A stretch of DNA of 61,747 bases, the filler included, from Ministeria vibrans ATCC 50519 (Eukaryota > Protista > Filasterea), in the NCBI GenBank assembly GCA_943704425.1. It is 6 parts of 6 records of this genome, joined end to end, with 100 filler letters (N's around TTAATTAATTAA, not from the genome) between each part and the next. Parts side by side here need not be neighbours in the genome. Positions count along the whole stretch, not along the records: positions 14,491 to 31,894 come from CALSCP010002383.1; 5 more parts are not named here. The stretch is one strand, 5' to 3'. Shown here in pieces: positions 1-61,747 of the stretch. The translations under genes and the position numbers were made by a program. The notes beneath the pieces were generated by a model. That model searched no databases. It was not told the DNA's origin and saw only the letters and a list, made by a program, of their open reading frames with translations. Positions within the stretch are counted from its first letter, which is position 1. Every line of letters starts with the position of its first letter.

Positions 1-1597
1 GGGGGGGGGGGGTAAAGAGAGAAAAGAGAGAAGAAAAATAATACTAACCTGCACGAACACGCTGCCACGCAAGAATCGACTCAGGCACAACTTGCTTGTA
101 GAGAGATGCTACAGTGGTGCCAAACAAGACACAAGAAGGGTTATGGCAGAAACAGTAAGAACGAGATATAGAGAGAGACTGATGGAGGAGGGAGAAAGAA
201 AACAAAGTGATAGAGAGCGGAGAAAAAAGTGACATAAGAAAACAAAAAAGAGAGACTCACCATTAAAGACATTGTTCGTCGTCTGAAGCATGACCAGACC
301 GGTGTCGGGCATGAGATAGAAGTCGTCGAGTGACTCGAGGTAGCCAGGGTACGACGAGAAAGACATGTGGCGAGACGCTATATGCGAGAGAGAAAAATAA
401 TAAAAGAAGACGGCTGAGTCAGACGGCTGGTGCCTTTCAGCGTGTTGCTGCTCCTAGGGCGTGCTCACATTTGCTCACACACTAAATTAATAAATGAGTT
501 TCCCACCTGTGGTTTCGTCGCTAAGTTCAAAGTTGTACGTCTTGTAGATGCGCATAGTCGCCTGAGAAAACAGAAATTGTTCGGTCAGTGAGCTGACGAT
601 GCGAACACAATTTCTTACTTGGAAAATGAACCAACTCGAGTGGGAAAAGTAGAGCTCGGAGTAGTCGGGCGACACCTGACAAAAAAAAAGAGTCAGAAGC
701 ACGATGGTGATAAGTAGCACAATACCTTCACAAGAGCACTGCAGTGACCACTGCGGCTCACATAGGCACGCGCCTCACTCTTGTTCATGCGGTTGTAGTC
801 CTACAAAAGAGTACATGACGACACACACACGCTTGCCTCCCCGCTGGGCTGCTCGCGTACCAGATTGTACTTTTCGGGCTCGATGACGTGTGTGAGATCG
901 AGAAGATCGCCAAAGCCATTGAGGACGGTAAAAGCAAACGCGTCAAGTGCCTGTCCCTCCTTGTGCACCGCCGTGTAGCCTACGCCCCATGCGTCAAACA
1001 GCGGATCATCTTACAAATGCCGTACCTGCGGCCAGACCGTCAAGCTGGGCGTTGACGTAGCCAATGTGGCGCCAGCGACCGGAGTTTGGGTTGGCGGCAA
1101 CTTGCGAGTCAACCCACGCGCGTTGTTGGGCGAACCACTGACGGTAGGGGGTCGTCGACGCCTCGTCGGTGAACACATACGAGTATGTGTTGTTGTACAT
1201 CTGCCAGATGCGCTCGGCCGTCTGCAAAAAGGGAAGGGGATCAGTGGATGACACCGATCCAGCGGATGAGCGCACCAGAACGCCCTCGACAAAACCCGCC
1301 GCGTACATCTGCGTACGGTCGTCGTTCTCCTTGTTCGTGCGCACGTCCAGCTTGACCCATCCAGTTTCCAGGAGGGTGTCGTTGACGCGGCCCCACGCGA
1401 CGCCCTTGTGGTCCATAACACCCGTCTGAGCAAAGGCAAAGGTGATCATCCAAAATGTTGCAGTGGTGTCGTCTCACCTTGAAAGTGTATGATTTGCGCG
1501 CCATATCATAGTAGACGGTGACCGAATCGCTCGACGCAGCATTTGCCAGCGACGCAACGGTAGCTAAGCACGCGAGGAGCGAGAGAGAGTTCATCAT
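1..1597 (-). CDS. Phospholipase B-like (Ntn-hydrolase, PLBD family), multi-exon; 3' part runs off the window
   Basis: Signal peptide [21 protein letters not shown]; TGWVKLDV...YAAGFVEG; SGHCSALV nucleophile motif (~730-755); [10 protein letters not shown]; [17 protein letters not shown]...TTNNVFN; GT-AG introns. Confidence 0.9.
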
Positions 1598-1768
1598 AAA
1601 AATAATAATTATTATTGTGGTTTGCCATTATAATTTATTTTCAGTCATGAGTCAACTACGATCTGAAGGAATGAGATTAATGAGTCACAAGTGTACTGTG
1701 GAGGGCTCCAGTCAGACCAGTCTTCACTTTAATTGTTAAATACTTGGAGATACGGCTATTGCACTGGC

Positions 1769-1953
1769 ATGGACGTGTCTGTGGAGTGTGCGATCTGCAC
1801 TGAGCTTGTCGTTGACAATCGGCAATGCCCCCAATGCCAACACCTCTTCTGCGCCGCCTGCATTCGACGCTGGGTCCAGAGCCATGCGCAGCTGGTGCTG
1901 CCATTGCCCACCTGCCCCACCTGCCGTGCTCCAGTAGCCCTTCATGAGTTTAC
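1769..1953 (+). CDS. C3HC4 RING-finger protein, first exon only (remainder presumably lost in gap 2336-2435)
   Basis: CAIC-x9-CPQCQHLFCAAC-x17-CPTC, followed by a GTAAGA donor at 1954. Confidence 0.75.
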
Positions 1954-2286
1954 GTAAGAGGTTTGCGTTTTCTCGATGTCACCCAGCCAGTGGGGGCAAA
2001 CAAGGCAACCCGCTGCTTTGTGGACCTGCCGCCGCCGCCCCAGCAGCCCCGATCCCCTATCCATACGCGTCGTGGGCCGTTGGAAGTATTAGTGCATGTG
2101 GATTTTCCTCACAAGTTCAAGTTGTCACCCACTTTTTCTTATTTTGCTGTGCCACTCACTTCCCCCTTGTCGATTGACGCGCTCCCTGCTACCGTCAGTC
2201 CACTTGAGCAACCTTCTTGATGGCTGTCGCCGGTTGGTCGTCTCTCCAATCTACTAACCGTCTCTCTCTCTCTCTCTCTATCACTT

Positions 2287-2335
<49 letters not shown>

Positions 2336-2435
2336 NNNNNNNNNNNNNNNNNNNNNNNNNNNNNNNNNNNNNNNNNNNNTTAATTAATTAANNNNNNNNN
2401 NNNNNNNNNNNNNNNNNNNNNNNNNNNNNNNNNNN
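2336..2435. other. Scaffold gap with artificial TTAATTAATTAA linker (same at 14391-14490, 31895-31994, 34401-34500, 46508-46607)
   Basis: Identical 44N + 12 nt + 44N layout five times; the linker gives stops in all six frames; neighbouring genes are truncated. Confidence 0.95.
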
Positions 2436-2652
2436 AAAAAAAAAAAAAAAAAAAAAAAAAAAACGACATGTCATCTCTATCACTCTGTTATTTTCTCCTT
2501 CAGCATATTTGATTCTTTCTCCCTCCTCATATATCTCTCTCTTCCTCTCTCTCTATCACTTTGTTTCTTTCTCCCTCCTCTCTCTCTATCACTTTGTTTC
2601 TTTCTCCCTCCTCTCCCTCTCGCTCACTCTATCATGTTTTTCCGCTTCGCAC

Positions 2653-4464
2653 CTGCTGGACGTGGAGGCCATAAATGTTGTGGACGTCGCGATGCTCGTA
2701 GGCACCTTGGAGATGCTGTGCGTCCTTGTGCATGGTGATCTCAGGCCCACTAAAGACACTGGGTTCGTTCATGTCGTTCCACGTGTAGAGAAACTCAGTG
2801 GATCCACTGTAGGTGTCGAGAGCAAAGCGACTGGCCCACCAGGCACGTGCGTCGCTGCTGAGAAAGTCAACCCACGACGAGCTGCCGGGCCAACAGTGGC
2901 CGTCGTAGTCGACGCCGTCCTTGTTCTTGACGTAGTGGCCCAGCTGTGTCGCGCCGGTGTGTACTGCGTACCCTCCGTCCCGCTTGATGTGCGGATCCAC
3001 AATCGTCACCATCTTGCGACCCTTGGCTGCGAGTGCCAGTTGCATCTGCTTTGGGTTGGGAAACTTGAGTGGGTCCCAGGTGAACCACTTCTTCGAGTCC
3101 GAATGCTCAATGTCGAGCCAGAGCACATCAAATGGAATGTCGGCATCGTCCATCTTGGCGTCCACCATGGCCACGTCCGCCTCGTTGTTGTAGTTCCAAC
3201 GACACTGGTGGTAGGCAATGGCAAACAGCGGCGGCATTGCAGGCAGTCCCGTCACACTTGCGTACTGCGCAAGCACACGCGCTGTGCTCTCCTGCGCCGA
3301 CGCCCCTCCGCCCAACAGCACAAACATGTCGAGTGCACCCGACTCGCTGAACCAGTGCGTTCGCTCTCCTCCCTCCACCACATCAACAAAGGTCTCGGCC
3401 GCATTGTGCCAGTAGAAGCCTACGGTGCGCCCCGACGCAGCGTGGGCCAGCATAAAGGGAATCGACCCGTACAGCGCCATTTCGTTGTTGAGCTCGTACT
3501 CAAACACATCGAGATTGTACAGACGGAAGGGGTCCGAAATGGCCGTGCCGTCTGCATGGCGTGTCGCACGCAGCGCCATACTTGTCGCGTGCTGCGGGAT
3601 GCCGTATAGTGCAGCAGCGCCCGCAAACCGCACGTCTACTCCGAGCGACGCGGGTCCGTACGGCTTGCTGTCGCTGTGCGTCTTGAACATCTCATTCCAG
3701 TCTCCGTCCGCTGCGTCCTCTCCCTTGGCACGGTGCGGCTCATAGTACAGCTTACCGCCCTCGTTGATGGTCAACACTGTCTCCGAGTCATGTGCAAACT
3801 CGAAGCGCAGCGGCGAGTACGTAATCGTCATAGTCTAATATAGCAAAAGCACAACAAAAAAAAAAGAACCGACGTGAATGATTAAGATGTTGGAGAAAAT
3901 GATTAAGAATGAACACGAAAGAGAGTTAAAAGGCAAAGGCCATCATGAGGGTGACAATGGGGCCAGGCGTGGCCAAATGGCATCGAGTGTTACCTGCTGG
4001 CGACCCACACGAAATGTCGCTGTGTTCGCATCACGACGGATCTCGGTAATAGACGAGCGGTCGTACGCGACGAGCGCCTCGTTGGGTGTAAAGCGGGGGC
4101 GAGGTGCATTCTGTTCGGTGTAGCGGATGCGCACGATGCCATCGCCGTCGCTGGAGCGTCCGTTGACGACCGTTTGGACCAGCGCGATCGGTTCGACCGT
4201 CATGGTGAAGACGGCAGAGGTGCGCGCGTCCGAAACGGTCGCCGTGAGCAGTGTACCTTGAGCATCGGCTGTGAGGGTCGACGCATCCAGGCTGAACTGT
4301 GCCGAGTGGTCGGTCAGCGCTCGATTGCGTCTACAACACGAAAAAATGCGCATGAGAATAGTGTTGGGTCGGTCGAGATGCGCTGAGACGGGATGGATGA
4401 TGAGAAGACAAGGGCAGCGGGGCCATGGGATTGAGGAGAGACCGAGAGAGATAGAGAGACGGAA

Positions 4465-4495
<31 letters not shown>

Positions 4496-4629
4496 ATGGA
4501 GACACCCTTTCCACGTCACCTGCAAAAACTGGCCTGATCGCATTTGCGGAAGTTGTTCCGGTCGACAGCATGCACGGCAGTCGAGGCTATTAGCACGACG
4601 AGAAGTGTCGCGCAAAACCACAGTCGCAT
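2653..4629 (-). CDS. GANAB: ER glucosidase II alpha subunit (GH31), 5' exons; 3' part truncated at gap
   Basis: Signal peptide MRLWFCATLLVVLIASTAVHA then VDRNNFRKCDQASFCRRNR; RLYNLDVFEYE; YHQCRWNY; WLDIEH; catalytic WNDMNEPSVF; EHRDVHNIYG. Confidence 0.93.
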
Positions 4630-5007
4630 AGTGTGATCAACAAAAATGATTGGAACTGGAAATTTCAAACTAGTAATGATGATTAAGAATGAATGTTCCT
4701 ACTGATTGTATATACACCCGGTTTGGCCAACGTGCCACAAAAGAATTATAAAAGTTGTTCAGTAGCCGAAGTAGATGATGAAAATGCCTTCTGGCGAAAG
4801 GTTGTTTTTTAAGCCAAAAAAAGAGACGCCACCAAAACGTCAAGAGGGAGTGGGTAGCCAAAGACAATGGATTTCGACAGGTTGGCGGATGGCCATGCAA
4901 GTGACGCGATAGACCCCAGATCGCTATTTATTTTATACTTATATTAGGAAGAACGTACAAGTCGCCATTGATTGAATTGTTTTGTTTCACAGTTATTTTG
5001 GGGTGTA

Positions 5008-6451
<1,444 letters not shown>

Positions 6452-6573
6452 GATGTTATATATATGTATAGGAAGATTGAATAAAAATTGGTTTTTTTTA
6501 ATTTTGGTTTACTCTTCTTCGAGTAGTTCTTTCACGTTCTTTCACACATAATTTTTCACTCCGACTTGTCAAC

Positions 6574-6909
6574 ATGGTACACCAGTGCTCTTGTAAGATC
6601 GGACCCTCTGTGTTGGCCAGCGATCTGAGTTGTCTTGCCGATGAGTCGAAGAAGGTCATGGATGCGGGTGCAGACTACTTGCATTTGGACGTGATGGATG
6701 GGTAGGCGAAAGCGGACGCTCGCTGCTCTACCAAACACCATTCCCTTAGACATTTTGTGCCCAACATCACCATGGGCGCACCCATCATCAAGTGCTTGCG
6801 AAAACACACCCAGGCGTTCTTCGGTGAGGACTCGTGTGTCTGTTGTGCTGCTCAACTCATCCAATCTTATTGTCATCCTTGCACCCACACAAAACACACA
6901 TACACCCTG

Positions 6910-7004
<95 letters not shown>

Positions 7005-7713
7005 CACACACACACACACACAGACTGCCATATGATGGTGGCCAAGCCTGAACAGGTACATTGAACAGGGGCAACCATGTATGAAATGAAGCTCACTCTT
7101 GCTGACCTGTCTAGTGGGTGTCGGACATTGCGGACGCAGGCGCAGATCAGTTTACGTTTCATCTTGAGTCTACAGGTATGAATTATGACATTGTACATCG
7201 ACCAACCACTCAACCCATGGAACGTATATGTACATGTATGTGTGTGTTACATTTGTGTATGTGTGTTTTGCAGAAGACCCCGGGGCGCTGATCAAGCAGA
7301 TCCGCAGCGCGGGGATGAAGGTGGGGTGTGCCATCAAGCCCGGCACTCCCGTCGAGGCCCTTGCTCCCTGGGCCGATCTCGTCGACATGCTGCTCGTCAT
7401 GACCGTCGAGCCTGGTACTACTTTCACGCGCTGTTCCCACGCCACAACCCTTCTGTTTGTGCATGTAGGGTTCGGAGGACAGTCGTTTATGGGCGATATG
7501 ATGCCCAAAGTGGCGTGGCTGCGCGAGCGGTACCCCGCCCGTGACATTGAGGTCGACGGAGGACTGTCCGAGGCGACCATCGACGCAGCAGCCGCAGCAG
7601 GCGCGAATATGATTGTTGCGGGGAGTTCTGTGTTCCGTAGTGACGATCCCGCTCGTGTCATACGCGCATTGCGCTCGTCAGTCGAGCGTCTGGGGAATGG
7701 CAACACCACTTAG
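6574..7713 (+). CDS. RPE: Ribulose-5-phosphate 3-epimerase, multi-exon
   Basis: [19 protein letters not shown]|[24 protein letters not shown]|[22 protein letters not shown]. Confidence 0.95.
6911..7022. repeat. (CA)n microsatellite in an RPE intron; comparable (GA)n/(CT)n tracts at ~2260-2335, 5097-5195, 15105-15303, 19395-19495, 34502-34610, 37920-38035, 41580-41730, 54990-55230
   Basis: Direct reading of the sequence. Confidence 0.95.
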
Positions 7714-7844
7714 CATGCGATACGGTGTTCTCATTACATAAGTATATTAATTGTTTCTTTTGAATGGACAAACGCACTAAAAGACTCAGAAAAACTAATG
7801 AAATAAAATGGTACAATGATGAAAACACCGCTCCTCTCACACTC

Positions 7845-8562
7845 TCATTTCGCCTTGGCTGTCCGTCGCGCCCGCTTGGAAGGTCGCGAATCAGCCTTGG
7901 CGGCATCACCGGCGGCTTCGACAAGCGTGTCGAGGTTTGTGGTTGCCGTTGTGGCGGGTTTGGCAAGGTCGCTGCCCTTGGAAAACGTCCTGGCCGCCGA
8001 TGCGGGTCCTGGGCTGAATACGCCTCTTCTCGCAAGCATTGCGCGCAGTGCTGACTGTGTGGTGGCGCTGACGGGCGGCGTCTGCACCATGTACTGTTCC
8101 GAATCGCCAAGGTCGTTGTCCTCGTCGCCCGACTCGTCTGCGTCGCTCGCCACCACGTCAATCTGCTCGTCTCTACACACACACACGCCACCGTACCGGT
8201 CAGTCAATCGCCCCATGCACCCGGTGCCAGTGTCGCCCGGAGTCTCTTACTGTTGAATTTCGAGCTGCGCAACCGTCCAACGAAAGTTCAAAGAAGAAAA
8301 AAAAAAGGAGCGACAGAATGAGAGGAAGAACATAAAGGAGAGCAGGTGAGAGACGAGGGGCGTTGGAGACAACAAACAAGATCGCACATTGGGGTCGCAG
8401 GCGGCAGAGGGGAGGGGAGGCGGGGTCCACAGAAGCGGGACGGGCAAGGCAAAACAGCCGACGTTGGCGTACGGGGGGAAGATCGGGCCGAGGACGCTTT
8501 CGCGTGGGCTTTGCGGCCGCTGCCTTGGGTCCACTGTGAGGGCTTGCTCGTTTGGGTGGCAT
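7845..8562 (-). CDS. Small disordered, probably nuclear protein (~144 aa), 3 exons including a 14-nt micro-exon (8251-8264)
   Basis: In-frame GT-AG splicing gives MPPKRASPH...RKRPRPDLPP-LEIQQ-DEQIDVVASD...LDTLVEAA...SKRARRTAKAK*; basic clusters at both ends. Confidence 0.6.
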
Positions 8563-8977
8563 CCGTGAATAAAAAAAGGGTAAGGAAAATCAAATTATCA
8601 AAAGAGATAAACAATGAGTTGATAATAATTGCGGTCTGAACGTTTTTACTCCATAAGAAATCATCCTTGTGAATTGTGTTGGCATACGCGCACACAAATC
8701 CCATGAATAACATGATTGTCGATCAACTTACTCAATACTCGCTGGCAGTTTGTTAAAGGAAAAATGGAGGTCGATTGAATTTGTAAACCAAAACCAATAA
8801 ATGTTAAATACAATATCAGTACGAGGGCGTAAGCCACACTAAATAAATGCTTGATCCCTAAATCATTTGCACAAATGTCCCTTACTAACTCGCGCACACT
8901 ATACTGGAAAATAATCGCCAATAATAATAATATTAATAATTTATTCTTGTACAATCGTTTTCGCAGTCAAAAAGGTA

Positions 8978-11900
8978 TCATTGCTTCTTGCGACGAGCAA
9001 AGAGACCGCGCAAAGAGCGACGGGACGGACTCGGGTCAAACGTAGGCATGGACGCCGTCGAGGGCGTCTCGGAAAAGGTCGTGTCGCGCTCCAGCTCATA
9101 CTCAAGACCTAATCACCGAACAAACAAACAACAAGGCAACTGTCAGTGAGTGCATCCACTCTTTTTTTTTTCTTCTTTGACAACAAAAGTGAACCCATCT
9201 TTACCGAGAGATGTTTCTGCGGCCCGAGAGCGTGGAGGAGGGGAACGGATGGTGGAGGCCACGGCAGAGGTCATGGGAAGGACTCGGCCAACGGGCGCAG
9301 TCGGGTCGGTGCGACGCGGCGGACGCACAATGTTCTGGTCGAGGCCACGGTGCGCAAGGGGCGGGCTCGACGACGCGGTCGATGCGGGCACTGAGTTGTC
9401 CTCGGTGAAAGCCACCGGGTCCGCTGATTGGCCAACGGTCGCAATGAGCTCGCGTGAGAAGCGCAGGTGGGGATAGCCAAAGCGCAAGTAGCGGGAAAGA
9501 CTGCGCGGGGAATACGCTGAGGCGGGCTTGGGCAATGTCGAGACGTCAAAATTTGCCGGCCGCGCGTCGGTGAGCGTCGGAGGGAGCGAGCGACGACGAC
9601 TCGCGGCCGAGCGGGACGATGAAGTCCGCACATTACTGAGCACACTGGTCGGGTCATCGAGGGACAAGTTGCGGCGCATTGGCAAGTGTGATTGTGATTG
9701 CTCGTCTGACGGTAATTGACCGTCCAGCGGCATGCTGGTGAGACCAATGGTGGTCGTGTGTCGATCTGGCTCGTGTTCGTGGTCGTACATGCTACTCTGA
9801 ACAATGAGTGAGCTGGGGCGACGGGCCGGGCGCACGGGCGTTGGCACACCACTGCCCGTGGACGACACTGAGTCGCCTCGCGGACGCTCCACTGTCCCGT
9901 CCGTCGCAGGGGAGGCTACAGGTGCGGGAGCGAGAGTAGAATCGGGAGTAGGGACGCCAGCAGTGAGTTCTGCATCAGGCGCGTCTGCGGCCACCGCTTG
10001 AATGCCAAACGACTCCCCTTCCACGGACGCAGTGCTGTCCAGTGCCAGTCCACTGCCCGCCGCACGCACACACTGCATCCGGAAGTTTCGACGGAGCGCC
10101 TCCATGCGACGCAGCGACTCGTCTTGGCGCACTTGTACTGCCTCCAACGACTCGCCCGGCACGCCCTGACCCTCGTCGTCTTCCTCTTCATCATCTTCTT
10201 CTTCGCCTTCGTCTCCCTCAAACGGCCCCTCAATGCGTCGTATGTTGTGCGCCGCCGCCACCACCACCGCCGGCTCATTGAGATCGTTGAGAGAATCGCC
10301 CAGCGACGATACTGAGCCAGCAACAGCGGAGGCATAAGGTGGCGGTCGAGGCTGCCGCTGCTGTTGCTGTTGTTGCGAAGGGGAGGTTGAAGTGCCCACG
10401 GGCGACACAGACAGGTCGTTGTGTGAGCGAGCGCGCGAGGGCAATAGATCCGACTGTGGCTGCAACTGTGACGGTGTGAGCTCAGGGGCGTCCAAAGACG
10501 CTCTCTTGTGCGGCGACGTGTGTCGTCGAGGAGGCAACTCGTCCTCCAACGGTTGCGCTCGGGTGCTTTCGCTGCGTCGACGGTGGTGACGACGACGCGG
10601 CGACGTGTACGAAGTGGGTTCCGGCGCAATGGGCTGTGGTGGTGTTGCGTGTGTGTTGAGGGGCGATTTGATCGACGCGGGGCTTCCGCCAGCACTCGCA
10701 GCGTAGCGACGACGTTGTCGGCTTGCACGACGTTCGGCGCGCGCCTGAGCGTGCAGTTCGGGGTCACCAAAGACGGTGATGTCACGTCGCAGATTGCCAA
10801 GCACTCCATACATAAACATCACATCGTCCTTTTCGCGCTGCTTCTGCTGACGTCGTCGCGACGAGTGGTTTTGCGGTGTCGACGAAGCCGAGCGCACCTC
10901 TCTTGCCGAAAGATGCTCACGCTCCGCGAGTCGCTTGCGCTCTTCCGCTGCCGCTTGTGCCAGAGCCAGTCGCTCCGCCGCCATTTCCACCTCACGTGCC
11001 GCCTCGGCCGCAATTTGTTCTGCCTCCTTTTGCGCCGTCTGACGTTTGGTCACCTCTGCTTCGCTCTCCAACAGCGCCTGTCGCTTTCGTTCTTGCTCCA
11101 CTCGAAATGCTTCCGAGCGCTCTGCCTCCATCGCAGTGCGTCGTGCCGTACTCTCGGCCGCTGATCGTTCAGACTCAGCCAGCGCCGCCTCCATCCGTGC
11201 CGCAGCCTGTCGCACCGCCTCCACACGAGCTGCCTCCACACGAGCTGCCTCCACACGAGCTGCCTCCACTCGAGCTGCCTCCGCTTCTGCTGCGGTAATT
11301 GCTGCTGCTTCTGCTGCTGCTGCTGCTGCCTCTTGTGCGACACGATCCGCCTCAGCGGCAGCGGCTACCTCTTCTTGTCGTCGTTCCTCAACAACACGCG
11401 CTGCCTCCGCTTCGTCTTCCCGCTGCTGTTGTGCAAGTCGAGCTGCTTCCGCCTCTGCTGCGGCGGCAGTCATTTTATTTGCATCGACAGACTCTACCTC
11501 CTTTGCCGACGACAAAATCTCTTCTTCTTCTTGCACCACCTCGAACGGCACCAGTGAAGCTGTAGCCTCCCCACCTATCCCATTCGCTTTGCCCTCCCGA
11601 TTGTTCTTCCCATCCTTTTCAACGCGCCCCTCCTCCTCCTCCTCCTCCTCCCCCGTGTTGTCGTCGTCGTTGTCTGTGACCAGCACGAGCTCTTCGACGG
11701 CCTCAAACGAGTCAAAAGCAGGGCGCTTGGCGGGTCGCGCCGGAGGCACTGCAGCAGCAACCACAGGGACAATCACTTCGTCCGAGTAGTCTTCCATGGT
11801 GATCGTAGCGGCCAAAGGCGACGATGCAGCGCGCCCACTTGGTGGTTGCGTGACGTCCGTCTCCTGATTCTCATCAGAGAGTTCCGCAAGCGATACCATT

Positions 11901-12733
11901 GAGACGGCAGAGGGCGATTTCTCACCAACAGGCGCAAACGAGCTCACCACAGACAGCAGTGTGACAGGAGCAGTTGACTCGGTCGCTGCTGCATCGATGA
12001 CGTCATCGTCGTCGTCGTTGTCGTTATCGTCGATTTCTAGTGCACTGCTATCCTGTTCTTCTTCCTCCTCCTCCTCCTCCTCAACACCACTTTTCTTTCG
12101 TTCTTCTGCTTCATCATCATCGTCGTTTCCCAACTCCATTCTCCTTTGCAAATCCCGCTCAAGCCTGGCAACAAGCTCATCGTGTTCCTCGCGCGACACC
12201 CGCTTCGACGACGACCGACGTGTGTCCATCATAGCCTCCGTGTCACCAAACTCTACAAACTCCAGCGAGTCGTCCGAGGTCATTCCGTCAACATGGAAAT
12301 CATCTTCAGACTGGCTGTGTGTCGCCTCTTTTCTCGCCCCTTCCTCCTCCTTGCTCTCTTCTTCTTCTTCTTTCTTGTCCACATCCTGATGCTTTTGTGA
12401 TGCTACTTGCACGCTCTTCGTGGCCATTCCTGCTCGCTTCTACGCAAATAAAAAGAAACACAAGACACATTTAAAAACCGACCACGAAGCAATACAACAC
12501 TCAAAAGTACCAATCGAACGTCTTCGTCAAAGTCGGAGAGTGCAGCAAGATCAGGAGGAGCAACGCGCAGCATGGAGACAGGCGGGGTACTGGTGGTCGC
12601 GGGCGGGGCGCGCTTGTGCTTCACTGCCCCAGGCTTGGGCATTGTCTTCTTGCCCGCAAACAGTCCCACGGCGAACGAGTCTTCAAAGCCCGCATCTTCC
12701 TCATCCGACTCGGTCTCCGTCTCTTCTTCTTCT

Positions 12734-12769
<36 letters not shown>

Positions 12770-13549
12770 TAAACCTCTTCGCCGTGGTGCACTTCCTCTT
12801 CCGGTTCACTGTCCGTCAGGCGTGCCACCATCGGCGGTTTGCGTCGCACAGGCATCGACATGGCGCCGTCATTGTCATCGTAGTCACCGTCGTCCATGGC
12901 AAACGCATCACTGTTTGAATCCTCTTCCTCCGAATCTTCCTCCTCCGCGTCGTCGTCCGCAGTCTGTAACGCCCGCGACAACGAACCCATGCCACCACCA
13001 CCACCACCACCAGAAACAGGCTTCGATTTGGATGAAAGGGGCTTCATGGTGGCGGCGGGAGGAGTGAGAGTGCGTGTGGTGCGTCCCTTTTGAGGCGGCT
13101 GTGTAGAGCTGGTGTTCGTCGTAGTATTGGTGGGGGTAATGCGCGCTGGTGCTAGACGCCGTCCGGAAGCCAATGTGGACAGACCTGCAAAAAGTTCGTC
13201 CTGATCCGACCCGTCCAGTGCATTTTCGTCTGTCTCATCACCATCGTCGTCGTCGTCCTCCTCCTCCCCCTCCCCCTCATCGTCCTTGCCGTGACCCTCT
13301 TCATGTCTCTCGACATCGATGTTGTCTTCGTCGTTGTCACGCGTCCTCCTTTGAGGACGCTTACCAATGGCCGCGCTGGTGTCACGATTGGGGTCTTCGT
13401 CATCGTCGTCGTTGCCCTGATACTCGTCGTCTTCGTCGTCTTCGTTGCCGTTCGTTGGCTTGCGCGTTTCCTTCTTTTTGACTGCCCCGTGTCCGTTGGT
13501 CGTATGACCGGGTCGCATGCGCTGCAGCGCTGCAAAGTCGCCAAGCAAA

Positions 13550-13580
<31 letters not shown>

Positions 13581-14598
13581 CATAACGCTTCCCTCGATCG
13601 GCAGACGTCTGCGAGAGTGTGCGTGCTACCGACTCGGCAATCATCTTGGCCTTGCTCTCGTACTCGGCAATCTCCTCCTCGTTCATGTCCACAAAGGGAT
13701 CCTAGGATAAAAGAGAAAAAGAGGCAATGCGTATGAGAGACGTACAGATGAAGCGTTCTCGTACTGGCCGCGATCTGAATTGGAGGGTCTGACTGACGAG
13801 GAGCGACTCATCGCGACACTCGTCACACACAAGTTCGTGTGCTTCGTTCTCGCTGAGCATCTCGCGCTTGCACTTGCCACAGCACACAAGGTAGCATATA
13901 GAACAGACGCGAGGTTTGCCGCGCAGCAGACCCGTCATTTTGCCGCTGCACACGTCGCACGGACCCGTCTTGAGACGCTCCAACTGCTGCGTCTGGTGGT
14001 CGCGGCATTCGCGACAAATGGCCTCGCCGCTCTCGCTCCAGAACATGTTCTCACGCTTACACAGCCCACAAAAGGTGACAAAGCAGTAGCGACACATGCG
14101 CGTCGCCCCCAACGCCTGGCGTTCGAGTTTACCGCATTCCGAACACCGCGGTCCAAAGTTGGCCTTGCGACGCACTCGCTGCAGCGCCTGCGTCGGCACC
14201 TCATCCTCCTCGGGGATGTCACACAGCGGCACCGGATCAAAATTGATCATCGCTACCTAAGCGCACCGACCCATGGTTCCGTTGGCGAAGGGTGAGTGAA
14301 CGACCAGAGAAGAACGTCCCTTTTTTAGTCGGCTATGCGGTTCGCTGGAACGTCGAGTGCTCGTCCAAGACCCGCATCAAGTACATGACGNNNNNNNNNN
14401 NNNNNNNNNNNNNNNNNNNNNNNNNNNNNNNNNNTTAATTAATTAANNNNNNNNNNNNNNNNNNNNNNNNNNNNNNNNNNNNNNNNNNNNGATTAGCTAT
14501 TTGACTGTGTTATTTTGCCTACCAGGTAACTGAAGGAATTTGAATTCTCGCTCTTGATCCGACTTGGTCCATTTCATTCTCAAAGAAACGTCACCCAT
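8978..14598 (-). CDS. Large (~1700 aa) protein with two N-terminal FYVE-like Cys8 zinc fingers and a long acidic/coiled-coil/Ser-Pro-rich region; 5' end interrupted by gap 14391-14490
   Basis: ORFs 13702-14250, 12403-13692 and 9143-12427 join in frame through GT-AG introns; last exon ends RRSLRGLFARRKKQ* (TGA at 8978-8980); tentative first exon MGDVSLRMKW... from 14598. Confidence 0.7.
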
Positions 14599-14749
14599 TC
14601 GACTCCAAAACCCTGCTACCCGGTGTGTACCGCAAGCAACCGGCACCTTGTCAAGTCTTGCAAAACTGTCGCACTCACTGGCTTCAGACGAATTAACAAA
14701 TTAATTATAATTATGACGTTCTTATTATTATAATTATTCACGGCAGCGA

Positions 14750-14964
14750 TCACAGCTGACCCAACTGAGCCCTCAAATCATCCAAATCGATAGCAGCACT
14801 TGACTCAACAGCAACCGAACTCGAGTCGTTCTCTTTCTCTTCCTCAACGACCACATCAGGACCATCGTAGGCAAATGAGAGACCGGCGCTGACCGTCACT
14901 GCGGCAGATGCAAGGGTTGTCGTGTCAGTCGCCTCATCGCTGTCACTGTCATCCAGACTGATTC
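14750..14964 (-). CDS. UBA5: Terminal exon of UBA5 (UFM1-interacting and UFC1-binding tail), separated from the rest of the gene
   Basis: Phase-1 acceptor completes DNEW-G-ISL; GLSFAY and C-terminal LDDLRAQLGQL* parallel the UBA5 tail (EWGIELV...GITVAY...LEDLMAKMKNM). Confidence 0.85.
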
Positions 14965-15104
14965 CTACAAAAATCATAAACGAGAGTTTGAGAGTTTGGG
15001 AGAGAAAAAGAGAGGTAGAGAGAGAGAAAAAGTTTCAAAAGAGTGAAAAAAGGGACATACGATAAAGTGCAAAGAAAAAACCACCTTCACAGATAGTGAA
15101 AAGC

Positions 15105-15138
<34 letters not shown>

Positions 15139-15192
15139 AAGAGAGATAAAGTGATAGAGAGAGATAGATAGAGAGAGAGAGATAGAGAGATA

Positions 15193-15303
<111 letters not shown>

Positions 15304-15309
15304 NNNNNN

Positions 15310-15554
15310 GTTGGTCCCGACCACCCATCCACAGGCGACACATTGAACGGCATGGCCAATGCGTTCGTGGTACAGGGAGACTACAGCCGTGCTCTTGAGT
15401 ACTATGGGCGTGCTCTGACCATTTATAAGAAGTCTGTTGGTGCCGACCACCCATCCATAGGCAACACATTGAACAACATGGCTGTTGTGTGCAAGCTGTT
15501 GGTCCCAACCACCCATCCGCAGGCGTACTAATGTTCAACATGGCACTGCTATAA
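15310..15554 (+). pseudogene. Degenerate TPR-repeat fragment (kinesin-light-chain/NPHP3-type 42-aa repeats)
   Basis: VGPDHPSTGDTLNGMA...GDYSRALEYYGRALTIYKKSVGADHPSIGNTLNNMA, then internal deletion and frameshift into VGPNHPSAG..FNMALL*. Confidence 0.7.
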
Positions 15555-16039
15555 TTAAGAAATAAAATGAAAAGGTTTACTCAGTCTATCAAGCAACAAC
15601 TTCATGTGAGCAAGAGTAGTACAATGCTTCCACCGTAGACTAAAGTAAGTGAGTGAGTGCAGACAGACTCACCAGCAACTGTTCAACAATAATAAAAATA
15701 ATAATATTAGAAGAAGAATCCAACCCATTTATTAATGACACAGTCGCCACTCAAAGTATTTGAAGAAGAAGAACACAGCCCATTTATTCATAATAATAAT
15801 ACAGTCACCAGGATCAACAGCAAAAGCACGAGTGCAATCGCTATCCAGTGAGGGAACCGCAATGATACGCCATACCCTCCAGTGCCCAGTGGGGGCTTAG
15901 GGCTCTATAAATATTATTATTAGAAGAAGAATACAACACATTTATATTATTATTATTATTATTAATAATCGATCGTATTCAATTCTCCTCGTTTTGACGT
16001 TTTCATCTAAATTCTAAAAAGTAAAATAATTTCGTTGTC

Positions 16040-18856
16040 ATGCCACACCGCACGTCAGCACCGTCACACATGATGGCGGCGCTGCTCGTTTCACTCACTC
16101 TCTGGACGTGCCAGGCAGCCGTGGACGAGAGCACGGTGCACTGGAGTGAGGCGTTGCGTCCTCCTTCAGTCACAGCAGACCTCCAGCGAAGTTCATCGCC
16201 TCCTCCTGCGCTCGTGGCGCGTCTGCCGTCACAGCGCGACGCCGACGAGATTGCACGTGCTGCTGGCGTCACCCTGTGGCACACAGCGGCTGTCGGTGGC
16301 GAGTGGTTTGCGTCGTTTGCGTCACCGCAAAGGGCTCGTCTACTGCTCGCGCATCTTCACTCGCGTCGACGGGCGTCTTCCTCGTCCTCCTCGCCGTCGT
16401 CGTTGCCCTCGGTGTGGTACGAGCCGACTCTTGAGCGGCGTCGACGAGCGCCAGTCGGTGAGTCGCCCGAACGGCGTCGTGCGACCGATTCGGCGTTCAC
16501 TATCGAGTCGCTCAAGGATCCCATGTTCAAGCACCAATGGCACCTCCACAACACGCGCAAGGACCAGGAGTTTCACGATTTGGGCATGAGCAGAGTCTGG
16601 CCCAGCGGATACACCGGCAAAGGCGTCGTGGTGACCGTTGTCGACGATGGGCTCGATCATCGCCATCCAGACTTTGACGGCACCTACTACCCCGAGGCGT
16701 CGACCGATATCAACGACCACGACGACGACCCTACGCCTCATTGCGGTCCCGGAACCGGCTGCAGCAATATACACGGCACTGCCTGCGCTGGTGAGATTGC
16801 TGCGCAGCCAAACGATGTGTGTGGCGTTGGCATAGCGCCCGGCGTGCGACTCGGCGGCATTCGCATGCTCGACGGGCGCATCACCGACTCGACCGAGGGA
16901 AGTGCCTTTAGCTTCCGCCAGGATCTTATTGACATTTACAGCATCAGTTGGGGACCCACGGACGACGGGAATCACACGGAGGGCCCCGGACGACTCGCGT
17001 ACACGGCCATTATGGATGGGATCAAGAAGGGCCGCAACGGCAAGGGGGCCATCTATGTGGTTGCAAGTGGTGATGGAGGCGACGAGGACGACTGCAACGC
17101 CGATGGCTATGCCAACTCGCCCTTCACCATTGCGACGGGCTCGATTGGTTCGTGGGAGAAGACGCCCAACTACGAGGAGCCGTGTGCGGCGCAAATTGCA
17201 ACGACATGGAGTCAGGGCGACGGCGGAGGGCCGTCCTTCTCACAGCCACACAGGAAACGGAGACGGACTGGAGAAGGGGAAGGAGAGGAGGAGGAAGACG
17301 GGAGTGAGGATGACTATGACGATGATGATGAGGAGGATGGTGATACGGATCCGAATGACGAAGACGATCAGGATCACACTGGGAGTGGGGATGATGAAGG
17401 GATGCCCGAGTCGAATCCCGATGAAATGGACGGTAGTAGCGAGCCTGATGCGGATGGGTACTATCAGGGAGGTGATTATGATCCACGAGGGATTGTGACG
17501 ACGCTGGTTGGCAATAGTTGTATGCAGCAGATGGGGGGTACGAGCGCGTCTGCGCCCATGATGGTGGGTGCCGTGGCACTCATGTTGCAGGCTCGACCTG
17601 ATTTCACCTGGCGCGATATCCAGCATTGTGTTGTGCGTGCGGCGGTGCCCGTGGAAGATGCACGACAGCGGCACTGGAAGTACTCGCCCAATGGAGTTGG
17701 CTTGCGCTTCTCGCGCTACCGCGGCTTTGGCGTGGTTCATGTGCCGCGTCTGCTGTACGTCACGGAGCGCTGGAAGCCAGTGGGGCCCCTAGAGACATGT
17801 TCAATCAAGGACGACACCACTGTGCCTGTGTCCATTGCTAAGGTGCGTCATACCTTTGCAGAGGCGCCAACGCGCATTGTGGTTGAGACGACCGGGTGTA
17901 ATGCCGAGCAAAAGTACTCGACCGAGGCGGCCCTTGAGCATGTTGGATTGCAGATGTCTTTTACCCACGGCCGTTTGGGTGACGTGCGCGTGCGTTTGCG
18001 CTCGCCCATGGGCACGTGGTCGACTTTGATGAACCGTCGTCGTCGTGCCACGTCCACCAGTGGCCTCCACGGTTGGTTCATGTTCTCCGTGGCCTTTTGG
18101 GGCGAGAACCCGCGCGGCAATTGGACTCTCGAGATTGTCGACGAGGGCTACACTACGACGGCGGGCACCCTCACCGCATGGAAGATTGTGCTGCTGCAGT
18201 CGCGCGTGGTCGCCGACCACCCTGCCTACGACTACAGCGACATGTCAATGAACCCAACACCGGCCACACTCGCCCAGCAGTACACACTGGACCCTCTCTA
18301 CGCACAGAAACATCCCGAAGTGCTGGAAAAGGTACCCGAGGACACCGACAACACAGAGGAAACGGCACCAGCGACACACCAAGCACCAATGCCCGCACAG
18401 ACTACCACAGCGACGGTAGAGGAAGAGACACCGGCAAGTACAGCAAGTGCAGCAATGGAATCAACAGCAGCAGCAGCAGAGGCAGCAGAGGCAACATCTG
18501 CAGTTGCTGTTGCAACAACAACGAGTAGCGGTGAGCCGAAATCAGGCGAGCCGCAACCCAAATGGCTCTCGATACACATGCGTCAAGTGATTGTGGGTGG
18601 TGCTGTCATTGGTAGTCTGTTTGCTGTCGTGACACTCGTGTACCTCTATGTGATGTGGCAGCGCGACCGTCGCTCCAACTACACTCTGGTGTCGGGTGGG
18701 CAGAGACGCGGTGGGCGACGAAGAGCACGTCAGCGCTTCAGCGACACGCGCAAGGAGAGTCTAGATGCCGACGATGACTTTGAGGCCATCGTGTCGTCAG
18801 GGTTTCGTGACGATGACGATGAGAGCGATGAAGATGAAGTCGTCTACAGAGAGTGA
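16040..18856 (+). CDS. Kexin/furin-family proprotein convertase (S8B catalytic domain + P domain + TM), single exon
   Basis: Signal peptide; RRRR propeptide sites; VVDDG, HGTACAG, GTSASAP catalytic triad; P domain (EHV..., WGENPRGNWTLEI); TM helix; YTLV and acidic cluster in cytosolic tail. Confidence 0.95.
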   Translation: MPHRTSAPSHMMAALLVSLTLWTCQAAVDESTVHWSEALRPPSVTADLQRSSSPPPALVARLPSQRDADEIARAAGVTLWHTAAVGGEWFASFASPQRARLLLAHLHSRRRASSSSSSPSSLPSVWYEPTLERRRRAPVGESPERRRATDSAFTIESLKDPMFKHQWHLHNTRKDQEFHDLGMSRVWPSGYTGKGVVVTVVDDGLDHRHPDFDGTYYPEASTDINDHDDDPTPHCGPGTGCSNIHGTACAGEIAAQPNDVCGVGIAPGVRLGGIRMLDGRITDSTEGSAFSFRQDLIDIYSISWGPTDDGNHTEGPGRLAYTAIMDGIKKGRNGKGAIYVVASGDGGDEDDCNADGYANSPFTIATGSIGSWEKTPNYEEPCAAQIATTWSQGDGGGPSFSQPHRKRRRTGEGEGEEEEDGSEDDYDDDDEEDGDTDPNDEDDQDHTGSGDDEGMPESNPDEMDGSSEPDADGYYQGGDYDPRGIVTTLVGNSCMQQMGGTSASAPMMVGAVALMLQARPDFTWRDIQHCVVRAAVPVEDARQRHWKYSPNGVGLRFSRYRGFGVVHVPRLLYVTERWKPVGPLETCSIKDDTTVPVSIAKVRHTFAEAPTRIVVETTGCNAEQKYSTEAALEHVGLQMSFTHGRLGDVRVRLRSPMGTWSTLMNRRRRATSTSGLHGWFMFSVAFWGENPRGNWTLEIVDEGYTTTAGTLTAWKIVLLQSRVVADHPAYDYSDMSMNPTPATLAQQYTLDPLYAQKHPEVLEKVPEDTDNTEETAPATHQAPMPAQTTTATVEEETPASTASAAMESTAAAAEAAEATSAVAVATTTSSGEPKSGEPQPKWLSIHMRQVIVGGAVIGSLFAVVTLVYLYVMWQRDRRSNYTLVSGGQRRGGRRRARQRFSDTRKESLDADDDFEAIVSSGFRDDDDESDEDEVVYRE

Positions 18857-19024
18857 TGGCGGAAAACAGAGGTCAACATTGAGAGAGAGAGAGAGAGAGA
18901 GAAAATTAATGGAAACGTTAAGAATGTACTGAACGCATCAGTTATAATAAAATGGAAAAATTAAGATTTATTTTACTGAACGCGTCAGCTTTATAATTAT
19001 GTGAGTGAGTGAGCAATGAGTGAG

Positions 19025-19874
<850 letters not shown>

Positions 19875-19877
19875 CTA

Positions 19878-19936
<59 letters not shown>

Positions 19937-19953
19937 GAGAGAGACAGACAGAC

Positions 19954-19993
<40 letters not shown>

Positions 19994-20182
19994 AGTGATA
20001 GATAGATAAAAAGTGATAGAGAGATAAAAAGTGATAGAGAGAGAGAAACAAAGTGATAGAGAGAGAGAGAGAGAGAAAAGGAGAGAGAGAGAAAGTGATA
20101 GAGAGAAACGAAGTGATAGAGAGTAGCAAGTGATAGAGAGAGATAAAAAGTGATAGAGAGATTGTGTGTGTGCGTGCCGTAC

Positions 20183-21655
20183 CCCACTCGTTGTCATCAT
20201 GCACAACCGACTGCTCATCCACACTGACCGCACTGCACTGTTGTTTGTTCTGTTCACTCTCCCGCACATTCTGCATATCACTCTGTCGCTTCACGCACTC
20301 TCCGTTGGAACACTGCGCGTTTGGACGCAGTTCCATTGTAGGGAAATAGTCCACTAATGCGTTGTATCCCAGATAGCTCGTCACTTGGCCAAACTGCAGG
20401 AGATACCTAATCATTATCATCAAAAGTGAATGAGTTAAAAAAGACGCGCAGGCAGAGAGAGAAACAAAATGATAGAGAGAGGAGGGAGAAAGAAACAAAG
20501 TGATAAAATTGAAAAATATAATCAATCATCCACGAACAGATATGTACGTCTCTCCCTCCCACACACACACACACGCTTTTTCGTACTTAAGAGTGTTCTG
20601 GACAAGCAGTCCAGCTACCACACCCATTGTGGTGGGCAGAGACGCCGCACATACCCCGTCGCGCTTCAGCGACTTCTCATTGCCCGTCACCACAACCAAT
20701 GGCGGAGCACACTACATGACACACGTATTATATCTTTCTCATTAATAATTGTGCGCTATGTACGGCAAAGCAAGCAGTGACTCCCGGTCGAATGAGCTGA
20801 ATGTGACCCGACACGGCATTTTCACTGACTCCCGACTCAATCCACACTTGGTTGAGCTCGTTGCACGCCTGGTTGATAGCCATGCGCGCCTCAAAGTTGT
20901 CGACACAGCTGAGAACGAGATTGACAGGGGATGCGCCGTCGAGTGCTCCCGTGTTGATTTGGCGGCAAAAGTGCTCGAAACGGTCGACTTTGGTAATATC
21001 GTAGTTGTGGCATTCGATGAGGACGTCTGGGTTGATTCCGGCCAGCGTCTCGCGCGCTGCTTCGACTTTGGATTGGCCACTTTGCTCGGGACGGAAGAAC
21101 AGTCTTCCAAAAACACACACATCATCAAACTGCAATCTGCGTGAGACGTATGTTCGCCATACCGGTTCATGTTGGCGAGCTCCACCTTGTCGTAATCGAA
21201 CATGATGAGCTTGCCGACGCCACAGCGGGTGAGCATTTCGCATGCGACGCTGCCGACGCCGCCGATGCCGACGACGAGCACCGTGAAGTCGCGGATGCGC
21301 TGGAAGGGGAGCCAGAGAGGGTCAGGGGCGTGCGGGCGCGCTTTGGTGCTGCGCTCTCACCTCGTAGTTGTCAACAATGCCCATTCGCTTCAGCGCCATC
21401 AGACGACTGTCAAAGAGAGCGGTAGAGCATGAAACACAAAAAACGACAGTGTGTCGCCAAGACACGCCGAGTCTCCCGCCAACGTCGCCCGGAGGACCTC
21501 CCCAGCACCTACCTGTAGGGGTTGGTATCGACGACCTCCGCGCTAAGGGTCTCAATTTTGGCGCGTGGTGCGTTGTTGTTGGCTGATGTCTTTTCATGCA
21601 GCTGCGATTCAAGCTCGCGAATGCGCTGGCGCAGTTGCTCTACTTCGGTGCTCAT
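20183..21655 (-). CDS. UBA5: UFM1-activating enzyme UBA5 (all exons except the last)
   Basis: [69 protein letters not shown], catalytic [14 protein letters not shown]. Confidence 0.97.
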
Positions 21656-21778
21656 GGGGAACGGGGAGTAGTGGGGAGGGGGGCGAGGAGATGATAGAAA
21701 AGAAATTAATGAGTTGTATTGATTATTGAATTGAGTATTGACTAGAGCTTTGTTTGCTTTTGTCTTCTCACAGCCTCA

Positions 21779-21887
21779 TGACTCATTGAGTGAGTGATGT
21801 ATTGCACCCGAGCGAGTCATGTGACTCATGAGTCATGTCACTGATCTTAGACGAAATTCAAATCTCTGCGTCTGTCTGTTTGAGTCA
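21779..21887. promoter_or_regulatory. Cluster of four TGA(C/G)TCA (AP-1/GCN4-type bZIP) sites in the divergent UBA5/EB1 promoter
   Basis: Exact matches at 21779, 21822, 21829 and 21881. Confidence 0.5.
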
Positions 21888-21955
21888 ATGCGACTGTGTG
21901 TCCGAATGGCTGATCTGACTAAAATGAAAAATCAAATCAAACTAATTGTCTAATT

Positions 21956-23868
21956 ATGGTCCAAAACGTATATCTCACCCCTAACAGCGCCCAGGAAAAC
22001 CTGTCCCGCCATGACATGTTGGCGTGGGTCAACTCTACACTCACGCTGGGTTACACGAAAATCGAAGAACTCGCGTCAGGTTTGAAAAAAAAAACAGACA
22101 CACAAATCATCCGACGCCGCTCGTTCTCGGGAACCGCGTGCCCCAGCGCGAGCTGCATACGTCGGGCGTGTACCTGCTGCGTCCCGTGGCGTGGACAGCG
22201 TGGCGTGTATGGCCCTGGAATACCATTTGGGCTTGAGACCTGTCAGAAAAAACTTTTTGAAACGTTGGGCGAAAAATTTCGCTTGTTGCGCTCGTCTGTT
22301 CGTCTGAAACCTTGCCAGGGTGCATGCGCAACACTCTGCGGCTTGCGTGCGCTTGAAGAATAACAATCTAATGAGATGACAACAAAACGTTTTTTCTCTC
22401 GTTTCTGTTTCACTTTTAGGAGCAGCTTACTGTCAATTGATTGATCTGCTGTTCAAGGGTAAGGGAAGCATGTCGTGTGTGTGTGTAACTGTGCGTAGTG
22501 TGTGAGTGAGCGAGNNNNNNNNNNNNNNNNNNNNNNNNNNNNNNNNNNNNNNNNNNNNNNNNNNNNNNNNNNNNNNNNNNNNNNNNNNNNNNNNNNNNNN
22601 NNNNNNNNNNNNNNNNNNNNNNNNNNNNNNNNNNNNNNNNNNNNNNNNNNNNNNNNNNNNNNNNNNNNNNNNNNNNNNNNNNNNNNNNNNNNNNNNNNNN
22701 NNNNNNNNNNNNNNNNNNNNNNNNNNNNNNNNNNNNNNNNNNNNNNNNNNNNNNNNNNNNNNNNNNNNNNNNNNNNNNNNNNNNNNNNNNNNNNNNNNNN
22801 NNNNNTGTGCGTAATGTGTGCTTAATGTGTGCTTAATGTGCTTAGTGTGCTTAATGTGCTTAGTGTGCTTAGTGTGCTTAGTGTGCTTAGTGTACTGTGT
22901 GTGCGCGCTTAGTGCGTGTTAGTGCTTGGTGCTTTGTTTTAAATAATTATAATATTTTTTGTATTATTGTTTGTGTGTCTGTGTCGGTGAGCGAGATTTT
23001 GTGACGCTAACCAGAGCATTATTCAGACGCAATCAAACTGAAGCAAGTCAAATTCGCCGCGAAACTTGAGCATGAATACGTGAAGAACTTCAAGTGTCTG
23101 CAGGACAGCTTCACCAAGCTGGGCGTCGACAAGGTGGTGCCCGTTGACAAGCTTGTTCGAGGAAAATTTCAGGACAATTTTGAGTTTGCGCAGTGGTTCA
23201 AAAAGGTACCCAAAACGAAGATCGAGAAGAAGAAGCACATTGATTGGTGGATAGTTCTACGATGCGAATGGCGGGCCATGCGGCAAACAAGACGATTACG
23301 ACGGAGCGGCGCGTCGCGCAGAGATGGGTGCGCCCAAAACCAAAACGGCAACAACAAGTAGTACTAGTGCGCGACCCGCTGCGAAAACGACAACCACCAG
23401 CGCCAGAGCCACTGCCACAAGAAAGGCTGTCAGCACTACTACCTCATCAACAACAGCAAAGTCAGCACCGACAAAGACAGCACCAGCCTCGAATGCGGCT
23501 GACGGGAAACCCCACAAGAACGAGCGGATTGTGACAGAGCTCAAACTGACTGTGGAGGGTCTTGAGAAGGAACGCGATTTCTATTTCCAGAAGTTGCGTG
23601 AGATTGAAATGCTCTGTCAGGTACCAAGAGAATCATGCTGGACAAATCAGGCATGGTCACTCTTATCGATTGACCGACTGTTTTCATTGACTCCCATCAA
23701 CTTTTTAGTTTTGCATTGCAACAAATTGACTAACAATTCTCTGCTTACTCTTAGGAGGAAGAAGGGACAACCCAACCGCCCGTCGTTGCCAAAATCCTTG
23801 AGATCCTTTATGCGACTGAAGAGGGGTTTGAGGCTCCTCCCTCTGACAATGATCTCGAAGAATATTAA
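21956..23868 (+). CDS. MAPRE1: Microtubule end-binding protein EB1 (RP/EB family), multi-exon
   Basis: [67 protein letters not shown]-terminal EEY*. Confidence 0.96.
22806..22930 (+). repeat. Intronic minisatellite of (GT)GTGCTTA(A/G)T units next to a gap
   Basis: About 10 imperfect 9-11 nt units in an EB1 intron. Confidence 0.8.
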
Positions 23869-24162
23869 AAAGCATCTCCCTTTTTTTTTTGCATTTTTTT
23901 TGCATGTTTTGTCTTTGACACGATATGATCGATTAACAAGTGCTGTCGGGCTTTTGAGTTGTTCTACCTTGATTTTTCATTATCAACCTGTGTGTGTATG
24001 TTTAAACCACAATAAACATAATAATAATAATAAATTAATGTCAACTAAATTTCATACAATATTATTGTTTTTTCAACTTTAAAGGCTTTCTAATATTCCT
24101 TTGTGCATAGTTATATTGCCATGGAGGTGTTTATTCTGATCGTTTGGGTCGTTGATGGGCTA

Positions 24163-24182
24163 ATTTGCATTGCGTATAAATA
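24163..24182 (+). promoter_or_regulatory. Upstream promoter of tRNA-Sec: TATAAATA at about -33, preceded by ATTTGCAT
   Basis: TATA at 24175-24182 relative to the mature 5' end at 24208; octamer-like motif at 24163-24170. Confidence 0.6.
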
Positions 24183-24207
24183 GCCCTTTTCCCCCTGAGT
24201 TCAGATT

Positions 24208-24305
24208 GGGTCCATGATTCGTTCTGGTGAACGGGGCAGTCTTCAAAAACAGAAGAAAGCTGCGTACGGGTAGCCTCGTAGGGATTCGATTTCTCCTTGG
24301 ACCCG
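24208..24305 (+). tRNA. tRNA-Sec (UCA), eukaryotic 9/4 fold, with an 11-nt intron (24247-24257)
   Basis: Acceptor GGGTCCATG/CTTGGACCC with a U-U pair and G discriminator; 6-bp D stem TCGTTC-TGGT-GAACGG; anticodon stem GCAGT/GCTGC with CT-TCA-A; variable arm TACGGG-TAGC-CTCGTA; 4-bp T stem GGGA-TTCGATT-TCTC; spliced length 87 nt. Confidence 0.92.
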
Positions 24306-24328
24306 AAATGTGTCTGTTCTGTCGCGTA

Positions 24329-24337
24329 TTTTTTTTT
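24329..24337 (+). terminator. Pol III oligo-T terminator of tRNA-Sec
   Basis: T9 run 23 nt after the discriminator base. Confidence 0.7.
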
Positions 24338-24619
24338 GTTGTCTTTTGTATTTTTTTTTTATAAAAATATAATATTGTGAACAAGTGTCAAACTGACTGA
24401 GGCGAGCGAGTGATCAAGCGAGTGAGCCACTCAATGAGTAAATGTAAACTGATTAACTGAGTGATTCAAGTGTCAACTGACTCAACTGACTCAACTGTAG
24501 AGCTGACGCGAGTCACGCGACTGGGCTGAACGCATTTGATCAACATACTGTATAACGATTATCACGTCTCAGAAGTCAAAATACATAGAAAATTGCAATT
24601 TGCAAATCACACTTGTTCC

Positions 24620-26000
24620 ATGAGCGAACCGTGGGATCGCGTCGCAGTGGCGGCCGGTCGTGCGTATGCGTCTAACATGGAGCTGATGATGTCGGAGACG
24701 GGCGAACGATGCCGGACGGATCCGCCAAGTGAGATTGGCGCGTTTTATTCGTGCGCCAACGGAAAGATTGTGTGTCGCTTTCCTACAGCCACTGGGGAGC
24801 CATGTCGGTCAAAGGGGTTTGTGGGCGAAGGTGTGCGGTATCACTTTACCATGTGCCATCCCACGAGCAAGCACCGCGTTGTCTGTGTCGTCTGCAATTC
24901 GTATGTTGGTGCNNNNNNNNNNNNNNNNNNNNNNNNNNNNNNNNNNNNNNNNNNNNNNNNNNNNNNNNNNNNNNNNNNNNNNNNNNNNNNNNNNNNNNNN
25001 NNNNNNNNNNNNNNNNNNNNNNNNNNNNNNNNNNNNNNNNNNNNNNNNNNNNNNNNNNNNNNNNNNNNNNNNNNNNNNNNNNNNNNNNNNNNNNNNNNNN
25101 NNNNNNNNNNNNNNNNNNNNNNNNNNNNNNNNNNNNNNNNNNNNNNNNNNNNNNNNNNNNNNNNNNNNNNNNNNNNNNNNNNNNNNNNNNNNNGGGAATG
25201 GCAAGGTGCGGTGTCGGTGTCGACTTGTGGACGGACGAGTGTGTACGGGAAATGGATTTGCGCCTGAGCGGGTTGGGGATCATTTCTCACACTTCCATCC
25301 TCGGAGTGTGTTCGGCGTCAACTGTGTGGTGTGCAAGGAAGATGTGGCATCAGACTGAAGCACATTGGAGCGCCACCTGCTGCAATCGCACAGTGATGTA
25401 TTCACTCGTGGCTGCGACTGGCTGAGAGTGTACTCTTCACTTGTGCGCAGTGAACTTAAGGAGCGCAATGCGAGTGAGTCTGTGATTGTGCGTGAGCTGC
25501 AGTTATTGCGTGAGAGTGAGCGAGTGCCGTCGTCGTTTGGTGGTTGACTGTCGTGTGCGCAGAAGGAGAAGGAAGTGGGGAGTGGTTGTGGTGCGGTGGA
25601 TCTCGACGCGTCATTTGAGCGACTGTCCAATGGCCAGTTCAAGTGTCGAATGGTGCGACCAGCGACGAGACAGATGTGTGACATTGGACCATTCACAAAG
25701 GGGAATGTGGGTACTCATTTCAGTCAGTGTCATGTGCTGAGTGTGTATCGCACTCGATGTGCCGTCTGCTCGCAGTCAGTGTCACAGGCGAGCAGTCTGC
25801 GTGTTCACCTGCGCCGATGCCACTCTTCTGAGTTCACGCAAACAGTGTTGGCGTCGAACTGGAAGAGTGTATACAGCTGTCATGTACGGAGTGCAATGTT
25901 GCGAGAGGGAGAGAGTGAGAGCGCGATTGAGAGAGAATTGTCGATTTTGTATGAGCATGAGAAAGTCCCTGCCTCATTTCAAAAGTGGGCAACGCAATAA
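24620..26000 (+). pseudogene. Triplicated double zinc-finger (C2H2/BED-like) reading frame with two in-frame TGA codons; pseudogene or recoded gene
   Basis: Three units G-x3-C-x(9-10)-C-x12-HF-x3-H...CxxC-x(12-13)-HL-x3-H; a single frame after the gap is broken only by TGA 25356-58 and TGA 25545-47; gap 24913-25193. Confidence 0.6.
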
Positions 26001-26743
26001 AGGAGGTTTTGACCGAATCAAGTACCGACTTTGAGACCGACCCAAAAGAAAAGAGGGAATATATAAAAATGAGTGAAGCAATGGACCGTTGCTGAGCAAC
26101 TGTAAAGGGAAGAAGCATTCTTGTCTCTGCGACGTGTCACACAATCTTAGCAGCACTTTGGCCGTCGCCCCTGTGCGTCCCCTTCAAACTGCACTACACA
26201 TGATGGCACCCATGTCCCAATAGTTGCTCTTTCGTGCGTTGAATGTGGCGTTGAACGAAGTTGAACTTCCAGCATTTTATTAGAGCCGTTTCTCCCTCTC
26301 AGTGTCAGTCTCAGTGTCAGTGTCAGTGTCAGCGTCAGTCTCAGTCTCAAAGTGTGTTGTTCGTTGCTTGAACGTGTGGGTGAAAGAGGCAACACTCTGT
26401 CGCTCCAGTGGTAACAGTTTTGCTCAGAGGGAAGAAATAAGAAATCAGAAGCAATAGAGTAACATAATGTGAACATAATGCTTCCACCATAGACGAACCC
26501 CCCAAAGATGAAGCGCCCGTAGGTGATAACTCACTGATACGCTCTCACAGTAAGTGTACGAAGACTTCTTATCATATTTTCTGTAATATTTGGATTATTC
26601 AAGAGAGATAAACTAAAATCTTGTCATCAGCAGAGGTTGTCACCGAGAGATAAGTCAGACAAGTGATAACAAAAATCTATCCCCCAAAATAGAATCATTT
26701 TGTTCGGTCAGCCTCGCTCTCGCCGCTGACCCTGACGTATCGC

Positions 26744-28850
26744 ATGCGAGGGCACCCTGCACCGTTCCTGGTGCTCCTTGCGGTCTCCCTTGCGCCGTTG
26801 GCCGTCGCAGATCTGTTTCCGTCTCGACATCTTCTGGCAAGCGCACCGTCGGCCTCCTCTCATGGCAACGGCACCGACGATCACCACGCCGCGCTTCCCT
26901 ATGGAATCCTGAGTCTCGTCAATCATCTTGGTGCGACATTGAGAAATCCAATTTTGCCCTTCGCACACTCTCTCTCATTTGGCTCTCTCTCGCCCTCTCC
27001 CGCCCTCTCCTTCGTTCCATTTCTTATCCATCTCCTTCAATTGACCCACTCGTACCCTCTCCTATGCTCTTTCTCTTGTTGTCTCGTCCAAAAAAATCCA
27101 CAAGAGTCATAAAATTTTTTTCTTCTTCTTTTCTTTTGTTAGATTCATCGGACGCTCCTCTGCTTATTACCCTCATTCTGGTGCTGATTGCCATCACCTT
27201 TCTATGGGAGACGATAGTAGAGCTGCTTTTCATGGCGCTGCGGCGGCAGAAGCACCTGCAAATGATGGTACAGAAGCTGTTCCGTGAGCTGACGCTCGTT
27301 GGTGTGCTGTCGCTGGCTCTGCTGCCGCTGTCGACGTCCATTGACGAGAGCCAGAAGCACGTCTTTGAGATTGTGCACATCTCGCTCTTTGGCCTCACTG
27401 TCCTCTTCCTCTTCACCATGATCTTCATTGCCGTCAGCTCCATTACCATCTTCCGTCGCTGGGAGCGCTTTGAGCGAGGCAACGACGCACACGTCGACCA
27501 GAAGCGACTCATGCTCACCGACTACGAGACACGTCTCAGTCGTTGGCGCCTGCTTTTTCACCCTCGCTATCAATTCGCCAGACTTGGGGTGCGCATGCAC
27601 GCCGACTACCGCACCATCCGCGACCATTTTGTCGATCAGCATCAGTTGACGGGCCACTTTCGCTTTGATGTCTACCTCAAACGCTGCATGAAGCTCATCT
27701 TTGCCGATCTGGCACAGGTTCACTGGAGCGCTCTTGCCCTTGTGCTCATTCTCCACATTTGCTTTTGGCTGCCCTTCTCGCTGCTCACCGAAGATTCGGG
27801 CGTGCCCTTCATCATAGAGGGCATCATTGTGTGTGTGCTGTCCACCATTGTCTGGTGGAAGTCACACGTCATCCTGCGCAAACTGCGTGGCAACGTCAAC
27901 ATTATGCGCGACAGTTCCGCTCTGGCGCACGCCAAGCAGCTGCGTGAGGTTGCCGAACTGCGTGCCGCCTCGGTAACCGATCACTCGACGCACGAGACGG
28001 AGTTTGAGGCCAAGCTGGTCGCACTGCCCCCAACCGACGATGCTTCCGGCACGCTTGCCGACGCCGCTTCCTTGTCCTCTCTTAATCGTGTTGACTCGCT
28101 CGAGACACAGTCCATGCGTGTGCGTGCCGCAGCAGCTCTCCAGCGCTACGGAGCCACTATTATGAACCTGGGCTCGCGCAATCGCTCCCACACTCGTCTG
28201 GCTCTCGATGCCTCCGCATCCGATGTGCCGTCTCTTGCAAGCGAGAACCAGCCACTTGTATCGAAAGCCAGCAGCAACTTTGGCTCACAAGCCATCGAAA
28301 TGGACAATCTCGCGTTGACGACAACCACTACGACCACTTCTGCGCCCATGACCACCCCACCGCCGTCTCGTGAGGCGTCCACCGCCGCTGACACTCCGAT
28401 TTTTATTAGCCCCATGGTCGTTACCTCTGACCCAAATATTGCTGCCGAAGCGACACGCGTGCTCTCTGCCGCCACATCACCGCAGAGCAGCACTGCCACA
28501 TCGCCCATTGCATCCACCTCTGCCGTGACCCCTTCGGCGCTACCTCCCACACTCGCTCCACTGCCCTCTGTGCCATCGACTGCCCCGCCTGCCATCCTGG
28601 CAATTCCACCCAACATGGCTGCGCGTCTGTTGGCCGCTGACAACCACCACTTGCGTTCACCGTCGCCCATGGGTACGCGCGTGGGCAGCGGCACCAGCCT
28701 CAATGCCGCCGATGGTCCTCTTGCGGCCGCCGTGCTGAGACTCAAGGAGCAACAGCGTGTTCCCTCCGTTGCCGACGTGGCTGCGACGTTGCTGCTGCGC
28801 CCTGCTTGCTCCATGTTTATTGTGGGGGATTCGAGTGAGGAGAATGACGA

Positions 28851-28886
<36 letters not shown>

Positions 28887-31537
28887 AGAGGAGGACGGGG
28901 AGGATGGCGAGCAAGGACAATGGGGAGAAGGGCAGAGGGGCGAAGGGGCGAAAGGGACGCTTGTGGGTGCGGGTGTGGGATCATCGCCGGTACGCACACC
29001 TATGTCAAGCCGACCCGCCTCGGGACTGATGTTAACCGATCTGGTGACGGGCACGAGTGAGAGTGCGCGGCGCAAGCGTCGGAAAATGATAAAACAGAAG
29101 AAGAAGATGCGTGCGCTCGCGGACGGTGGCTACGACGACAGTGCAGTGCCGGGACTGTCGGACGACACTGTCTCGTCGGGACTGGACACGCCCACGGACA
29201 GTAGCAGTGAGTCGGGGAGTAGTCAGAGTGGACTCAGTGGCGTGGCTAGTGACGACGAGGCGTCGCTGACCAACTCAGAGTCCGACTCGTCCTTCACCGA
29301 GAGTTCCTACGAGAGTGTCGACGAGGATGCCATTGCTCGAGTGCAGTCTCTACTCACCGGCTCGGGTTACGACGAGTCGTCCGAGAGTGGCGACGACGGT
29401 CTCGACTTGCCCACAGTAGGCATAAGTGTGGCGCGGCGCACCAAAGGCCGCGCACGTCGACACCACGGGCATGGACACGGACGCGGTCACTTGCGGTCAC
29501 GTCTTACTCCACACGCTCTGCACCAGCAGCAGCAACAGCAGCAACAACAACAACAACAACAACAGCAACAACCACAACAGCAACAACGACAGCAACAACA
29601 GCAGCAACAGCTGAGTCAAACCGAGTTGCACTCAACATTGCCCTCTCATCCAGGACTTTCCGCCCCCAACAGTCAATCCAAAGTGCTGCGACCCTCTCCA
29701 TTGCGCCAGTCCGTCTCACCACGACATAACAGTGACAGTGATGAGACTGCGACGTCTCCCATGCCGCCCACGAGTGGAGCTGGCAGTGGGGGCAGTGGCC
29801 ACGAACTGAGTCTTCTGGATCGTCGACGCACCAACGCTGCACCGCTCTCGGTGACTGCCATTGCTCGTCAGCGGATGATGCATCGTCCCGACTCGCTCAA
29901 TGCCTTGCCCGAAGATGCTATGGCGTCGATAACGGGGGTTCCCTCGGACCTCACATTGCGCATTCCTCAGCGAAGCGAGCTCCCCAACAACAACAACATC
30001 CACACCAACGACAATCACGACCAGAATGATTCCAATTCAGCTCGCACGACACCCACCACTACACCAGCGCCAATTATGGAGCAGCAACCGCGTCGACGGG
30101 CTGAAATGCCTCCGCCCCCTCGACGCCGTCGACATGCAGGGCAACGCAAGCGCTACATGCCTCCCACACGTCCTCTCTCAGACGCCAGTGTGCACAGTCT
30201 CAACACGGGCAACTCGGTGCCTGCCACTGCGCCCGCCTACGCCCCAGGTAGTCGCGTTGTGTCGTTTGTCGATCCTCCCAACATGGGCTCCGTGGCGTCT
30301 TCGGCAGGCACAGTGCAGTCGACAGTGCCTCTTATGTCAACAACAACAACGGCAGCAACAGATACAACAGCAGCTGCGTCTGCATCTGGGCTGAGCACGG
30401 CGAACAATGACATAGTTCGCACAGCGAGTGTCGAGGGGAATATGCGTCGTCGCTTCAGTGGTCTCAATTTGCGCAATCTGCTACTTGGACGCAACCGCAG
30501 CAGCAATGCCGTGCCTAATCTGGCCCAGGTACCCCAGACGGCGCCCGTTCTCTCCCTCCCGCACGGTGGCGGCGGCTCCCGAGGCGACGTGACAGTCATC
30601 GACATGCCGTCACAACCGGGTGTGCAGGAGCTGCTTCAGAATCCCGAAGTGCGCCCACTCGTCACTCACCATCATCACCATCACCATCACCACCATCACG
30701 CCACGCACCATGTGCTGGGCGACGTCAATGCCGACCACGAGGTGGGCGAGGGTGACATTTGCCTTGAGGGCTGTCTCATGCCGCTGATCAAGGGTCGTTT
30801 CATTGAGCATATGAAGCACGAGTTTCTGCCCAATACGGAGCACGAGAAGATGTTTTGGTTTGGCAATGCGCGTCTGCTGCAGTACATCATCCAGGTGATG
30901 GTGCTCATGCTCGCTTTCTACTTTGCCATTGTGCTTGCAGCGTGTGCCCGTGCCGTTCTCGTTGCCGTTGCTTACATCCCCTTTGCCTTCATTTTCTGCT
31001 TTGTTGTCATTCTCTTTTTGCTGCCCGCCACAATCTACAACTTTTCCGTCATTGTCAACGTTGGCGAGTTCTCAACTCTCAACATCATTCGTGAAGTGGT
31101 CAACAAGTACCATCGCCATCACCACGGACACCACCATGGACACGGACACGGGTAAGCCAAAATATGAATTGTCACAGTATTCTCAAGTGGGAACACTGCA
31201 ATCTTATTGCCACATTTTAACTATACTTTTTATGTCATGATACTTCCTTTTTTTTTTTTTTTTTTTTTTTTTCAGGCACGGCCATGGACATGGACACGGT
31301 CACGGCCATGGACACGGAAAACGCGCGCGAAAGCGCAAGGAGAAGGACAACAAGCGCAGCAATCACGAGGGTCTCACAGCGGACCAGCGAAATGGATCGA
31401 TTGCCAGCGGGCTCAGCGACGGTCGACGCACACCCGGCAAAGGTACGGGACGACGGGGCAGCATGGTGTCGCTGGACATACAACCCTCCCGTCAGACGTC
31501 GACGGCGGAGTTGATTGTGAAGGAGAGCGTTCTGTAG
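26744..31537 (+). CDS. MLO-like multi-pass membrane protein with a very large low-complexity loop, 3 exons
   Basis: Signal-peptide exon from 26744; QKLFRELTLVGVLSL, FRFDVYLKRCM..IFADLAQVHW and FWFGNARLL..IIQ echo conserved MLO blocks; last exon ends ...KESVL*. Confidence 0.72.
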
Positions 31538-31662
31538 TATACAATTTATTATTATTAAAAGTTCTATTAACTTTTCGGGTTTATAATATTATTATTGTTG
31601 TAAAGAATTATTTCGAGGAATCATTCAGGAAAGAAAAAATAAAACAACATCGTCATCTTCAT

Positions 31663-31894
<232 letters not shown>

Positions 31895-32250
31895 NNNNNN
31901 NNNNNNNNNNNNNNNNNNNNNNNNNNNNNNNNNNNNNNTTAATTAATTAANNNNNNNNNNNNNNNNNNNNNNNNNNNNNNNNNNNNNNNNNNNNTTTTTT
32001 TTTTTTTTTTTTTTTTTTTCTCGTTTGCCCTTTTCACTCTTCCCTCAAAACGCACTGTCGGAATCAAAATCACGCCATTGCCGCGCGCCCACCGTTGCCT
32101 CTGATGCAACCGTCGCAGCGCCCTCTGGCTCCTGCGGCTGCTGTGCCTCTACAACCAGCAATCGTCCGTTTTCATCATTGCTCTAATATCAAAAATCCTT
32201 TTTTTTTTTCTGTCTGACAACTCCACTAACAGACTCGCTCTCGTAGCATC

Positions 32251-32908
32251 ATGGCTGGCGCTGAGCTGCACGACCCGGCATTCAAGGGCTTCTGGAGATA
32301 CTTCAACTCCTCAACGCTCTTTGGACGACGAAACGTAAATTTTTCATTTTTTTTTCTTTTGACAGTCTTTTACTCGACATCAGACGCCATCTGGCTGTCC
32401 CTTGTCGTCTGTGGGCTCTCTCTACGGCCCAGTGACCTTTGTTGTGCTCTTTGGGCGCAATACTTTGTGTTCTATTGTTTCGTTTTGAACCTTTCCAGAA
32501 TGTGTCACGATACTTAATTATTTATCATTGATCACTTTGTCTCTTTCACTCTATCACTTTGTCTCTCCCTCTATCACTTCGCTTCTCTCTATCACTTTGT
32601 CTCTTTCTCTCGATCACTTTGTCTGTCCCTCTATCCTTTGTCTCTTTCACTCTATCACTTTGTCTCTTTCTCTCTCTGTCACTTTGTTTCTGTCTCTACC
32701 ACTTTGTTTCTTTCTCCTCTCTCTCTCTCTATAACTTTGCCTCTCTCTCTCGATCACTTTGTTTCATCGCATCTTCTTCGTCAAGAATGGCGAATTAAGA
32801 ATGACTGACCCTCCTTCTCCTTAGACTGTCATTGCTGTGATCGCACTCGACATTGCAATCTACAAAGGTGCAAGGTGGTACTTCGCCAAGCCCGAAGAGG
32901 ACGACTAA
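32251..32908 (+). CDS. ATP5MK: ATP synthase membrane subunit K (DAPIT/USMG5), 2 exons
   Basis: MAGAE...FKGFWRYFNSSTLFGRRN|TVIAVIALDIAIYKG... parallels the DAPIT FTGIKKYFNSYTLTGRMN motif followed by a TM helix. Confidence 0.85.
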
Positions 32909-33012
32909 AAACGCACTCCCACAAACCAACCAACCTCACAGTACAACTTTAGCCCTCACTCCACACTTTTTTTTCTTTTTGAAAATACATATTTTGTCTC
33001 CACATTGCGTTT

Positions 33013-33836
33013 TTAATGTCTTGACACTGCAATGGCGTACGCAATGGCCACTGCAGCACAGGCGAACACAGAGAGAGGGGATACACGAGAGGAAAGGGCA
33101 GCAACGTCAAAGGAGGGGGGGCAGGCCTTGAGAAACTGCGCAGTGTGCTGGTTCGATGGTAGAGCAGAGCGCTCGAGCGACTGTGCGTAAATGAGACGAA
33201 TGGCACTCTGCATGGCGACACTGTTACTGCTGGTGGTGTTCGCTGCTCCTGCTGCGTTGAGCTTGCGCTGGAGAGCAAGAGCACAGTCGCGAAAGACGGT
33301 GAGGAGTGACTCGTAGTCGCGCGACTGGTCCATAAGCAGCACAGCAGTGCCCTTGCGGATCTTCACGACCGACGTGAACACCTTGGGGTTGTTGTAGACC
33401 TCGGTGAGAGTTGCAATGGCCATGACTTGTGGGATAGCACAAAAGCGCACCACGGACTCAGTCTTGAGGCGCGACATGTACTCGTAGACGTCCGGGACAT
33501 GCGCAAGTGCATTGGCGACGAGTCCATTGAGACACGCCAGCGCACTCGACAGCTGAGCGGGGTCCCGGAACCCTTCAATTGCGTCCGCATGCACACTCCA
33601 CGCAGCCTTGGGCCAGAACACCCGTCCATCAATTACATCTTCAAGATAGTCCCGAATGATGTTGGTCTTTTGCAGGAACAGTCCCATCGAATTGCTCAGT
33701 CGCTCGTCACTCCCCACTCGCTCTTCTTCCAGTCCCGACGACGAAAACAATTTCGACAGCCCAATTCCGACCAGTCCCGCAACGTAATGACAGTACTGAA
33801 ATAAACAAAAGAGAAGAGACAATCAGGAAACAACCA

Positions 33837-33867
<31 letters not shown>

Positions 33868-34293
33868 CTCCCTTCGTACCAAATCCCACTCCTCCATGGA
33901 TCCCACACCCTTGTCAAGAAAATCCGACATGCCCTTGCCCATTCGCGCGCAAATGTCGGCAATGGTCGTCTGATAGACTGGTTTGAGCTTGAGAAACTCA
34001 CCAATGACCACATCAAACTCAACGAGGAGCTGGCGGTCCTTCTCGTTGGGGCCGCTCTCAGTAAAGGTCCACCCGGCCTCATACAGCCGCTTGTGGAAGT
34101 CGATGAGGAGCGGGCGCTTGCGGGCAATGTCGATGGTCATGTCGTCCTCCACCGTGTCCAGGCCACGCAGGACCAGATAGAACAGACACACTGGCCGGCG
34201 CAGCTCGGCGTCCAGCGCCTTGATCACCGCCGCGAATGATCGCGACGTGAGGTCTAGCAGCTCGAGGCAACGCTTGAACGTCGGTGTTTTCTG
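33013..34293 (-). CDS. FDFT1: Squalene synthase; first exon lost in gap
   Basis: TSRSFAAVI, FYLVLRGLDTVEDD, YCHYVAGLVGIGL, MGLFLQKTNIIRDYLED, FCAIPQVMAIATL, C-terminal membrane anchor. Confidence 0.96.
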
Positions 34294-34500
34294 GTGGACA
34301 AGAGAGTGAAACACAATGGAAAATGTCAGAAAAATGCGACAACGGCATTCTGCTTTCGCCTCTTGCGTCGCCTATTGGCGCACATCAAGAACCACCGCAC
34401 NNNNNNNNNNNNNNNNNNNNNNNNNNNNNNNNNNNNNNNNNNNNTTAATTAATTAANNNNNNNNNNNNNNNNNNNNNNNNNNNNNNNNNNNNNNNNNNNN

Positions 34501-34584
<84 letters not shown>

Positions 34585-34679
34585 AACTCTCTCTCTCTCT
34601 CTCTCTCTCTTGTTTTTTTTCTTTTTTTCTCTTTATCACTTTGTTACCCCCGCCCCTCCCTCTGTCCGTTTGTGCCGCA

Positions 34680-34850
34680 GAGGACGCCGAGGGTCGACCT
34701 CCCATCAGCGTCAACTTTGAGATCCCCTACTTCACCACGTCGGGTATCCAGGTGCGCTACCTCAAGATCATTGAGAAGAGCGGCTATCAGGCGCTTCCCT
34801 GGGTCCGCTATATCACCCAGAATGGAGACTACCAGATGCGAATGCAATAA
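34680..34850 (+). CDS. AP1M1: AP-1 adaptor mu subunit, last exon
   Basis: PPISVNFEIPYFTTSGIQVRYLKIIEKSGYQALPWVRYITQNGDYQMR. Confidence 0.93.
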   Translation, partial: EDAEGRPPISVNFEIPYFTTSGIQVRYLKIIEKSGYQALPWVRYITQNGDYQMRMQ

Positions 34851-34905
34851 AAATCCATCCAATCCCTTCTCAAATAAATCTCATTTCACACAATTTTTTT
34901 TTTTC

Positions 34906-36420
34906 ATGAAAGCTTTTCCTCTCCCCATTCTCTCGTTGCGAGACTGTGATGCAGAGCCCAGTGATGGCGACGAGTCGGACGAATCGTTCGATGGCAATGC
35001 GTCTCTCGATGATGACGGCGCAATTATGGCGACGGCGCATCGTGCCAAGGAGCGCAAGACGCACAGGCGGAAAGGACCGGCACCGGCACAACGTGCTCGT
35101 CGCGTCTCGGTCGATCCATCAAAGAATTGGATTGGGCGACTCCCTGTCGAGTTGCTTGTCCACATTTTCTCCTTTGGTACAACGTTGGTCAACGTTTGAA
35201 AACAAACATTGGTTCGGTTTGTCAAACTGAACTTTCACTCAGTGGTCGACGTAGACGGCGCCATTCCACACCTGCCGCGCCTTGCTCGGGTGTCTCGACA
35301 ATGGCATGCCATTGCCTCCACAGAGTTTCTCTGGCGATCCGTAGATGTCTCGCCGCTTGTGAAATTCAATGATGCGTCGCTGACGGCACTGCGCACGCGC
35401 GTCTCGCCCCGCCTCCACACCTTTGTCGTGCGCTCCAACAAACATCTCCACGAGGTGGCATTGCGACAGGCTGTGCAATCGTGGTCTCTGCACACCCTAC
35501 GCATCAACGACTGCACCAAAGTGCGCCCCGCGAGCGCCCTCTCCATTGCTCGAGACGCCAGTCTCACCCTCCGCCGGCTCGACGTAAGCGGCTCCTCGGC
35601 CAGCAGCGCCGACGTTGCCTCAACGCTCAAAGCATGCACTCACCTCGACGAACTCCGTCTCAACTTCCCCTTCCCTCTCCCTCCCACCTTCTACGCTTCC
35701 CTCAGCGACCAACTGCGCGTGCTCGACCTATCGACTGGGCAGACGCTTGTCTTTCTCAGTGGCGATCTGGTGGCACTCCAAGAGCGATGTCCGCTTCTTG
35801 AAAAGCTTCTTGTGTGCAACGCGGCCTTCACCCCACAGCAGCTAAAGCTGATGCGTCGCCAACACGAGTCGGGTCTTCTTCCGGGCTTTCCGCATCTGCG
35901 CTACTTGTGCCTCGCCCAACACTTCTCGTTTGCCGGTCACTTCACGGAAGCCCACCTGCTTCCATTCGTTGCCCGCAGCCCCGCCTTAGAGACGCTCGAT
36001 ATCCGCGGTTGCTCGGGTCTCGCGCGCGACTGGCCCGAACAACTTCTTGCAGCGCCCACGCAACTTCGCTCGCTGTTTGTCGAGCGCACCAGTACCTCCT
36101 TTGCACAAGTAGCACAGTGGGCTCCTTCGCTGCGCCACCTTCACTGCGCCCACTCGACTCCCTCTGATCTGGCCCCACTTGCCCATCTGCGCCACCTGCG
36201 TACCCTCGACCTCACTGCGACCCCCATCGCACCCGATACCCTCCTTCTCATCGTCTCCACCGCCCCGTCCCTCGCCTTCGTCTCCCTCGCCTCCTGTCGT
36301 GCCCTCCCCCGCGGCATCAAGCGCGACTGGTCCGCCCCGCTCCTCCCCACTCTCGCAGCCCGCCTCAACCAATTCAAAAACGACGATGGGCACAATACTG
36401 CAACTGTACACTCACAATAG
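34906..36420 (+). CDS. FBXL6: F-box/LRR protein, FBXL6-like, 2 exons
   Basis: F-box WIGRLPVELLVHIFSF|VVDVDGAIPHLPRLARVSRQW; LRRs; PGFPHLRYLCLA; LDIRGC. Confidence 0.75.
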
Positions 36421-36437
36421 TACACACAATCAAACAC

Positions 36438-38610
<2,173 letters not shown>

Positions 38611-38784
38611 GTTCTAATTATTATAAAATAAAAGAAAATAAATAGATAATCTCATGCACACATTTCTATTTATTTTCCGACACACATTTATCGTCGATCC
38701 ATCACACCTTCTGCTTGTCATTTTCATATAGAGCGCGTTTCAACTCACCACTGGCATTAGGCATTCTCTGACAAGATCGCATTC

Positions 38785-39488
38785 ATGTCTCTTCCGCCTG
38801 TCGCGCCCTGCGTCACGACGGCGGTGCAGTCCCAATCCACGCACGCTACGGCAGCCCTCGCCGAGTGTGCAGGGCCCATGGATGTGGAGGCTGCGCACGA
38901 GGAAGGATTGTCGCGGGAGTTATCTGGTTCGGCCGTGAGCGTCGGTGATTGTCCGCCAGCCGTGGCATCCGCCGACAAACAAAACATGGAAGGCGTCGAG
39001 AGCCACTCGCGCACCGCCACCGGCCGCAGCGCGCTCCCTATCGCACCAACAGTTGATGTCCTTGCGACGGAGTCGAGCGTCAGTAGGCCAGCGGCGAGCG
39101 AAGCGCCCTTGGACGGCGACAACCAATACGACACTGCACGCTCCGTCGCTCCCTTTGAACCCCACGCCACTGCACGCGACTTTGGCTTTGATCCGTCCAA
39201 CGCCAGTGTCGTTGCCTGTGCTGCAGACTTTGACGGCGAGGATGAGGACATGCTCGCTGGCGACGGAGGCAGCCAGGCCCAAGACGACGACGAGCTCCCG
39301 GTCGCCGTCATGCTCGCCATGGAGACCGGAACGAGGCTTGCTACATCCGACATTGTCAGTCCCCATCGTCACCATCGTCGGGGCGGCAGTGCCGTGGGTG
39401 CTATGTACGAACACCAGGCTGACAATGGCAGCGACAATGCCACCAACAACACTGTCAACAATACCATACCCACGACGACCCACGACGA

Positions 39489-39539
<51 letters not shown>

Positions 39540-41496
39540 CGACGAAGATGTGGTTGCCTCGTCACTGAGACTACTCGGCAACGTCGTTCAACAGCAACAG
39601 CAGCAACAACAACAACATCATCATCATCAACAGAAACAACAACAGAATCAGCTACAACGACAAGAATTCCACACAACAAATCAAAGTGCGCCTTTAACAC
39701 CCGACCTTATCATCCCCAACACCACCGAGAACGAAGACGGCGCGCAGGAGCAGCAGGATGTCTCACGCGACAGCGACAGTGTGTTTATGCAGACGACCCT
39801 GATGGGTGACGTTGATCCCCATCGCGACTACCACATCCACAACGACAACAACAACGATGACTTTACAGTGGGCACTGAGACAAGTCTGGGCGCAGGCGCA
39901 CCGCCCGCTTCAACTGCTCTGATGGAGCAGTTTTTGGCACAGTCGACGCTTAAGGATAGCAAAAGCGACCACAACAAGGATGACGACGATGACGAGGACG
40001 AGCGTCTGTTCCGAGCACGGTGTGGGGTGCTGCATTGGCACGCGCGTCGCGACGGCGTCTGCCAAGTGCCCGACCTGTGTCTGTCGCGGCACCGTCTGCT
40101 CGCGCGCTGGGCCGTCGACATGCAGCAGCGTCACGCCAAGGGTGCTCTTAGCCCCGCCCGCACCGCTCTTCTTTGTGCAGTCGGCCTACACCTTGCAGTC
40201 GTACCTGGCGACACTGAGGATGTCGTATGGAACCGGCGCTTCTGCGAACTTGAGGCATTTCACTTTGAGCATGGGCATGTGGGTGTCGACACGGCCACCG
40301 TCGCCTACTCGGCCAACGACTCGTACCACACGACACTCCGCCGCCTCTCCATCTGGCTTGAGCTCCAGCGCGAACTCGCTCGGACACACCAGCTCAGTGC
40401 GACACGCACTGCCTGGCTTGACCGACTCGACTGGGACCACATTCCGCCAAGGCTCCTGCAGCAGAGCCTCGCCGCCACCACCAACAGTAGTTGTGGTGAC
40501 AATCGCATGGATGCGCTGGTCTCTGGCTCTGTTGCAAAAGTGCTTGTCAGAACAGAGCCTGAGAGTACGGTGGCTGGGGAGCCTATCAGTGGTGGTGGGG
40601 ATCAATTCACTCAGGACCCATCCGCCGCGGCAATGGCAGCTGAGGAACGCCCCGACTTTCGCGACGCCAGTGGGTTCTTTTTGGCACCCATGTCGGCCGC
40701 AGGCGCGCCACTACCCGCTGCTGTGTCCGATGTCGACACTGCGATGGGGCCACCTGAAGCAAGTCCGGGACGCAGAAGCAGTGCCATGCGAGGCGGGCGC
40801 CGACTGACCCAGCACCAACGTTGCACTGGGTCCACTCCGTATCCTCTAGCGCCGTTGGGTGGTAATTCGAACATATTCGAGTCGCATGGTGGACGCTTTG
40901 GCAGTGCAGGACGCGCAGCGCTTATGGCGCAGCAAGCGACTCGGGCAAAGAAAGATAAGGCGATGGCGCACGCGCAAGCCATGTCGGAGGCGCACAATGG
41001 CCAGGGGGCACCAACGACAACCCTGCGCGAGGTTGCGACAGCCAGTGCGACGTCGCAGACACGTCCATTGAGTGACTGGATGCACTGGTACAGTGAGCTT
41101 GAGCGATTCAAGCAGGCGACGGGTCACTGTGACGTGCCGCCCGGCTATACTGTGAGTCCGCGTCTTGGGCAATGGATTTTGCGCCAGCGCACCATGGCAC
41201 GCGACAGCCGTCTGACTCCCGACCGACTCGAGCGCCTCATTCGGCTCGGACTTCGTCTGCTCAACAGCTCTGGCTCTCTCATTACCCTGCGACCCGCCAC
41301 CGCTGTTGAGATCCATCATCGCGAACAATTGGCGATTCTCGTGAAGCAGCCACGGGCAACTCGTCGCATGACTGGTAGCCTGGCACCCCCAAGTGCCGCT
41401 CTTGTCGCCGCCATCAACCAGACCCCGTCTCCGTCTCCGAGCCCCCCGCCACCTCCCGTGCGCCGTCGCAAGCCAACTTCGCATTCCCAAGCGTGA
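38785..41496 (+). CDS. Low-complexity protein with three helicase-associated (HA) repeats, single exon
   Basis: WNRRFCELEAFHFEHGH...LSIWLELQR; WYSELERFKQATGHCDVP...LGQWILRQR...RLERLIRLG; a degenerate first copy near 40000-40190. Confidence 0.78.
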
Positions 41497-41622
41497 CACC
41501 TACTAAGCACACACATACCAAGCACACACGTACAAAGCGCACGATGCAGACACACACACACACACACACACACAAACTAAGAGAGAGAGATAGAGGGTTA
41601 GAGAGAGAGGGTTAGAGAGAGA

Positions 41623-41665
<43 letters not shown>

Positions 41666-41682
41666 GGGAGAAAGAAACAAAG

Positions 41683-41733
<51 letters not shown>

Positions 41734-42028
41734 ATCAATGGGAGAACGTGAGATGCACCTCGTTGTATATTAAACTGATACTTATATTAACAAAATATAA
41801 TTAATTAATATTGTAATGATTTTCTAACGCAACCCTGTCTCTTGTCGAAACTACTTTTGTTGGACTAACAAAGACTACTAAGGACTCATACGCGTGTGTG
41901 TGGATAGAAAAATGTAAGAGCTGTAGAGTTTTTATATTTTTATGGGCTTTCAATAACTTTTTCAGACACACTCGACGACAACACTGATTAATAAAAAACG
42001 AGCTGGGGTTCGTTTCTGTTTCACGCAC

Positions 42029-44574
42029 TTAGAACTCGAAGAGCTCGTCCTGGCCTGCCGATGAGCTGACTGCCTTGAAGTTACCCGAGTTCTCGGCCTT
42101 GAAGAAGCTGCCGTTGGAGCCCTTGATTGCGAGACGGGAGTGTGCCAGAAGCTGGATGGTGTATTGCTCGGCGACGTCGCCGGTGCACGAGACTGAGCCG
42201 TCCGAGTCGGTACGGAAGAACTTGCCGTTAGAGCCCTTGATGATGTAGCGACCATCCTTGACCTCCATCTGGAAGACCTCAGGCTCTTGGGAGTTGCAGA
42301 CAACGATGTCACGGCCCTTGGAGGCAAGGAAACCGTGCTCGTTGCGGAGGACAAGCTGTGGGCGGTTGATGAGGTTGAGGGTGAAGGTCTCGGTGGCACC
42401 ACCCGAGGCGCCGGTAGCGACGAGGCTGCCGTTGGGCTTCATCGAGATGTACTTGCCGTTGTTGCACTTAATCGACACGTTGGCACCCTTCCACTCAATG
42501 GAGAAGAGCTCGTTGTCGCCGCGTGTCTTGGACTTTGCGGTGACGGTGCTGCCGCCGGCAATGGACCAGTAGAGCGCCTTGTTGTTGCGGAAGGCCCACT
42601 TGCCGTCCTGGAACTCCATCTGGTAGGTCTCGTTGTCGCCGACCTTCTCGATGGGCACCGAGCACTTGGTCTCCTCGCTCTGTGAGTTGGAGGCGTAGAG
42701 GCCGTTCGAGCCGATGAAGTGAACCTGGGGGTGCGAGTCCTCAATGAGGAAGAGCTCGTCCTTGCCGACCTCGTCACGGCGCACGCAGAGCTTGCCGGTG
42801 CCACCGTAGGCCTGGAGGTACTTGCCCGACGATGTCTTGAAGGCCAGCTTGGACTCGAAAAACTCGAGGATGAAGAGGTTCTTGTCGCTGACCGACGAGG
42901 TGAGGGTGCCGTCGTGAGAGAGGTAGGCACGGTTGCAGGCACGGATGGCGTACTTGCCAGAGTGGAACTCAAGCATGACCATGGCGTCATCACCCCAGGG
43001 AATGATCTCGTTGACACGGAGCTCGTTGTCCTCGAAGTGGACGTAACGGTCGCGGTTCAAGTTCTTCATGGCGACCTACAAGAAAAGAACGCACGATGAG
43101 AAATTGCTGCGTGAAAAAAAAAACAAAAAAAAACAAGAAAAAGGAAGGGGAATTGTTTGTTTACCTGAGGATGCATAGCGAGGTGGATGGTCCACATCTC
43201 GGTCTCACCGTACTCGCGGGCAAAGCACGACAGGTTGTCGCCGCTGCCACCAAAGTAGTATCCGTGGGGGCCCTGGAACACCCAGCGACCGTCCGATTGT
43301 GCGAGAACGGTCCATTGCTCGTTGGCTCCCTTCTCGTCTGCCTGTGCGGTAAGCTCGCCCTTCTCGTTGGCCGACAGGTACTTGCCCATGCATCTGTAAA
43401 GAGAATCACAGCGTCAGAACCACAGGGAAGGCAAGACGATGCGATAAGCGGAGTGTTGACCGCACGCACACAAGAATAAAAAAGAGAGAAAAAGAAACAA
43501 GTGGAAAAAATGACAAGACGACGTTGGTCAAGTCATATCGACCGTGACCGTGTGTGGATCGGACCCACGGCAGATACGGGGAATGATCAACGCCACGCCA
43601 GCGCGAAATGACGATGACGATTGGATGAAATCAACACAACAAAAGCAAAAAAAAAAAAAAAAAAGACGAGGAATAAAAACGAAGAAAAAAAACTTACGTC
43701 TTGATAGACACGGTGGGCTTGCCAGCTTCCTGTTCGAGAGTGAAGATCTGCTTCTTCATGAGGTTCTTGCCTGCGAAAGAGAGCGCAAAACGGGTCAAGG
43801 GATGTCGACGAGGGAAAGCCGGTGACGTCAAAAAAAAGACGCGAAACAATAACAAAGCGTGAAAAAGCATTGGAGAGCGACAAATGCGAAGAGTCAGCGA
43901 GGAAATGGTGATAGTGGTAGGGATAGGCCACTAGGGTGGCGACAAGAACTCCGATGCGGTGAGAATTTTTCTCTTGATCGGTTTCAACGTAAAAAGCATA
44001 TCAACGGGGCGAGTCCCTTGAGCGATACAAAGCCGGATGAACGTTCCACGGATGTCTACAGTGATATCCATGACTCTGGTCACGCGACCGGCGCGTCGCG
44101 AAGGGGTGTTTTTGAGTACGAGTTGGTTTTGCAAGAACCAATGACGCGCCTTGAAATCCTCATAGCAAACGTAGCAAGAGCGATTTGGAGGGTATTTCGA
44201 AGCCACAGACACGCACACCGCGTGCAATACAAGGGATCTGGGGAAAGCACCACAAAAGGAGGCAAAATGGAGGCGTGATAGGCAGATCAAAGGGCTCAAG
44301 GACAAATAAAAAAAAAAAGACACCAGCCAAACTGTGGTGATGCGATGGGAGATGCGGATCGGGCGCAAAACAAGACGCTAGCTTACCGGCGGCGTTGACC
44401 TTGTAGCCGAAAGCCTCAGCAGTCAGGTACCTGTAGAGCGAGAAACGGCGAGTTAGAGGGTGTGACGAAGTTTTTTTTTTTTTTTTTTTTCTGAAAGCAT
44501 CTCTCGAAACTGTCTTACTTGCCCGCGCTGGAGATGAGGCCAAAGGTCCACTTGAGAGTCTCGTTGTAAGACAT
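42029..44574 (-). CDS. FSCN: Fascin (actin-bundling protein, four beta-trefoils), 5 coding exons
   Basis: LKWTFGLISSAGK|YLTAEAFGYKVNAA|GKNLMKKQIFTLEQ; WTIHLAMHPQ; PWGDDA; GKDELFLIEDSHPQ; LINRPQLVLR; strong GC3 bias. Confidence 0.95.
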
Positions 44575-45801
44575 GGTAAATTCGATATGTGTTTTTGGAA
44601 AAGAAGAAAAAAAGAGACAAAACTAAAATAATTTGATTTGTGTTTGAAACGAATAACACCCAAAGATCTGACGACATCACACGATGTAAGTTAGTTTTCG
44701 TCGCTCGTGACGCCTTCGGATGTGAACTACAGTCACTGAAGCACAGCTAAAACCTCTTCTGGCACGGTTTCGGGAGCGATCAGGCGAGCATTTCGCAAAA
44801 CGTCGCGACGTCACCGTTTTTCGGTGGCACGGCATTGTTTGGATACAAATGACGCACGATCGAAACGGCGAATTAGTTTTTGAACGGGCTCAGTAAGATT
44901 TGTATTGTTTAGTAGCACGTGTGGGTGGCCATCATTCGGTTGCTGAGGAGGAGGAGAGAGGATCCTTCGTTATAAGTAGATCGCTACGGTTTTGCATTTT
45001 CAGAGAATATGATGTGGTATGGTGTGGGTGGAATATAGATAGGGTGTATGTATGGTGTATGTATGTATGGGTGTGTGTCTGTGTGTCTGTGTGTGTGTGT
45101 GGGGGGGGGNNNNNNNNNNGGGGGGGAGGGTTCGTTTCCTTGCGTGGTTTGTTTAAGGAAAAGAAGATGGCAGGCAGAGGGGAGACATGGCGGAGAGGGC
45201 GGAAAGTTAGAGAGAGACAGAGAGACAGAGGGAGAGACAGAGACAGAGAGAGACAGAGAGAGAGACAGAGAGAGAAAGAGACAGAGAGAGACAGAGAGAC
45301 AGTGTGAGACAGAGAGAGACAGAGAGAGAGACAGAGAGAGACGATGTGTTACATATGTCTATGTTTGTGCGTACATGCTGTGTAATGTGTATACATGTGT
45401 GCGTTTGTTTGTGCATACATGTGTGTGTATGTTTGTGTATTTGTGTATGTGTGTCCTTTACTCATTATTTCTCTTCAATTCGAGTCTTGAGGCGAGTTTT
45501 TTTTTTCTCCCTCCAGCAAAGAGTACTCGGCCTTCAGCTTCCTCTCCAATCTCTTTTCTACTGCTTGCACTGAAAACGAAAAAATAAAAATAATGAAGAA
45601 AGTTGTATGAAAAAATTAAAAGACGGTTACAAACAACAAAAAGTCTCCCCCCCCCACACACACACACACCCACACAAACCTCCTCTCAACAAATAGTCTC
45701 TCTCCCTGTGACTATCCCTTCCTTCCTCTATACACACAGTCGCCACCGTTCTCTCACCCAGTCACGCACTCGCTCGCTCAGTCAGTCGATAGCTCAGTCA
45801 G

Positions 45802-46260
45802 TCACTCACTCGCTTGCTCTCGATCGTCGTCGTTCTTGGAACTACTGCCCATCAGCGATGAAATGCGCTTGAGAAAGCTCGAGCCGCCGTTGCTGCTTTG
45901 GCGTGACGTACTCAAATTGCTGCCCTGGCGTGAGGCACTTGAATGAGGTCTGGACGAGGCCTTCTCGGGAAAGTCGACAACTCGCACAGAGCGCTTCCCA
46001 CCGTCGCTCATAATAGCAAGGAGGTCTCGCCCGGAGAGCGCAATCGTCGCCTGGTTGTGCAGCGGATGGCACAGCACGGTAGCTGCTTTGGGAGCTTGTT
46101 CATCAAGCACAAATATCACTTCCGACGTCGCCTGGCGGCGCAAGGGCAGCGAGAGTGGAGTCACAGCGCCCTCGGTGACGGCGAGCATCTCTTTGACTGC
46201 CTCGGACGTTGCAAAGCGTAGTCCCGATCCGGAGAGTCCCAAAGACTTTGCCAGTGCCTG
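45802..46260 (-). CDS. YbaK/ProX-type aminoacyl-tRNA deacylase domain (PrdX-like), terminal exon; 5' structure unresolved
   Basis: LAKSLGL..LRFA..E.L.V..GAVTPLSL...VLD...CHPLHNQATI. Confidence 0.72.
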   Translation of the reverse strand, partial: QALAKSLGLSGSGLRFATSEAVKEMLAVTEGAVTPLSLPLRRQATSEVIFVLDEQAPKAATVLCHPLHNQATIALSGRDLLAIMSDGGKRSVRVVDFPEKASSRPHSSASRQGSNLSTSRQSSNGGSSFLKRISSLMGSSSKNDDDREQASE

Positions 46261-46648
46261 TAAGACATGGATGTGCAGAGGGTGAAAAGATATTGCAGTG
46301 GTGCGCGAGGTGTGACTTGTAAAACACCGACAAGTGAAACGACAAAACATCGACCAGAACATTCGTTTGTCAATCGGGCGGCGGAAGCCGCATCCAACTC
46401 TGAATACAACCGGTATTAGGCAAAGGAATGCGCGCATCGGACCGGTTGTGGTGCGTCATGAGTGACTGCCAAATAGAGCACAACAAAAAAAAAAAAAAAA
46501 AAAAAACNNNNNNNNNNNNNNNNNNNNNNNNNNNNNNNNNNNNNNNNNNNNTTAATTAATTAANNNNNNNNNNNNNNNNNNNNNNNNNNNNNNNNNNNNN
46601 NNNNNNNAAAAAAAAAAAAAAAAAAAAAGGAAAAAAAAAAGCTCTTAC

Positions 46649-46732
46649 GGTGACGGTGATGACGCGCGACTTGACGGTGATCTTGACACCCTCAGGGATG
46701 GTCACGTACTGTGATGTCAGACGTTGACGCAT
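46649..46732 (-). CDS. RPL9: 60S ribosomal protein L9 (uL6), first coding exon; remainder in gap
   Basis: MRQRLTSQYVTIPEGVKITVKSRVITVT followed by a GTAAGA donor; CAG acceptor directly before ATG suggests a 5'UTR intron. Confidence 0.85.
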
Positions 46733-47419
46733 CTGGAGAGAGAGGGACAGAGAGGAAAAAAAAAAAAAAAAAGAAGAAATATGAGTACGATGGGATGGAG
46801 GCAAGCGAAGGGCTTGTGGGACACGGTAGGGGCTCCAGGATGTACGCACGACAGAACCGCAGGGGAGAGCGTGCGTGGCGATGTAGTGGCAATCTCTTGA
46901 AAACGGAAAAAGACGACACGAGCATTTTTTTTTTAACAAAACGCGACTCGGCTGTAGAGCAAGGGGATGGGAGGAAACACAGGGCAGGAGGCTCGCAGGG
47001 GACATGTGGGATGGACCGTGGGGAGAGCGGGCAGCACAGGGGGCGGGGGGGCCCGGCACAGCCGTGTCGAAGTGAGGTGCGCGGCGGAGCAGCCACGGGC
47101 CCACAGCCATGCGTGCAGCGGGGCAGCGCACGCCACGCAGCCAGGCCTGCTGCACGCCCCCTTGCTAGGCGCCGTAGAAGAAGCAACCCTGACGCGAAAT
47201 GGAGCGTATGCCCTTTTTTAAAAAAAATCGCGTTCTTTTTTCAACAGGAACAGCACGTCGCACGTCTCGTATGTGCAGCAAGGGAGAGTCTAAAGCAAGT
47301 TCACTTACGATGTACAAGTAGCGCAAAAAAAGAGGCCGAGTGGCGAACTGGCGATCGACGGATCAGCGATTGATCAAAGAACGAAGACAAAATTTTAATC
47401 ACGATTGAATGGCACCGGT

Positions 47420-49129
47420 ATGCGGGTACTGCTTCAGGCTCTAGTGATCCTTAGTGCCACACTGCTTTGCTGGTCGCACTCTCCTGTCCGCTTACGGACT
47501 CTGCGACAAGAGGTGGACAAACAAATGGGGTTTTCGCAGCTCCGCTCACACACACTCTCTCTCTCTCCCTTCCTTGCTCGCCCGTTGCAGGTGCGCGAAA
47601 ACTTCTTCTACTCGTGGAACCACTACTTGAACGTCCGCGGAGAACAGGCGGGCGTTGACGAGGTGGGGCCGCTGCTGTGTGCCGGGCGGGGCCCCGACGT
47701 GGCGGACTTCCGCAACATCAACATCAACGACGCGCTTGGCGGCTACTCGCTCACCCTCATCGACGGCCTCGACACCCTCGCCATCATGGGAAACTACAGC
47801 GAGTTTCGCCGAGCCGTGCGACTCGTCGGCGACCACCACAGCGCTCTCTTTGAGTGCAACAGCACCGTGCAAGTCTTCGAGGCGACCATCCGCGTTCTGG
47901 GCGGTCTTCTGTCCGCCCACCTCCTCGCCGACGGCACCTCGTCGGCCATTCCACACGCACGGGTGCCCAACTATGATGGTGCGCTCTTGCGTCTGGCGCT
48001 CGATCTCGGCACGCGTCTCCTGCCTGCCTTTGACACACCCACAGGTATTCCGTACGCGCGTGTCCATCTTCAGCACGGCGTCACCGAACGAGTCACGCAA
48101 ATCTCCTCGAACACGGCCACTGCGGGCGCTGGTTCGCTCCTCCTTGAGTTTGCAGTGTTGTCGCGTCTCACACACAACAGCACGTTTGAGGAGGTGGCAC
48201 GCAACGCAGTCCTTGCGCTGTACGAGCGTCGGTCGCCACTAGGACTGCTGGGGACGGAAATCAATGTGCTGACGGGCGAGTGGACGCAAACAATGGCAAC
48301 GGCGGGTGCAGGTCTGGACAGCTTCTACGAGTACCTGCTCAAGGCTGCCATCCTGCTCAATGACGCACAGTTACTGCACATGTTCGATGCCGTCTCACAG
48401 GCACTGCAACAGCACGCGCGCCACACACACCTACCCATCTTTGTCAATATCGACATGCACCAGGGCCACTCGGTCAACACGTGGGTCGATTCTCTCTCTG
48501 CCTTCTACCCGTCTCTTCAGGTTCTCTCCGGCGACCTCCCCGCTGCCCGTGCCACCCACGCCCTATTCACTGCCCTCCACCGTCGCTACCTTCTCCTCCC
48601 CGAGCGCTACTCCCTCTCTTCCCGCTCCTCTCTCGTTCACTTTGCTCCGCTCCGCCCCGAGTTCCTCGAGAGCAACTATCACCTCTATCGTGCCACTCGC
48701 AATCCCGTCTACCTCGACATTGCCGCCGACGTCCACGCCCGCCTTGCCCTCCTCCGCGGGCCTTGCGGCTACTGCACCGTTCACGACGTTCGCGTCCCCA
48801 ACATCACTGTTCAGTCGCCCCTCCTTGAGGACCGACAGGAGTCCTTCTTTCTCGCCGAGACTCTTAAATATCTCTATCTCACCTTCTCTCCATCACACCC
48901 ACTCCACCGCCCTTCCCACAACGACCACTATCTCTTCTCAACTCAAGCTCACCTCTTCCCCCTCTCTCCGTCCCTACGCTCTCGCTCTCCTTCCAACACC
49001 ACCTTCACCTCTTCCCCCCGCTCCTGTCCACGTCTCTCGCCCCTCTTGCGCTTTCAAGCTGCCACCGATCCTTCGCCCCTGTCCCTTCCTCTTCAGCTCA
49101 ACATTGACTACCTCGCTGGCTTAAACTGA
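47420..49129 (+). CDS. EDEM1: GH47 alpha-1,2-mannosidase-like ERAD factor, EDEM1-like (probable 78-nt in-frame intron near 47513-47590)
   Basis: GRGPD..NININDALGGYSLTLIDGLDTL, VQVFEATIRVLGGLLSAH, GAGLDSFYEYLLK, LRPEFLES, EDRQESFFLAETLKYLYL. Confidence 0.9.
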   Translation: MRVLLQALVILSATLLCWSHSPVRLRTLRQEVDKQMGFSQLRSHTLSLSPFLARPLQVRENFFYSWNHYLNVRGEQAGVDEVGPLLCAGRGPDVADFRNININDALGGYSLTLIDGLDTLAIMGNYSEFRRAVRLVGDHHSALFECNSTVQVFEATIRVLGGLLSAHLLADGTSSAIPHARVPNYDGALLRLALDLGTRLLPAFDTPTGIPYARVHLQHGVTERVTQISSNTATAGAGSLLLEFAVLSRLTHNSTFEEVARNAVLALYERRSPLGLLGTEINVLTGEWTQTMATAGAGLDSFYEYLLKAAILLNDAQLLHMFDAVSQALQQHARHTHLPIFVNIDMHQGHSVNTWVDSLSAFYPSLQVLSGDLPAARATHALFTALHRRYLLLPERYSLSSRSSLVHFAPLRPEFLESNYHLYRATRNPVYLDIAADVHARLALLRGPCGYCTVHDVRVPNITVQSPLLEDRQESFFLAETLKYLYLTFSPSHPLHRPSHNDHYLFSTQAHLFPLSPSLRSRSPSNTTFTSSPRSCPRLSPLLRFQAATDPSPLSLPLQLNIDYLAGLN

Positions 49130-49195
49130 ATGATGAATAACTTTGAAAATAAAACTAATATTTGTATAACCTGTTGTCTACGTACCTGCATCGAC

Positions 49196-51177
49196 ATGAC
49201 GTTGGAAGCAACTATCATTTGGTAGGAGTGAGAGAGAGAGAGAGTGTGTGTGTGAGAGAGAGAGAGAGGAGATTTAAACTGAACTTTCCGGTTCCATTCG
49301 GCTCTCCTTGTTGCTCCCTGTCCCCTCACCGCTCTTACCCCTGCCCTATGGGTGTATTGGCTACGCTATGTCTCGCTTGGCAGATCTGTGGCCTCTTTGC
49401 GTTTGTCTGTCGACACAATCACTGTTTCACGTCGTTTTTTTTTTTCGAAAAGTTCCACTCTCTCCTAATCTGCGCGCTGTTGCGTGCTCGTCCTCCTCGC
49501 CCACAACGCATTTGTCTCCGAGGGATGATCCACGCGGCTCGCTCACGCCCCTCTTGTTCTCCCTTTGCAGCGTTGACAACTCGGAATATTCACGAAATGG
49601 CGACTTTTCGCCGTCTCGTCTGGAGAGCCAGGGCGACAGTCTGAACATCCTTGGCGGATCAAAGCTGGCACAGAATGCAGAGTCGTCAGTAGGAGTCATG
49701 ACATATGCCGGAAGGTACGTGTGTGTTGACCAACAGAGAGTCAATTCTGTTTTTTTTTTGAAACGTTTTCTTCTCTCTCTTTCGATAACTTTTTTTTCAC
49801 TTGATTTGTTTGTAGACCTCAAGTGTTGGAGACGCTGACGACAGACGTGACACGCATCATGCAGGTGGCGTCGTCGCTGAAGGTGCTCCCGTCGGAGCCC
49901 AACCTGCTGCAGGGCGTGCAAGTGGCGGCTCTGGCGCTCAAGCATCGCGCCAACAAGAACCAGCGACAGCGCATTATCCTGTTTGTTGCGTCCCCTTTGC
50001 AGTGCACCGAGTCGGAACTGGTGAAGTTGGCGAAGCGGTTGAAAAAAACCAATGTGAGCGTAGACGTGATCAACTTTGGCGAAGAGACCGAGAACCAGGG
50101 CAAGCTGGAGACGTTCATTTCGACGGTGAACAACAAGGATGGCACGTCGCACCTGGTCACCGTACCACCGGGTCCCCACATCCTTTCCGACGTGCTCATC
50201 TCGTCGCCTATTATTAACAATGGTGACGATGGCGGTGCGGGCGGTGGCGGTGGCGGAATGGGCGGCGGTGGCGGTGGCTTTGAGTTCGGCGTAGACCCGT
50301 CAATGGACCCTGAACTGGCACTGGCGCTGCGTGTTTCCCTTGAAGAAGACCGTGCACGTCAAGAGGCACTGAGCAAAGCCACAGCAGAATCCACAGCACC
50401 AACCACAGAGGAAGGCGGAGTGCCGGCGACGCCAGCCAATGCCGCATCCACAGCGCCCACAAGTACTCCGGGCGCACCAGGCAAGGCCGCCATGGACACC
50501 ACTGAAGACACTCCCGCTCCTGCTGCTGCTGCTACTGCTGCAGATGCAGACGAAATGGAGATGCTCCGTCAAGTAAATATAGAAAAAGAGATTAATTAGA
50601 GAGGAAGACAATAACTAAGTTTTTTTTTTTTTTTGCGATGTAGGCNNNNNNNNNNTGAACGAGAACACTGTGAATTCAAGTTTGAGGGACACACGATGTA
50701 GGCACTGGCAATGTCAATGGCTGCTCCAGCGCCCGACACGCCTGCCCCTGCTGCCACTGCGGCCCACTCGGTACCACTTGTCTTGTGTTTGTGTTAAATT
50801 GTATTGACCTGTGTGTGATAGGGTGAGTTAACGGAAGAGGAAGAGTTGGCGATGGCCCTTCAAATGTCAATGCAGGTAGATTGAAGTAGAAGCATTCGTG
50901 TTTTTTGATCCGGTTTAATCCTTATCTTTTTGTTTTAGGCTCAGGCAATGGACACGACGGAAGATAGCGCAGCAAAGGACAAAGCGCCTGAGACAGTCAA
51001 TGACGAATTCCTTCAGTCTGTGCTTGGTAGGACAATGCAGAGAGAAAGAGAGTGAAGAGAAACAAATCTGACTTTGTTGGATTAGGGTCACTTCCTGGAG
51101 TGAATCCGGACGATGAGCGATTTAAAGGGGTATTGGGCGACAAGAAGAAGGACGATGAGGGTGACAAGAAGGCCTGA
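49196..51177 (+). CDS. PSMD4: 26S proteasome ubiquitin receptor Rpn10 (vWA + UIMs), multi-exon
   Basis: MTLEATIIC|[63 protein letters not shown]. Confidence 0.96.
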
Positions 51178-51384
51178 TACAATACGATTCAGTGACTTTT
51201 GGAAATGAGATAAAATATGATGAAAATATTGTGATGAATATTTGAATTTGTTGATAATCTGACAAAAACAAACAACTTGAAAGTCGTCTTATTTCGAACC
51301 AATAATAATAATAATCATAATAATAATAATAATAATATTAATAATAATAATCAACTTATTTTAACCTAATAATATAAACATAAA

Positions 51385-51426
<42 letters not shown>

Positions 51427-51460
51427 GTATTTTTAAAAACAATACAATTTAACTGTTTTG

Positions 51461-52955
51461 ATGCGAATCATCTTCTACATTTGCCTTGCTCTCGCTTGCG
51501 TATCTTGCGCCTTGGCTGCGTCGGTACTCCCTACACAGGGACATCTGGCGTATGGAGGAAAGCCAGAGTCTGGTGCGTAAACAGTCAGGAAGAGAGTTTC
51601 TTCTCAGTAAACAACTTTTCTTCTTAGAGCTCTCTGTCACTTGGGCGACTCCAAATACCACAACCCCCAGCGACTACAGTGGAACTGTTGTGTATGGAAC
51701 GACCTCGGGAGCTTTGAGCGCTTCGGCCAACGCCTCTGCGAACCAGTTCAAATGTTACACTCTGGGCCCTGTCATGCACTCCGCCCTCCTTTCACGTCTC
51801 TCTGCGGCCACCACGTACTTTTACCGCTTTGGCGACGCCCGCTACGGCTTCTCCGAAGAGTACTCCTTCAAGACAGCGCCAGCTGCGGCGTCAGCAGCGT
51901 CAACTACGTTCGCGTGGTGGGGCGACATGGGCGTCATGTACTCCAACAACACGGTGGCGCGTCTGACGGCCATGGCCAACGCCCGCGACGTCGACTTCTT
52001 CCTGCACATCGGAGACATTGCGTACGCCAACAACCGGGTTGCCGAGAGTAAGGGTACCTGGTACGAGCAGTTTCTCGATCTGTTCTACGACGACATGGCC
52101 AACGCATCCTCACACATTCCAACGATGTAATAAGCAAACATGCACACCACCTCTTGACTAAACCTACCCCCACCCATCTCCACACTTCTTCTTTCCTTAT
52201 CAAGGTACTCACCAGGCAACCATGAGTTTGAGTGTGCGTGGGGTGACTACCCTGTGCGCGTGCGCATGCCCTACGAGGCCAGCGGTAGTCCGTCGCCCTT
52301 CTTCTACGCCTTCACGCACGGCCGCACACGCTTCATCCAGACCAGTACGGAAACAGCTGACGCCGCTTGTGGCAAGGAGTACAATCACGACTCGGAGCAA
52401 TACAAGTGGATCGAGAAGCAGCTGGCGGCAGCAGCAGACGCGCGTGATAACGACAACACGCTTGACTTTATCATTGTGACGGGCCATCGACCAATCTACT
52501 GCTCATACAACTGGTCATCGTGCTGCTACGACCACTGCAACACCAACGACTCGCGTCTGTGGAACAACCCGTACGCAGCCAATTTGGAAGACCTGCTCAA
52601 CACGTACAAAGTGGATGTGTTCCTGAACGGACACACACACAACAGCGAGCGCACTCTGCCCGTCCGTCACAACACTCCCTTCCCCTCCGCCGACAACGTC
52701 ACATTCCACAACCCTCCTGCGCCTATCTACATCACCGCAGGCTCTCCCGGTGACATTGAAGTCATGGGCACCGAGTTTCTTCGCAAGCCCGACTGGTCAG
52801 CTACGCAGATACCCGCCTGGGACAAGGCGCACAAAGTGCCCTACCACCGCGCCGGATACGGTCTCATTGACATCCAGGGCACGCGCCTTCACTATCGCCT
52901 GGTGTCATCTCTTACTGGCGAGGCCCTCGACGAAATGATTCTCATCAAGTCATAA
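51461..52955 (+). CDS. Secreted purple acid phosphatase (FN3-like + metallophosphoesterase), 3 exons
   Basis: Signal peptide; five PAP motifs GDMG, GDIAY, GNHE, GHRPIY, GHTH. Confidence 0.92.
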
Positions 52956-53259
52956 TGAACCCACGCAATATTATTATTTCAGTGGGTTCGATCGGCTTCT
53001 TTCGGGATATTCCCGCCTAGATTCTGAAGTCTACGACGAAAGTATTCTGCTGGTCTTTGTTTTGTATATTGTCTTGTTTTGACATTGAGTATAGCTCTTG
53101 GTTTTTATAATTTTATTTTCTTATTATTATTATTATTATTATTATTAGTACAGTATATTTTTTAATTAATTTTCAATGTGGTGCAGCGACTTCGAAAGCT
53201 GACAAGTAAAAGAAAGAGCGAGATGAAACGTCGTGACTGTTGGCGGTTCATTGCAATTG

Positions 53260-58652
<5,393 letters not shown>

Positions 58653-58860
58653 GGATTTTTGACTTGTATTTTAGATCGAGTTTGGCAACGTCAAAGGACT
58701 CTGCAAGAGCCTTAAACATTGCAAAGTGATGCTTGATAAATTGTCCAGATTGACTTGAAAATAATTGAATGAATTTCAGTTTTCAGTTTTCACTGATTTA
58801 GATTTCTCTTACTACCGTGAGTCGTACCGACGCGTTCTTGTGTGTAGATTGGAAAGTACA

Positions 58861-59862
58861 ATGTCGGGGGCGGACGATAGCGAAGAGGAGGACTGGATGT
58901 CGGATAAGTTCTTGGTGGAGGACGTCAGGACGACGGTGGGGCGCTCGCGCGAGCAGGCGCGGCTGCTGAAGCTGGCCAGGGAGCAGGAGACGCGCGAGCG
59001 GAAGGCCCGCGAGGCCGCCGAAGCCGAGAAACTGCGGCGGGCGGGGAGACGCAAGCAGGCGGAGGAGGAGGCGGCGCGTCTGTTGCGCAGTGGGATTGGC
59101 GCAAAGCTGATGCAGAAGATGGGCCATCAGAGTGGCGAGGGGCTCGGGGCTGCCGGCAACAAGGGCCGTGTGGCGCCTGTCGAGGCAGTGCAGCGACCGG
59201 GGCGCGTTGGGTTGGGACACCGAGCGGAAGAGGACGAGACAAAAGGCAATAGCGACGAGAGCAGACACGAAGCTATTGGGCGGCAAGTGGAGTTGACCAT
59301 TGAAGAGCGCCAGCAGGCGGAACAGCGACAGCGGAAGCGCGATGCTGATACAGCTGCACTGGGCGATGACTATAGAGAGCGACTGGCTCAACGACGACAG
59401 GAGCGACTCGTGTCGGGTGACGTGATGCGGTCGCGACGAGCGGCAGAGCAACTCGATACAAGCGCGGGTCTGCTGGACAATGCGCATGGCTTCTGGCCGG
59501 TGGAGAAGCAAAAGCAGGGAGGTGCAGCAAAAAGCAAGGATGTTGATGTCGAAGAAGACGAAGGGCAGGGACGTGTGCTGGTGGCGACGAGTGGTCTGGC
59601 CAGTCTCACTCAAGTTGGAGGGTATGCGGACAGCGATGCAGAGGAGGAGAAGGAGGAAGGGGAAGGGGGACAAGACGATTTGACACCGGCTGCCAAGCAA
59701 CAGCGCATAGCGACCGCTCAGTTGGCTCTGCTGCAGCGCATCACCGACTATCTACGAGCGACGCATCGCTTCTGTGTGTGGTGTGGGTGTGCGTATGCAA
59801 CGGAAAGTGAGCTCGCGCAATTCTGTCCGGGGGACTCGCGTGTTGCGCACGATGATGTATGA
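58861..59862 (+). CDS. GPATCH11: G-patch domain protein with C-terminal DUF4187-type zinc motif
   Basis: EEDWMSDKFL; GAKLMQKMGHQSGEGLG; YLRATHRFCVWCG.AY....L..FCPG....HD. Confidence 0.88.
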   Translation: MSGADDSEEEDWMSDKFLVEDVRTTVGRSREQARLLKLAREQETRERKAREAAEAEKLRRAGRRKQAEEEAARLLRSGIGAKLMQKMGHQSGEGLGAAGNKGRVAPVEAVQRPGRVGLGHRAEEDETKGNSDESRHEAIGRQVELTIEERQQAEQRQRKRDADTAALGDDYRERLAQRRQERLVSGDVMRSRRAAEQLDTSAGLLDNAHGFWPVEKQKQGGAAKSKDVDVEEDEGQGRVLVATSGLASLTQVGGYADSDAEEEKEEGEGGQDDLTPAAKQQRIATAQLALLQRITDYLRATHRFCVWCGCAYATESELAQFCPGDSRVAHDDV

Positions 59863-60014
59863 GCGCTATATGAGCAGCGCAATATGTAACCAAATCCAGA
59901 AAAATCTATTTTAAAGAAAGTAATCGCGGAATGCGTTTTGTTTTCCATTCCTTGGTTTAGGGCTCTTTCTTTTATAATGTTTACATAATACTGAGACACG
60001 GTGTTGCTTTGGGC

Positions 60015-61194
60015 TTAGGCGACTTTTGCAAGTGAGGTGTCGTCCGTCTTTGTGAGACGGATGACATCGGAGACCTCCTTGGCAGCTGTCTCTTTGGAAC
60101 TCCCTTGCTTGCCCTCTTTCTTGTCCGTGGTGTCCGTGCCAAAGACAGACGAGATCATCTTGATGGCACGCGATGCAAGCGACGGGCCTTGCGACTCAAT
60201 CTTCTTGGCTGTGGTCTTCTTGGCGCTCGTTGTGCATGTAGTGGAGCCGGCGCCGACCTCGGGTGCCTCTGACGCGCCACTCGAGAGCTTGGCCGGACCA
60301 TTATCGGTGAGAACACCGCCCGCCTCAATGACTGACGACTCTATTTCGGGGCAAGCTACGCCCTGGATGCGCATGGCGGCCGCGACACAGAGGTGCACAA
60401 AAGCCTCAATGTTGGTGTTCTCCTTGGCCGACGTCACCATGTATCCGTCAAAGTTGTCCTGTCCTGCCAGCTGCACCTCCTCTTCCGTGACTGCGCGGTC
60501 CTTATGGTCCCACGCTGTAGCCACGAGCAGCTGAGGCACTCGGTCGTAGTGACCTTCCTCGCGGACACGTGCATAGTTGCGCGGAACCGCGCCTTTCTTC
60601 TTGGATTTCTCCACCTTGGGCGTGCGCTTGCGTGCCTCGGCGCGCTCGCTCTCGCTCATGTCGGCAAGGACCTTTTCTTGACCGCTCATAAACCCATCGA
60701 ATCCCTTGACGCTGTACTGTGTCGAGTTGAGGCCCCAGGTGTTCGACGGCTCAAACGCATGCACCACAACGTCCGCCGAACGGAACGCCGCGTACTGCTC
60801 GAAGTGGTTGCTCATACGTCCACGCGAGCCGGGCACATCCGAAATGTTCACCTTGAGCGTCTTGTCGCCGACCTTGACGCTCGTCGAGGCCGAAGAGGGA
60901 GCTGAACAGAAACAACAACAACGAAAAAAAAAAAAAAACACGAAAAGGTTGAGCAAATGTGTTCTTAGTGTTTCTCGTACTGCCCATCCAGAACATGGGG
61001 CTGTCTTTCTTCTCGTCGGTGCTGAAGTTGCCGTCGCACGCGCGCGTCAGCAGGGCAGTCTTGCCAATGCTAGAGGAGGAGAAAGAAGAAGGAGGAGGAA
61101 GGAAGTGGATGGTTGAGCAAACTTGGCGCCAAATTGTACTCTTTCTGACTTACTTGGCATCGCCAACAATCACAACGTTGATCTCGTCAAGCAT
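60015..61194 (-). CDS. Divergent Ras-superfamily small GTPase, 3 exons
   Basis: Spliced G1 VVIVGDAN|IGKT; G3 ISDVPG; G4-like VATAWD; G5 TSAK; no CaaX. Confidence 0.78.
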
Positions 61195-61563
61195 TGTGTA
61201 TTGTTTGTAAATAAGTAGAAAGGTGTTGGAGAGGGGAAATGGAGACAAAAAAGTGTTGGTTTAAAGTTTTAAGTTCGTGTTGACCAAGCAAAACGAAAAT
61301 GCCACGACACCAAAATGGCACTCATGTGATAAGAGTTGTTGCACACTCGCCGCCATCTGGCACAAAGCAAACCCTGGCACTAGCTGATGGAGCAAGATCG
61401 TCACCAATCGCCAGCACATTTCCTGAGAATGCGGTTGGTTGAACAACATGCCAAGTTGACACTTTCTTTTTTTGATCATCTTGGACCTGATTGGCACTAC
61501 GCTATGCTTGGGAGCAGGGGGCGTTGGCACTTGTGTTGTATGCATTTGTGCAAAGCCGGAGTG

Positions 61564-61747
61564 GGGATTCTGATTATCGAAAATTAACCCAATATGAAAA
61601 GGGGTGGATTCTGACTATTGAAATGTAACCCAATATGAAAAGGGGTGGATTCTGACTATTGAAAATTAACCCAATATGAAAAGGGGTGGATTCTGACTAT
61701 TGAAATGTAACCCAATATGAAAAGGGGTGGATTCTGACTATTGAAAA
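61564..61747. repeat. 41-bp tandem satellite running off the window end
   Basis: Unit AACCCAATATGAAAAGGGGTGGATTCTGACTATTGAAA(AT/TG)T starting at 61586, 61627, 61668 and 61709. Confidence 0.93.

Follow-up and report, generated by a model that had tools for sequence, protein, structure and literature searches.

A selenocysteine tRNA gene with a predicted 11-nt intron in the filasterean Ministeria vibrans

Introduction

The tRNA that carries selenocysteine (tRNA-Sec) is normally encoded by a single, intronless gene and has an unusual 9/4 shape. Where a tRNA gene does contain an intron, the splicing endonuclease is thought to place its cuts by reference to the mature tRNA body. The closest described system to the one studied here is found in Daphnia pulex. 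The Secmarker survey (Santesmasses, Mariotti and Guigo), which scanned about 10,000 genomes, reported two tRNA-Sec genes in this species, both interrupted at the site of the insert described below, by introns of 25 and 16 nt (PMC5330540). The sole earlier case is given there as the tRNA-Sec of Lokiarchaeota, which has an intron in the T arm (PMC4989117, cited in PMC5330540). The Lokiarchaeota/Asgard gene also requires splicing, but its intron is of archaeal type and lies in the T arm, its D stem has 7 bp, and it belongs to another domain of life (PMC4989117). Our full-text literature searches, in which journal coverage was incomplete, found no intron-bearing tRNA-Sec in a eukaryote beyond Daphnia.

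Two further systems serve as references for the intron itself. In the cryo-EM structure of the human splicing endonuclease (TSEN) with pre-tRNA-Arg, a 4-bp anticodon–intron (A-I) helix starts at C32:G and stacks on the anticodon stem, and three flipped-out bases form the bulge at the 3' splice site (PMC10539383). T. brucei tRNA-Tyr has a short intron, of 11 nt, that is spliced out (PMC4931112).

Here we analyse a tRNA-Sec gene from Ministeria vibrans. The window, by which we mean the whole stretch of DNA under analysis (61,747 nt, filler included), contains a 17.4-kb piece of this genome (positions 14,491 to 31,894, CALSCP010002383.1) in which the gene lies. An earlier note on this DNA had mentioned only isolated exceptions to the intronless rule, which is right in view of Daphnia and Lokiarchaeota; it overstated the novelty of the locus, since D. 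pulex provides a precedent (PMC5330540). Its point that TSEN has to deal with a 9/4 fold is a fair one that already held for Daphnia. The arrangement is rare, not new in kind, and in the literature searched it is reported among eukaryotes for Daphnia only.

Gene identification and structure

Using cmscan, we found that the Rfam tRNA-Sec family (RF01852) matches positions 24208–24304 on the plus strand over its full length (model positions 1–91/91), with a score of 55.3 bits and an E-value of 5e-09; the gathering score of this family is 47 bits. The alignment is free of gaps except in the anticodon loop, where the locus has 12 nt and the model one, and this is the sole large deviation. Within the 17.4-kb piece, an Rfam scan with E-values up to 1 returned no other RNA-family match and no SECIS element.

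Taken together, Rfam RF01852, ARAGORN under relaxed settings and folding delimit an intron-containing gene at 24208–24305 (+). The 5' exon (24208–24246, +) corresponds to tRNA-Sec positions 1–37 and comprises the 5' strand of the acceptor stem, the D arm, the 5' strand of the anticodon stem and the bases C32 U33 U34 C35 A36 A37, according to the RF01852 alignment, the relaxed ARAGORN cloverleaf and the minimum-energy fold. The 3' exon (24258–24305, +) runs from A38 through the 3' strand of the anticodon stem, the variable arm, the T arm and the 3' strand of the acceptor stem to the discriminator base G73 at 24305, as supported by Rfam, ARAGORN, the fold and pair counts. Both Rfam and ARAGORN identify the anticodon as UCA (24243–24245, +), which decodes UGA.

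Read from the sequence, the acceptor stem GGGUCCAUG/CUUGGACCC forms nine pairs, eight of them standard and the eighth in order a U.U, and a two-base linker (AU) connects it to a D stem of six pairs (UCGUUC/GAACGG) closed by the 4-nt loop UGGU. The anticodon stem (GGCAGU/GCUGCG) has six pairs, the top one being a G.G mismatch, and after removal of the intron its loop reads CUUCAAA (24241–24246 plus A24258). The variable arm (ACGGG/CUCGU, loop UAGC) has 5–6 bp, and all four pairs of the T stem form in the T arm GGGA-UUCGAUU-UCUC. Folding and pair counts both give the 9/4 arrangement (9-bp acceptor stem, 4-bp T stem). A long variable arm and G73 are identity features for seryl-tRNA synthetase. 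All the hallmarks of tRNA-Sec that had been listed for this locus from a first reading are therefore present, both in the sequence and in the full-length Rfam match, and we confirm that 24208–24305 is a real eukaryote-type tRNA-Sec gene.

Intronless eukaryotic tRNA-Sec (RF01852, for example the human gene) has the same 9-bp acceptor stem with its U.U, the same 6-bp D stem and UGGU loop, the anticodon loop CUUCAAA, the UAGC variable arm, the 4-bp T stem, G73 and an upstream TATA element. The window gene differs from it in having an intron, in the G.G that tops the anticodon stem, and in carrying A53-U61 in place of G53-C61.

The insert and the predicted precursor fold

The 11-nt insert, AAACAGAAGAA, occupies 24247–24257 (+), between positions 37 and 38, as judged from the Rfam alignment, relaxed ARAGORN and the fold of the 87-nt product. 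Its boundaries can slide within the flanking runs of A, giving four placements that yield the same product, and ARAGORN prints another of them; the 37/38 placement is the one used here, and with it each cut lies two bases beyond the helix described below, one on each strand. When 24247–24257 is removed, the remaining 87 nt fold into a clean 9/4 cloverleaf (-34 kcal/mol). The position of the insert and the length of the product put forward in the earlier note are thus borne out, the position being one of four equivalents.

In minimum-energy folds, the intron motif GAAG (24252–24255, +) pairs with C32–C35 (24241–24244) to form a 4-bp anticodon–intron helix. This CUUC/GAAG helix extends the anticodon stem and is present in the folds of both the 98-nt precursor and the 32-nt anticodon arm (z-scores of -3.0 and -2.7). 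It begins with C32:G(-3), that is C24241:G24255, in minimum-energy and centroid folds. Both the GAAG/CUUC pairing and the contact of C32 with the antepenultimate G of the intron had been proposed before any folding, and the minimum-energy folds of precursor and anticodon arm recover them. On the 3' side, the folds place A24256, A24257 and A24258 in a bulge of 3 nt that contains the 3' splice site. At its far end the helix carries a 7-nt loop made of A36, A37 and five intron bases, within which the 5' splice site falls. The chance of finding GAAG at positions -6 to -3 of a random intron is about 0.3% given the local base composition, or 0.7–1.6% if G-U pairs are allowed.

This geometry departs from the strict archaeal bulge-helix-bulge motif, in which a 4-bp helix separates two 3-nt bulges and outer helices close both ends. 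Here the helix and the 3' bulge are present, and the 5' site falls within a hairpin loop of 7 nt that lacks an outer helix. Such a relaxed form of the motif is typical of eukaryotic pre-tRNAs. Human pre-tRNA-Arg(UCU) shares with the window gene the 37/38 site, the 4-bp helix starting at C32:G and the 3-nt bulge on the 3' side (PMC10539383), and the T. brucei tRNA-Tyr gene shows the same length, 11 nt, in a working intron (PMC4931112). The gene call and the reading of the insert, by its site and predicted shape, as a canonical nuclear TSEN-type tRNA intron are well supported by these structures, by the flanking signals and by comparison with the Daphnia-type genes. The difference lies in the tRNA body, for canonical TSEN/Sen substrates are 7/5 tRNAs, whereas the window gene has a 9/4 body with D and anticodon stems of 6 bp each.

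The same folds bear on whether the insert might be retained. The RNA would then have to function with 18 nt in its anticodon loop, or in a role other than that of a tRNA. In the fold of the unspliced form, the CUUC/GAAG helix ties up the anticodon, and the precursor has the shape of a splicing substrate. Decoding tRNAs with so large an anticodon loop are not known, our analysis yielded no positive support for retention, and we consider it extremely improbable.

Comparison with Daphnia and metagenomic genes

Metagenomes were scanned with a pattern that combined the features common to the window gene and the human gene with an insert of at least about 9 nt. The scan returned three loci, one of them an intronless gene (a chance match) and the other two Daphnia-like; no relative of the window gene was among these matches. 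The two Daphnia-like loci, L002:469–570 (minus strand, JACCDP011510543.1) and L003:774–882 (plus strand, JACCDP011475229.1), are tRNA-Sec genes whose introns measure 15 and 22 nt. In mature form the two are identical except for a single compensated pair in the T stem. The published D. pulex pair has this signature, with intron lengths of 25 and 16 nt, and the two loci may come from a cladoceran, possibly another species. Both introns end in GAAGUU, which gives a helix and a bulge as in the window gene. A TATA element is found at -33 in L003 and at -32 in L002, and TTTT runs lie 13–21 nt downstream of the two genes.

The window gene and the Daphnia-type genes have in common a eukaryotic 9/4 tRNA-Sec with anticodon UCA, G73 and an intron that follows the anticodon after one base. 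With L002 and L003 it also shares the loop sequence CUUCAA, an intron ending in GAAG plus 2 nt, the helix with its bulge, and a TATA element at about -33. The differences are equally clear: Daphnia-type introns are 15–25 nt long and that of the window gene 11 nt, the mature sequence of the window gene differs at many paired positions, and Daphnia has two copies whereas one copy is present within the 17.4-kb piece. We conclude that the window gene is a further example of the arrangement, apparently independent of Daphnia. At 11 nt, its intron is the shortest so far in a tRNA-Sec, with the same length as the T. brucei tRNA-Tyr intron.

The chance match of the scan, L001:1577–2261 (Ga0307380_10152253), is an intronless eukaryote-type tRNA-Sec of 76 bits with an RNase MRP-like match (1691–1950, 40 bits, cut-off 50) only about 28 nt upstream of its start. 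A tRNA-Leu(CAA) is also near, and the locus resembles a compact, same-strand group of small-RNA genes.

Detection by tRNA finders and evidence for structural selection

With default settings, ARAGORN made no call at the locus, whether the intron option was on or off, and it also rejected the intron-free 87-nt form. When introns were allowed and the threshold was relaxed (-ps90), it reported a tRNA-SeC(tca) of 87 nt with an 11-nt intron, in a run that also gave evident false positives with very long 'introns'. As controls, the intronless metagenomic tRNA-Sec was accepted, and so were the two Daphnia-like genes with introns allowed. The Rfam scores are 55 bits for the window gene, 61–63 bits for the Daphnia-like genes and 76 bits for the intronless gene; Infernal/Rfam scoring was applied to the intron-containing form, and exons were joined in silico for folding and ARAGORN alone. 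The lower score of the window gene is likely due to its G.G mismatch and its A53-U61 pair. This last pair, next to the T loop, is G-C in the three comparison genes, and G53-C61 is near-universal among tRNAs. The concern that standard annotation can miss this gene is justified for default ARAGORN, which finds nothing, although Infernal/Rfam does detect it. Because default ARAGORN misses the gene, Sec use in this organism could be under-called.

A low score may also be the mark of decay. The locus could be a tRNA-Sec pseudogene or a silent duplicate whose anticodon loop received an 11-nt insertion by chance, with a working gene elsewhere in the genome. Such an origin would account for an Rfam score below those of the other three tRNA-Sec genes, for the rejection of even the insert-free form by default ARAGORN, and for the anticodon-stem G.G and the non-consensus A53-U61; moreover, pseudogenes of tRNA-Sec do occur, as in hominids (PMC5330540). 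We nevertheless read the low score and the ARAGORN rejection as those of a lower-scoring but intact member of the family. Against decay, U33, the anticodon UCA, A37, A38, the T loop UUCGAUU, G73 and the conserved U.U are all present, and all five stems persist, mostly because both partners of a pair have changed relative to other lineages.

To describe this conservation, we aligned the window gene with the three metagenomic tRNA-Sec genes, a small sample (n = 4, two of them near-identical). On the 9/4 structure, standard pairs occupy 96% of the cells of this four-gene alignment, and 17 of the 34 pairs show two-sided changes. None of 500 shuffles (0/500), and no slid register, came near the observed pairing. 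The unpaired cells are confined to the U.U common to all four genes and the one G.G of the window gene. The D stem is 100% paired across the alignment, with four of its pairs changed on both sides, and A53-U61 against G-C is itself a two-sided change in which pairing is kept. This pattern fits a gene under structural selection and argues against a decayed pseudogene.

Flanking signals and the proposed processing pathway

A TATA box-like element, TATAAATA, lies at 24175–24182 (+), spanning -33 to -26 relative to the tRNA start, and a run of ten T residues (T10), a likely Pol III terminator, lies at 24329–24338 (+). Both were recognized by reading the sequence, and their roles as promoter and terminator are putative. 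The T10 run starts 24 nt after G73, leaving a 3' trailer of 23 nt (24306–24328). Vertebrate tRNA-Sec genes have upstream U6-like Pol III promoters (PMC2943599). The layout expected of a eukaryotic tRNA-Sec gene comprises a TATA element and a PSE upstream and an oligo-T terminator downstream. A TATA box and a T run placed as an active gene requires speak against a pseudogene, and so does the form of the insert. A random insertion would have had to enter one of about 4 equivalent sites among 87 and to carry GAAG in register (0.3–1.6%), which gives a joint chance of about 1e-4 to 1e-3. On this evidence a pseudogene or silent duplicate seems quite unlikely to us, and the locus is likely to be a functional nuclear 9/4 tRNA-Sec(UCA) gene with a TSEN-type 11-nt intron at 37/38.

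If the gene is functional, the following pathway can be proposed. Pol III probably transcribes it from the upstream TATA-containing promoter and terminates at T10. In the precursor, C32–C35 would pair with the intron GAAG as a 4-bp extension of the anticodon stem. A 3-nt bulge (A, A and A38) would hold the 3' splice site, and the 5' site would lie in the 7-nt loop, two bases past the helix. Cleavage by TSEN/Sen at the two sites, followed by joining of the halves by a tRNA ligase, would yield an 87-nt tRNA (plus CCA) that reads CUUCAAAGCUGC across the spliced region, with the anticodon loop CUUCAAA found in the three aligned tRNA-Sec genes. The spliced tRNA would finally be used in Sec insertion, a role that involves serylation, conversion by PSTK and SEPSECS, and delivery by EEFSEC.

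Copy number and dependence on splicing

Even with a functional and spliced gene at this locus, another copy of tRNA-Sec in the genome could be intronless, and Sec decoding would then be independent of splicing. This alternative contests the inferred dependence on splicing and leaves the gene call untouched. Several eukaryotes, including Daphnia, have multiple apparently functional tRNA-Sec copies (Secmarker, PMC5330540), and the genome inspected here amounts to 17.4 kb, within which no second copy of either tRNA half was found. On the other hand, most Sec-using eukaryotes have a single tRNA-Sec gene (PMC5330540, PMC13578239), and in Daphnia, where there are two, both bear introns. We think an intronless second copy somewhat unlikely.

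A functional, spliced tRNA-Sec gene has consequences that depend on its being the sole copy. If it is, and if the genome encodes the Sec machinery, an intron in that gene would make the whole selenoproteome dependent on tRNA splicing. In its fullest form, our interpretation is that M. vibrans represents a second lineage, unrelated to Daphnia, whose sole tRNA-Sec is split by the shortest (11-nt) tRNA-Sec intron, such that all selenoprotein synthesis would depend on a splicing endonuclease and a ligase acting on a 9/4 substrate; the intron would have been gained independently, and the GAAG-NN end would be convergent. We put forward this composite interpretation tentatively, as a proposition that falls a little short of being evenly balanced.

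Such a gene would constitute a natural test of how the endonuclease deals with a tRNA whose acceptor/T and D/anticodon helix lengths differ from the usual ones. The distance from the body to the anticodon need not differ much, because mature tRNA-Sec must presumably fit the ribosome like other tRNAs. A second case beyond Daphnia, here with a near-minimal intron, would mean that such genes are not a one-off, and a gene with so short an intron would offer a compact substrate for endonuclease experiments.

Genomic neighbourhood

The tRNA-Sec gene is located about 340 bp downstream of the stop codon (23866–23868) of an EB1/MAPRE-like gene and upstream of ORFs with weak zinc-finger similarity. These ORFs form three tandem segments at 24536–26000 (+) with a common Cys/His pattern (C..C ... 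H....H ... C..C). Their matches to C2H2/Di19 zinc fingers are sub-threshold only, and an assembly gap at 24913–25193 breaks the array. Further downstream, an uninterrupted ORF of 1363 aa (27064–31155, +) has hydrophobic N- and C-terminal regions and no Pfam match, and its middle is a long low-complexity stretch with runs of Q, H, D, T and S.

On the other side, an intronless gene at 16040–18856 (+) encodes a furin/kexin-like proprotein convertase of 938 aa with Peptidase_S8 and P domains. This protein is unusually divergent: nothing in the database exceeds 53% identity to it, and a quick tree puts it, as a very long branch, beyond the animal PC1/PC2/furin groups and next to eukaryotic transcriptome sequences. 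The two long ORFs of the piece have no exact match in the protein database.

The EB1 and UBA5 exons were examined one by one; a UBA5 exon in the piece is about 70% identical to human UBA5. Fungi are not known to have this system, which argues against a fungal source, and no part of the piece appears to be human DNA. The GT-AG introns of the piece are short, as in the UBA5 gene, where one measures 58 nt. From 19222 to 20300, in the interval separating the convertase and UBA5 genes, long CT-rich and GACA-type microsatellites give rise to spurious long ORFs on both strands.
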